DNA of 62,574 nt, counting the filler, from Platydemus manokwari (lineage: Eukaryota): NCBI GenBank assembly GCA_037951405.1. It is 6 parts of 6 records of this genome, joined end to end, with 100 filler letters (N's around TTAATTAATTAA, not from the genome) between each part and the next. Parts side by side here need not be neighbours in the genome. Positions count along the whole stretch, not along the records: positions 1 to 10,400 come from JBBMOY011136772.1; 5 more parts are not named here. One strand, written 5' to 3'. Under the pieces are notes generated by a model. That model was not told the origin of the DNA. It saw only the letters and a list, made by a program, of their open reading frames with translations, and did no database searches. Positions within the stretch are counted from its first letter, which is position 1; every line of letters starts with the position of its first letter. This document shows positions 1 through 62,574 of this stretch, one piece after another. Both the position numbers and the translations under genes were made by a program.

Positions 1-1929
1 CTGCAAATGAACAACCAAAGTAGAATGCCTACTAAATGAATGAATTGGACAATATTGAATAGAATCAAATAATTTACTAAAATAAAATATCACCATAAAA
101 ATTATTTAATTTTTTAAAATAAAATTACAAAAATTAATATCGAAAATTTTAAATAAAAAAATATCTGAAAAATTTATTTTAATAATTGTTGTACTTTTAA
201 TATTAAAAGGAAAAACAATTCTATTTTTGGCTGTATTTTATAAGATACATTATAAAATATTTAAATATCATATATTTAATTTATTTTTATTCATTTTTTC
301 CACTATTTAATCGATTTTTATAAAATTTTTGGTCATTTTTAATTCATTTAAATCTTAATTTATTAACGAAAACATTTTCATATCACACAATGTGTTACTC
401 TGGTTTATTCTGTGCAGCACCATTTGACATTTTTGTTTAAATAACATATTCATCAAGGAATATCTTTGTGCGCCGGTTATTTTACTTTTGCAGATTCCAA
501 AATAAACTGCGGTCAATATTGAACTCAAAATATCCTTAAATAATATGTTAGAGTTCTCACGGCTTAATTATGAGAAGTACCGAAATTAGTTAAAGTAACA
601 AGGGTTCGAACCCACCATTGCGTGATTTATGAAATAGAAAATTCTATATATTATCTGAAACTGATTAGCTGAAAGAACCAACACACATTGGCCTTTCCAT
701 TGGGAAACCCCCATATTATTTCAAATAATAATAATAATTTTTGATCTCGCAGTTTAAAATTCCATCATTGAAAAACGTTGTACGGATAAATGATTAGATT
801 TTACAGTTAAATTAACAAAATAATATTCTATCATTCCAAACATTATTCTCAGATTTAATCATATAAAAATTATATTACAAAAGTTATATTATCAATGAAC
901 AATAAAATATTCTAATAAAACCTTTATGTGTAACATGTTGATGAGCTCAATGATTACTGTGATGGCCAATCGCCAGATTATTTGAATGAAAATATTTAAT
1001 ATTGTCTCCAAAAGGGAAATCCATTTATTTGATAGATAATCTGAATTGATAAATACTTTATCCATAAACAATAATAGTGAATTTATTGTAATATTCTACT
1101 AGGATAATATAATTTAATTTCCATCAAGAAAGTCTAAAATTATTGACTAAAATTTTTATAAAGATAAATATCAAATAATAACTTTATTATTAATAATTAT
1201 AATAATAATGGTAAAGATAATAATTACAATAATAAAACTTCATTTAAAAAGCTTTGAAAACCCTTAACGATGTTTAGAAATAATTATATGGCATAATATT
1301 CATTCGAATACATCTTGAAATGATCATCTATCATGGGCCCACACAATATTTTAGTGTTAATATATACTTTATAAGATTAGTTCATTCAATTCATTTTATT
1401 TAATAACACAATATATGAAGATAAATGACCATAGTATCATAGGCAATGAATTTAATTTTATTAAAGTTAAAATTTATTGAATAAAATTTCAATAAAAATT
1501 ACAAAATTCGATGATTATTTATGATTATAGAATAAATTAAACCGATAAAAAATAACCAATTTACTACCTTCAAGAAAGACTTTCATATGATTCCAAATAG
1601 CAGAACTTATAAAAATTAAAAACATGGTTATCTGAAAAAAGATTAAGCACAATTAAATATAAACTTAGACTTACAAAAAATAAAAACGCGTCATACAAAT
1701 ACATTTTTTTCAATGGATGATATATTCCAACAACTGTATCTTGTGTAACAGGAGTTTCGACCTTGGTTCGACTACCTGATTTAACCCATTTAGAATATTG
1801 CGTAGATTTTGATTTTGTGTTGTGTTTGATTATGGCTGAGTTGACTTTATGATTTAGCTTATTTATAGTAACGGAAAATTTTAAAAAATCACGAAGCCCA
1901 TAAAATAATCCTTTTAAGATGTTCATCAT
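1..1929 (-). CDS. EI24: EI24 (etoposide-induced 2.4, autophagy-related ER membrane protein)-like gene, 3'-partial; exons 1929-1675, 1631-1568, 1040-922, 534-399, 76-1
   Basis: Exons are phase-compatible with GT-AG borders. Peptides GLFYGLRDFLK, KWISLLETILNIFIQIIWRLAITVIIELINMLHIK|DI and QFIHLVGILLWL resemble EI24 segments [44 protein letters not shown]|DI and FPIHLVGQLVSL (recalled). The gene runs off the window start. Confidence 0.7.
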
Positions 1930-4829
1930 CTAATTAAACTTTCAAAATTAAAATCGGAGTGCAATATTTTAAAACAAAATTCCTAACACAGTTTAAGAAT
2001 TGTTTTATAGATAATTATAAAACCATGATAGAAATATGTTATGAATTCAATGTGTTAGGTGCTTTTGAATTGATCATTCTTTTGCAAAACATAGGTTACA
2101 TAATCACTGTTGAATATTTTTTTAGTAAATATTTATTTTCAAAAATAAGAATCTATTAAAAAATGAAGAAAATACTATGTATGGAAATATATTTATTAAA
2201 TTACTTATTAGGAAAGTATTATTTTACTAAATTACTTAAGAATGTTAATATTACATTAAATTTCATTTTAATGAGTGTTTTAGTTCATACTTGGTGCTTG
2301 TATTTTTAAAAATGATGTTACTTAAACAATTAAGTAATTCATCAAGAATTCAATACAGTTCCCAAGAATACACCAGCAAAGAGTAACTTCTGCCTCACAG
2401 ATTTATTATAATGAATTAGATTAATGGAGTTTATTCATCATTGGTGTATAATTGATAATTAAATCACATATATAAGTTAGATATACTGCTTTTTGATATT
2501 TAGTAGTAATACTAACTTTACACTAGCTAGAAATTGATAATTTATATTAACCCGTTTGGTAGTAAAGTTTTCCCTGAATTTCTCCATGATTTAGATACAA
2601 ATCCCTTAAAATAAATTTACCCATTTAAATAAATTCCAATAATAGAAATAACGATAGAAAGTCTCTAGCAACATGGTAATCGCGCATACTAGATTATAGT
2701 ATGAAAAATGTCATTCATTAATTATGGGACAAATAACAGGTTTAATAATCGAGAAATTCTCTACGGTAACAAACTGTGTCGAATGGTTACAATAATTTTA
2801 GCCATTGCCATATATGTTAATGAGTCACTCGAAAAAATTCTCTATGATAATTTATTTAATGCAATATGTTGAATATGATTAACAAAATACTGTAAACGAT
2901 TTATTAATCACAATAATACAACTTTACCTCCCAAAAAACAGTCTAACACAATTTCTAACATAAACGCAAAACTGGCATCTAAAACTCTGGCAACTAAATA
3001 TACTGGCCATTGACCATCGCGGTCTCATTATTTATATTCATGTTTTGTGTGTTTCGTTTTTAATTGATTGTTTTGTTTATTGCTTTTTCGTTGGATCCGA
3101 CGACCATAAGATGTGGGGATTAGTCAATCCCTATGCGTGTCTCCTCGTGTTATTATGTCTCTCGTAAAATTATGATTTTTCTGTTTAAGTCATCTGTGAT
3201 TCGTTGGTTGTTAAGCTTGTATGATTATGTCGGTGTTGGAATGTTTCAATTACTAAAACAAGGGTTTCAAGGTACGAAATCGTTTTTCTTTTCAGGATTT
3301 TGTCTTCACTCAACAAATATATGACATTCAATTATTGATGCACAATTTTACAATTACATGGATGAAGAATTTTTCCGTTTTGGTGATGAAAAGCCTGTAT
3401 ATTCTCAGAATTTGAAACTGGAAGACTAAGTCTAGTAATCTTAAGTCGTCCCAAAAACATTTTTTTAAATATAATATTTTTAGTTATCTAGCTGAGTTTC
3501 TGTTTTGCAACGATTTTGCCCGAATACTAAGAAGAGGTTTATACTTCAAAATTTTCTCTGAAATCGATAAAGTTAAAATCGATCTCTGTCCATAAGTGAA
3601 ATTGCATGAAATTTTGCTTTTTATTGTTATTGAATAATATTTTTTTAGTGTTTTTGATGTTTATTTGTAGTTATAATAATATATAGCAGTAATAATGATC
3701 TTATATCTAACAACAAAAGTAATAATTCGTGGTTAATATTTTTTATAAAGATCCATTTATGTTTTTATCAAAATTTATCCACGTCAACGACTCTGGTATT
3801 GAACTTAGATAATAAGAATACAAGAGCTTTAATTAAAACTGATTTGTTACGTTTGGGCCTTATTGATTTTATTGTTTTACTAAACTTAATTCTATTTGAT
3901 ACCACTACCGCCTTAATCAGTCTCTATGAGCTCTTGATTAAGGCCACAGGTGTAAGATACCTTATGTTGATTGTGTGAAGGCAATAGGTGTTGTAGTAGC
4001 GATGTATTCTAATTAACTTAATTATTAGTCTCAAAATACTCACCTCTATTTAAATTATTAACTATATTTTTTCACAACTCCTTGATTAAGTTGAAGGTTA
4101 ATAAACTCCACACTCTTGGATCAAAACCGGTTACCTTCAAGATTTTTGAGCAACAATAGTACTAAAACAATACGATATATAATATAAATCAGTATTTTAA
4201 TAAATCTAATCCCAGTGAATTTATTATTTTATCGATAAAATTTATTCACTGGTGAGAGAAATTCTCTCTAGATAATAAATTTATTAGACAGAGAAAATAT
4301 GTCTCGATTAAATTTAATCGAGTGATTATTTTATTCTGTGATAGAATTTACATGTACGAAAATAGATGACAATTTATTTGTCACTATGCGCGATATCTTA
4401 TTGCGTATTGATATTTTATAAATTAATTTATTATTTTGGGGAATTTTGACGGATTTGTTATTGTTGGTTTTATTGATATTATTATTTTATGTATATATAA
4501 ATAATTAATATAAATACCAATATTTCAAACGAGTCTTTGCGAGAAAATTTCAAGAGTTGTAAAAATAAAAAAACATACATGCTGATTAAATAAAAATTGA
4601 TACAAGAAAAATTAATGCAAATTTTATACGTATTATCTTGCAAATGTATACACATTTTTTTCAATGTAAATTTGTAACATTTTTGATGTTATCACCAACA
4701 ACTTTTCGTTGGTAAGACAATAATAAACGCATTTCCATGCGGTTATTGCTATATTTTGAGATGGTTCAAAATAAAAAAATGAAAAAAGCTAAAATTTATT
4801 ACACATAAACATATTATTCTTTTCAATGT

Positions 4830-6710
4830 GGTGGAACATGTCCTCGCATCATTTTTATATTATATACACAGTTTTTCTCTTTGTCCGATAATTTCTTCAA
4901 AAGGCTCATCAAATATGATTCCTCTCATTTTAAAAAATATAGATATGCTCTCTGTTTCAATTAGTTGGTGTAGTTTGAGTTCTAATACTGTTCAGTTATA
5001 TGGGGATTTAACTTTCTCAGATCTCTGCTTAACGTTTTGCATTATTTCTGATGATCATGTCAAGCCGTAGTCTTGTCACTGTTTCAGGTGGACTTGTATC
5101 AATGTCGGTGTCCAGTTCGAGTAATTGGAGGTAATGCTCGAGATCATCTAAGATAGTTGCGTGCCGTTTAGATGTCAGACCAGGGATCTCTGAACAATGA
5201 ATAAATATGTGGGCATAGGTTTCTTATTCCGTGTTGCATCTTCGGCAAAGTATGAATTTATTGATCTTCAAGAAATGTGATGTGAAGTTTAGCAGATTAT
5301 TCCAGAATCCCAGTGATAAGTGGAAGTTTTCCAGAGGCTTCTGTCATAGATGGGATTCTGAAAATCAGTGTACCAGTCTGCCTTGTCAGGTGAATTTCCA
5401 CATGAGATGAATTTCCACAATATGGTGATGAAATTCCATGCCAATTCGGTTTCTCCACATTTTTCTAACCACGAAGCACGTTTTGGTTCTTTGAGATTTT
5501 TTCCTCGGATAATTTGTCGGAAATCCCGAGTAGAGATGTTGATAGATCGTTGGTTTCAGGTAGCCTGCTTTTGACAATGTCGAGAAGATGTTGAATCATA
5601 AACCTTAGGAATTCCTGGTCTGGACTTGTCGGAAACTAGAAGGCACAGACAATGCTCTGAATGCAATAATCAATTAGGAATGTTGTGAGGTCGATTCCAC
5701 CCATTTTGTTAGAAAAATAAAGAAACTTACTGTTGCTTGAATATGAACAATCCATTTTCAGTATTTTGCGGCCTATCTGATTGATTTTCTTGTCAAATGA
5801 TTGGACCGGTTCTTTGTTGTAATTTATATTAATGTCCTTGAGTCTAGCGTTGTTGTTTCTACTTGTAGGATCCAGAAATGAAATGGTAATCTCGAGTGAA
5901 GAAAGATATCAAGGGATTGGAACTTGTGTGAAGAATGCAGTCTGTATTCGGCAATCGCTTCGAAGACCGGTAATGATAGATTGGAGTATATGATCGGCTA
6001 GTGTTCTTTTTGGTAGGCTAAAAGGGACTTCAAGATATTTGTAAACGTTTTCGCTGTCCCCAATTAGCATTGATTCATCACAGATCGACATGTCAATCCT
6101 GTTTCGAATGTTTTTGCAATAATATTCGCATTTGAAGGTGTTCATAACAATTTGGATATCTGTTGCTTGATGAATTAGATGGTTGAGCTAATTTTCGAAA
6201 TTTTCGCCGGAATTTGCAAGGGTAACGATGCTAACTGCATAAGCTAAGGTGAAGAATTGGCTGTTATGGAGGGTGAAACGCTCCGGTACGTTTGCTGATG
6301 ATCTGATTAAAAAGTCAATGAATAGACAAAAGAGTGTCATAAACAAGGGGCCTCCTTGCTTGATAACCCGGTATTTTGGAATAAGTGGAGTTTTCAGTCG
6401 GCCGCAGGAATAGGTCAATTTTGATTCTTGATACAGTGCCTGGATCATCTCGATGTAATTGATATTACATTCCATTTTGTCCAGGGTGTGCCAGATGATC
6501 CAGTGTGATAGATTTGGGAAGGCTTCTCTGAGGTTAATCCAGCAGAGATGGAGATCCTTGTTGAGTTGGGCCACGTATTCTTGCAGAGAAGATAGGTATG
6601 CATTGTGTTCTGCACAACTATCTGAGGCGAACATAGCTTTTTGACTTGGAAAGAGCAAGTTTCCGGAGTATAAATTTTAGAGTCAGAAAGGAGGGTTATT
6701 TTTGATACCA
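4830..6710 (-). mobile_element. Decayed RLE-type (NeSL/Utopia/R2-like) non-LTR retrotransposon, 5'-truncated
   Basis: RT motifs in ORF 6188-6658: QKAM..CAEH, WINLREAF, IKQGGPLF..LF, LAYAVS (degenerate YADD). Downstream are a CCHC knuckle CRRCNTE*ETYAHIFIHC (~5247-5194), an RH motif and endonuclease-like RLDMII...EVKSPY (~5070-4997). Multiple stops and frameshifts. Confidence 0.85.
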
Positions 6711-7056
6711 CAGAGCTAGAAGAGTTAAAGAATTTATATTTATACCTTTAATTTATTAATTAATCCTTTAGAATTAGTTTTTACAAAAAACTAAACAACC
6801 TCCTAACAGATATTTTAAGTGATCAACCAAATAGTAGTAAGAAATTATGCATTAATAATAAAAATATTGATAAAACTGTACTGTATAATATTTTGTATAA
6901 AAGGCAAATTATAAAATTTGATATATTAAGAATTTGACTTTAACTATCAGTTAATGAAACAATAATTTTATTCAAACAACAGCTCTTTAATTATATTATC
7001 TATTATTAAAAATTAAAATTATTGATCATCGCATAGAAACAAGCTATTAATATCAC

Positions 7057-8549
7057 ATGAGAGAAATTGTCTATGTCCAAATTGGTCAGTGCGGCAATCA
7101 AATGGGAACAAAAGTAATATTGTCAGTCATTATAAAATAAAAATTCAAGATTTGTTTATTTTAAGTTTTGGGAGATTATGTCAGACGAACATGGTCTTGA
7201 TCCTAGAGGACTCTATCGAGGTGAATCAGATTTACAATTAGAGAGAATAAATGTATACTACACGGAAGCAACAGGTGCAAGCATTATTATTTAAATAACT
7301 ATAATGATTCTAGGTGGAAAATATGTTCCAAGAGCAATATTAGTCGACTTAGAACCTAGTACAATGGAAACATTGCGAGGTAGCCCATACGGACAGATAT
7401 TTCGACCAGATAATTTTGTATGGGGGCAGAGAGGATCTTCAAATAATTGGGCGAAAGGTCATTATACTGAAGGTGCAGAACTTTTAGAATCTGTAATGGA
7501 TTTATTGAGAAAAGAAGCAGAAGGCTGTGATTGCTTGCAAGGATTTCAAGTAGCCCATTCTATTGGTGGAGGTTGTGGAGGAGGTATGGGTACATTACTG
7601 CTTCAAAGAATTAAAGATGAATATCCAGATAGGATTAATATTACATTTTCCGTTTATCCTTCGCCAAAGGTTTATAGAATAATTTATTATTATGAAAATG
7701 ACCTCAAATTTTAAATTTTTAATGATTAGGTTTCTGATGTCGTAGTTGAACCGTACAATGCTGTTTTGTCTATTCATTTAATGCTGGATTTTTCGGATGA
7801 AACTGTCGTTATAGACAACGAAGCTTTATTTGATATATGCCAAAATACTCTGAAAATAGCTCCAACATATGGTGATTTGAATCACTTAATATCAGCTACA
7901 ATGGGCGGTGTAACTACATGCTTTCGTTTTCCCGGTCAATTAAATGCTGATCTTAGAAAATTAGCCGTTAATATGGTTCCTTTCCCACGTTTACATTTTT
8001 TTATGCCTGGTTTTGTACCACTGACATCAAGAGGTAATCAGCCTTATAAAAATATTAGTGTTCCCACACTCGTTCAGCAAATGTATGACGCTAAAAATAT
8101 GATGGCTGCTTGCGATCCTAGAAATGGAAAATATTTGACTTGTTCTGGGATTTTTAGAGGAAGAATGAGTATGAGAGTGAGTTTTTTCTTTATAAACATG
8201 CTATTGATTATTGAGATTCTTTAAGGAAGTTGAAGAACAACAGTGGAATATCCAAAATAAAAATTCACGTTATTTCGTTGAATGGATACCAAATAATATT
8301 AAGACTGCAGTTTGTGACATTCCACCTAGAGGTATGAAAATGGCTGCAACATTTTTGGGAAATACTACTGCTTTACAATGGGTATTTAAAAGGATAGGGG
8401 AACAATTTTCAGCTATGTATAGAAGACGAGCTTTTTTACATTGGTATACGGGAGAAGGAATGGATGAATCAGAATTTCCTGAGGCCGAGTCGAATATGAA
8501 TGATCTTATAAGTGAATATCAACAATATCAGGATGCAACTGTCGATTAA
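7057..8549 (+). CDS. TUBB: Divergent beta-tubulin, 430 aa; exons 7057-7113, 7166-7274, 7314-7669, 7730-8176, 8226-8549
   Basis: MREIV start, [54 protein letters not shown]. Four GT-AG introns (52, 39, 60, 49 nt) give one continuous frame. Confidence 0.97.
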
Positions 8550-8604
8550 ATAAGAAGATTGGAATTGTCATTAAACATCATTAATTTTATTGTATTTTTC
8601 CACC

Positions 8605-8610
8605 AATAAA
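8605..8610 (+). terminator. Probable polyadenylation signal (AATAAA) of the beta-tubulin gene
   Basis: AATAAA lies 56 nt after the stop codon. Chance occurrence is possible in AT-rich DNA. Confidence 0.45.
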
Positions 8611-10400
8611 TTGTTCCCTCCAAACTAATGTGGTTATTATTATATCTCAGTATAGGAATTATTATTTATTCGTTTCATAGTGTTTCCGATTAATGAGGAA
8701 TTAGACTATTTAGTAAAGAAATAATCATTGTAACCGTGAAACGTTAATATATTTAAGTAAATGTTGGTTTCACAAACCAAGAATCTAGATCTTAAATCTA
8801 TAATGTGAAAATAACGAAGTCAAATCAGAAAACTTTTTTGTGCTGGGAAGTGAATATATGGTATGAATAAACCTTATAACCTTTTTAATAATCTTTAAAA
8901 CTATTTAACCATGCAATCCTAGAAATTTGTAAAAAAATATACAAGTTAACGTAGCTTATGAGTTGTATATTTAAGTTAGTCTTTCAATTATGTAACCTGA
9001 AACAATTAACTCAATCACACTCAACTTGCATGCGTAAAATAATGAGCCATAAAAAATAAAATAATAAAACTATTTCATGATAACTATAATGATTTAAACG
9101 AGCTCCATGGTGGGCCTAGGTTTATATAGAATCGAACAAACGAAGAGAATCTCAAACCATGAACAATGATGACCCAAAATGTTATAAACAAAACAATTAA
9201 TTATTTTTACAATATAAACTTGCTGTGAATTTCACCTTTGAAATTAATTTTGCTATTATGTTGGATTTTCTGAACAGACTTTGTGCACATATTATACATA
9301 ATAAAATGTATTACCTTCAGATTGAAAAACAAAAGAGATCTGGAAGAAAATAAATTAAAATTAAAATTAAATAATGTCAAAATATAGAATTAACATTTAA
9401 AATTAATAGACCTAGGTAATTAAAAATTCGACAATCTTTACCTGTAGGCTACCAATATTTGAACGACGTCAAAATTATATAAACTATTTATATTACCATT
9501 GATAATTTAAAAATTGTGATCATATCAGCCAAGGTGAAAAATAATAAATTATTCAGATTGAGAAAACCAATGACAGATAAATAAATAAAGCAACAAGAGT
9601 CGGCATATATGAAAATAAAATAAATAGTGGATAAATTCAGTTATTTGGGACTCAAATAAATTACGACAAGACGTTCTTCTTTAAAAACATTTAATTGATG
9701 TTAAGAAACGCTTATCGTTAAAAGCTAAAATATTGCGGAGAGATTTGAATCTGCAAATCTTATACAGAATTATTAGAGAATTGTGAAGTGTACTGAGCAC
9801 ATTTAAGAGCGGAAATGTTGCTTAAAATGTTATCAGAAAAATTGCAGTGATTATCGACGGTGTTCAATATGCAAGTTTATATATTATCTTAAAATCTATA
9901 ATAAATAATTCTAAGTTTTTACAGGTCAATTTTCTCTAGTTGGTTCGCAACCCTTTAATTGGCAATAAATTTGTCAATTGATTTCTCCGATTTTATAGTA
10001 AAGTTGAATAAAACATGCTGTAACTGATATTGATTTGATTTATGCTTTAATTTAATTTTATCCATTTCTTAATTTGATATCCATTCCTTAAGTGCTAAAC
10101 GCTTTAATTATTTTTGTTTAGCGAAATAATTATTTTGTGTTTGTGCATCCTCTCTTTTAATTTGTAAACCGGAAGATGGAGGTTATATAGAGCGATACAG
10201 GGTTGAGCAATGCTAATTAAAAATTAAATAATAAACCGATGAGCAAAATCACAATAGCAATAATAGTGAAAAATAGGAAACAAATCAAACCAATAAGATG
10301 ACAACAATATTATATTGGGTCTTTAACTTAATAACCGGAATTTGACACCAGATGTAAACACTTGTGTGTGTGCTGTAGCAAATCATTAACATACACGTCA

Positions 10401-10500
10401 NNNNNNNNNNNNNNNNNNNNNNNNNNNNNNNNNNNNNNNNNNNNTTAATTAATTAANNNNNNNNNNNNNNNNNNNNNNNNNNNNNNNNNNNNNNNNNNNN
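10401..10500. other. Artificial assembly linker N44-TTAATTAATTAA-N44
   Basis: Identical 100-nt block at five places; the core gives stop codons in all six frames. Confidence 0.97.
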
Positions 10501-12446
10501 TACTTCTACTATATCTTTAGAATATAACATGTAATAATAACTGTGAGATATTTTAAATGAATTAAATTTTTAATTCAAATTTAATTCTCATTTTATATCA
10601 AATCATATTTATATAAAATTAAAATTATTTGCTTAAATATTTTAGATTTTTGGTGTCTTGACTTTTCAGTTTGTTTTCAATATGTGGTTTTTAAAATAGT
10701 AGCGGCAAGTAATAGCGAAATTAATAACAAAACAAAACATTTATCTTAAATATATCTCCGAGACTCATTCTGATTTAATTTTTAAATGATAAAGTCTGGA
10801 TATATTTATAATAATTTTCGATTCAGACCAACCAGAATATATTTATCCAAAATTAATTAAAACAATAAATATTTATGAAATTTTATTTATTTGATCAACA
10901 ATCGTGTTGAAATAAGGCGACAAGATGGTGGACTGAGGGAATCAAGGATCAATGAAAATATAAATTGCTAAATAATGTCACACAGAAAGGATAAAAATAC
11001 AGAAAATATCAAAAAGAAAATAATCGATAATTCAAAAGAAATTTCAATTGGTGAAGTTGAAAAAAATGCTATTTATAGGAATCAAAAAATCAGGCCAAGC
11101 ATCGTTAATCAAAACAATTTATAAGAGCATTAAAGTACCAAACACGCACAAAAGTTTTACCTAACATATACTACATATCACAAGCAAGTGTACTATCAGA
11201 TGTTGGAAGACTATTAAGTATTTAAACAAATATAATAAAGCAGTTGAACACCAAGTGGATAAATCAATGTGACTGAGTAAATTTCCTCATAAAATCGGAA
11301 GTCAGTTGGAATTGAGTATGTACAGATACTTCAAGTGTAAGCTCAAGTAAATAATTTTGTGTTCTTACAGATTCCTGGTTTCTATTTGCTGCATCCTTTA
11401 GTCCATATCGATAGAACTTATATTAATGGTTAAACATAGATTTGTAAGTTTTGTTAATTATTATCACTTCAAGAATCTTTAATTAAGTATTAAATTGATA
11501 TTTAGATCGGTGACTAAGTTACTGTTGTTTTTCAAATTTTAACGTTCTGTTTGTCATCAAATGTTTTTGTTTTAACGTTTTAAATCATTCGAAAGAAGAT
11601 GTTTTTCTGAAAAATCAACATTCTCGACACCTTTTTTGTTTATATTAACATTTCTCTGGAACAGCATAAACTAATTTGGAGTCTAATTGTTAATGAAACA
11701 CATCAAATAAAACAAACATCTCTCGAAACGAAATAACAATAAAGATTAAATAGCTGAGAGTATTGTTATTCCTGTTTTTTCATTGCACAAATCTACCTGG
11801 TTACAACAAATAAGCACTCACGCTTCCAACAATCGGTATCTTGGAACAAAGGTCTAACACAACAAACAGGAAGCAAGGACTTATAAGTTGGTGATTATTT
11901 CCAAAATTTCTATGCAGTTCACATCATTTCTAGTTACTTAGCTAGTTTCTTAGCTACTTGTTAAGTCATTGATTAGAAAATTTAATAGACTGTATTTTGT
12001 ATCGATAAAACCTAGTTCACGAAAAATATATTAAAAGTAAGATATTTTAATACCATCGCAACCCGAATTGATAATATCGCCATTTGACTCTAAAACCACT
12101 TATTGATTATTGATAATAAAATCGATTTATTAATGTTCTAATGGATTAAATATTAAAGCACATTAAAACAAACGTATTATTTATAAAAATAATATGAATG
12201 CCGGTGATAAAATACAAAACACACACGTCGCTTATTAATATATATATTTCGTCGAATATAAATGTCAATTCAATAATATTGAAGAGAAATTATCATTTGG
12301 TAAATTAAACTGATCAAACTCAATGATAATGAATCTAAGGACACCTTAGAATCATTACTTCTTCCTTGCATGAAACAGTAAAAAAAGAAAAAAAATAGAG
12401 CAGAAATGTCAAATCAATTGGATAAAATAATAATTTTCGTTGTAAG

Positions 12447-15400
12447 TCAATTTTGGATTTCGAATCTAGCCTTAAGATTTTTCACCGAACCTTTGGAAGC
12501 CTGGTTGACCATGTCTAATTCGTTGAGGTAATTATTATTTGAATTACGCCTTTTGAAATCGCCTTCCTTTTCCACTTGACCGTCCATCCAACCAGCGACA
12601 CGATTTTTAACTCCAATATCTATCGGAGCTTTTCGCTGGTTAGTTTCCGGCACTGTCTCGTTTCCTTCTGAAATAGTGGATCTTATATTAAAAAACCGAT
12701 ACTGAAATTTGCCAAACAAAATAACAGATTCATTTATTTACACATTAAATGTTTATTTAACAGCTGATATTGATATTTACAAACATTCGTAAATTTCTTA
12801 AAGTTCATTAAAAACAATTTATAAACCATCTATTAATGAAGCACTTATAGAATTTATAACCAATATCGATTATTATCTAAAAACATTACCCTGGAATCGT
12901 TTAGCCAGATCTTTAGCAGACACAGTTTTCTCTTTTCTTTCAATGGGAGAATAAGACTAAAACAATTTTTAGATAAACATAATATATAATTATTATAGTA
13001 CCGATGATAATAATAATAAATTGATTATATATTTATATTATAATTATAAATTGATAAAATATAATCGATATATTTATCAAAGGCCTGAAATTCAAAATGA
13101 TATCATAGAGGTCACAAATAATTCAAATCCACTGTTAATCAATACAGGTCCCAAATTCATGGTGCTTGATAAAGTCGACAAGAAAATACTACAAAACCAA
13201 TATTTGGCTTGATCAGAAAATCTACGCAACCTTTACGAAACAATAAACAATATCTCAAAGCATAGTTTGTTAAACTATAATTCATACTCCATATCAATCA
13301 TGTCGCGACATAACTAAAGGCTCACATATACGCAGCGAATATTATTATTATTATTTTGCCATTAGAAAAATAATATTTAATAAAACAATATTCCAAATCT
13401 TGTTCAAGGAAATATATTTCTTACTGTTGCTGTATACCCACTGTCTGGAATAGTATCTGTATAGGAACTGCCTCCCGGCGAACTGAAATTGTCTATTAAA
13501 TATAACAAATAAGAATGTTACAAGAATTATATATATAAAATACTCAAGGGATCTATCTGACACTTGTTAACATCAATGTCATCATATTTTCCTAAATGAT
13601 TAATATCGATCAATTTCAGTGTAAAAATCAATGATCATAATAATGTGCATCTTAAATTCAAAGATTATTTCAGAGACATTTTGTGTGATTATACAGGTTA
13701 TTTGAGATGCAAACTTCATCAAGAGCACACATAAAATATCCTTTATTATAAAATTAAAAACTATTATCTCATAGAAATCTTTATAAAATTATTAATGATT
13801 AAAGGAGAATTTATTGTCATTGAATAATATGAATAATATAAGTGGTATCACTGACCAATTAGGTAAGTCTTTTCGACAAAATAAAATAACACAAGAAAAT
13901 CGTTTTGAATTTGATACACAGAAAAATGGATGCCTGTCTCAAAAGATTAAATATCTGACAAATACCGAGACTAAAATACCGATATACTTCTAAAGAATTA
14001 GTCATAATAACTCAAATATTTCAATCTGGATCAATTTACAAGTTATTTGTGTGACAAATTCATCGGATCACATGTTTTGTTCGGGTGTTATTCAATATCG
14101 TAACATTTCTTGTTTTAATTTGAGCTTGGTCAGCATTTTGATTTGTACATCATTAATAATTTCTCGATCACTATATGCACAACATGTTAATCGCCCGTTA
14201 CATCTGCCTAGTAAATGTCAGATCAATTGCTTAATAACTTTTTGCTATAAACCACTTATACATTGACCGACATTAAACTTGATTTAAATTATAATAATGG
14301 TTTAATCTGTCAAAACGTTGAGCAAAATTTCTTATTCCATCTACGACATCAAAAATGTCAATCTTAATTTTACTAGTTTTTTAAATGTAACACTCAAACA
14401 CTTAAAAATCATAATAAAAGTAATAAATGATAATAAATAATATGATTAAACCTCTCATTCGAAAGAGTTCAATGTAATGAGGCTTGCAGAACAGATTTCC
14501 ATTGGATTTCGACACAACCGTTGGACTGAAATAAATAATTATATCAATTATGATCATGAATAAATGTATTATCAATTTTTACAAAGCATATGAAGAGATA
14601 ATAAAATACATTTCACATTCCTTTGAACTATTTTATCTGGTTCAAACCAATTAATGAATTCAAGCACGTTTTTTATAATACAATGCCTTTAGTTCCACCA
14701 AAATATTATATTCTAATGTGATTATAGGTCTTGTGTTGTTATAAGATATATTACAATTATATCAACCATTTTTCTATAATTAAAAAAATAAAAATACTAA
14801 TGTAACTCTAAAATACGAGTGATACGAGTAAAATAACCTCCTTTGGTGATATTCTTGTTTTTTTGTACAAATACAAAGGTATGGAAATTATATTTAAGAG
14901 TATGAACAAAATAAATAAAGAAAAAGGAAAAAACATCGAGATATAAGTTATTTTAAGCCACTGTTGTTAGGACAGCTCACAATTTTTGCGAAATATAGCT
15001 GAAAGCGACACATTGATTTAACACAAAAATATAATTATAAAAATATAAGCACAGTTAAATGGTGGGGGATTACAGTGAAATGGTTGCGAACGAATTATTG
15101 AATGAAGGATCATTGGTCCTATTTGAAAATGATGAGTGGAAATAACTATTATCAACCTATCAGCGAACCAAAAGTTAAAATTGGTTAAATCTCAATCTTT
15201 AAACCCTCATAATCCCACACTTACAGTAGTTGTTTATCTAATCCAATTCTTTTTCATGATTTTCAGAATATTCTTTATATAACAAAATTCTGATCCTCAA
15301 AATTTTATATCCAGTCACACACATGTCACTATAATTAGTAAGATTATAATTATTATTGATCCAATAATTGAGTAAAGAAACCAATTGTTGAAAAACTCTT

Positions 15401-18010
15401 AATAGATTACATTATCAGTCGTTCTTATACCGTTCTTATTAAAACATGGCTTCTACGATTAAAAGTACTTGGTCTAAATAATAGATTATAAAATCTTATC
15501 AATGACTATCGAAAAGTATTTCGATAAGAATTTTTTTTAGTGACATTATATTTATAAATTTTATATCATTATATATTAACCAAAAAATAACCAAAATAAT
15601 AAATTAAGAGTTGATTTATGTGGTCTTTATTAATAGCACATTAATTAATAATTTCTATCAAAGCTTTGTTTTATAAATTATAGTCAGACATCTTCCAATC
15701 AATCCAACAAACCAAACTTATTCTAATTTCTTGACACCACATTGAAAATGTGAAATCACAGAATTGTAAATATTTTTACTGATATTTGAGTGAGTTCATC
15801 TGTAGCTGATTTTATCAAAGATAAATTTATCAAAAATCTTTTTTAAAAATTTACAAGCTATTACAATCACGTGGACGTTCAAATCAGTTTAATAGCTAAA
15901 TAAATAATTTTAAAGTTCAGCTTTAAACATTAATATAGTACGATAAATAACAAGTATTTTGCTTTATTTCTTTCATCTTCTTCTATTCTACTTATAAAAT
16001 CAAAACTTAAAATATTTTAATGAGAAATAATAAAGAAAGGAATTCCAAGCTTGAAATAATGGCCTAATGACTGATTGATAATATACCAAAAATTAATTCC
16101 AATACCGGAACGTGTTTTAGGTCAAGTAATAATATATGTTGTAAGGTTTTTAAAATAATAATGGTTTTTAAAATATAAATTTAATAGATTTTATAATCCA
16201 ATTTTATATAATTAATTTGTTAAAATATAATTTTGTGTTGCGGCTTTTCTGTAAGTTTATATAATAGTTGGAGCTTACATGGTGATGTCACTTTAGATTC
16301 AATTGTTACAAAAATCTATTACACGGGGTATAGCGGAGGAGGAAGATATAAGGAGATGTCAAAAAGATAAAAAAAGAAGTTATAAAGTAGATAGAAGAAA
16401 TAGAAATATCTAGAAAATTTGATAGAGATAATTAGTGTGTCGTTACTTTTCCGTTTCCATTGGATGATTTATTAAAGAGTAGCTGTTTACATACGCTACG
16501 AATGTAAAACCTTTAGATTGATGTCGATGTTTGAATAAGTAGGACCAAGATAAATAAAATAATTCATTTTAATGCAAAGGTAAATCTCGATAAAATAAAC
16601 AAAATATGTATATATTTATACGAAAGTATCATTAGTATGAATCATTCAAATCTATTAACAATAATCGATAACGATATCATTGAAGCCTATCATTTATATT
16701 ACTGTTAAGCATTGTGATTTTCAACTGGTATACCACAAATAAATCTTGCGTGTAACATAACCCGTTTAAAAAGTTATAAATAACGTGAATTTCAGTAGAA
16801 TATTGAAACGTAATAAGTGCATGAGTCAAATATGGTGATTATGATAATTTAAGATTCATTGTCATCATTCAATGTTTTCACAATAGTTATTGCATAGAAT
16901 GAGAAAATCATATTTATCCCGAAAGATCATGAAATAATCAAGCTTATGAAAAATTGTAAGTATAAAAATTGAATAATCAGACCTATCAATAAAAAATAAC
17001 CAAAAATCAATTCTGAAAATATTAAATAATCAATAAAGAATAAATCGATAAATAAACACAAGTTCGATTTTTGTAATAAATTTCTCTTGTTGATATTTAA
17101 ACGCTTAATTGAACTGAAAGGGTCGGCAAGCAGAGTCTCTCTGACTCTTGAACAGAAGACTTTCCTTTAGGTAAGCCTCGATGGAGTTTGTGAATCCAGT
17201 TACGAGTCAAGATATATTATGAAGTATATCATTAACTAATATTCGAATTTCTTTAAAAAAGAAACTGCACGGTAATTCCTGAGTGAGTTAGACTTGTCCT
17301 AATCCAGAAACTTTATTACTGACGTTGGTATTTTATCCATCATAGAATCCATGGCATTTATGACCACAATAACCTCATCAATTTTGAAAATAAATATTCA
17401 AACATATTTGATTTACATCCATATTTTTTGTAAAATAAATAATTTATTAAACTGTTTTTATAAGTTGGGAATCCCTTTTGATTAGATCGAATAATTATTT
17501 AAGATGTTATTCTAATAAAAATTGTATTATCACCCATCATTATCTCAAAAACGGAACAGGCGTATATGGAAAATGCTTTTCCTCATATGTAGTAGAAATA
17601 ACAACGGAAAAGGTGCATAATCAATAACATAAACGCCCAAAACTTTTCCTTGTTATAATTAAAATTACACAAATCATCACACAATTTCAACTGGAAACGA
17701 TGAGTTGTAACGGGGAATGTATTTGGTATTAATTGGAGACTTTAGGTAACTCATTATTTTCAGGAAATTGTGTTTCTAGGCGTAACATTATACCGAATGT
17801 ATTTTAATTTTGTACCTTCTAATAATCGTACTGGGATGGTGTTGGTTGTCAGTTATTGATAAAATTAGATATATTTATATGTTACCTGAGTGCTTTTTTA
17901 CATTTGCAGCACCTGAAGCAGTTTTGATGATAGATTTTCGAATCGAGAATGACTTTTTCCATCGGATACACATTTCCGGCACATACTTCACATTTGGTAC
18001 CAGACGATGA
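12447..18010 (-). CDS. LIM-domain protein (EPLIN/LIMA1-LIMD2-Xin type LIM), 5' end uncertain; exons 18010-17886, 14525-14452, 13591-13544, 13492-13425, 12956-12890, 12667-12447
   Basis: Spliced translation CEVCAGNVYPMEKVILDSKIYHQNCFRCCKCKKALS|PTVVSKSNGNLFCKPHYIELFRMRG|KYDD fits the LIM consensus with the VYPME and CKPH.....F...G.YD hallmarks. All junctions are GT-AG and phase-compatible through to the stop at 12447. Confidence 0.88.
16303..16510 (+). mobile_element. Possible solo-LTR fragment in LIM gene intron
   Basis: Starts TGTTAC, then a purine-rich U3-like tract, TATAAA and ATTAAA, ending in a degenerate TGTAAAAC. No clean TSD. Confidence 0.3.
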
Positions 18011-18479
18011 CTAAATATGAACGAGTTGTGAATATTGACACATATAGAGATAAGATACTCATATCAAATGAAATAAAAACAATCAAGAAAAATAGAGAAA
18101 ATTAACTAAAACGATTAAATGTTAAGATGAATATTAAAATTGATATCAAACAATTATTTACAATGAATGATAAAATGTGCTTTTTCAATGAAAATTATTT
18201 TATTCCAAATTTTCAGTGTCACTACTAATCTCAAAAAATTAACATGATTCCATTTTTTCCAATAAAATTTCTTTATTTCTATTAACTATTTTTAATAATA
18301 ATAAAAGATGAATAGATTTATCAAAATAGGAATTATTAATATTCAATAACATGTAGCCCAAATAAATAATTTTTCAAATAGGATTGGAACAAAAGTCTTG
18401 CCGATAGGAAATAATATTTATTTAATCAATAAAGAAAATATATGTAAATTGAGAAATATAAACAAAACATCATTCGTCT

Positions 18480-19460
18480 GTGAATCTGAAATGTTGAAAA
18501 TAGTCACCTTTAAGGTCCACACACTTTTATCAGCATTCTGGAAGTTTTTTCATGCCATTTTCAAAAAATTCCGCGGGTTTTGAAGCGAACCACTTTTCCA
18601 AATCATCGTTAACCTATTCAGCGAAGTGATATGGTTTCCCAAAAAGTCAGTTTTTCATAGGATAAAATAGGTAATAGTCTGAAGGGGCAAGGTCTGAGCA
18701 GTATTCTGGATACGATATTACCGTATAGACGATCTCAGCAAACATATTTTGAGTTAAACATGCCGCATGTGGTCGCGCGTTATCGTGAAGGAAATGAAAA
18801 TTTTCAAAACCATTTTCACGCAACCGGAAATTGAAATTTTTTAGATCTATAGACGATTGATGTTTTGCTCATATTTCTCAATTTACATATTGGCTTTATT
18901 GGTTAAATAAATATCATTTTCTATCGAACATATCTTTCGTTCCAATCCCATATATATGACGATCTTTCAATTATAATTTCATATAAACATATGTCATAAA
19001 ATCCCATACCTCATCAGTAATATATCCAACAATTTATTTATAATTAAATATATTATAAAAATCAAAACTAAAAATCTAGATGTTTAGTGTAGATAGATGT
19101 TAGAAAAGTCAACCCTGATGAGCGAAAGGCATGGTGCGAAAAGAAATAATTTCAAACCAAAACCGATTTATTTTTGGGTTGATGGATTTTTTATAAAGAT
19201 TCCAGCAGAAAGCCGAATCTGTTGCACCAGCAGGTGTTTCGTTTGAACAAATATATGATCCAATATTGAGAGAAATTGTTAAGAGCTGCATTTTCAGTGC
19301 TCCATATCAATAAATGTTTCAAATATCATCAGATAATGTCACATCTGCTTTCTTGAACAAATATAGAGCTCCCCAATCGTATTTCATTTTTCACAAAGTC
19401 ACACCATATCTCAACTAATACTGATTCGGCGGCGACACTAGTTGAAGTGTCACTCTACTT
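18480..19460 (-). mobile_element. Decayed mariner (DD34D) transposase
   Basis: Minus-strand translation gives ITDEVW, then FLHDNARPHAACLTQNMFAEIVYTVISYPEYCSDLAPSDYYLF...KWFASKPAEFFENGMKKLP...CVDLKGDYF. There are 34 residues between the second and third catalytic Asp, plus internal stops. The 5' boundary is approximate. Confidence 0.88.
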
Positions 19461-20406
19461 ATTCTTTGCCAATATATAGTTGATTAACTTTTCTAATATT
19501 AATTGATTTTCATAAAATTTAACTCATTAAATCTGTCAGAGTAAACAATCAAATCATGCTTATTGATCATGTTTAGAGCAATGATTGGAATAATATTATT
19601 AATGCTTATATTCGCACTAAAATTATTCAAATTATTGATGAATGTAGGAAATAGATCGATTTGACCAATTGAAGAAATCATTAGCACCGAGGTCGACAGA
19701 AAACAAATAATTAAGCACAACAATTCTTAGAAATTTTGAATTTAAAAATAAATATCGATAATTCTATCAATTGTTACAGAATATCCACCCACGCTTCAGT
19801 AAACACATCTCTACGATACTATCAACGACACCATCATTTAATGTAATGATGATGAAAATATATCACGACCGTGGGTGAGACTACTTACGAAATAATCAAC
19901 TTATAGAATAATAATAATACCAATCACAATGATTCATCATTTCGACGAGTAAGATGATCACGAATCATATAACTGCAAAATTAAAAACGCGAAAGTCTTA
20001 CAGATCAAATGAAAATATTAAAATTATGTACAAGTTGTATTTGAATTCAAGACATAGTTCATCACAAGTTTTTCTCATTGCTTTCTATCTGATGCGTGAT
20101 GCTCCAATCAGAGAAGTAATTTCCGGTTTAATTTATTGCTCAAATATTGATGTCGAGTCCATCGGGGAAATTAATTATATTTATGAATGTTACCATATTG
20201 GATTATGTCTTGTTTAAATTTTCTATCTCATCATGTCAACCATTATCGTATAAGTGCCAATAATAAACAAAAACATTCCATGGTTAATCGATCAGTATTA
20301 ATATTATTAATATTGCCGTGCGTTAAGTAAGAGAAATATACCGTAAAATTGTCACAGACCATGTCATTGTTTATAAAATTTAAAAATAAACATAAAAAGT
20401 CTAAAT

Positions 20407-20702
20407 CAGTGTTCTTCAAAAGGGGGAGCGAGAAATTTCATTTTCTACACTGACTTATATTAAGACAAAATATCGATACAATTTTAAAGATATGGGTTTA
20501 ATACTGAGATCAGCTATCGCTGAAATAGAGCCAATATTTGATGTTTTATGCCAGAATATGTTAAATGGTTGTTATTATTAAATATATTTTAATTTTTCAG
20601 TGTTAAAAAAATATTTTATTATTTTTACTTTAGTCAATAGGGGTTGCAAAAAAATTTGGACTCATAAAGTAGGTGGTAACACAAAAAGTGTAAAGACCAC
20701 TT
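20407..20702 (+). mobile_element. Non-autonomous hAT (Buster/Charlie-like) element
   Basis: Ends CAGTGTTCTTCAAA...AAAGACCACTT. 8-bp TSD gtctaaat/gtctaaaa (7/8, nnnTAnnn). Ends are shared with the element at 32588-32933. Confidence 0.75.
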
Positions 20703-20754
20703 GTCTAAAATTTACGAATTTTATTTAAAATTACCAACATTAACGCATTCTACA

Positions 20755-21010
20755 AATGGTTATCTAAATTGAATTGATATTCTGAAATCAATCATAAAAT
20801 ATTATTGATTTTATATTATTCATTTTGATATTGATTGACAACTATAATTTTAATATTTATAAATTTTAATTATTATTAAGTTTTAATTATTTAATATAAT
20901 TTAATTATTATAAAATTATTATAATCCAACCGATTTCAAAATCAATGACATAAAATCAATAAAATTTTTACAATTGATTTCAGAATTTCAATTCAGTTAA
21001 AATAACGTAT
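20755..21010. repeat. Foldback/long-TIR MITE-like inverted repeat
   Basis: The left arm gttatctaaattgaattgatattctgaaatcaatcataaaatattattgattttat matches the reverse complement of the right arm, gttattttaactgaattgaaattctgaaatcaattgtaaaaattttattgattttat. Similarity extends over ~80 nt around an AT-rich core. Confidence 0.75.
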
Positions 21011-22806
21011 TCAGGACATAAAGCAGAAATATTGAACAGTTCACGTAGAAATTTGAAAAAAACTACTGTGGCTTTCAGAATTTATTTATAAATCTATATA
21101 AAGACAATCGGTGACATACAGGATTGATTGTAACCTTGACAACCAAAACTTAACGAGAATAGAAACTATATTAATAATCTTTCATAATTATGCTTGATGC
21201 TATAACGATTTATTGAACATCAACTCTAAAAAGTAAAATAAAGCTGTAATTTCAGAGCGAACAAATTTTACTGTGTTTTCGTCGTCATCGATGGAAATGT
21301 TATGCTATCGAATTTCTATAAGTGACATATTAAAATGAGGAGAATAATGAATAGACATTAAATATATTTGATAATAAGACATATCTTATTGAACGTATTT
21401 CCTGGGAAGATATGTGAATAACTGCGTTATCAGTACTATAGATTTTACTCAAAAAATACTCTAAAAATTCCAAAATTATGATTAATTTTTAAACAAAATG
21501 TTATGTAATAAATGATTTTCAAATACTATTCCATGAAATCGCATAAAATATATTATGTAATAAATGTTACAATAATATATAATGATAATAATTTCAGCAT
21601 AATCCTGAACAAAGGCTGCATTATCGAGCGTGAATAATATTATTTAACATCTAATAGAAAAGCGGGAAATTATTAAGAGGTGGAAATGGAATTAATTGAT
21701 GAAATACACTTCCGGTTTCCATTAATTTTACAACAAAACCCATGTTTCCACGGATACAAGAAACGTTTCTAAAAATGAATCAAAAAACAATCTTTATTTA
21801 ATAATCAGCAAATTGGTCGATTAACACCAGTAAAATTGAGATTTGTGTGGTTTTGGCGTGAAATAATTGGAAATGCGAATCAATAGATAAATACCTCATT
21901 ATAAATTGACAAGAAAATATTTTAATTACAAATTTTAAAAAATATTGACAAAAAAAACAATAAATTTTTTTAAAAAATGGAAATAATTACTTTGAATATT
22001 AATAATTGGATAAAAGTTGTTCACAAAAACTATTTTATCCAATCAAATTCAAGGAAAATAACAAAAAATAAATTCGATTTACATAACACCCATAGAATCA
22101 AATCCATTTTAGATAAATTTATTTAATATGGATTATACCAAAAATAATTGTTAATCTCAGATAAAAACGTGATTTTAAAAAAAAATTATAAAAATTATAA
22201 ACAGTAATAATAATTCTTATTTAGATTATTTCATTAAAAAAATAGAAACTTAAAATATTATCTTTATACCCCAAAATGACCCAGCCAATATTCATACTAC
22301 ACTGACTCTCATCAGTTAGTGATTGCTGAGACAGACACACACACAAGTTATAAACCGTACTTCAATCAATAACGCATTGATTCAAACAAAGCTCGCATCT
22401 TGATCAATAATAAATTTTAAGTTCGATTAGATTTACTCACCAATGCTAATAATAAAAACAACCAAAATCCTTTTCGTTATTAAGTTAAACTTTTTTAAAA
22501 AATAATAATAAAAAACTTAAAAAAATAGCAAGTGTTAGTTTTGTTTTCTTGTTTTTTTATAAAACTAATATTAATAATAATATAAAGCAATATCATATAA
22601 AAGCATAAAATAATCAATTAGTTCCACGAGAAAAAAATAAAAGCTTGGTGTTTCTTTTTCCACAAAATATAAAAATATTCAAACGCCAATATATCAAAGA
22701 TAAATTGCCAAAAATCCGTTTTGAGTGCACGAAATAATGAATAATATGTGTGGGGATAATTTATCTTTGATAACAATCGATCACTAAAATACAAGTTTTC
22801 ACTCAC

Positions 22807-23094
22807 CTTTTGGAAAAATATCGATGTCGACCTTTCTTTATCGGTTGTACAACTGAACTATTAGGGACAATTTATTATTATCGTTATTATTTAATCCGCA
22901 TTTATTCATTTAAAATCAAAAATTATAATATTTCACAACACATTAAAATTACGTAGAAAAATATTAATCATTATTGCAACAATTACCTTTGCTATCATAT
23001 TAAATAATGATTTCGATTTCAAAGGTGGCGACTTTTTTAAGATTCCTTCATAAACGATTTCAATGTTGTTCAAGTCTAAGGACTTTTTTGGCAT
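22807..23094 (-). CDS. Two 5' coding exons (23094-22987, 22857-22807) beginning like a Gab/DOS-family PH domain; downstream linkage unresolved
   Basis: MPKKSLDLNNIEIVYEGILKKSPPLKSK resembles the Gab/DOS (V.EGWLxKSPP) first PH strand. Strong donors AAG|GTAATT and AAG|GTGAGT, both phase 0. Confidence 0.55.
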
Positions 23095-23521
23095 TTCTGA
23101 AATTATTAGATTTGAGTACCATAAAATCAGGTGAATAAAAACTTCCAAAACATCATCGAATGGAAATATTATTTTTATTTCTATAAAAAATAATCATTAC
23201 TTTTCATCATTATTTGGAAAATATCATTTAGATTTACGTGGTTGCTTGCTTTGGAAATTGAAAAAAAATTAACTTAAAATAAAAAATTGAATAATTTAAA
23301 ATTCAACAGCATGAAAGGCTAATTTTGATTCAATTAAACACGTGCGTTAAAGACTGTATAATTAATTTTTTAATATTACAAATTTCATTAATTATTATGT
23401 TGGTTCTATGATGTTCAAATTTTAAAATTCTTAAAATAAAACATTGTTATATATTATATAAGTTTTTAACTATTCTTTTTGATAATAGAAACATTGATCG
23501 ATAATAAAATTTAAGTTAACT

Positions 23522-23621
23522 NNNNNNNNNNNNNNNNNNNNNNNNNNNNNNNNNNNNNNNNNNNNTTAATTAATTAANNNNNNNNNNNNNNNNNNNNNNN
23601 NNNNNNNNNNNNNNNNNNNNN
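23522..23621. other. Artificial assembly linker
   Basis: N44-TTAATTAATTAA-N44. Confidence 0.97.
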
Positions 23622-23816
23622 TGGTTGCATTTGACACACCGGTGGTCTTTAGAGAAATTTAAATATTATTATCATGAAAAATAAAATATGAATTATTAGG
23701 GTTTAATATAAATAAATAATATTTATCATATTATTTCATATTGTTGCAATTAAGTTTTGATTTGGGATGAACATTGGCCAATAAAATCAAAAACAACAAT
23801 CCAGTAACAATTTAAT

Positions 23817-26800
23817 TCAATTATTATATGACATGGCAAGAGCTGCTATTTCGCTTCTTTCTGTTACAATTTTGAACACTTTGGAATCTTTTTTCTGTAA
23901 TTTCATTAACATTTCATTGATAACCTTTAAGTTATTTTTCATTTCGTTTTCATCAGCATTCGGATCCCAAATATCCTCCAAGGTTTCGATTATATTTGCC
24001 TAAAAAGACCTAAAGCTTAATGTCTAATCAAATTATTACTCACAGCATCGGGAATCAATCCATATCGTTTTTTCAGTTTTTGAAGAGTTGTTTTAATTTT
24101 AAGATTTCGAGTTTTCTTGGTTACCAACTTTTCAGTACGAGTTTTCTGTGATCGAAATAGAGTCAAAATGCTGCTGATCACGACCACTAGAATAAGATAA
24201 CTGATTGAAACTAGAGTTATTATCAACCAATGCAACCAGAAAATGTCATACACAATTTCTTCTGGTGGTCGATCATAGAAACACGGTTCTCGAATGCATT
24301 TCTTTAGCTTAAGCATAATTTTTAATTAGGAGATTTTTTAAATCGTGTGATAAACATTGACAATATACAACTAATATTATAAAAAAAAATTAAAAACTTA
24401 ATTTTTTGTTCATTACTAAATGATAAAATGTTCGGCAATCTCCAAAAATTATAAATCCAGAAAATAATTTCAAATCTATTCTCAAAATCAAATATATATG
24501 ACTATTTACCATTTAATTTTAAGATATTAAGAAGAATCAATAAACCTCTTCTGCATGTCCGATGCAATCATCAATTTGACCTACACAGTATCGGATTCTT
24601 TGGCTAATAGAACTCATCCCACAATCAGGAAAACAACTGGTCCAATTAGACCATGTTGACCACTGACCTCTTGGTACGTCACATTCTTCTCCTTTGAAAT
24701 CTAAATCGCATTGGCAATAAGATCTGTATCCATCCTGATATTAATCATGCATATACTTTTATTCTTTACCAAAATAAAATTTGATACTAACTGGAGAAGT
24801 TTCACAACTTCCAAAAACACATAACCTATTGGCGCATTGTTCCAGTATTGCCATACAGTTATCGTAGGGTAAATTTCTATCTGACACAAATGGGGGTGCA
24901 CACCCACACGAATATGATGATGTTCCCAACAATGGAAAACATTTATTCTTTCCTTCTGCGACATTGCAGGCTTCAAGTCCGGATATACGACTAGGATGGC
25001 TATCACCGTAAATGCATGCATTATTTAATACTGAACAATCAAAAGCCATGAATCCGCTTTTACATATACACTCCACGGTGCCTTAAATACATAACAATGA
25101 TTCAAAAATATGGAGATTTTTTCGTTTACCCAAATTTGGAAAAAAGTTGCATTTCATCGTACCTTTTTTATTACAAATCGTGAAACAATAATTCTCAGCT
25201 AGACATGCGAGGCTCTTATGGTCCCATTTGAAACCCTGATAATCAATAATAGGATTTTAAAAATTATTTATTTTATTAATAATTTTAATAAAATGAACTT
25301 GTTCTCAGAATGAATCAATCATGATATTTAAAGGTAAAGATTGATTTATTATCGAGATGAATCTACAAAATGACAAAGAAAAAGTACAAAAGTATTAAAC
25401 GAATATGATTTCAATCAATTTTCAGACAGAAGATAAAATTCATTCATATTTTTATTTTATAATTAACGAATGTTTCGGGAACTGGATTTATCAAAGATTG
25501 TCAGAAAGGAATATTTCAAGTATTTAAATTATTTAGATATTGATGTAAGCCAGGGTTAGTAAATATGATAACCGTACTTAAACTACACTTTTAAATACAG
25601 TTGAATTCATATAGATTAAAGTGGATACTCGATGTCAATATATTCTAATCGAAAATTCACTCGCTATTACAAATCATCTATTTCGATGATACCATTTCAC
25701 TTAATATCATCATTTATTCAATATGATTACAATATTTGAAATTTTTTTGCATTTTCCAAAAGTTATTAAATTTGGTTAGTTGGATTGAAGGGAAAAGAAA
25801 AATAAACAAAATTTAGAAAAAAAATTATTCTTAATTTGAAACAATAACTAAATGTCTGGCTCAATAAATAAGGTCATAAGTGAATCAGAGATGCTTCATT
25901 GATTTTTATCAGTTTTAAATTAAATTTTAATATTATTTATCAGTAAAATTGATTTAATTGCACTATTTTCCTGGACTGTGTGAGATGATATCAGCCATGT
26001 TCGACTGATTAGAATTACAGTTTGTAAAATTCTAAGATAATATAAATATAAATTTAAACAACTAATTTGTGGATTTAATTAGACGCTTATAATTATTAAA
26101 TGTCCGATTTCTTAATTTAAACAGATAGCCACAAATATTAATATAATATATGATAATGGGATCTCATTAATTGGATATCATTTTTCAATTTTTTACAAAT
26201 AAAATCTAGCAAAATCAAAATTGTTCTTGAAATGGACAATATTTATGATAAAGGATAAAATTTTAAAACTCAAAAATAAAATTGCTAACTTGTAAACAGG
26301 AACATTTAAAGTCTCGCTTATAAATTCCGAAATGTTCGCAACTGTTTATATCTGCATTACGAACTGATCGACAGGGGAAATCTTTGCATGGGTTGGGGCA
26401 AATCTATAATAAACAAATAAATAAATGATACGAATAAAAAACAATATAAAATTAATGAGCTGCTATCAACCCTCATTGAATCGGAATCCAAAAATTTAGA
26501 ATACACAAAGCACACAGCGTAAACGTAAATCGCACTCATTTGATCAATAGTCTTGATCGGATAGCAGTCCGTTAATGTGATAGGTACAAAATAGTTTTCT
26601 GAATACATATCTCTATAAGTGTTTTCGTTTTCTGCCAATGTTACATTAATCAGATTCGGATTGATGGGATCTAATAAACCGTAATCCATTCCAAATGGGT
26701 CTACAATATTTATAAAATATTTCCACGAACATCGAGGAAACTGAATCTCATCACAGAGTTTCGTCAGTCCAAACCAATCCATATTAATCAATACAGAATC

Positions 26801-27145
26801 CGAACTACTTACTATCCAGTTACGAGAATTTTTAACTTTAGATTTCAAATTTTCTTGACTCTTTGTATCATTGACATAGTTTTCCTTTAATCGAAACATT
26901 TGAACATTATAGTACCAGAAATTTATCGGCAAGGTTTCAGTTCCCCACAAGCCGCCAGAAAATCCGTATTGGTTCTGTCGAAGAATAGGGTCTGTCAATT
27001 CTTTCAGTAAACGCAAACCAAATATTTGATTGAATGCATCTTCTTTTCCCAGATATTTCAGATATTCTTCAAATAATTTGATTCCATTACTCGATAAAGA
27101 ATCGTCCAACAATGTGAAGAAAGAAAAAACAAGAAAATAATTCAT
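23817..27145 (-). CDS. Type-I membrane protein with signal peptide, several EGF-like repeats, one thrombospondin type-1 repeat, TM helix and cytoplasmic tail (606 aa); exons 27145-26471, 26403-26290, 25235-25130, 25081-24792, 24734-24546, 24307-24044, 23999-23817
   Basis: Seven exons join in frame. Hydrophobic N-terminus; EGF-like Cys patterns (CSCLQGFKW, CICKSGFMAFDC, CGCAPPF, CQCDLDFKGEEC); TSP1 motif WSTWSNWTSC...CG....QRIRYC; TM WLIITLVSISYLILVVVISSILTLF followed by basic residues. Confidence 0.9.
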
Positions 27146-28011
27146 AAAAGCAATGGATTAAATCATTAAGCCATTTATACAAATCAATAAATATACATTG
27201 CAAATGTTGTAAGAAATTATTATTTTGAAATCAGTTGAAGATGAAAGTTGTTATCCAGTTATTTTATAGATTTACCTTGATTCTTTTAAATATTAATCAA
27301 TATATTTTCTTTCGGTTATCAGCTACCATTATTAACTTAATAAAAACTATAATTAAAATAACTTGAATAGAACATTAAAATATATTTTGAGAATACATAT
27401 TCATGGTTTGAGTCTTTCACGTGTGGGTTATAACGAATTTTTTTGTCAAATTCCGTTTATTTAATGACAGCATTGTCTAGCATTGTTGAGTCATTCTCAA
27501 CAGCATGTAAGATTTATTTTTATAATTTGGTGTCAAGATATTAGAAATTCTAAACTTCTTATTCGATAGTCGATAATCAGAAACACACAAACATACACAC
27601 ATTGAAATAACAAATCAAAAAGCGATTATAACAATACTGCCATTGGATTACAAATTCTCAATCACACAAACATACAAATTGGCACACCTACAAGTTCACA
27701 ACAAATAATCGAAATTCCACAAAATGAATATAACGTAGGTAAATCATTTAAAATCAACTGTCGCATCATTAAGTAGCAGTTTGGCGCTCTCAGTCAAATA
27801 TTGTTTGATGATTATTTAATCTTTTTTTCTGTAATTGATTATCCTGAGCAACTTCTTTAGCTTTTTCAATTCAAATGAAAGCCAACTCGAGGGGTAAAAA
27901 CTAAATTTATTAAATATAATATCATTTATAATGAAAATTTAATAAAATTTGACTTTAAAATAACTCAAAGTGAAAATTGTTTAGAATAAATCTGTCAATG
28001 CGTGTCGATAA

Positions 28012-28683
28012 TTATTTGGCATTATCTCTGATATTATCTAGAAATGTCCCATCTTTCTTCACTCCTTTATCCAATTTCTTCTTTTCCTCATCCATTGCTT
28101 TCTTAAGTAATTGTTCACGTTCAGCTGTTGTTAATCTGCGATTTAATGGATCTTCAACATTTTGAATCGCAGGAATATCTTTCTCACTGATTTTGAGAGT
28201 TTCCGACAGAAATTTTACGATCTCTTTCTGGCCATTATGTGCAGCAGTAGTGATTGGACTATTACCGAATTTATCATTAGTATTCAACTTTGCTCCACTG
28301 TTATGAAGGAATTGGATACATTGAAGATGTCCTATTCTAGCACAGAGATGAGCTCCATGGAGATTATCTGGAACTGTTAATAGATTTAAATCGGCCTTGG
28401 CCATTTTCAGAGCTATGAGAACATCTAAATATCCAAACTCGCAAGCGATATGAATTGGTGCATAACCAGTACTGGATATTGTGTTCAATAAATCAAGTTC
28501 ATTTTTCTGGATCCATTGTATAACTCCACTTGTTCCTGATTCGGCAGCGATATGCGCAATTGAATATCCACGGCCATCTCGTGCCATTACATATTGTTTA
28601 CCAAGATTTAATATACTTCTTAAATCATCCAAATTGCCTTTTTTCGCTGCTTCAAACAGCGTCACCTCGGATTGATTGGCCAT
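28012..28683 (-). CDS. Ankyrin-repeat protein (~5 repeats plus charged C-terminal helix), 223 aa
   Basis: LFEAAKKGNL, GYSIAHIAAESG, GYAPIHIACEFGYLDVL, GAHLCARIGHLQCIQFL, GNSPITTAAHNGQKEIVKFL. Intact ORF; a further 3' exon is not excluded. Confidence 0.92.
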   Translation of the reverse strand: MANQSEVTLFEAAKKGNLDDLRSILNLGKQYVMARDGRGYSIAHIAAESGTSGVIQWIQKNELDLLNTISSTGYAPIHIACEFGYLDVLIALKMAKADLNLLTVPDNLHGAHLCARIGHLQCIQFLHNSGAKLNTNDKFGNSPITTAAHNGQKEIVKFLSETLKISEKDIPAIQNVEDPLNRRLTTAEREQLLKKAMDEEKKKLDKGVKKDGTFLDNIRDNAK

Positions 28684-30180
28684 ATGTGATTAATTAAATT
28701 GCAAATTATTAATTTTCAATATTTTGTTACCAAGGCAATTTTGATAAATAAATAATTGATTTGAATTTTAATAAATTCAACATTTTGATATCAATGTGTT
28801 ATTTGAAGAAGTGATTAAGGATTTAGAATAAGAAAACTATAAATAATTTGAATTTATCGACAGGATTTATCAATCGAGTTGTATTGGAAAAAATTAAATG
28901 CAAACATATATAAAAACTACTCAAATCGAATTCATACTTTTTCTGTAATGGCAATAAATTGTAGAAAGTCAAATTTGTAGAAATTATATCAAATTTCAGC
29001 TTGAATTTTCTGCCATATAGTTTTTCTTTATTGTTGTAGCTTCGGATTATTAATATGGATCGCTCATTCTGTATTATGTTGGTTATTTGGGTGGTTGTGA
29101 GATTAAAATATGATATTTCAAAATAAAAGTTCTTTCTTAAAAGAAAATACAATCACAAATTTGAAATAATGGAAATATTCTTAAATGAAAAATTGATAAC
29201 TATTTTCAGAAGATCATGATCTACTCATTTTTTAAGGGATCTTATGCATGATCCAACATTTTCATTCCTATTCTCTACTAATACATTAATTATTAGAAAG
29301 TGAAAGCCTATAAGTTGCAGTTTTGAAGTTTTGCTTAAGGCCATCATAAATTTTTTCAATTGGATTAAGCTAAGACAGTCTGTTCCTCATAAAATATTAT
29401 CAAGAGGAGTCATGAATAATAAAAATATAAAAAGAAAAACCAAGTAAATGTGTATTTTAGAGTAAGAAAAAGTAAAACGAAAACAGTTCATCAAACATCA
29501 AATTCCAGTCAAAATTATGGGCGTTAAAGTTGTTATCCAAGCTAACATACACAACTAGAAACATACACGATGGTTTTAGATTCTCTTATATAAAATATGG
29601 TAGATAACAATTTCAGATTCAAGGATTTAAATCAAAACAAAGATATATCAATTTATTTAGCTCATTAATGTAAAATGTGGAAATGAATTACAATAAATGT
29701 GATATAATTTTTTCAAACTTTACTTGAACTATAAATTCAATTATTGCAAAAATAGTAATTCTAATGATCATTGTAATACGCCACGTTTATATTTTAAGTT
29801 TAAAAATGTCGAAATGCTCAAAATTTATAACAACATTTTTAAAAAATTTATTTTATCGTTAGATTTTTTAATTATTTTTATTTAAATTTCATGTTTACTT
29901 AATTATCGTTATGATCGTTATGATCCAAGTCATAAAGTAAAATTTTAGTAATCCATTGCAAATTATCAAAAATAAACAACCACACGAATACAGTTATTTC
30001 TTTTGAAATTTATGCTTAAATTTATATTTAAATTTTTCTGTATGTTTTTGTACTTAATAATGATCAAGTGATGGCATTAATTAAAAAAATCTATTAGCAT
30101 AAACCGACAACAATAAATCGTTAAATAATTTTCTATAATTTATAAATCTATAAAAATCGTTTTAAAATGATTTGTATCTG

Positions 30181-32195
30181 ATGGTGTTACAAATAAAGCG
30201 CGATTTTCGACCTTGTGTGGTCGATCAAAAATGTCTGGCTAAAAATATTATTTATTTTTCATTCTTGATCCCGTTGCATCATCAAATTGTTTATGATTTT
30301 GTTATTGGTTGTGCTACTGGTCAAAGTTGTTTCGTTGCAATTGAAAAACGATCGAAATGTCTAGTTTGGGCTTCTATTCCATATGATACAGTTCTTTCCA
30401 GTTATTGTTTATTTGAAATCATTATTGATCGATCAAAAGGTGGAACGTTTACCGGCTGTCAGAATATTCTCGATCAACTGTTTCGATCAGTGCAAATCAC
30501 CACCAAATACACACTCAACCGATTGCCGTATGTGATCGAGAAATGTCCGCCTAAAAAGCGACGATCTGGATTTATCAGTACTTTGAAGAAATTATTCAAT
30601 GTGTCGAGTTTCTGCAATATTGTCACAGAAGATATTGAAAAATTGAAATTGGAAGAATCTGATAAACTGAAAAATGCAATTTTTGTAAATGATGGAAAAA
30701 TGCCAAAATGGGCTGAACGTATGTTCAATACGAAAAATGTACGTGAAAGATGCGCTAAAAAGGATCCATTATCTGAATATACCATTGAAATGAAAGCTGT
30801 TGATTTAACGTATGCTCAGAAGACAACAGTACAAAATGAATTGAAAAATTATCAGACTTATTATGCCGTGGAAAATACTGTTAAGAATATTTTTACTCCC
30901 ACATTGGACGACGATGCTCAACTTGTTTTAATAGATATTGACATGGGGCCGGTAAGATTTATTATAAATTGTTTTACGATGATTGGTGATAGCCTGAAAT
31001 ATTTATTTACAAGTCAATAGATGATTTGAAATCTTATATATTTTTTAATTTCTTCGTGGAATTTAAATATATGTCTATATTTATTGGTACATTAATATTC
31101 TTGATTACACACCTTATGGAACATAATATAAAATACATAGGTAATAAATAAGAAATTCAAATTCATCTTTCTTTCATTCAGGATCAATTCGTTGGCAGCC
31201 GACACAGTATCAAATCTTGGCGGAAAGCTTCTCTTTTATCAGTTGGACAAACCAATACTCCAAATGCATTTGATGCCCTAATCATTACTGATGGCCCCAA
31301 AGATCCAATAAATAATAAAGCCATATTCACCGATGATGTCAAAAGTAGATCTTTTACCATATTGAAAGAAGAAGCTGCAGAGTTGGCCTTTTTAAGTCCT
31401 ACAACGAATATTAATCAGGAAATAAATCGTAATGATTCCGATGATGAAGTCGAAAGTATTGCAGATCAAGGTGCACCAGGTTTGGCCTCCCAATTACCAC
31501 CAATGGATCCCATGAATATGTCCCATTATACACCAACTGTCACCATACATCCAGATGAAAAACAAGAAAAATCAGAATTCGAACAAACAAAGTCAACATC
31601 AATCTCAAATCAACCTAAAAAAAATCTCACAGCAATGATAGATGATGACAATATTGAGATTCCTGACCTGACTTCGGTTAGATTAAGTGGTATCGACACT
31701 AAATTACGAGAATCGGATTTAGTGGTCAAATTGAGCTCGAGGGCTATGATGGATATAGCATCAAATTTGCATCAGTGCGGTCTTATTAAAGGTGAAAGAG
31801 TGACACCTAAGCTAGACTATCATGTATTCAGCAAATTTACTGCTCAGAGAACCTCTATCGATACAAAGTTGTATTCCGTACATGACGGAGACTTTGCAAA
31901 CGCTGTCACTAATTCAGTGACCAATAAAGAAACGAGTTTGTCTCAGTTTTCTAATTTGTGTTCATCAACAAGTAATACCGAAAGATTTATGAGTCCACAA
32001 CTTGTAACAAGTATGGAACACATTGAAATGCGCGATCAACTCTGGACTCCAGTACCAATTAGTGAACACGATCTCCTCTCAAACACCAATAACACTTTTA
32101 ATTGTCAAGACTACCAAATGGAATGTCGAATGTCAGATTGGAAAAGACGATTACGTCAGACGATGGAGAAATATATGGCAGAACAATTATTTTAA
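30181..32195 (+). CDS. Uncharacterised ~594-aa protein; exons 30181-30951, 31182-32195
   Basis: Two long ORFs are joined in frame by a 230-nt intron (CCG|GTAAGA...TTCAG|GAT). Contains an NLS-like PPKKRR. No family recognised; start codon tentative. Confidence 0.8.
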
Positions 32196-32587
32196 TATTT
32201 TTTTTAATTTAAATATTATTAGTGAAACTCAATTTTGAGTTATCGATTTTTTGAAATTTAATAAATATCATATTAATTTGATTTGTGCTACTACTGGCTC
32301 ATCAATGGTTTAATAAATGAGATTTTGATTTGATTTTGAGTTGATTATTTCATATTTCATATTATTTATTGAGTTTACATTTATTTGTCGATAAAGATGT
32401 TTGAATAAAAGATTAATTTTATTATACACAATCAGAATTGCATACGATTGCTCCTTCATATGAGATATTGGAGAAATCAGGTAAAAATGTTTAAAAATGT
32501 AAAAAAAAGGAAAATTAGATGGTATGCCACCACAGACTGGTTATTTTCATTTTTAGGACTTCCACTCACAGTAATAATCGTTGAAAT

Positions 32588-32933
32588 CAGTGGTCATCAC
32601 ACCTTTTTTGTTGCGGGACTAAAATAAAAGCAATAAAGTAATTTTTTTTTAATAAAAAACATTTATTAACACCAATAAATTAAATATATTTAATAATAAC
32701 AACGATTTTGCGTATTTTGGTATAAAACATCAAATCTTGGTTCTGTTTCGGTGATGACTGGTCTCAGTAGTAACTCCAGATCTTTAAAATTCAATCGATG
32801 TTATAGTAAGTGTTGAATATGATTTTTCACGCAAATACGTAGAAGCAAAAGGAAGAAGAGGAATTTTCTTGGCATCCTCAAAATTTTTTCGTGACCCACC
32901 GGTGGGTCGTGCATTCCCTTTTGAAGAACACTG
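32588..32933 (-). mobile_element. Internally deleted hAT (Buster/Charlie-like) element retaining the transposase C-terminus
   Basis: TIRs CAGTGGTCATCAC.../...TTGAAGAACACTG. TSD gttgaaat/gtttaaat (7/8). Subterminal palindrome gtgacccaccggtgggtc. Minus-strand peptides LLPFASTYLREKSYSTL and LELLLRPVITETEPRFD match the hAT dimerisation domain. Confidence 0.85.
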
Positions 32934-33194
32934 GTTTAAATCATTATTATATTTATTTATTGTTTTCGCCTTTATTTAATTAAATTATTATATAATAATG
33001 GTTCACTGATTGCCAACCATATAAAATAGTAACATAAATATACCAAAGATAATTTCTGTCAAAATATTTATTCATGTTGAGCAATTCTTTTGGAGTTCCA
33101 TTTGAACTTATTTCACATTTGAAGGAACTTCGTTCGTTAAATTCTTCTAATACCTTTTTAAAATCAAAATTTTCTATGTAATATTAATGTTGTA

Positions 33195-33277
33195 TACCAG
33201 GTTGAGTCAAAAGTTATTCATGTTTTTATGCAGGTATTTTATTAACACAAATTGTTATAACACTGAACATATTATTC
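33195..33277 (+). mobile_element. Possible Tc1/mariner terminal inverted repeat at contig end
   Basis: TA followed by CCAGGTTGAGTCAAAAGTT resembles Tc1/mariner TIR starts. Truncated by the gap. Confidence 0.35.
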
Positions 33278-33377
33278 NNNNNNNNNNNNNNNNNNNNNNN
33301 NNNNNNNNNNNNNNNNNNNNNTTAATTAATTAANNNNNNNNNNNNNNNNNNNNNNNNNNNNNNNNNNNNNNNNNNNN
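33278..33377. other. Artificial assembly linker
   Basis: N44-TTAATTAATTAA-N44. Confidence 0.97.
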
Positions 33378-36300
33378 CACGAAAGAGCTCGTTTCAAAGG
33401 TATTCGATGGATTACCAGCGGTTTCCGAGCAAAGTCAAGTGAGTTGTTGCTGTTGAAATAAATATCACAATTAAATCGTAAACATAAAACATCACATTTC
33501 CAAAAGCAAATTTATTCGGTGTTTATTTAGGATTGTTTCTCGAATACTTATCGAAAAAATACTACATACGTCGATTGTATTAGTCTATCTTAATGATATT
33601 CTTTATTATATTCTTTATTTTGTATTAAAAAAATTTCTATTAGGGAAACGTTTAAAATTATCTGTATATCTGTGCTGGGAAAATTATTCTTTTCAGAATA
33701 AATCATAATATCCGGGACCTCCTCATTGTTAATGATGCTGCGTTGTTTCTCCGATTTGCTTTTAGTTTGTTGGTCAATTAGGAGATTTTCTGTTTCATAA
33801 ATTCCATATGAAAAATAGCTTGAAATAGTTGATTTTGATTTAAATTATTTTATTTTTTTACCAAACCATTACCAGACCAATTAGATTATTAGAATTTGAT
33901 TTGAATCTATCGGTTTTGTTTACTTGTACTTTGGTGAATTTTTATGATAGTCAATCGTGTGAATCTTATGAAACGATAAGGTCGTGTATAGTGTTAATGT
34001 TTGCAAAGCTGTGGTATGTTCACACCTCTTTTGGTGATATTTAACTTTTAGTGGACTTCTATAACGGCTACATTAAAGATACTCTTTCAAATTTATCGAT
34101 GAATCATAATTCTATAAAAACATTCTAGTGAAATGGTGATAATATGAATAACAATTACTGTAATGGGTGTGCTTATGTGGAACAAATATATCTATTTCTA
34201 TTTTGTTCAAGTAACGTAATTAAATAAATAAACATGTGGTGTTTGTTTAAATAATTGATTGGCAGTTGATTGTAGTTTTTCAAATAAATATTATGACGGA
34301 ATGTGCTTATAACTTAACTGTTCATATGATGAAATGCTCACAAGTTTTAAATGTGATTGAAATAAATGTTGATTCATGACTCTATTTGATACTTTTGTGT
34401 AACGAAATATTAAACCAATTAATCGTTAAATTAAATCATCAAACCCCGGTAACTCTAACAAAATTAATTAAGTATTTTAAATTTACTTGAAAAAATGTCT
34501 AAGTAGAAATTAAAATACTAAATACTGTATTCATAGCGTGTAATTTATAAGTGTCCATCTCTAACACTAAAATCAAACAACAAAACACAATATAATTTAT
34601 ATTCACATATTTATACTCATTGATATTAATTATTTATTATTCACTGATTAATGTGCTTTATTTCTAATTTCTTATTAATCAGTTGCATTACTACAATATG
34701 GCGGAAGCAGCTGGTGATGTTCAATTTTCGCTTGAGGATAAAGTGTTTATATTTAGACATTCAATGGTGTACCCAAGTAGTTCCAACAACGCTCAACGAT
34801 CTTGAAGAAGCAATTTCACAAGAATTAATAAACATCAATCAAGAAATCGTCCGTAAATGTTATTCAAGCTTCAGGAAACGATGCAATGTCTGTTTGGAGC
34901 AAGATGATGAACATTTTGAACAGTTGCTATGAAATTGCTTATTATTTACCGTGATTTGTTCTTACTGTTATTGTGTTTTGTTGTGCATTAAAGTAACCCA
35001 ATGCATTTAGTTTGTTTTTATGGTTGTTTTATTTTAGATTTAGAGACGAGCACTCATGAATCGCATGATATTTTTTAAAAACTATTTAATGCCAAAATTA
35101 AATTTATCTTTAAAATTAGTTTAATATTTCAATAACGTGTACCTTTTTTCAAAATCTTATTTAATTCAAAGACAGCTACAACCAACAATAATGATCAATA
35201 TCAAATTGTAACGAGAATAACATAATAATTCTATCTAAATAAATATCTAAAATACATATCGATAAACACCTCTTTGTCAATAATTTCTAGAATCGAACTA
35301 ATTAAGATCTTGATTTAGGTTTTATTTTATTTATCTACTATTATCCCGTGAAAAAAAATATTTTAAAATATCTGAAATGTGCTCAAATAATAAAAAATAG
35401 CGTTATTTCAAAGATGAGTATCAATTAATTACGATCTTTTCTCAAGCTATGTAATAAAAATCTTGTTCATAATGATGTTGCCGTTCTTCTTTCGGATTTC
35501 TGTCTTTTAATCACGACTACAATAAATTTGTATAATTCAATCCATAAATAAGTAATTGCAGTTGAACTCGGTATGTCGTTTATTTTATTAGATCGTTAAT
35601 ATTTCTCAAGAATCGCAACCGCGAATTGTAATTTGTTATGAATCAATGTCACAAATCAATCTCACAAAAAAGCATGCCCGAAGCCAGTTGTCAGTGAAAG
35701 TATTTTTGGGCATTATTAACTTCAACTTGATATATATTTATGGGGAATACAAGAACAATTCAAAAGAATCCAAAATCTTAATCAATAGCAAACTAGACAG
35801 GCTTTTTAATTTTTCACTGGCTTATCCATAACAATAATAAAATAAGAGTTGTCTTTGTGTGTGTGTGTATGCCTGTGTGAGTGTATGCCTGTGTGAGTTT
35901 GTTTGTTTTGGTCAGAAATTCAGACCATTACATATTACATCCAATATTCTATCAACATTTTTAGATTTCGGCTCTCAATAACAGTTACTTCAAACTACAA
36001 ATGATATCATTTCCAAAGGAAAATCTTAATTGGGGTGGCTTTGTGTTAAAATTTCTTTGGGAGAAAATTTTAGCTAATTATTGACCGAAGATTATCAATG
36101 TTGAGATTTATCTGTGGGATTTTCCACAAATCAAACTCATAAATTTGAGTTTTATTTCTATATTTCGCTGAACAACGATTTGAGTAGTCGTTAATTATCA
36201 ATATTATCGGTGATATGAACTACTATACTGTGATAGAATAAATCTTTATTAAATATTTGACAACCACTGCTCTAAATATTCTAAGATTTCTACTTAAAAG

Positions 36301-39300
36301 AAATTTTTCGACACTTCTCTCTCTGTGTGGTGATAGATGATTGTTAAAATTGCTTCTTTCAATAGTCGAGACGGGATTTAATAATTTGATTTAAGAATAA
36401 TGCAAACCACTCCACTAATATTTCAAGAATATTAAACGAAACAAAAAATTCTTTTCAACTCAATACATACCAAAAATATCATTTGGTTCTGTACGGAATG
36501 GTAGTGAATCAAGTGGTAATAAACTGTTCGTTACTTCAGTGTTTTATTGGAATTTAAATATACCACCATTGTTCCACCAGTTCTTTGATAATTTATCAAT
36601 ATTAACCATAATATTTTGCCCTTGTCTAATACTATTTCCATTATGGATTTATTCTGACCATACTAGACGGTTAAGAATAGATAATTGGACTTTCCACCCC
36701 TCATGTGATAACTAACAGATAATTAGGTACGTTAAGGAGTTATAAATAATGATATAATAAATAATGTGATAACCTCATGCAAGGTACGACAAATCGACAC
36801 ATGTGTCATGAATAATGTTAAAAGAAAGAAGTGTTGTGATCTGAAGGCAATGGAAATTAAAAAATAGTCAGGGATAACTAAGTGTCACTCTTTATGGATA
36901 TAAAACTATTGAAGATTGGATTTTAGGTTCTACTAAATTCCTTTTGGACTTTGTGGAATAATTATTTAAAAGTCGGTAGCCAATATCCTACCAATATTGA
37001 TTTCAAGAAATGAAAATGTCAATGATTTACAATGTTTTATGAATTCCGACAATGAAATAACTGATCCGATTATGTAAGAATGAATTCGTCAACGAATAAT
37101 TGAATATGAGTTCAAATACTACCTTGTAGAACGTCTTCACTCAACGTTCACGAATTTGTTTTGGAATTATTTCGCATAAAATGATGTATGATGCTAGCTA
37201 ATATACTATTTTTCAATGGCTTTAATGAGTCGTTTCTGATCTTTGTCTTAATGATTTAGCGTGTTGTCGTGGTAACCCATCTCGTTGGCACAGTGACGTG
37301 TTATTATATTTAAATATCCATCGTTAAGTATTACATCTCCATTACAAAATTTGAAATTCTGCATATAATTGTGAATATCAATATATCCTGTACTCAGTTG
37401 GCTTCGGTTGCCTGGTAACCAACACTTTTAAATATAATTTTTAAAAAATTCGTTCTAAAATTAGAAACATTGGCTATCGAATAATTAACTCATTAAATAA
37501 AATGCCAGAAAATTAAAATAATAAATGAAAAATTATTTAATTTTCAAAGGAACAAACACTTTTCGAGTTACATTACGAAGTCAGATATTATTGATAGAGC
37601 TGCATTTAATCAGTGTTTTATCCCGATAAGAGCTTTGATGTTAAACTCGACGAACAAATATCTAATCTCTAGGAATTTTCAATTCAATTTAATTTCAAAA
37701 ATTCCATCTTTTTTCCAATTATTGATGTCTTGATTTTTTTAATTATAAAAATTTCCGAATTTTGCGGATTACATTTTTAAAATCGATGAAAAATTAATCC
37801 GACCATCAAATAATGAATTTCGGTTGAAATTGTTTTCCTAGTGGTCTGAATTTATAATTTATATTTATCAGAATCGTTGGTGTTTGTTCGGCTTGGAAAC
37901 AATTCGCGTCGAAGCGAATTCTTCGTAATCCAACACATTTAAAGCTGAACGAAGGAGAATTAATGGTGAATCAGTTATCGATTTTAGGCATCAATTATTC
38001 ATATTTATACCGGATTATTTTCTTTTGATGTTTATAAATAAAATATATCGAAACTAAAAATAACTAAAAAGAGTTGTAAAAATTCCTCGTGGTTAAAATT
38101 TTATATCGATTCTTTTTGGTTATATTGTTGTTATTTCCAACCATCATTTGGCGCAATTCAGTGGTTTATTGTTGTTGGGTCTCGTCGCAAATGTTTTTGA
38201 TAGAAATGAAATGGTATGACTGTGAGAATTATTAAATTTTTAAAGATTTTATTCAAATTTTATAAAAAATTGTTTTTTATTTGTTTTGATAATTTTCATT
38301 TAATTAGATAATTTTTGATGTTCGTTTTCAATGAGTGATTTATAAAGTAATGGCGGCTTACATGATGACCACTCAGCTGGATTCGATTCTCAGACGATCA
38401 AAGACGGCATATTATAGAATAGATGGGGGCGGATACTGAGACTATATTGAGAATATATCGAAAATACATAATTACGTTCATCAAATCATTAAATAATACG
38501 ATAAAAGTACACCCAGAAATGACATATGATTTATCAAGACCAATCTATATTTTAAAGTTCAATTCCGTGATGATAATTTTCTCGTGAAAAGGCATTTTCA
38601 ACGATTTAATTTCTTCACAACTTAATGAACCATAACGAATATTGGTGTGGATAAAAAATTGAAATACGAAATCTATCGAATGATGAAATGAATTTCTTCA
38701 AATAAAATTTTTCAGTAAGAATCAATATATTTTTCTCCTTTGGCAAATTCAACAAAGCAATTAAAATTATATTCGCAAATAAGTTCTCAACGAATGGAAG
38801 ATTTCCCATTATTTGTAATCATCCGTGATATCTCATACGCAGTCATCCGTTTGAGTTCATCAAAACTCGATATTAATTGATTTCTGGAAAAATTAGAATG
38901 CAATCGATATATGTTCCGTTTTGTCCAATGATTTTGATATAAACTGATTATCGGAATCATTAATTATGCGCTTGCGTTTTGTTTTTCAATTTGATTTCGA
39001 TATTTTCGTGGCTAATGGGAACTAGAGCTATTCAGTGGAATTTCTACGAAATTCTAATATCGACAAATTCGTCCATTACCATGACAACGATGGTGAAATA
39101 TTTATCAGAAATTACTTCTTAAACAAACAATCCAATCCGAATTTTGTTTTATTGATACTATGGGTTTTTTTGTAAGTTCAATTGTTAAGAATATTTGTTT
39201 AAATCGAGTGTTTTTGATTTGGATTGGTTTGTTTTATGGATTTGCTAATATCAGGCGGGTATTTGGTTTGGGGAATATATCTCAACTCATTGACAATTCC

Positions 39301-40092
39301 ATAATTCCATTATCAATACAAATTAAAACTCAAAATTTCATAACGAATCGATGTCGAATACGATTGCACACCGTGTGATGTTTTGATCTCGTTGATTTTT
39401 AGCTTAGCGGGTTGTCATTGTGGAAAAAAAATAGAATAAAAATATGAGTATTTAGGATAATTGAATTTTGAGGGGATTTCGATGAATTGTATTTCGCTCA
39501 TTGGTCTGAATAAATGATAGATGCAGCAGCGGCAGAATTATTGATCTTAAATCAAGCTTATTTTTAGAATGTATTGTCTGTTGTCTGAAAACTTTATAAT
39601 TAGGATATTGATTATATGATAATTCGTTCCATTAATCTAAATAAGAATTCGAACTTAATGAGTTATCGTTATGATGATTATGGTATTTCCACAGACGGAT
39701 TACAGATCCACATTGAGAAAAAATGCCGATGTTTTAGCCATCATGTTACAGATTCATTAAAATCTGCAAAAATTATTGATTTACATCATTTTTAGCTTTT
39801 CGCTATTGAATCCACTATACATATAAAGTAAAAATATTATCACATGATAGCTCATAATAATAAATTCTATTTTTATCTTGATGAACTCTGTTAATATTCA
39901 GCAACCCGTTGAAATCAGAATCCCTGTGACTCAAGGAGTGGCTGGAAGAGTGGCGATAACTGGTAAATTATAGGATAATATAACTTTTATTAAGATGCGT
40001 AATCATTCAGGTGAAATGCTAAACATTGTTGATGCTTACAGCCATCCTTTGTTTTATCGTGGCGTAGATGAAGAGACTGGTTTCAAAACGAG
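33378..40092 (+). CDS. PDE2: cGMP-stimulated phosphodiesterase PDE2-like, internal GAF-B exons only: 33378-33438, 39902-39962, 40011-40092
   Basis: [20 protein letters not shown]|[21 protein letters not shown]|[27 protein letters not shown] aligns with recalled PDE2A ELVAKVFDG...[45 protein letters not shown]. Junctions are GT-AG and phase-compatible (introns 6.46 kb and 48 nt). Confidence 0.88.
34533..35070 (+). mobile_element. Internally deleted Tc1/mariner-superfamily element with degenerate TIRs
   Basis: [49 protein letters not shown] is a typical transposase C-terminus. Left end gtgtaatttataagtgtccatctctaacactaaaat matches the reverse complement of the right end, atgcgattcatgagtgctcgtctctaaatctaaaat. 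Confidence 0.72.
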
Positions 40093-41423
40093 GTCATTAA
40101 TTAGTATATAATCATAATAATTATTAAAAATCTTATAAATTTTATAATGGAATAATTGTGTTGATGGTTTTGATGAGAATACATTGATAGTGATATTTGA
40201 ATTTATATTTCTCATCATCCCGTGTATTACTTATAACTCTCTACGAAATAATTTAATTCCTTAATGAGTCAATTAAATGATTCTGATAATTTAAATAACA
40301 TAACCACTAATAATTATAAATATATTTATCATTATTATTGTTAGCAGCTAACACCTTTTCGCTTTTTAAGTCATATTCAAAACTCATAATTCTCAATGTG
40401 TAAAAATATATTTCATATTACAGATTATCTAAATAAATATTTCTTCTTTAATAATTAATATAAAATTATTTTTAACACATTTTAATTTTTTTTTAATAAA
40501 TTATTTTTTAAATTTTGAGAGATTACAATAAATGTCTGAACAATATAAATATTAAATATTTTTAATATAATAAATTAAAAATATTTTTTGTAAATTATTA
40601 AATTTAATTTAAAAAATTAAATTTAAATTTTAAACCTCACATATAATTTTAAACCTCACATTTTAAACCTCACAAAAGTAAAAAAATTAATAATAAAACT
40701 ATTCTCTCCACAGACAGAGAACGAAAAACATAGAAATTATCAATGACCGATGTGAATAAAAATTTAAAATTAAAACATGGGAACCAATAAAAAGATAACC
40801 ACCATAATATATTTGAAATATGTAAAATAAAAATATAATAGCAATAAACTGTTTTCGTTTCTTATTTTTCTTTCTTTTGTTCGTTTTATTCCATTTTTCA
40901 ATTCACCATCGGAGATAAAAATTTATTTTTAACATAAGATCGATGATTTCGTTATATGTTTAAAATTTAGCAAATAAATATTTAGAGTAGTCTTGAAATC
41001 GATAAATATTAACGTTTTTATAATCAATAGATATTTTATAATTTTTTGCTCATTTAATAAGCAAGGTAAAAAATTGTTTTCAATCTAATGCGAGGTTCAT
41101 AATTAAATTCCGTGAAAAGTAAATCTCGTGAACAATAATAATATCAGCCTCCATATAAATAGAGAATTGTATAAATTTAAAATTATTTATCGATGAAAAC
41201 TCATGAAATTTAATGTTTGAAAATATGCTGTTAATATAATCCATGGTTTGATGAATTTAAAGAATTGACAAGTATTACAAATAAATGTATTCACTTTTAG
41301 ATAAGTATTAGATTAATATTTTAAAGCATTAAACAAGCAAAATGAATATATTAACATTTTAATTAACGAAAAACTTCTATTAATATGTTTAGTAATTGAT
41401 CAATTTAAATTTAATTAATTAAT

Positions 41424-42139
41424 ATGGATTTGAAAGGCATAACTGATTTAAAAAATGCATTTAATCAAATTCAAAGTGATTTATTATTTCTGCGTCAGAA
41501 GATATCTGACGACAATGTTGGCATATGTAATGAAATAAATTTAATGATTTCTTTCATTCGTCAAAATGAAACTTATATTGAAAGCAACAGTTTTATAAAT
41601 GATATACAAACAACCGAAAACCCATCGTTTTCCAGTTTGGGTGAATTGGAGACGCTTTGGAAATGTTACAAAGAAATGTTACAGCAAATTTTCCCATCGT
41701 TAAGTGGTGTCAATGGGATATCATCATTCCAAGAAGTGAATAAAGTTCAGACGAATGGTGGTAAGAATTCCAATAACAATACTGAACATTTTTATAATTC
41801 ATCAATTATTTAATAGAATATGATCAAATACCAAATTCTTATATACAGAGTAAAATATATTTTCCTTTACATCAAACTTTAAGCGGGAATAATTGGTCTC
41901 AAATTTGTAATCAACTAGGTTCTGAAAATATAACCATGATATCACCGGGTAATAATTCTATCAATTTGCCAGATAATGGGAAAAATACGTTCCGAAATAA
42001 TATTTATTCCGCTAATAAACTGAATGGTGGTATTAATGAAGTATTTTCAATGCATGGAGCGGGTGATTCGGTGGCTCTTCGACGATCTAAATTAGCACCC
42101 CAACCGGAAAAAGATATAGGTTGTAGAATTCGATTTTAA
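41424..42139 (+). CDS. Uncharacterised ~219-aa protein; exons 41424-41760, 41817-42139
   Basis: A 56-nt intron (GTG|GTAAGA...TAATAG|AA) joins the two ORFs in frame. Helical N-terminus, Asn-rich middle. Additional 3' exons are possible. Confidence 0.65.
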
Positions 42140-43498
42140 GCAATATCTTTCACGAATTTTTAAGATTTTTTATTTAAATAAAATTTATTATTTAAAATTA
42201 ATAAAAAATAGCATTTTAGCTTTACTAAAACATCAAATCAATTTTTTAAAATGTTATTTTATTGTTTAAGAGTAAATTATATTTTATATTTTGGTTTGAA
42301 CTCATAACAATAAAGACATGAACATAGAGATTAATTGGAAATACGAAAGAAATAACCAAGTTAATTAATTTTACAATAAGATGGTTAATAATAATGGGTA
42401 GGAATGTTCTATTCAATTTTATGCTGAGTTATATTGTAGCTTCATTTTCACCAATAATCTTATTTCTTTCAAAATGTGAGTTGCATGCATAAATGATTAA
42501 GAACAAAAAAAATCTAAAGTTTATGATTATTAAATAGAAATAATAATAAATTAATTGTACGTTATCAAAAATTTAATTCGAATGTAATGTTATTAATTTT
42601 AATGTTTGAAGATGTCGGGCTTTAATTTGGTTTAAGGAAAAAGTCTAGATTTTCGACCAAATAAGAGGATGATGGATGTTGTATTTGAAAGTTGAAGATA
42701 ACTTATGCGCACAAGTTTACACATATAATTTTATACAGCTAGTCAACATTAAAATTACTGTACTGATTATTGATCGATCGACACTTTCTATTTCGGTCGA
42801 TCCGGAACATAGAGTGGTCGAGTTGCTAAGGGTATTAGAAAAACCCTCTAAATAAAAAACTAATCATATGGCAAATTTGATTTGTGCACCATTAATTACA
42901 AAATCCAAACCTACAAAATCACGATTTATTATTAATGAAAAATTTACTAAAAACTTACCGAATGGTGCAAGTGATTTCATTTAATTCAAAACTTGAATGA
43001 ATTTAAATAAATATTTTGAATTTTAAAATTAAGAATATTTATTCTTTTATTAGAAATATTAAAAGTTGTTTAAAAAAATAATAACTACAATCAGTATAAG
43101 ACGCTGGGAACTTATTTGTATGTAAATTTAGGGAAATATGAGATAGGATTGATATATTTCTCCAATATATAGTGTGTATTGTAGCAGTCAAAGAGAAATT
43201 AACGATCATAATTTTTGATTAAAAATTTTTCTGAATTCAAAACAAAATAATTTAAGATAGAAATGAAAAAATAAAATTTCCTTTTTTATTGCTGATTGTC
43301 GGGTAAAATCAATACTGTACGAAATCCAAGACAGAATTCGACTTCAAACACTTTATATGAAATATCTATTCGAACTATATATGATTTTGTAGCTGATAGA
43401 ATATTTTTAAATTATAGAAATTTCGTTTCAATAATATTGTAAATTATAGATATGCATTTTTAAAATCTATCGACATTTTGTTATTAAAAATTATTTTA

Positions 43499-43570
43499 TT
43501 AGGTTGGTGCAAAAATAATGGCCGTTATCTAACAGCAACTTTAAAAGACTATAACTCGCTTAAAAAATAA
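43499..43570 (+). mobile_element. Mariner terminal inverted repeat (cecropia/Hsmar1-like), truncated by gap
   Basis: TA followed by TTAGGTTGGTGCAAAAATAATGGCCGTT; 25/28 identical to the Hsmar1 ITR as recalled. Confidence 0.75.
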
Positions 43571-43670
43571 NNNNNNNNNNNNNNNNNNNNNNNNNNNNNN
43601 NNNNNNNNNNNNNNTTAATTAATTAANNNNNNNNNNNNNNNNNNNNNNNNNNNNNNNNNNNNNNNNNNNN
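43571..43670. other. Artificial assembly linker
   Basis: N44-TTAATTAATTAA-N44. Confidence 0.97.
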
Positions 43671-45699
43671 ATTAAGTTTCTTTAAGTCTTCTCTTAATCT
43701 TCTTTATATCACTCATATCTTGTCGATGACTTCTTTCTTCTTCGCTATGCTTTCATGTCGTAGACCTTCTCAGAATTGATTCCAAATACTTGGTCAGCAT
43801 GGAAACCACTACTGTTTTACAAAACACGCATTGAAAACAAACCGAAACTCATGGAACACAAAATCATATTTATCTAAAATTATTTAAACAAATTAAAAAA
43901 ATTTCTAATATAATCATTTCAAATTTATTTTATCACAAAAACTCCTCCATTTAAATTAAACATTTTTTACCCTCAGAGATTTCCTTAATAATTAGACAAT
44001 CCATTTGAAACAGTCGATTTTATCTTAAACCAATTTAGAATCAATGAATATTTAATTGTTTAATTAGTTTTCTCTAATATTTCTCAATATTGATTATTCT
44101 CCACCAATTAAATTATGATAAATCAAAAATCATAATAAATAAATCAATAAAGCGTCAAAAATTTTTTTTAATTAATGTTAACGGTTTTTTTATTACTTAC
44201 AGATTTATTATCATGATAAGATTTTGATTTTCAACAGCTTAAAAACAACCCCATCTAATTTTTATTTGATCATATTTCTCATTGAAGCCGTTGTAAAACA
44301 TTAATCAAAGCCGTTTACATCAAAAATAAATCTAATAAAATATAAAAGTTTTTTCCTCAAAATTGTGAGCTATCTTTATATTCATGAGAAATATGGATAA
44401 TTTAGATTATCGATCTTGACCCAGTGTATTTATTGGTGTAATAAATTGAGATCTATTAAAACTTTATAAGTTGTTTATCATAAAAATAAAAAAACAGCGA
44501 AGTTGGAAATATGATTTGATTTTGTGGATTATCTTTTAATAAATGCAACTTGTGTAGCTCAAAAATAGACCGTAAAGGTAAGCGTTGAATTTTATTTTTT
44601 TACAAAAAACGAAAATTTCCAATTATAAGTGAATGTGCTCTACTAGTTATTCTGTTTCCGTTTTGAGATTCTCTGATAATTTCACTGTTTTAATTTCAAA
44701 TTATTAATTTGTGTTTCTGTAATGTTATCAACTCATGAAAATCTACAATTTCTGTTTTCATTTTTGATTCCTAGCAAATTCAGTTAGCTAAACACGATTA
44801 GAACAATACCGTCACCATAGTTCGACAACATTTATAACCAACAATTGCATCCGTATTGATTTTCCAATTCATTTTATTTACTGAGTTGTCTCATTGTTTA
44901 AATACCGTTTTCTAAAGCATGCATTTAGCTCTTCAAAGTGCAAATCGATATAGTCCGACATTTAATAACGTATTTTTAAACAAATTAAAATATCATTTTG
45001 TGAAAATATACATTAATGGACAACTATTGATTGATATTTACTTAAATAGATTTCTACACAAGCACTATCTTTAAATTTATTATTGAATTCTGAGGATTAG
45101 GTAATAAAATATTTATACAAAAATCGAATATCGATATAATCAAATTCATTGATTAGTGTCTCATCAGAATACATTTGTTTATTTGACATGTTTTCTTATT
45201 TTTAACTATTTAATGTTTGTTTTAATCAATAATTTAAATTTGCAATTTATTTCAAAACTTTTTATTTCAATAAAGTAAATCAATATTTTTAAATCCACAA
45301 AATATGATCTGAGTTCTACTTTGTGCATCTGAAAACTCGGTCACATTTATATTCGAAAATTTGTTTGCAAATATTTGTCGTTATTGAAATATTTCATCGA
45401 TTTTCGGATAAATTCGATTGTATTTTGATGTATTTGTAAAAATGAAATTATTGATTTTCATTTAGTGCGGACTGTTTGTTTTTACCAGGTTATTACTTTT
45501 CAGAGGAATCCGGTTAGTAGTAGAAACGATAAAAATAATATAAAAATAAATAAACAGATGAGGATAAATCAGAATATTTAATTATTAAATCAAATATTGT
45601 AAAATGGTAGTCACAAAATATCGATTTACAAATATCAAATCAATAAAGTAAACAAAAATTATTCGATAACAATTAACTAGGGTTTTGGTTAAACTTTTA

Positions 45700-46150
45700 A
45701 TTAGAGGCTATTGTTTTATGTTATACTCTAATAGTCCCTTGTTCTGAGAGCAGCAAAGTTATTGAGTTTTAGTTTAGAATAGTTGAGATCTACGAATCCG
45801 GCAACTATACCGATAAGAGAATGGAAATTTAATAACTTTAGGTGATGGCTGAATGAATGATTTGGCCAGGTCCAAAACACTTTTAATTAAAATCATTGAT
45901 AAAATGGTCATTATAGAATACGTTTGATTGGCTAAAATAATGGAAATTAAAATTCCTGTTTAGAACAACGGCTTAGAAAATAATTTAACTTCTCTCATTG
46001 TTAACTATAATCGATAAGGAACTGCTTGAAAAAGAGTTATTGGTTTGATTAGCTGAGTAATGTTAACAATGAACTGTTTTCGTAGAATAGTAGAAAAATC
46101 ATTTAAAAATGTACTTTTACAATAATTTATTGGCGTCTTTAACGTTACTT
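45700..46150 (-). mobile_element. Highly degenerate non-LTR reverse transcriptase fragment
   Basis: Minus-strand SVLDLAKSF (LDLAKAF motif) among many stops. Boundaries approximate. Confidence 0.35.
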
Positions 46151-46917
46151 CTTCAAAATAATCAACTAATATTGATTTCTAGTTTTTTCAAATAGTGTGC
46201 TTTTTGTACAATAGTAGCGGAAGGTTTTCCTTATCATATTTTTCTTTTTTTTTCTTCGTTTCGGCGAATTATCTATTTTATTATTTTTATATTTTATTTG
46301 ATCTATTTTTAGTGGAACACATTTTAGTTTTAATTGTGGTAACCTTTGATTATTTTATCTATTTTTGGTATTATCAAATTTGTCGGGTTACTTCTAAACA
46401 ATTAACAAATTGCTGATTCCAAAAACTAGAAGTCTCACTTTATTTTCATCTGCATACTTCTCAGCATGACCTATCAGATAAATACTCAACATACTTCTCA
46501 AAATATAAACAAAATCTGAATTCCAGTTAGAAGTTGGCCATCTGTACAGCGACACTTATATTCAAGATCTGTGTGTAAATTTTTTTGCCATGTTGTATAA
46601 CATTTTTTTCGATTTCTGCTTTTTTCTGTTTGTATTTGGCTTATTAGTTTTTACATGAGTGGAATTCGTAAGTTGCCACGTGTGTGTTGTTGTGTGGCTG
46701 TTTCCTTTTTCCATTTATCGATTACCATATAACTCCACTGTGATTAATTTCAGTACCCAAAAAATATTTACATCTATCGATTTATTTAAAAATATCCCAT
46801 TATAATCATTGGAAGGACAAACAAAACTGTCATCAGTCTCGATACTCTTACTGAAATAATTTTTGAAATACTGATTGTCCATGAGTTTTATTTTTACGCA
46901 GCACAGTTTTATTCTGA

Positions 46918-47265
46918 TTGATGGTAACTAATATCGAGAAGAAAAATATTTATCTTGTAGATATGAAATGTCCAATTGGTTCGTTGAAAAACTTTGAGAA
47001 ATGGGTCAAAAATTATACAACTCACTATACCGACTTTAGAAACCAGTTAACCAAACTGAAACCAGACTTCAATATTGAGCTTTTAACCTACATTATAAAC
47101 TCCTTCGGTACAGTTCCAGTCTCAACTGAAGCAATTTTAGGACAAATTGGAGTGCCAAAGACAAAAATCCGAAACCTGTTCAAAGAATGCTCAGTAGAAA
47201 ACAATGAACACTCAGCAAAAATCTGTCATTCCCACTCAACTGGTGTTTTGATAGATTACATCTAA
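46918..47265 (+). mobile_element. 3' fragment of an RLE-type (NeSL/Utopia-like) non-LTR retrotransposon endonuclease
   Basis: IYLVDMKCP....NF....Y..Y......IINSFGTVP....L.QIGVP......L.KECS..N..HSAKI..H.TG matches the DxxCP...K-Y...VGSLG-W RLE C-terminus pattern. Confidence 0.7.
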
Positions 47266-50200
47266 CCTATAAAACATAAAAAATGTTCCAAACCGAAGAG
47301 AGCCGAGATGACTGAAAGAAGAAAGCAACATTGTAATAAACCGATGACATCACGAATCAAAATCTATCCTAGACAAATAAACCAAATTTGTATTTTGATA
47401 AATCTTATGACATACTCAATATTAAAATTTATAAAATTAAGTGTTATAATCAATAACAATCGTTTCGATGTAGCTTGCAAAAATTCATTACCAATAATTG
47501 GGATATTCAATTGAAGATGATTTCAAACATTATTACAAAATATTTTAAACAGAATGAATTAATTCCAGATAAAAAACAGGAAGGAAGACGTTGTTATGCT
47601 GGTAATTAAATTGCTTTTGTATTTTTTTTGATCTTTCATGAAATAAGTCTGGTTCAAAGATAAAAATGCAAATTAATGATAATTCCTGTTATCAAAAGCT
47701 TTTTGGAATTTACTTTCGAAAATTTATGATTGTCAGTGGGAGCTTATGGATTTTCAATGGGCTTTGGGAGTTACCTGTCTGTCATTCCGGATTCTAAGAA
47801 TTGATAGTTAAATATTTTATCAAATTGTTTTCAAAAGATAAATTTCTCAACAGTCTCTGTTGGAAACAACAATGAAAAAGTTTGAAAATATTTTTTTATT
47901 CCAAATTTGAAAAAAAATAAAATTACCAGTGGACACATAAGAACAACGACAAACGTATTGATTATTGTTTATGGACATCTGGAATTAGGAATGATTAAAG
48001 TAATAATTCCACAACAATTTATCAAATTTCAAAAACCGCGTTATTCAAACCATGGTTCAATACAAAATGTTCAGTGTCAATAAAGAGATTGGCAAAAAAT
48101 AATTTAATAAAATTTAAAAATAATTTTAATAATAATTTATTTTATAATATCTTTTAAATAAACCTGATTAAATCAATATTATTGATTTTATTTAGAAATT
48201 TTTAAAATGAAAATAATTTTATTAATTTTGATAAGATTTGTTTTAATTCTGAAATACATTTGGTTCCAGTTCCAAAATAAAAAAAATGATAAATCACTAA
48301 AAATAATAAATCAATAAAATAAAAATTAAAGACATAAAAAATTAAAGGTATTGTACTGACTAATGAAACAAAGAAGTGTAACACTTGTTTACAAAGATAA
48401 AATAGTATCCAATAACAATAATTGATGATACTAATACAAATAAAATGTTATTACCATAGTAACATAACAATCGAATTTTTCAATTTTCTTTGATTTTGCA
48501 CGAGATACAATACCTATTCTCATTCAAGCAAAATTAGATAAGAAAAATCAATAAATTTATTACAAGCACCTGAAGGACTATTCCCACCGCATCGTGTCGA
48601 TATTTTTTGTGTTAAATTAGTTTATTAGTTACTTATAACTTTATAAATCGATTCCTCTGTTAGTTCAATGGATCGAATCTCAACACAAAATTTTAGTAGC
48701 TTATTTGTTCACAATCAGTTTTGAATTTCATTTCAACTCACAAAAAATTGCGATTTTTACAAACAGATTTTCCAACACGATTTGGAGCCTTGATTCGATT
48801 TGACATTCAACAATCAATTAAAAAGAACAGGATAACAAGTGATGTTCTTAGATGAAATAAAATCCCAATCACTATCGTCGTGTGAGATGAGTCAGATAAA
48901 GTCGAGGAAACAATTCGAGTAAAAAAATCGTTTCCCCGACTATTTTTATAATTTTTTTTAAATCACAGATTTTTCTTACTGGTTCGTTTGTATATTTTCA
49001 TTATTTTTGTTGGATTGGTAACAAGATAAATCAAATAAAATTAAATAAATTAAACTCAAAAATATCATGATTGAGGTAGCCCATTTGATTTTAAATCAAA
49101 TTTAGTCATGAATCGATTTCGTCTCAAATTTTAAAAGGACTAAATTACCATTTCATTGCCAAAATAATAACGAAATCAAAACGGTGGAGAATAATTTAGC
49201 TCGTTCGTTTAATTTACTATTAATAATAAAATAATTATTTTCTGTCTCGTTATTTGAATATGTATACCATCAAAATTCGTTCTGTGCGAATTGCCTGAAC
49301 GTGGCAGAATTTTGTTTTATAATGACTTGATGTCTTGATGGAGAGAGTAACGATGTTAATATAAATTTTTATACCGTGTTTTTATACAGATTTATTTTGG
49401 ATTATACTACTGTTTTATTTCATACTATCTGCTCTTATCTGGTACCTCAGGAGTAACTGTTATAATAATATTAATAGTATTACATTGCACTAATGACAGT
49501 TTTTCAAATCTGTTGACAGACAATTTAGAATCTGATGTATATCTTTGAACTAACTACTTAAAGAGTCATGTATATGTATATATATGCTGGATAGGTTACA
49601 ACAACAAACAAATATATCCAAGGAAACCATTGAAATAACCCTCCAAAGGTTGATTCACACATATTTGACAAGCATATGTGCAAATATCCAATCAGAACCT
49701 TTCTACATGTTAAACTATATATAGAACTCGATAACCGATTGGGTTACATTGAAAACAGCCAACAAATATCGGGATAAGGCAATGGCAATAGACTTACAGC
49801 AGATTTTGTTAACAAGCATAAATGTGAAATGGTCTATCGAATGAAAATTGAAGTCTTGAGGCATCAAATGAACAATAAAATGAGTTGGACGCCAATATTT
49901 TTTTGATTTTCTGACAATCAGTCATGATGGTTGTTTGAGTGAAGCTGTTTAACTTTCGGTTACGTTTTGTAATGGATCTTCAATTATAATTTTGGTATTG
50001 AGCGTCAGTCAATATTCGTTATATACTTGAAATAATTTATTTTTTTAAAATTTTATAATAATTTTAATTTACTGAAACCATTATTATTTTATGACTGTAT
50101 CATTCATGTCTACTGTAGCATTTCAGAATTTTAAATGCCCAGCACGATATATTTTAATTATATCCACGAAATATATTTGTAAGACATTTCATATTGTTTT

Positions 50201-52624
50201 GGATAAGAAGATATATTTCAAGTCCTAAGATGTCTGTTATTGATTATTTTTGTCTTTTTTCTTCTTCATTAATAATTCACATTAATCGATGATTTGTTTA
50301 TTTAAAATGTTAGATTTTCTATTTTGAGTTTTCGAATTTAGACAACAATGTCGATGAATGTGGTATAAATCGGGAAAAAATAATACATGTTTACTATCAT
50401 TAAGGTAAAACAAATCTTGTTTGTGTTTTGATTAAGTTGACTTTAATTAGTATTAAAACAAAAAATTAGCGGCTTTAATTAACTCTTTGTAGAAACCTTT
50501 GTTGAGAGGAACCTCATTACAAAAATATCCATTATCACGATGAAAGACAAAGAAATGAAAAAAGTCAAACAACCGTTTGAAGTCGAAAGATGTTTTGAAC
50601 TCGAAATTTTAAACAGTCAACATTATTTATTATTATTGTCATGTTTAAGCTTGGGTTTTCGTTAATATTTACTATCTAATTTTCATGAAATATTATTGAT
50701 AATACATTGAAATAATCAATAAAAACATTATTAGACTTTCAGAATCTCAAATAGTCAAGTGCTGCGGTGCTTACAGCTATTCATTGTGTGACAAGAAACC
50801 TAATAAACAAGTCAATAATTCATCAAATAATTGATTTAGATTTACGGCCATCGAGGAGCTGTTGTGATTTAATATCCCTCTCAGTTAATAATAATAATAA
50901 AATTATTTTTAAGTGTTAGCAAAAATAATAAAGAAAATGGTATTGTTGGACGAGAGTACATACTGACTTCTACCTTCTACTCTTTTGTTAAAAACATATT
51001 TAAAATTATTTAAGAAATTCAACCCGAAAATCCATTTAAATATATCTTTTATGAAAACGATCATTGAAAAGATTTTAACTTTGAAGTCATAACTTCTACA
51101 TTTCTTTAAATTCATTGGCTTTCATCTTATTAATTCTGTTAATATCCCATTTTAAATTATCTACATTATTTTAAATATATATCCTAATTTCTTCTTCATG
51201 GTATCCTATAAGCGCTATTTTCTATCTTCTCCGGATTGAATTCAACTGAGAAGTCATCATGGGAGTAGCTACTGCTTCATTGCAAACGAATTGAAAACAA
51301 TTAAAAACATTCGAACAGAAGAATATATTTAATAAAAATATAGAAATAAATTAAATTGATTATTTATTTATTTAATATCAATATATTTTCTACTTAAAAT
51401 AATCATCTAAGTAATAACTGGCATTTAAATCATCACAATCCGATAATCTCTTCACTGCTGCTTATCGTTGACATTTGTTAATATCTTTTTGATCAATTTA
51501 AACCGCAAAAATAATTGTTACAATTTGAAACCCAACTATTATGTTGCCATTATGACATTCTTTCACTCATTATTGAGTTAAAATTGTCCGGGAATTAGTG
51601 AATGGAAGAAAAATGCAAGCTTCTCATACAAAGGCGAAACAATCAAATCTATATGAAATTTGAAAATCTAATTAGCTGATTAGGTTTGGTTTCATTTTGC
51701 TTTTTTCGAACAAAACGATAATTTCACGTTTTTCAATCCATGGAAAAGATTTTAGAAAATAATCAAAATATTACCAAATACAAATGTTTTTGGTTGATTG
51801 GTTATTTAATTAACAGTTGGTTCTGTTAATGTTTATAATTCTCTTAATTAGTAAGAAACTCAGAATAGACAAGTCAATAAACATAAACAATTATTACATG
51901 TGATTTCATGGAATTGTGTTTTTAAGATGTCTTTATTTTTTGAAATGAGTCACATTATAAAGTTTTAAAAACATTAAATTTAAATTTAGAAAATGTAATT
52001 TACAAATTAATTAAACTTACTAAATTAGAAAATAATATATATATATATATACTGATTTATAAAAAATAAAAAAATAATAAAATTAGGTAATACATTTTGA
52101 TTGCCACTTTTTAGAGCTCCAACTGTTTGACTTCTATTCCACACAATGCAATTCAGTTGATATCGAGTTACAAAGTCAGATCAAACTACAGGCACATATA
52201 CTAATTCGAACAATTTTATTGTATACATGTATTATATTCAGGTAAGTACAATGACACGATCAAATATCTTGAACTGAATATCGATATTAATTACAAAAAA
52301 TTTGGGAAGACGTATTAAAATGCATAAATGTAAAAAAGAAAAAATGAATGTCATAATTCAGATTATTTGTTTCTTTTTCAATTTCTGTTACTCACAGATT
52401 TACTCGGGTATTTAAAATGAAGGTTTACTCGTCCTTTTAATATTGGTGATCGGATTTTGTATATTTCTTATTGATTTTAGAATCAAAATTAATTATTTGT
52501 ATTGATTTTTGTCTATATTATTTTTTTCCGTGTTTTGTTGGAATTTTATCATTGTTGTTCTCTGGCTTTTACCTCGTTAAGGATTGCTTAAAAAAATTTC
52601 AGTTAATTATTTTTTATGAACAAT

Positions 52625-52625
<1 letters not shown>

Positions 52626-52695
<70 letters not shown>
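52626..52695 (+). repeat. (AAT)n microsatellite at contig end
   Basis: Perfect AAT run into the gap. Confidence 0.95.
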
Positions 52696-52795
52696 NNNNN
52701 NNNNNNNNNNNNNNNNNNNNNNNNNNNNNNNNNNNNNNNTTAATTAATTAANNNNNNNNNNNNNNNNNNNNNNNNNNNNNNNNNNNNNNNNNNNN
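52696..52795. other. Artificial assembly linker
   Basis: N44-TTAATTAATTAA-N44. Confidence 0.97.
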
Positions 52796-52852
<57 letters not shown>

Positions 52853-52872
52853 ATTATTATTATTATTATTAT
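52796..52872 (+). repeat. (ATT)n microsatellite at contig start, decaying into ATT-rich low complexity
   Basis: Near-perfect ATT run. Confidence 0.93.
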
Positions 52873-53212
52873 CGTCATTATTTTTAGCATTGAAAATAAC
52901 ATTCTTTTTATTAGAATATTATTATTGCCATTATTATTATTGTCACTGTTATTAGCACTATTAATATTTTTTTATTATTACAGTTGTTAAATTTATTATT
53001 ATTATACTAGTATCCTATCTATTATTATTATTACTATAATAATTATTATTATTTTATTATATTTTCCAATTAGGCCACTATGTAAGACAATCTAAAACCA
53101 ATCTCAATGGCTTAGGCATTCTAATGACCTGGTTTGATATTTAAGATATAAAATAATCATTATCAATGAACCAATTATATTTTATTCAATATTACTAATG
53201 AATATCGCTGAC

Positions 53213-53768
53213 CTGAATAAAAGTACGCGGCTAAAAAAAAGGATCACAAGCAAGCATTAGAAATTGACCTGGTAAACCATGTGTTTATTAGAATATTGAA
53301 CCAATCAAATGTAAACATGCTAACAAATTCATGTGAGTAATCGAGAGAAATAGACGACACAATTCAACAAGTAAGAAACCAGTCAATGAACGAAATAGTA
53401 CAGAATTTAATGAAAAAAATTGTAATTTCAAGGAATTAACGATAATTCTGAAGCAACGATTGACTTTTTGATGGAGAATATAAAACATGAGGCAATTGAT
53501 AAACAAAATATAAATTTATCTCTGATAACAGACGAAAACATTATTTGATTAACTCGTGTATCGAAATGGCATTATTTATGTCTTAGATTAATATTTTATT
53601 ATTATTATTTTTTTTAATTTTTCTTCAAATTTTCTTGTTTCTTTGAGACTGTTATAGGAATGTATTTATTAAAACAAATTAGAAATTTCCATACCTCCAT
53701 CCTAGTTGCACGTGTTGTATTATACTCTCCTTTCGCATCAAGTCTGTGGATTGTTTTCCTTCAGTCAT
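53213..53768 (-). CDS. Candidate first coding exon (53768-53695) plus 18-nt micro-exon (53230-53213) of an unidentified gene
   Basis: ATG...TGGAG|GTATGG encodes MTEGKQSTDLMRKESIIQHVQLGW. The micro-exon is flanked by TTTTTTTTAG and CAG|GTCAG and is phase-compatible (SRVLLF). No homology recognised. Confidence 0.3.
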
Positions 53769-55269
53769 TGATTAGAGATAAATAAATTGAATTGACCTTA
53801 AGACGGGTTAAAAGGAGATGAGATCTACGTAATTCTTGACATCTGTGACTCGAATTTTATATTTTGTATTACTCAATTAATCTCATTATCTTCATCAAAT
53901 CCCTCCTATTCAACAACAAATGCAATTCAAATCCTTGTCAAATACAAACTCATATAAATACGCAGTCTTGCTAACTTGACGATTCTAATCCTTACCGTGA
54001 TTTTTAATAGTGAAAGCTATGATCGATAGGTTTGTTAATATTTGATGAAAGTTTTAAGCCAATAATTTTTTCGATTGTTTCTTTTATTGATCATTAATTT
54101 TCATTCATAAAAAATCGATAAATATTTTCATAATTAAAAAAATAAGAACAAATGCAGGATATTATTTTTAAAAAAAAAACGCATAAATCGCAGAATAATT
54201 GAAACGCAAGCAGAGAAGAATATTATTAATAAAACTGGAAATTGAAGGAGAAAAAATAATGAATCATAACACCAACATAGACCAATAGGAGAAAAAATAA
54301 TAGTCAACTCAATATTCACACGCAAGCGCACATGATTTTTGTTATATGTTGAATGGGAAGATGTCGAACCCATAAGTACAACTCGTTTCCCGTAATGAGA
54401 GAGTCTTATTGAAAAGATAATAACCCATTAGTATTCGAATGAAAAAATATTCGCTTATACAATAAACTGAGTTTATCTGTTGCCACAAAATTTAGTCCGG
54501 ATTAATTTTCTTCAGTAAATGAGGTCAAAGAATACCATTTTCAAAATGATCGAAATAAACATTATTGACAGTTTTGAAAGATTGATATCATTTCAGCATA
54601 ACTTTGTCTCAAAACGATCGAATAACTATCGAATATTGTCAGTGAGAGATAACTGAGTCAATTTGATAATTAAAATTTGAATGCGATAATTAGTTGTGAT
54701 GGGTTTCCGATATATAAAAGAATATTTGGAGATAATAATATAAACATTGTTGTAGCTAACCTTGTGAACCTAGAAATCCAAAATGAAGATAAAGATAAAA
54801 CAACAAATATACTAATAAAATATATTAAAATATGGGTTGAATGATTCTGTATACCATTATCTCGTGTATGTCAACTAATGGCCCAAGAATCAGGTATTAT
54901 GATATATAACACGGAAATGAGCGAATTTCAATTGCCTATATTATTTTAAAGTAAAGGTTCAATACTATTAAAATGGATTTATCTTAGAGAACAAAAAAGA
55001 AAATACTTACTTGACAACTCAATAATAAAAAACGATTACGTAAATTGGATTCACATAACGTTTCCCTGGTTTCAGTTTCGTAAATGGTAGCGAGAAAATG
55101 TGATTTCACCTTCTAGTGAGATAATGCAGAATTAATTTGCTAGTTTCGACTTGATTTCTCCTCAAATTGATTGTTGTAATAGACTTTCCAGATAATGAGA
55201 TAACAAAACTGTTTGTGGTATCAATAATTATGCCTTTGCTGCTATTTCAATTCACCTTATATATTTATG

Positions 55270-56400
55270 TATAGGGGCTGGCAAAAAAATTCGTTTTTCT
55301 ACGCCGATGAAATCTTATCAAAATATAAAAAATACAATTTAAAACAATTATATGTGAAAACCATAACAGAGCCAAAACATAGTCTTCATACTCTCCATCT
55401 GGAGGTGATGTATAAAATTTTGAAACTCGCTTTTGAGCTTTGCCTCCTACGTTGACTCCAAATATTGACGAAAATCGTTGCTCACCTCTCCTGACTTACT
55501 AAAGTTTTTTCCACGTAATTCCTGAAGATAAAGCAATCCATGAGGTTTGTATCGGATGAGTAGGCCTGCTGCTTTAATAGAGACACACGATAGAGTCGAA
55601 TAACTAAGCTGCGTGAAGTCTGGCATTGTCATACTGAATGATCATTTCCCAAGCAGGTAGTCTTGTTTGAAAGTAAAAAATGATATTCTGGAGGAATTGT
55701 AGGTATTTCTCACGGTTGATGGATCCACCGTTGTGAAGAATTTTGAAATACCTGATTGATTTTGCATTGTTGCTGGCAAAAATGAACAGAACTTTACGAT
55801 CAGATATTTTCTGCATAGCAATAGTTGAATTCACCTGTGCCATCCACCCAAACACGGTTGCATTCTTTTGAAGGTATGTCTCGAAGGTAAATCCATTTTT
55901 CTTCGATCATAATGATTTTTCTCTTAACCCTTCTTGCTGAAAAAACATTCATTATTTCTTCTTATTATCCGTCAGAATGTGAGAAATCTATCTACTGAAA
56001 AGTCATTTCTTTCCAAGTTCTTGTTTCAATATGTGGCGAACAGTCGTTTCTTTAATGTCAGTGATTCTTGAAATGGCTGGACAGATTAAGTGGTAGTTTC
56101 CTTCAATCATTTTACCCACAATAATGACATTGTCTTCTGCAGTGTTTCTTTCTTGGTCTCTCTGAACCTTCTTTTCGATGAAAAAGTGTTCACTGTTCTC
56201 CTTCAAACTGTTTGGTAATCTGCTGTACTCTTCGAAGACTGACGACGTTCTCTGCTCCCCAACTTTCGTCAAGAAAGCAATGAATTTTGGTAGCGGAAAA
56301 GTTGTTTCGTGTTAAAGTTGAAATGAAGAAATTTATTTCGCGTTGATTTGCCTTTATCTTTCAGGCTAAATCATATAACCAACTCTAATCGATTTATTTA
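55270..56400 (-). mobile_element. Decayed Tc1/mariner transposase
   Basis: HTH-like ISRITDIKETTVRHILKQELGKK, IIMIEEKWIY (degenerate DEKW), INREKYLQFL, IIQYDNARLH, AYSSDTNLMD. Frameshifted. TA + GGGGCTGGCAAAAA at ~55272 may be a TIR, with a weak partner near 56870. Confidence 0.82.
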
Positions 56401-56594
56401 AATTGAAATCTTGAACTTTCCAGTCTTGTTAATGATCTGCCTTAGAAGATTTTAACTTTTATTTTCAGATATTTTCTTATTGATAAAAATGAAAATTTCT
56501 GAGATAAACGAACCCGAATTAATCAAATATTTTATTATACAATCTCGACATGCTATGTGCGTACATAAAATTTTAGATTAGGAGTTTACTGTAT

Positions 56595-57917
56595 GTCATA
56601 ATAAAACACTCAGAATGAATGATTATCATAGAATGATTATCCAATAATTATTAGAGATGAAATTAAACAACGATGTCATGGCTGTATAAATCAGAGGAAT
56701 AACACAATTATTGTGTTGAATCTTTATATTCAAAACCAAGAAATGAAGCAAACCTGAATGTGATAAAGATCTATCAATTCACACATAGAAGAAATCTTCA
56801 TTTTCTTCAGTTTCAAGGAAAAAACATCTTTTTAAAAAATCTGAATTGAAATTCGTTTTTGTCAACCCGTTGACCTCATAAACTTTTATTTATTCTTGGT
56901 CAGAATTAAGGAAAAAAGTTGTTGTAAAACCTTTCTATCAAGCTACAAAGAATGATTAGAATACAAACTTATCGCTTAATAATAACCAGTAGAATGGATC
57001 TTTGATGGGAAATTTTTGGTTTTAAATATTTATTAATAAAACAGAATTGAAGGATTTTGCCTATCGGCTTGAAACGTCACGTCTAGGCTGTAGATTTTAA
57101 TCTTCGGATACAACCAGGGGCACTAATATAATCGTCATTGATTTCTCAGAGTCATAGGAGTTTCGCAGCAATACATTTTCCTTCAATCGTTGATCTGGTC
57201 TTCAGAAGAAGTTAAAATTCATTTGATAACCCGAGTCACAAAGCTGCCTCAAACTAATAATACAAAACAATTTATAAAATAAAATTCCTGTACAGATCCA
57301 GACCTCGAGTATAAAATGTTGAAAGAGAAAAGACAAGAAAGAAGTATAATTAGCACTGGGACAAAGCTCTTACCATAAAAAGTCAGCCTGAACACAGGTT
57401 TGATCATAAGGTTAACTCAAAGCGGATAAATACTTTATAAACACATATTAGGGTAAAGGCTATACTGGCCACATCCTTTATACTTTAAAAAAGAGGGAAT
57501 ACGATTTCAACATATAGGTCATTGTAAAACATACTTGCTTTACTAAAATAATAAAAATAAGAATAAACGATAAAAATACAATGTTATAAATTATATACAT
57601 CATGGTATTTAACCATATATCAATATAGTCCAATATTTCCGATACTTCTTCACCGTAATAAAATCAATACATACACACAAATTTGAATGGAGAAAAGCTA
57701 GTGAGGTCGCAATGCATGTCACCAGTGCGTAATGTTAATTATTTGATCCAGAAAAGAGAAAACACTAAAAGAGAAAACAGATAAACACCAAAATGATTAA
57801 AATTCAAGAAAATAGTCATAATAAAATACTAAAAAACTACTGAATGATTAGTCAATAAACATCAGACATGAAATTAAACAGCGATGCCATGGCTCTTTAA
57901 ATCAGAGGAATCACACA
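56595..57917 (+). repeat. Dispersed ~110-nt direct repeat pair (56595-56706 and ~57814-57917)
   Basis: atgaaattaaacaacgatgtcatggctgtataaatcagaggaataacaca versus atgaaattaaacagcgatgccatggctctttaaatcagaggaatcacaca, both preceded by gtcataataaaa...gaatgatta. Confidence 0.7.
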
Positions 57918-58738
57918 TGAATACATGATGCATTTACTGGCTAAGTGCTAGTTGTTTTTAAGGTCTGATGGACCAGGTAGAATAGTTAGTCCCGTAATAT
58001 GAGAGAGATAGATGTGAAAATATTCCTATAATTTCCATGGAGTTATTTCCCTCGTTATAATAAATCACTATTTTAGCATTATTTATTGGACTCATCTTTC
58101 AACTGACTTAATCGTTGATATTTTAATAAGTAGACCGTTGATTTATAAGTAGTATAGAAATTTTTAATAAAAATTAATAACATTTCAGCTTGACTTGAAT
58201 ATACCGAAGAACAAGTGTGTTAGTTCATAAATTTTTATTGAATTAGAATGACAGTATTGATTATAAATACATGTCATGATTGCATATAAATGGATAAATT
58301 ATTTACCATTGTGAAGCTACTTACAAGTTTATAAGTAGTTTAACATTATTTTAAAAAATTTAATGAATTGTACGACAATGCGAAAATTTAAAAACGGCTA
58401 ATGATATCATAGAGAACCCAATTCCGATCGAAATAAAGATGGAAGATATCGAAAACAGTCCATAAAATTTCTATTTGAATATACATTGAAAATCTTTCAT
58501 GGTAATGAGTAAGAAAATCAAATCCAATAGAACAGAAAAACAAAGTCCAAATAAAGCGTAAAATCAAATAAAATCATTGTTTTATCGCATCAATTGTAAT
58601 ACAAGAACAAAAACATTTATTTTTCATCGGTTGTATCGAAAATAATAAAGGATAAAATATACAAAAATTGGAATAAAAATGTGGAAACACAGCCTTGATA
58701 AAGTAAAGTCGAGCTAAAAATTGTTGTGCAATCCAGTA

Positions 58739-59373
58739 TTATTGCCTAACAATGACCCCAGTTGTGATCAATGCTAGACATGCCAATAATATCCAATGGA
58801 AACCCGTTTTTCGGCCGGAAAGCTGATAATAAAAAATGAAAGAAAATTATTAAAAACCAAAAAAAATTCCATAATATTACTGTGACATAATAATTACAAA
58901 GCTCTCCTTCACAACATTCAGCACATTTCCAATCCATATAATATTCTCGATAGCATGTCGAAGCATATCGGTCTTTGACTTTCATACATTCATTTTTGGA
59001 TACGCACGATTTTTTAACAAAATGACGTCTTTCCATGATGTTTAACCAGTACGGTGGTGCTTAATTAATGGTAGTATTTTTTTATACACTCTCATTTACT
59101 CAATTACTTTCATAAGTGATCTCAGACAAACAAAAATCTTCGTGTTCTAAACATTGCATTGATGTTTTTATGCATTTATCATTGTTTCCTTCTTGAGTAT
59201 TACAAACATAACACTCCATCAATGCAACTATATAAATAAAAAATGACATTAGAAAAATTTTAAATGTAAAGACTTAAAAAATTGTAAATAGGAATTGTAA
59301 TTTCATTCCACTAACCTTCGGAAATATTGTGAATAATGATAATCAATAGCACAAGTATAATATACGATTTCAT
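58739..59373 (-). CDS. Ly6/uPAR three-finger protein, Drosophila coiled-like, probably GPI-anchored (146 aa); exons 59373-59316, 59227-59108, 59059-58881, 58822-58739
   Basis: Signal peptide; ECYVCNTQEGNNDKCIKTSMQC...C.SEI...PPYW......HFVKKSCVSKNEC......C...Y.DWKCAECCEGELCNYYV; hydrophobic C-terminus. The pattern matches recalled coiled (ECYVCSNQTGNTEKCLNTIKTC...DWACNECCKGDRCNYFV). Confidence 0.92.
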
Positions 59374-61006
59374 TTCCCTGATTTTAAAAAATAGTTCATT
59401 TAGTAAATATATTTAAACACAAATATTAATTCGATTAAAGTGTTTAAGATCACAAAATGCTTAAAATATAATTTTAAAAATTAAATTTTGTATATTGATT
59501 TAAAAATTTTTCTAACTATAAATAACAGTTATCAGAATAAAAATTTCAAAGACTTCAGAAATCTTAATAAATGGAAATGTCTAGTTCGTGTAATGTAACT
59601 ATTATTAATCAATCTTTTAAAATGGTTTCAAGAAAATTCAAATTAAATCTTACTGGTAACTTATAGGTTTTCATATTAAGTACATTAAGTAAACATTCCT
59701 TCTTCAATTACCATTTGCAATCTGTCATCTTGATCTAATTAGAGTTTCTACTTTGAATTTGACGATTGTAACATTCGTATTGATCTTACCACATTGCTTG
59801 AAATTAAATAATTTTCATAAAAGCCTGTACTTATTTTCATTATAATCTTCAGTCTTGTTACTAAGTCACAAGTGGTTAACGAAACATACATTAATTTTAC
59901 TCTCATCTAATTGTTGATTATAACATTATGTTGATGTCATATTGATAATCTGGATAATTTAACATTAATCCTCGAAAAATATTTCTATCTGGTTTTCATT
60001 GGTTTTTAATTTTTTTATTTGATTGGCGAGTTGTTCATATTTCTTATTGCGGAAGTATTGCTTTGGATGTGAGGCTGCATTCATTTCAAAAAAGATGTTT
60101 GCTTTTGATCTATTAGCAAAAGACTCATTTTATTAAATGAAAAATATTTTGTTGTTATTATTTAAATATAGATGTGGGTGGTTGATTATAATCTCTGATC
60201 CCCATCCCAACGTGGTGAATCTTATCATTTAGTTATTGTTATTTGTTCACTATTAGTTTAGTACATTCCCGAGTTTAAATCAGATCATTTACCAATTTCA
60301 TCTGATGCTTTCGGAGGGTCTATAATTTCTTTTATTCTAATTTCAAAGTTTGAATTTTAAGTCGCTTTACAATATCTGACTCTAATTAGTTTTATGAGTC
60401 CTTGTGACCCACAAGTAATCACTAAACTTAATATTTTGATATTCCTTCGCCTCGATCAACTCCTATCCACGTATGGAGAGGGGATGAGCGGCTCTAGATA
60501 TTTCTATAATTATTTTGTATTATTTTTAACCTTTAACTGCCTCAACTATATCTTGTCAAAAAGGTGATGAGGTGACTTTGACGATGATAATTTTTACAGA
60601 AATGATTGTGGAACTTAGTGGCACTTGCCGATTTAATATTAAAACTAAATTTCTTGATAAATACGTTTATTAATATAAATTACTACTTGTATGTGTATTA
60701 AATTAATTTGGTTGGTCGGGTGATTTAATATTATCTCTGGTCCTAAGGGGCTTCAATAACGGGTATGATGACCACGCTATTGGAAAATAAATATTAGTGT
60801 TATCTAAAGGTCTAAAAATCCCTTGTCGATGACACCGTGGTAGGCCTGCAAAAATTAAATGATTATTCTTCCGACTCAGATCAAGAGCAAATAGATTATT
60901 ATTGTTATTACTGAATGACGCAATCTCTATATTAACCGCTGATATTAATTTATTAATAATTGACAAAATTTACTAACAATTGAAAAGGAACACTTGATTA
61001 ATAAAA

Positions 61007-61894
61007 TGTATTAGTTAGGAACAAAAAGGAACAATAACGCAGAAAGTATAACAACAAAGCTTTAGTTAAATGGCCGGCACGTTGCCTCAGCAAGTAGCCA
61101 GCAATAAATCCAAAAGTGGACGAAGGAAAGATACACGACGGGATGGAGAGAATCGACAATGATATATATGATATAAATTATCAGTTAAATAGTCATAAAA
61201 TTTACGGCAAATGTTAATTATTTAAAATGATAAATGAGAAAAACTAATCAAATAACTCTTACTCCTTACGATTGACAACAATTCCTTTTCAATAATGATG
61301 CGGGTAATTTCTTATATAACTCCTGATTTGATGCACGATAATTTAACTCCTGATTTGATGCGCGATAATTTAACTCCCGATTTGATGCACGATAATTTAA
61401 CTCCTGAGTTGATGCACGATAATTACTAGTCTCTCCAGTGATAACTCCCGAGAATTGTGATGATTCTGTGGTTTCCTTCGATTAAAAGTTCGCTTGAATA
61501 ACTAGCTGTTTTTTGTGTTATTGTGTTGTGTGTTGTTCGTGCTGAACTCAGTATTTATATCTACTGAGCCAGACGCTTATTTCTATTTTTAATAACATAT
61601 TTTTGTTACCGACGATAATTCACATTCCGTCTACATTTTTGCGATTTTTAAATTTCTTTAATTTGCATTTTTTATATTATATAATTCTATTATTATTATT
61701 ATTATTTGTTCCTTTATTATTTGTTTTATATTCATATATAATTATTCTTAAACCTATTCTATTATTAATATTATTAATTCCTATTACTTATTTTTATTTT
61801 TATTGCTATTATTTTATAATTAAATACTCCCTTTATTCATTGTCGACACTCTCCGCTACTCACGTCCTCCCTTCATTCCTTTACATCTTGCACA
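61007..61894. mobile_element. Cluster of LTR-like fragments in both orientations
   Basis: TG...CA-bounded segments with purine-rich U3-like tracts and TATA-like boxes. ggagagaatcgacaatga (+, ~61145) resembles ggagagtgtcgacaatga (-, ~61845). No TSDs confirmed. Confidence 0.35.
61317..61424 (+). repeat. 27-bp minisatellite x4
   Basis: Unit TAACTCCTGATTTGATGCACGATAATT, with one substitution in each of copies 2-4. Confidence 0.95.
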
Positions 61895-61906
61895 AATGAT
61901 AACACA

Positions 61907-62022
61907 ATATAATAAATTATTGAATAACAAAATTGATTGTCACAAGATTAAAAGCATAACAAATATAATGAATTATTGAATAACAACAAAATTGATTGTC
62001 ACAAGATAAAAATCATAACAAA
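61907..62022 (+). repeat. ~58-bp tandem duplication
   Basis: aattattgaataacaaaattgattgtcacaagat...cataacaaa occurs twice. Confidence 0.85.
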
Positions 62023-62574
62023 ATTGAAATAGGTTAATTAACAAGTCAATTGAAGATTGGGATATTGGGATAGCACTGATTTGCTTTTGGATTGAAATAA
62101 CGGGTTCTGAACATTTGGATATCTTCATCCATAGTTAAAGGTTTACTTGGGTTTACTTATTGAGTGCATGCATTTTTTTTATATAGTGTGCGTGCTGTAT
62201 AATGTGTGCGCTATATAAGGGTATTTGAATGGGTTGCTTATAGTTGTTTTTAGTAAACTCATCAGTCCTAAAGATAGTTTAGGTCAATTTAGCAACTCAA
62301 GTAGCTAAAAAATATTAGGCTGTTGCTAAATTTAGAGATGACGTCTAGAGAGCTCCTAAATTTAGAAACAAAAGAGGACAAAAATCAACACACTAATATG
62401 ACGCATACGACCTACAAAATCAGTATATAAGAGCATGCAAATTCAGTTTGATTGCATTTTATAATACTGAGTAACGCCACTACTGTTACATTGAAAAAAA
62501 AAATTGAAGGAACTAGCAAGAAACTAGCAATTTTTTAACATTAGCCGAGTTTTCAAACAAATCGTTTGATTATG

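What the first reader, a model, noticed from the sequence alone, without database searches (positions are those of the whole stretch)
8500..8610. Beta-tubulin with no acidic C-terminal tail
Seen: the spliced ORF ends [13 protein letters not shown] at 430 aa, followed by a short 3'UTR and AATAAA. No Glu-rich tail is present in frame. Established: the beta E-hook carries polyglutamylation and glycylation, binds MAPs, motors and severing enzymes, and holds the EGEF-type motif of axonemal isotypes. Inference: an intact, intron-containing, naturally tail-less isotype could build microtubules outside the tail-based tubulin code. If this is a flatworm, sperm cortical singlets or 9+'1' axonemes are candidates. 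GAT TAA A TAA GAA GAT across the stop may be a vestige of the eroded GAA-rich tail.
Basis: partly seen in the sequence, partly recalled or inferred. Interest (0 to 1): 0.75.

Follow-up and report, generated by a model that had tools for sequence, protein, structure and literature searches.

The report
Conserved beta-tubulin lacking its acidic tail
This is a real, intact, five-exon beta-tubulin gene whose protein stops where the acidic C-terminal tail should begin; close relatives stop at or within two residues of that point and one is a spliced mRNA, so the loss is kept by selection and is not an error.

Summary
A five-exon GT-AG gene (7057-8549, +) encodes a 430-aa beta-tubulin ending [13 protein letters not shown]. 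The end aligns with residue 431 of solved 445-aa beta-tubulins. No acidic open stretch lies in the 1.85 kb downstream.

A DNA run reproduces the stretch letter for letter. No RNA run of this organism was available.

A profile search found a close relative, P0290 (96% identical). It sits on an intron-less 1375-nt Logan contig, so it is a spliced mRNA. It ends DATVE-TGA at the same codon. A third relative, P0377, ends DAP. Window versus mRNA gives dN/dS of 0.02-0.04 with dS about 0.8-1.3.

The three form a clade on a long stem with very short tips. They also share altered phosphate loops: T4 is GGGCGGG instead of GGGTG[SA]G, and T3 is RGSS. Marine relatives with GGGCGGG keep acidic tails, so the tail loss is secondary.

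Tissue, organism and polymer behaviour are untested. The flatworm-sperm idea and the "vestige" are unsupported. This is a new variant of a known kind, of moderately high interest.

The parts
7020..7056 (+). 5' UTR or proximal leader
   Evidence: Aligns at about 79% with L001:36-71, directly upstream of the shared ATG.
7057..7113 (+). Exon 1, codons 1-19 ([19 protein letters not shown]), phase 0; followed by a 52-nt intron (7114-7165)
   Evidence: GT..AG borders. The junction matches L001 128|129.
7166..7274 (+). Exon 2 (109 nt), ends in phase 1; followed by a 39-nt intron (7275-7313)
7314..7669 (+). Exon 3, Tubulin GTPase domain; followed by a 60-nt intron (7670-7729)
   Evidence: Pfam PF00091, E = 1.2e-32; gene model.
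7430..7441 (+). T3 loop codons R95-G-S-S98 (canonical [ST]-G-A-G)
   Evidence: RGSS occurs only in this clade among 157 instances. It is conserved in the window, P0290 and P0377.
7565..7585 (+). T4 signature loop G140-G-G-C-G-G-G146 (canonical GGGTG[SA]G)
   Evidence: 146 of 148 retrieved beta-tubulins have GGGTG[SA]G. GGGCGGG is shared with P0290, P0377 and the marine P0380 cluster.
7730..8176 (+). Exon 4 (149 codons), end of the GTPase domain, M-loop, start of Tubulin_C; followed by a 49-nt intron (8177-8225)
   Evidence: Pfam PF00091 and PF03953; gene model.
8226..8549 (+). Exon 5 (107 codons plus stop): rest of Tubulin_C and helices H11-H12, ending DATVD
   Evidence: Aligns to residues 325-431 of PDB beta chains, E = 2.4e-58.
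8547..8549 (+). Stop codon TAA at the position of canonical residue 432
   Evidence: The relative has TGA at the same codon.
8605..8610 (+). Candidate poly(A) signal AATAAA, 55 nt after the stop
   Evidence: Present, but expected by chance about 0.4 times per 100 nt here; not verified.

Best explanation
The gene encodes a lineage-restricted, divergent beta-tubulin isotype that has lost the entire disordered acidic C-terminal tail and is kept that way by purifying selection. Shown here: (1) the gene is intact; (2) in a close relative it is transcribed and spliced exactly as modelled; (3) the protein ends at, or within two residues of, the same codon in all three known members; (4) amino-acid change between the two members with DNA in hand is about 2-4% of the silent rate. 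After a burst of change on the stem of the clade (about 61 private substitutions, mostly conservative) the protein froze. The burst includes the two phosphate-binding loops of the exchangeable nucleotide site (T3 SGAG to RGSS, T4 GGGTGSG to GGGCGGG) and a cluster in the M-loop. Helix H12 and the other interface motifs are retained. Inferred, not shown: it folds as a normal beta subunit, pairs with an alpha-tubulin and enters microtubules. There it would contribute a surface with less than half the usual negative charge. It would offer no beta-tail sites for polyglutamylation or glycylation and no beta E-hook for severing enzymes, kinesins, dynein or kinetochore couplers. From work on engineered tail-less beta-tubulin, such polymer should assemble faster and disassemble more slowly. 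The likely role is to build a specialised, stable microtubule set that tail-reading machinery does not act on. The cell type is unknown.
For: - Gene model and stop.
- Alignment to solved beta-tubulin residues 1-431.
- Pfam Tubulin plus Tubulin_C.
- The DNA contig is identical over 6700-10339.
- The relative P0290 is 430 aa on an intron-less 1375-nt Logan contig that starts with a Nextera adapter remnant. Its ORF at 72-1364 ends DATVE-TGA.
- That contig is colinear with the window across all four exon junctions and past the stop.
- 191 of 1290 nt differ, 163 of them at third codon positions, but only 17 residues differ, all conservatively. dN/dS is 0.018 (NG86) or 0.036 (LWL85).
- The third member, P0377, is 97% identical and ends DAP.
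- A neutral simulation to the observed divergence from canonical beta-tubulin gives 8.5 stops on average, and 0 of 300 runs had none. Observed changes at near-invariant columns are 82% BLOSUM >= 0, against 48% under neutrality.
- The clade has 100/100 support, a stem of 0.29-0.41 and tips of 0.003-0.03.
- T3 and T4 variants.
- Net charge of the body is -11, against a canonical mean of -15.3 before the tail is counted.
- Tail-less beta-tubulin polymerises faster and depolymerises more slowly (PMC6022761). Yeast tub2-430 deletion is viable with spindle defects (PMC4884069).
Against: - No RNA data exist for the window's own organism. Expression is shown only for a relative whose silent sites are near saturation; it could be another species or a paralogue.
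- The mRNA contig stops 11 nt after its stop codon, so alternative 3' isoforms are not excluded.
- The T-to-C change in the otherwise invariant signature motif, together with the T3 changes, could impair nucleotide handling. The protein may therefore not behave as an ordinary polymerising subunit.
- The P0377 ending (DAP) comes from a gene model with a wrong N-terminus and cannot be checked at DNA level.
- No partner alpha-tubulin, tissue or protein evidence is available.
Confidence: 0.8

Rival explanations
1. It is a conserved tubulin that no longer works as an ordinary lattice subunit. With remodelled T3/T4 phosphate loops and no tail, it could cap ends, seed or template particular structures, or sequester alpha-tubulin or a tubulin cofactor, rather than build long polymers.
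For: The T in GGGTG[SA]G is present in 146 of 148 retrieved beta-tubulins, yet it is C here, with S145G and T3 RGSS. There are 61 private substitutions on a long stem, including M-loop and H10 clusters. Strong constraint since then shows it has a function but does not say which.
Against: The Gly-rich loop binds phosphate mainly through backbone amides, and position 145 is already A or S in normal tubulins. GGGCGSG and GGGCGGG isotypes with normal tails exist in rotifers, an acanthocephalan and marine plankton, so the Cys variant is compatible with a long-lived tubulin. T1, T5, T7/H8 and H12 motifs are retained.
Confidence: 0.12
2. The tail exists but is encoded elsewhere. A minor isoform would splice from a donor inside exon 5 (for example GTCGAT at 8541) to an acidic exon beyond the window, or the stop is read through.
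For: The window ends 1.85 kb after the stop. The related mRNA contig ends 11 nt after its stop. No RNA is available from this organism.
Against: The related transcript does not use that donor and carries its own in-frame stop at the same codon. No acidic open stretch lies in any frame to 10400. Read-through would add about 20 mostly hydrophobic residues. In every beta-tubulin examined here the tail continues directly from the H12 residues in the protein or ORF; exon structure was not examined.
Confidence: 0.04
3. It is a decaying duplicate, or an assembly or sequencing error created the stop.
For: The protein is only 76% identical to canonical beta-tubulin and lacks two hallmark features. The supporting DNA run may be the source of the assembly.
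Against: The 430 codons are open and all 8 splice sites are intact. Neutral drift to this divergence gives 8.5 stops on average, and 0 of 300 simulations had none. dN/dS is 0.02-0.04 against a relative with the same end but a different stop codon.
Confidence: 0.02
4. One reading: a flatworm sperm isotype for cortical singlets or 9+'1' axonemes. This is a sub-case of the best explanation, not exclusive of it.
For: The DNA is AT-rich with 39-60 nt introns, carries a reverse-transcriptase fragment, and has a very high-copy repeat in a run with 543 Mb of contigs. All of this is compatible with a repeat-rich invertebrate genome. Fast-evolving divergent tubulins are often male-germline genes (general knowledge; PMC2880298).
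Against: Nothing identifies the organism. Rare residues are shared with marine-plankton, rotifer and acanthocephalan isotypes, not with the four flatworm sequences sampled. In Drosophila the beta2 C-terminus is needed for axoneme assembly (my recollection of Fackenthal et al. 1993 and Nielsen et al. 2001, the latter cited in PMC3382179). That makes a tail-less sole axonemal beta subunit unlikely.
Confidence: 0.15

Closest known systems
Canonical metazoan beta-tubulin (e.g. TUBB2B/TUBB4B, beta chains of PDB 1JFF, 4I4T, 7RRO)
   Same: It aligns end to end with residues 1-431 at about 75% identity and has the same two Pfam domains. The T1, T5, T7/H8 and H12 motifs are retained. The introns after codon 19 and in codon 56 are, as I recall, shared with vertebrate beta-tubulin genes.
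   Different: Residues 432-445 are absent. T4 is GGGCGGG and T3 is RGSS. 76 of 374 near-invariant positions are changed, and there is a one-residue deletion near position 218. The body charge is -11 against about -15.
Engineered tail-less beta-tubulin: yeast tub2-430 deletion and subtilisin-cleaved tubulin
   Same: The cut is at practically the same residue (430/431). It removes the acidic patch and all beta-tail modification sites (PMC4884069, PMC6022761).
   Different: Those are laboratory constructs of the sole or bulk beta-tubulin and carry a fitness cost: fivefold chromosome loss and 20% slower growth. This one is a natural extra isotype under purifying selection, with many co-occurring changes in the body.
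Natural alpha-tubulin isotypes with short, modification-poor tails: C. elegans TBA-7, human TUBAL3
   Same: These are genome-encoded isotypes that lack the usual glutamylation sites and are proposed to tune microtubule stability (PMC5638583).
   Different: They are alpha-tubulins and keep a short tail. Here the beta tail is absent altogether.
Tetrahymena beta-like tubulins BLT1 and BLT4
   Same: They are divergent beta-tubulins without the EEEE polymodification motif or the EGEF axoneme motif, and are used for non-axonemal arrays (PMC3382179).
   Different: The BLTs are longer than canonical (458-471 aa) with non-acidic extensions, and they are ciliate-specific. No orthology is indicated: they are not among the best hits of P0290.
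GGGCGGG beta-tubulins of marine metatranscriptomes (P0380 cluster) and GGGCGSG isotypes of Rotaria and Pomphorhynchus
   Same: They share Cys143, and the marine group shares 12 further rare states, including ...YLTCSG......LLLQRI..., GFVPLTS and MDESEF. The marine group is sister to the clade in the tree with SH-aLRT 90.
   Different: All of them keep acidic tails of 13-25 residues. Identity to the window protein is only about 74%. The grouping joins two long branches, so it is not secure.

Membership tests
Beta-tubulin (tubulin/FtsZ superfamily) | Tubulin GTPase domain followed by the Tubulin C-terminal domain | tested here: met
   PF00091 (E = 1.2e-32) and PF03953 (E = 3.7e-18 and 1.7e-13) on the exon translations. 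P0290 carries both.
Beta-tubulin (tubulin/FtsZ superfamily) | Full-length collinear similarity to solved beta chains rather than alpha or gamma | tested here: met
   P0290 residues 1-430 align to residues 1-431 of beta chains (E about 1e-238), and all 60 best PDB matches are beta-tubulin. Exon 5 of the window aligns to residues 325-431.
Beta-tubulin (tubulin/FtsZ superfamily) | Tubulin signature motif [SAG]-G-G-T-G-[SA]-G in loop T4 (PROSITE pattern as I recall it) | tested here: not met
   The window has GGGCGGG at 7565-7585. 146 of 148 retrieved beta-tubulins have GGGTG[SA]G. The variant is conserved in the clade and in P0380.
Beta-tubulin (tubulin/FtsZ superfamily) | Acidic, Glu-rich disordered C-terminal tail after helix H12 | tested here: not met
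   The ORF stops at canonical residue 432. No acidic stretch lies downstream. The same or a nearly identical end is seen in P0290 and P0377.
Beta-tubulin (tubulin/FtsZ superfamily) | GTP binding, dimerisation with alpha-tubulin and polymerisation | not testable with these tools
   Only inferred from retained motifs and strong purifying selection.
Processed pseudogene or decaying duplicate | Loss of introns, disabled ORF, or neutral substitution pattern | tested here: not met
   Four GT-AG introns and an open 430-codon frame. dN/dS is 0.02-0.04. Neutral simulations never stay open.
Axonemal beta-tubulin isotype | EGEF-type axoneme motif in the tail; S/T-G-G/A at residues 55-57 | tested here: inconclusive
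   T55-G-G57 is present, but the tail that would carry EGEF is absent. The motif definitions are from PMC3382179.
Tetrahymena BLT-type beta-like tubulins | Orthology with BLT1-6 | not tested
   No BLT sequence was fetched, and none appears among the 120 best hits of P0290. Only the functional analogy is claimed.

The most novel reading that the evidence does not exclude
An animal lineage keeps a dedicated beta-tubulin with no C-terminal tail at all and a rewired exchangeable-site nucleotide pocket (Cys in place of the near-invariant signature Thr). It would make a class of microtubules that glutamylases, glycylases, severing enzymes and tail-dependent motors cannot act on through the beta-tail, and that has altered GTP-dependent dynamics. 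It would be the derived end of a wider, undescribed GGGCG[GS]G beta-tubulin subfamily present in marine plankton, rotifers and acanthocephalans.
Probability: 0.35. Interest if true: 0.8.

Novelty: new variant of a known kind. Interest (0 to 1): 0.64.

Why it matters
The beta-tubulin tail is the main carrier of the 'tubulin code'. It carries polyglutamylation and glycylation sites and the E-hook read by spastin and katanin, kinesins, dynein, and Ndc80/Dam1. Its role has been studied almost entirely by cutting it off artificially.

A natural isotype that ends at the same residue as the yeast tub2-430 deletion, and that selection has held there over a silent-site divergence near saturation, is a ready-made in vivo experiment. 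Three questions become directly testable:
- which cells want tail-less lattice;
- which alpha partner it uses;
- what compensating changes the body needs.

The accompanying change of the signature Thr to Cys is shared with tail-bearing relatives in several phyla. It also marks a beta-tubulin subfamily that I did not find described in the papers searched.

Tried and rejected
- **RNA evidence from the organism.** Two run searches found only one DNA run. Laying it confirmed the letters but says nothing about expression.
- **Word search with exon 5 alone.** The length window only admits fragments. The best real hits were canonical at 82-85% identity, and P0001 is an internally duplicated model.
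- **Representative search with exon 5.** The 50% clusters are represented mostly by chimeric or truncated models, and no close relative appeared. Its use was to supply full-length scaffolds.
- **Whole-protein query.** The spliced protein has no reference, so I did not type it in. Instead I aligned the five exon translations, each in 8 staggered copies to outweigh the scaffold, to P0143:1-431. I first checked this weighting in local simulations. That profile found P0290.
- **Other sources.** The metagenome scan with P0290 found nothing above 75% identity. Looking up P0377's contig found nothing, and a paper search for the run accession also found nothing.
- **Apparent tail-less ORF L072.** Rejected: it is a ciliate gene in which TAA and TAG stand at Glu positions.
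- **Ciliate code for the window itself.** Rejected. All 22 Gln codons are CAA or CAG and there is no in-frame TAA or TAG. The relative stops with TGA, and read-through would be hydrophobic.
- **Organism identification.** The first tree's grouping with rotifers and an acanthocephalan changed once the marine GGGCGGG sequences were added. I treat the deep placement as unsure and did not identify the organism.
- **Steps of no use here.** The bacterial promoter/terminator scan, Rfam and the repeat search gave nothing relevant.
- **Literature.** Searches found no report of a natural tail-less metazoan beta-tubulin, but the library is incomplete.

Full report
**Observation.** The window's + strand carries a beta-tubulin gene. 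The exons are 7057-7113, 7166-7274, 7314-7669, 7730-8176 and 8226-8549. Every intron (52, 39, 60 and 49 nt; 15-24% G+C) begins GT and ends AG. The joined frame is 1293 nt, or 430 codons plus TAA. The last codons read [11 protein letters not shown] stop, with the stop at 8547-8549.

Pfam finds the Tubulin GTPase and Tubulin_C domains on the exon translations. Exon 5 aligns without gaps to residues 325-431 of solved beta-tubulin chains whose full length is 445. The protein therefore ends where the ordered body ends and the disordered acidic tail would begin.

Downstream to 10400, no + frame holds a stop-free stretch with at least 5 of 12, or even 4 of 8, acidic residues. AATAAA lies at 8605-8610, but the hexamer occurs about four times per kb in this AT-rich DNA, so it is weak evidence.

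The only public run that holds the stretch is genomic DNA. One contig covers 6700-10339, introns and spacer included, with no differing letter. It may be the source of the assembly. No RNA run was available.

**Is it a live gene?** The protein is about 76% identical to canonical beta-tubulins, which are normally more than 90% alike. Of 374 near-invariant columns, 76 are changed, but 82% of these changes score at least 0 in BLOSUM62 (mean +0.82).

I simulated neutral, AT-biased mutation to the same protein divergence. It gave a mean of 8.5 stop codons, and none of 300 runs stayed open. Mean BLOSUM was -0.53 and 48% of changes scored at least 0. Most of the divergence therefore accumulated under selection for a folded tubulin.

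**Relatives.** A spliced protein has no reference in these tools, and I did not type it in. Searches with exon 5 alone reached only fragments or odd cluster representatives, none closer than canonical tubulins.

I then aligned the five exon translations to a full-length scaffold (P0143:1-431). Each translation was entered in eight staggered copies so that their weight would outrun the scaffold's. Local simulations had shown this lets relatives up to about 10% diverged outrank canonical sequences.

The profile search returned P0290: 430 aa, from Logan contig SRR21676451_22370. That contig (L001) is 1375 nt and begins with a Nextera adapter remnant. It holds an uninterrupted ORF at 72-1364 that ends ...DATVE TGA. 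An uninterrupted ORF on a contig of that size means all four introns are absent, so it is a spliced mRNA.

L001 is colinear with the window from the 5' leader (7020) through every predicted exon junction and on past the stop. Its 90% cluster holds one more member, P0377 (UniParc UPI0006084E36). That gene model has a wrong N-terminus, a frame-shifted reading of exon 1. It is 97% identical to the window protein over 410 residues and ends ...YQQYQDAP.

Searching again with P0290 shows a wide gap. Its self score is 1012 bits, and the next single-domain hit scores 796 bits at 75% identity. A metagenome scan found nothing closer than 75%. The clade is narrow or thinly sampled.

**Selection.** The window CDS and the L001 CDS align codon for codon. 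191 of 1290 nucleotides differ: 25, 3 and 163 at codon positions 1, 2 and 3. Only 17 residues differ, all conservatively. dN is 0.023 and dS 1.31 (ratio 0.018) by NG86; the ratio is 0.036 by LWL85.

The stop sits at the same codon but differs (TAA versus TGA), and the last residue is D versus E. Whether L001 comes from another species or from an old paralogue, both copies have been held under strong constraint with the tail-less end intact.

In trees the three sequences form a 100/100 clade. Its stem is 0.29-0.41 changes per site and its tips are 0.003-0.03, against a median tip of about 0.02-0.04 for ordinary beta-tubulins. This is a burst of change followed by stasis.

**What else is unusual.**
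- Loop T4, the tubulin signature, reads GGGCGGG (7565-7585) instead of GGGTG[SA]G.
- Loop T3 reads RGSS (7430-7441) instead of [ST]GAG.
- Among retrieved beta-tubulins, 146 of 148 have the canonical T4 and 153 of 157 the canonical T3.
- Both loops hold the phosphates of the exchangeable nucleotide (established structural knowledge; not tested here).
- Further private changes cluster in the M-loop (residues 277-289), H5/H6 (191-217) and H10 (326-338). The region names are from my memory of the 1JFF structure.
- H12 and the T1, T5 and T7/H8 motifs are kept.
- The body's formal charge is -11, against a mean of -15.3 (range -18 to -12) for canonical bodies. Their tails each contain roughly 8-12 further acidic residues, read off the tail sequences.

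**Wider kin.** Cys143 is not unique to this clade. GGGCGSG occurs in a Rotaria isotype and in Pomphorhynchus. GGGCGGG occurs in a 12-member cluster from marine metatranscriptomes (P0380; JGI 3300019148 and an ERR1711962 record). All of these have acidic tails, for example ...DVSVEEGMENYEDEEEYD.

The marine group shares 12 further rare states with the tail-less clade, including contiguous ones: YLTCSG for YLTVAA, LLLQRI, GFVPLTS and MDESEF. It is sister to the clade with SH-aLRT 90. Both are long branches, however, and overall identity is only 74%.

Either way, every outgroup has a tail, so the loss is derived. The Thr-to-Cys change probably came first.

**Rarity of tail-less ends.**
- After EYQQYQ the window protein has 5 residues.
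- Retrieved proteins of at least 400 aa have 11 or more (mostly 15-40 or more). The exceptions are P0290, P0377 and two evidently truncated models, P0349 and P0187.
- All 34 named reference sequences carry acidic tails.
- In 67 environmental ORFs the range is 11-109. The one apparent exception (L072, DATAE stop) is a ciliate gene in which TAA and TAG stand at Glu positions throughout, so its tail is really EEGEFEEEEA.
- That prompted a check of the window's own genetic code. All 22 Gln codons are CAA or CAG, there is no in-frame TAA or TAG, the relative stops with TGA, and read-through would add hydrophobic residues. The standard code applies.

**Mechanism.** Shown: a real, spliced, selectively maintained beta-tubulin without a tail.

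Inferred: it dimerises and polymerises, giving lattice that lacks beta-tail modification sites and the beta E-hook. The best experimental proxy is engineered truncation at the same residue. Yeast tub2-430 deletion is viable but shows fivefold chromosome loss and slower growth (PMC4884069). Tubulin without the beta tail polymerises faster, depolymerises more slowly and no longer responds to magnesium (PMC6022761).

A dedicated isotype could confine those properties to one cell type or array. Natural precedents exist only for alpha-tubulins with short tails (TBA-7, TUBAL3; PMC5638583) and for ciliate beta-like tubulins that lack the EEEE motif but are longer (PMC3382179).

The main rival is that the altered nucleotide pocket makes it something other than a bulk lattice subunit. 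I cannot separate the two readings here.

The organism is hidden. The DNA is AT-rich (20-28% G+C outside genes). It carries a reverse-transcriptase fragment at 6188-6658 (-) and abuts a repeat of enormous summed depth at 10313-10397. Nothing ties it to flatworms or to sperm. The 'vestige' is two out-of-frame acidic codons, and the relative's 11 nt of 3' flank is too short to test it.

**Verdict.** The functional and taxonomic speculation is untested. This is a new variant of a known kind. I found no report of a natural tail-less metazoan beta-tubulin in the searchable literature, which is an incomplete library.

Noticed in passing
window:5000-6700, ORF 6188-6658 (-): A G+C-richer block (38-40% against 20-28% around it) holds a 156-aa ORF with a weak reverse-transcriptase match (RVT_1, E = 6.8e-06, below the gathering score). 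Neighbouring ORFs have no Pfam match. It is probably a degraded retroelement just upstream of the tubulin gene.
   Followed up: partly
window:10313-10397: In the DNA run the summed contig depth jumps from about 13 to over 500,000 here. Many short contigs and loose ends start at 10308-10313. This looks like the edge of a very high-copy repeat.
   Followed up: no
window:8436-8559: Contig depth in this one bin is 80 against 13.4 elsewhere in the gene. Other contigs at least 90% alike therefore lie on the end of exon 5, possibly further tubulin copies in the same genome.
   Followed up: no
L072:3-1330: An environmental beta-tubulin transcript in which 12 TAA and 1 TAG codons stand at conserved Glu positions (MR*IV, FW*VISD*HG, DEM*FTEA and in the tail), with TGA as the stop. 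As I recall, this is the peritrich-type ciliate code.
   Followed up: yes
P0380 cluster (L082:362-1696) and P0388/P0389/P0403, P0351: Beta-tubulins with Cys in place of the signature Thr (GGGCGGG in marine metatranscriptomes; GGGCGSG in Rotaria and Pomphorhynchus). All have acidic tails. This may be an undescribed isotype subfamily spanning several phyla.
   Followed up: partly
P0377 (UniParc UPI0006084E36): A database gene model of a close relative has a 135-residue false N-terminus that includes a frame-shifted reading of exon 1. It ends DAP instead of DATVD/E. Its DNA could not be retrieved, so the true end is unknown.
   Followed up: partly
P0001, P0121, P0143, P0171 and other cluster representatives: Many beta-tubulin representatives in the clustered libraries are internally duplicated or fused gene models. 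One example is the MC1R-TUBB3-type fusion P0171. Such models top the hit lists through double domain scores.
   Followed up: no

What the first reader, a model, noticed from the sequence alone, without database searches (positions are those of the whole stretch)
7421..7585. Remodelled GTP-binding loops in the same beta-tubulin ([15 protein letters not shown])
Seen: the tubulin signature GGGTGSG reads GGGCGGG (7565-7585; T143C, S145G). The T3 loop GQSGAGNN reads GQRGSSNN, and EPGTMD reads EPSTME. DLRKL and most of the core are conserved. Established: the T3 and T4 loops contact the GTP phosphates, and these positions are highly conserved in beta-tubulins. Inference: several changes clustered at the exchangeable site in an otherwise intact gene suggest altered nucleotide binding or hydrolysis, possibly a non-dynamic structural isotype. 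With the lost tail, this is the best candidate for an undescribed system in the window.
Basis: partly seen in the sequence, partly recalled or inferred. Interest (0 to 1): 0.72.

Follow-up and report, generated by a model that had tools for sequence, protein, structure and literature searches.

The report
Conserved tail-less beta-tubulin, altered GTP loops
This is an intact, strongly conserved and (in a relative) transcribed beta-tubulin gene of a divergent tail-less family, probably from flatworms, in which the near-universal GTP-binding signature GGGTGSG has been fixed as GGGCGGG. It is a natural variant worth a biochemical look, not a decaying copy or a new system.

Summary
The window carries a 5-exon, 430-aa beta-tubulin gene (7057-8549, +). 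It reads EPSTME (T2 loop), GQRGSSNN (T3 loop) and GGGCGGG (T4 loop, 7565-7585), and it ends ...DATVD with no acidic tail.

The changes are neither private to this assembly nor decay. Four relatives carry the same T4 loop or the same stop position: a metagenome contig, a genomic Logan contig, an intronless cDNA-like Logan contig and an unnamed UniParc protein. They are 96-97% identical in protein while synonymous sites are saturated (dN/dS 0.01-0.02). The cDNA-like contig confirms my splicing model residue for residue.

The protein is only 76% identical to canonical beta-tubulins. Change is spread over the whole protein, and the loops are no more changed than the rest (8/57 against 50/263 invariant columns, p=0.45).

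The gene belongs to a wider tail-less family. That family includes a monogenean flatworm protein and a contig whose T4 loop reads GGGCGSG. Tail-less divergent beta-tubulins are already described in the liver fluke, where they are testis-restricted but keep GGGTGSG.

Altered GTP handling is plausible but untested. The organism was not identified.

The parts
7057..8549 (+). Divergent tail-less beta-tubulin gene: 5 exons, 430 codons plus TAA
   Evidence: Splicing the exons gives an open 1293-nt CDS. It is collinear with P0413, the product of the intronless contig L003, with no gaps and 413/430 identical residues. Pfam finds Tubulin and Tubulin_C on the exon pieces.
7057..7113 (+). Exon 1 (aa 1-19, [19 protein letters not shown]). 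It holds the MREI N-terminus and an intact T1 loop GQCGNQ.
   Evidence: The following intron, 7114-7165, is 52 nt and runs GT..AG.
7166..7274 (+). Exon 2 (aa 20-55, plus the first base of codon 56)
   Evidence: The following intron, 7275-7313, is 39 nt and runs GT..AG. The junction is confirmed by L003.
7314..7669 (+). Exon 3 (aa 56-174), which carries the T2, T3 and T4 loops
   Evidence: Orthologous exon in L001, 97% aa identical. The following intron, 7670-7729, is 60 nt and runs GT..AG.
7352..7369 (+). T2 loop EPSTME (canonical EPGTMD): G71S, D74E
   Evidence: G71S is present in all three relatives that cover this loop. Position 74 is E or D.
7424..7447 (+). T3 loop GQRGSSNN (canonical GQ[ST]GAGNN): S95R, A97S, G98S
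   Evidence: R95, S97 and S98 are fixed in the relatives. Position 94 varies (Q, N or A) although it is Q in 57 of 58 canonical sequences.
7565..7585 (+). T4 loop (tubulin signature) GGGCGGG (canonical GGGTG[SA]G): T143C, S145G
   Evidence: The peptide is identical in L001, L003 and P0485, with synonymous differences in the Gly codons.
7730..8176 (+). Exon 4 (aa 175-323). It has a one-residue deletion after I217 (7856-7861, KI-AP against canonical KLTTP) and a remodelled M-loop.
   Evidence: Orthologous exon in L002. The following intron, 8177-8225, is 49 nt and runs GT..AG.
8226..8549 (+). Exon 5 (aa 324-430 plus stop). The protein ends ...[10 protein letters not shown] and TAA lies at 8547-8549, so there is no acidic C-terminal tail.
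   Evidence: Relatives stop at the same position: L002 ends ...EEATVD then TGA, and L003 ends ...DATVE then TGA.

Best explanation
The window encodes a working, lineage-restricted beta-tubulin isotype of a divergent tail-less family, probably a flatworm family.

Shown:
- The gene is intact.
- Its protein is about 76% identical to ordinary beta-tubulins but 96-97% identical among its own relatives, although synonymous sites are saturated.
- One relative is present as a spliced, cDNA-like contig.
- The altered loops (T2 G71S; T3 S95R, A97S, G98S; T4 T143C, S145G) and the missing acidic tail are fixed features.

Inferred:
- The protein still folds as a beta-tubulin, pairs with an alpha-tubulin and binds a guanine nucleotide. 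The T1 loop, D67, E69, N99, S138, the T4 glycines, S172, D177, E181, N204, Y222, N226 and the whole T7-H8 segment (including the beta-type K252) are kept.
- Replacing the phosphate-contacting Thr143 hydroxyl by Cys, removing Ser145 and rebuilding T3 should change how the gamma-phosphate is held and sensed. That would change nucleotide exchange or hydrolysis, and with it lattice dynamics.
- Without the tail, the microtubule surface cannot be polyglutamylated or polyglycylated on this subunit, and it lacks the handle used by tail-dependent motors and severing enzymes. The remodelled M-loop, H4 and H5 suggest changed lateral contacts.
- Together this points to a specialised, probably stable, microtubule array.
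- By analogy with the tail-less beta-tubulins 5 and 6 of Fasciola hepatica, which are testis-restricted, a role in spermatogenesis is the leading guess. It is only an analogy.
For: Gene model and its validation.

Family assignment: Pfam Tubulin and Tubulin_C; gap-free alignment to solved beta-tubulins.

Relatives:
- L001: exon 3 and the start of exon 4.
- L002: exons 4-5, with the same intron positions and the same stop position.
- L003/P0413: full length, intronless, begins with a Nextera adapter.
- P0485: UniParc UPI0006084E36.

Selection: pairwise dN/dS is 0.009-0.018 with dS >= 1, and the loop peptides are unchanged over synonymous codon differences.

Tree shape: a long stem (about 0.4 changes per site) with very short tips.

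Nucleotide-contact residues are retained and T7-H8 is invariant.

Wider tail-less family:
- Protopolystoma VEL08920.1 shares 13 of 32 derived states, the one-residue deletion and the truncation.
- L085 has T4 GGGCGSG, T3 GRAGTGNN and T2 DPAIQD.
- These group with the window's clade at 97/98 support.
- The nearest Atlas cluster of P0413 is a 430-aa 'putative Tubulin beta chain' cluster, mostly Platyhelminthes.

Literature:
- Fasciola beta-tub5 and beta-tub6 lack most of the acidic tail and are divergent (PMC3820024).
- They are testis-restricted, together with the divergent alpha-tub4 and alpha-tub5 (bioRxiv 10.1101/2023.12.11.571084).
Against: - No biochemical or expression evidence exists for this gene itself. 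The one run that holds the stretch is not on record as RNA, and laying its contigs showed nothing.
- The loops are not changed more than the rest of the protein, so the loop changes may be one part of a general divergence rather than its point.
- T143C also occurs in otherwise canonical-looking beta-tubulin fragments, so a Cys there may be compatible with ordinary function.
- Orthology with Fasciola beta-tub5/6 was not tested, and those proteins keep GGGTGSG.
- The grouping with P0132 and L085 joins long branches and could be inflated by long-branch attraction.
- The organism is not identified. The flatworm assignment rests on one partial protein and a feature-based cluster match. The neighbouring reverse-transcriptase remnant's nearest clusters are mostly arthropod (weak).
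Confidence: 0.55

Rival explanations
1. It is an ordinary dynamic beta-tubulin isotype. The T2, T3 and T4 substitutions are functionally near-neutral, conservative changes (Thr to Cys, Ser to Gly, Ala or Gly to Ser) carried along in a generally divergent paralogue. Only the tissue of expression and the missing tail matter.
For: Loop columns changed at 14% against 19% elsewhere, which is no enrichment. All direct nucleotide-contact residues other than T143 are retained. GGGCGSG occurs in five 90%-identity clusters (30 member sequences) of otherwise canonical-looking metagenomic beta-tubulin fragments. GGGTGAG shows that position 145 tolerates loss of the hydroxyl.
Against: T143, A97 and G98 are invariant in all 58 canonical full-length sequences compared, and their replacements are themselves fixed under dN/dS of about 0.02. 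In the wider family the T2 and T3 loops keep changing (DPAIQD, GRAGTGNN; position 94 is Q, N or A). This suggests that the constraint on this pocket has shifted. From memory, not checked here: a yeast beta-tubulin T143G mutant lowers GTPase activity and dynamics. A search for it in the held library found nothing.
Confidence: 0.3
2. It is a decaying duplicate or pseudogene, or the substitutions are assembly or sequencing errors private to this genome.
For: The divergence from canonical beta-tubulin is high (24% of residues). The tail is lost. A decayed retrotransposon lies next door.
Against: The 430-codon frame is open and has four canonical GT..AG introns. The same loops and the same stop position occur in four independent sequences. 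dN/dS is 0.01-0.02 at saturated synonymous sites. A relative exists as a spliced contig.
Confidence: 0.02
3. It is a beta-tubulin-like protein that no longer polymerises into microtubules and has taken on another role, for example as a capping, sequestering or regulatory subunit. The E-site has been rebuilt because hydrolysis-driven assembly is no longer used.
For: The tubulin signature fails PROSITE. The M-loop (6 of 15), H5 (7 of 14) and H4 (5 of 13), which include lateral-contact elements, are the most changed regions. The tail is absent.
Against: The segments that form the intradimer and longitudinal contacts (T7-H8, 0 of 17 changed) and the H11-H12 motor-binding face (4 of 31 changed) are among the best conserved, as expected for a subunit that sits in a lattice. 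The very strong constraint over the whole length resembles that of polymerising tubulins. The Fasciola tail-less isotypes are simply tissue-specific tubulins as far as is known.
Confidence: 0.08

Closest known systems
Canonical metazoan beta-tubulins (for example the solved chains 6u42, 1jff and 5syc, and Echinococcus beta-2, P0254)
   Same: Same fold family (Pfam Tubulin and Tubulin_C). Same length up to residue 430. MREI N-terminus. T1, T5, T6 and T7 loops, and beta-type K252. Introns at the old positions 19/20, 55/56 and 174/175, which are shared with many invertebrate beta-tubulin genes.
   Different: Only 74-76% identical. The signature is GGGCGGG instead of GGGTG[SA]G. T3 reads RGSS instead of [ST]GAG. 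G71S. A one-residue deletion at 218. A remodelled M-loop, H4 and H5. No acidic tail.
Fasciola hepatica beta-tubulin isotypes 5 and 6 (Ryan et al. 2008, PMC3820024; spatial transcriptome, bioRxiv 10.1101/2023.12.11.571084)
   Same: They are divergent beta-tubulins that lack most of the acidic C-terminal tail and sit on separate long branches. They are expressed genes, from a flatworm. They are testis-restricted and are accompanied by divergent testis alpha-tubulins.
   Different: The paper states that all Fasciola isotypes keep GGGTGSG. Position 200 is L or F there and V here.
VEL08920.1, an unnamed protein of Protopolystoma xenopodis (P0132), and the unnamed gene on Logan contig L085
   Same: Both lack the tail (...DARVDI and ...QEAVP). 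Both share the one-residue deletion, and P0132 shares 13 of 32 of the window's rare derived residues. L085 shares I139 and C143 (GGGCGSG) and RGSPYG. They group with the window's clade at 97/98 support.
   Different: They are only 66-73% identical to the window's protein. L085 keeps S145, has a different T3 (GRAGTGNN) and a far more altered T2 (DPAIQD). The N-terminal half of P0132 is not on its contig.
Metagenomic beta-tubulin fragments with GGGCGSG (P0021, P0022, P0026, P0032 and the P0360 cluster)
   Same: Cys at position 143 of the signature.
   Different: Their T2 and T3 loops and the rest of the exon are canonical. They are about 72% identical to the window's exon 3. Their organisms and tails are unknown.

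Membership tests
Tubulin superfamily, beta-tubulin | Tubulin/FtsZ GTPase domain followed by the tubulin C-terminal domain | tested here: met
   Pfam PF00091 (1.2e-32 on exon 3) and PF03953 (3.7e-18 on exon 4, 1.7e-13 on exon 5). Gap-free match to residues 57-174 of solved beta chains, E about 1e-61.
Tubulin superfamily, beta-tubulin | PROSITE-type tubulin signature [SAG]-G-G-T-G-[SA]-G in the T4 loop | tested here: not met
   The regex fails on the spliced protein (GGGCGGG). It matches 58 of 58 canonical full-length beta-tubulins. The motif is a diagnostic pattern, not a requirement of the fold, so I still file the protein as a beta-tubulin on domain and overall similarity.
Tubulin superfamily, beta-tubulin | Beta-specific marks: N-terminal MREI, and Lys (not the alpha-type Glu) in the T7-H8 DLRKL segment | tested here: met
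   MREIV at residues 1-5. K252 is kept, and T7-H8 has 0 of 17 residues changed.
Tubulin superfamily, beta-tubulin | Acidic, Glu-rich C-terminal tail after H12 | tested here: not met
   The protein ends ...[10 protein letters not shown] at residue 430, where canonical sequences continue with 12-20 acidic residues. Relatives stop at the same position.
Tubulin superfamily, beta-tubulin | GTP binding at the exchangeable site and assembly with alpha-tubulin | not testable with these tools
   Only inferred, from the retained contact residues.
Tail-less divergent beta-tubulins of flatworms (Fasciola beta-tub5/6 type) | Loss of most of the acidic tail, together with a long separate branch in beta-tubulin trees | tested here: met
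   Described for Fasciola in PMC3820024.
Tail-less divergent beta-tubulins of flatworms (Fasciola beta-tub5/6 type) | Orthology with the Fasciola genes (AM933589, AM933590), and a flatworm source organism | tested here: inconclusive
The flatworm link rests on Protopolystoma P0132 and on the nearest Atlas cluster being mostly Platyhelminthes. The window's organism is coded and was not identified.
Tail-less divergent beta-tubulins of flatworms (Fasciola beta-tub5/6 type) | Testis-restricted expression | not tested
   No RNA run holds the stretch. The only expression evidence is one cDNA-like contig of a relative, from an unknown tissue.

The most novel reading that the evidence does not exclude
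This would be a whole family of animal beta-tubulins that has given up the canonical exchangeable-site chemistry. Cys replaces the signature Thr in both sampled branches of the family, and the T2 and T3 loops are free to vary. The family has also lost the modifiable tail. Such a subunit would build microtubules whose stability no longer depends on GTP-hydrolysis-driven dynamic instability or on the tubulin code, for example the long-lived cortical microtubules of flatworm sperm.
Probability: 0.2. Interest if true: 0.7.

Novelty: new variant of a known kind. Interest (0 to 1): 0.42.

Why it matters
The Thr of GGGTGSG and the AG of the T3 loop are among the most invariant residues of all tubulins. 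Here evolution has replaced them and then held the replacements fixed under very strong selection, in a subunit that also lacks the tail on which most of the tubulin code is written.

That gives a ready-made natural test of how these residues set nucleotide exchange, hydrolysis and lattice stability, and of what a tail-free beta subunit does in a real cell type.

If the source is a flatworm, including parasitic relatives, such isotypes also bear on which tubulins benzimidazole-type drugs can reach. Position 200 is Val here.

It is not a new kind of system. It is an unusual isotype in a family that has already been noticed but never studied biochemically.

Tried and rejected
- The exhaustive representatives search with exon 3 found nothing closer than 75% identity. 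At 50% clustering this family is hidden under canonical representatives.
- P0485 could not be placed on any contig.
- The run search gave one coded run that is not on record as RNA. Laying its contigs placed only two 31-mers on the conserved C-terminus, so it neither supports nor contradicts the assembly.
- Rfam found nothing real in the window.
- Paper searches for T143G, for tbb-6 tail data, for the run and UniParc accessions, and for GGGCGGG in a tubulin context found nothing usable. The C. elegans review gave only that tbb-6 is pharyngeal and of unknown function.
- The Protopolystoma contig does not hold the N-terminal exons, so its T3 and T4 loops remain unknown. Exon 1 of the L085 gene was not found.
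- Atlas look-ups of P0132 and of the reverse-transcriptase remnant were uninformative or weak.
- I did not predict a structure. The tool returns no coordinates, so it could not show how the changed side chains sit against the nucleotide.
- The full spliced protein has no reference, so I searched exon pieces and a guide alignment (A3) instead of typing the protein.
- Two representative proteins that the tools returned (P0321, P0300) look mammalian; P0321 looks like an MC1R-TUBB3-type read-through. They were printed once. They also sat, like every fetched protein, in my local BLAST set. I did not follow them up.

Full report
**1. What is in the window**

The piece is AT-rich (29% G+C). The reading frames around the finding are exons of one gene on the + strand. 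Joining five exons gives an open 1293-nt CDS of 430 codons plus TAA.

| Exon | Coordinates |
|---|---|
| 1 | 7057-7113 |
| 2 | 7166-7274 |
| 3 | 7314-7669 |
| 4 | 7730-8176 |
| 5 | 8226-8549 |

The four introns are 52, 39, 60 and 49 nt long, and all run GT..AG. Pfam finds the Tubulin GTPase domain and Tubulin_C on the exon pieces. Residues 57-174 align without gaps to residues 57-174 of solved beta-tubulins, so canonical sequence numbering applies.

**2. The observation**

It is correct at the stated coordinates.
- GGGCGGG lies at 7565-7585 (T143C, S145G).
- GQRGSSNN lies at 7424-7447 (S95R, A97S, G98S).
- EPSTME lies at 7352-7369 (G71S, D74E).
- DLRKL is intact.
- The protein stops at ...[10 protein letters not shown], where canonical beta-tubulins continue with the acidic tail.

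| T4 motif | Proteins |
|---|---|
| GGGTGSG | 316 |
| GGGTGAG | 55 |
| GGGCGSG | 18 |
| GGGCGGG | 3 |

The three GGGCGGG proteins are this gene's own relatives. The protein fails the PROSITE-type pattern [SAG]GGTG[SA]G, which 58 of 58 canonical full-length sequences match.

**3. Not private, not decaying**

Word searches with exon pieces each found one close relative.
- P0001/L001 is a 590-bp ENA metagenome contig. It covers exon 3 and the start of exon 4.
- P0121/L002 is a 1572-bp Logan contig. It covers exons 4 and 5, with an intron at the same place and a stop at the same codon.

A profile built from a canonical guide plus the window's exon pieces (A3) then found P0413.
- P0413 is 430 aa long and lies on a 1375-nt Logan contig (L003).
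- L003 has no introns and begins with a Nextera adapter, so it is most simply a cDNA contig.
- P0413 is collinear with my spliced model, with 413 of 430 residues identical and no gap. This confirms every exon junction.
- Its 90% cluster also holds P0485. This is an unnamed 545-aa UniParc entry (UPI0006084E36) with a mis-modelled N-terminus, 96.6% identical to the window's protein.

Pairwise Nei-Gojobori estimates among the window, L001, L002 and L003 give pS of 0.56-0.79, so dS is at least 1. They give pN of 0.013-0.023, so dN/dS is 0.009-0.018.

The loop peptides are unchanged while their Gly codons differ synonymously.

In a tree the clade has 100/100 support. Its stem is about 0.4 changes per site and its tips are at most 0.03. 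That pattern means a burst of change followed by tight conservation. Its position among eukaryotic beta-tubulins is unresolved.

**4. The changes are not clustered at the GTP site**

Against 58 canonical full-length sequences, 324 columns are at least 95% invariant, and the window's protein differs at 58 of them. Nearly all of these differences are shared by P0413 and P0485.

In the nucleotide-binding loops T1-T7, 8 of 57 such columns are changed, against 50 of 263 elsewhere (Fisher p=0.45).

By region:

| Region | Residues changed |
|---|---|
| H5 | 7 of 14 |
| M-loop | 6 of 15 |
| H4 | 5 of 13 |
| H6-H7 loop | 3 of 8, including a one-residue deletion |
| T7-H8 | 0 of 17 |
| S7 | 1 of 13 |
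| H11-H12 loop and H12 | 4 of 31 |

The direct nucleotide contacts Q11, C12, D67, E69, N99, S138, G140-142, G144, G146, S172, D177, E181, N204, Y222 and N226 are kept, and so is the beta-type K252.

So this is a generally divergent paralogue. Its loop changes are notable because those residues are otherwise invariant, not because change is concentrated there.

**5. A wider family**

P0132 is VEL08920.1 of the monogenean flatworm Protopolystoma xenopodis, a partial model from residue 175 on.
- It also ends without a tail (...DARVDI).
- It has the same one-residue deletion.
- It shares 13 of the 32 rare derived residues of the window's protein in that half.

L085 is a Logan contig (42% G+C, with a Bcl-2-family gene next to the tubulin gene). 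It carries a further tail-less gene (...QEAVP) that is 75% identical to P0132.
- Its exon 3 reads T4 GGGCGSG, T3 GRAGTGNN and T2 DPAIQD.
- It shares I139, C143 and RGSPYG with the window's protein.

In a 22-row tree the window's clade plus P0132 plus L085 separate from all canonical sequences at 97/98 support. These are long branches, so attraction cannot be excluded. The shared deletion and truncation are independent characters, however.

A feature-based look-up puts P0413 nearest to a 430-aa 'putative Tubulin beta chain' cluster of 68 members, mostly Platyhelminthes. I could not read the sequences of that cluster.

Cys143 therefore seems older than the window's tight clade. S145G and the RGSS form of T3 are specific to that clade. 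Within the clade, position 94 is Q, N or A, although it is Q in 57 of 58 canonical sequences. Together with the different T2 and T3 of L085, this suggests that the constraint on this pocket has shifted across the family.

**6. What is known**

Ryan et al. 2008 (PMC3820024) described six beta-tubulins in adult Fasciola hepatica. Isotypes 5 and 6 lack a large part of the acidic tail and sit on separate branches. All six keep GGGTGSG.

A spatial transcriptome (bioRxiv 10.1101/2023.12.11.571084) found beta-tubulins 1, 5 and 6, and alpha-tubulins 1, 4 and 5, almost only in the testis. Its authors proposed a role in spermatogenesis.

Tail-less, divergent beta-tubulins are thus a known kind in flatworms, with no known biochemistry. 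I could not test whether the window's gene is their orthologue.

I found no paper that mentions GGGCGGG as a tubulin signature.

From memory, and not verified here (one search found nothing): a yeast beta-tubulin T143G mutant lowers microtubule GTPase activity and dynamics.

**7. How it most likely works**

Shown: it is a real, constrained gene, transcribed in a relative, with fixed loop changes and no tail.

Inferred:
- The protein still pairs with alpha-tubulin and binds a guanine nucleotide, because the contact residues and T7-H8 are kept.
- Loss of the Thr143 and Ser145 hydroxyls and the rebuilt T3 alter phosphate handling, and so exchange, hydrolysis or the lattice response to hydrolysis.
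- The missing tail removes the sites of glutamylation and glycylation, and the handle for tail-dependent motors and severing enzymes.
- The changed M-loop, H4 and H5 alter lateral contacts.

The result would be a specialised and probably stable array. The cell type is unknown; spermatogenesis is a guess by analogy.

The main rival is that the loop changes are near-neutral in an otherwise ordinary tissue-specific isotype. Cys143 also occurs in canonical-looking metagenomic fragments.

**8. Limits**

- The organism is coded and was not identified. A flatworm is likely. My own guess is a planarian-like one: the genome is AT-rich, the introns are tiny, the run's contigs total about 543 Mb, and the only annotated relative sits in UniParc alone. 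This was not shown.
- The reverse-transcriptase remnant upstream has mostly arthropod neighbours in the Atlas (weak).
- There are no expression data for this gene itself.

**9. Verdict**

This is a new variant (signature GGGCGGG, T3 RGSS) within a known kind: a divergent tail-less beta-tubulin isotype. Interest is moderate.

Noticed in passing
window 5032-6747 (- strand): This is a stretch of higher G+C (38-40% against 20-28% around it). It holds consecutive open pieces in different frames. One of them (6188-6658) gives a weak Pfam RVT_1 match (6.8e-06, below the gathering score). It looks like a decayed non-LTR retrotransposon lying 300 bp upstream of the tubulin gene. Its nearest Atlas clusters are reverse transcriptases, mostly from arthropods.
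   Followed up: partly
L085:3734-4201 (- strand), with the tubulin gene at L085:546-2621: The distant tail-less relative on Logan contig SRR24765318_99403 has exons 4 and 5 fused (no intron at 323/324). Its T2 loop reads DPAIQD, which changes the otherwise invariant E69. A Bcl-2-family gene lies next to it. Its exon 1 was not found within the 545 bases upstream of exon 2.
   Followed up: partly
P0021, P0022, P0026, P0032 and the P0360 cluster (metagenome and Logan fragments): This is a separate set of beta-tubulin exon fragments with GGGCGSG but canonical T2 and T3 loops: five 90%-identity clusters with 30 member sequences. The organisms are unknown. It shows that Cys at signature position 143 has arisen, or persisted, outside the window's family.
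   Followed up: partly
P0141 / L086 (NCBI GCA_052370215.1, contig JBNOXF010054869.1): This is another beta-tubulin C-terminal half that ends early (...YQQYQEAEA). It lacks the window family's deletion and most of its derived residues. It branches at the base of the canonical sequences, so it may be a second, independent kind of short-tailed beta-tubulin.
   Followed up: no
window 7000-7056 and L003:20-71: The 5' untranslated leader just upstream of the ATG is recognisably conserved between the window and the cDNA-like contig of the relative (catagaaaca... block). The leader is collinear with the genome, so there is no sign of a trans-spliced leader within about 45 nt of the start codon.
   Followed up: no
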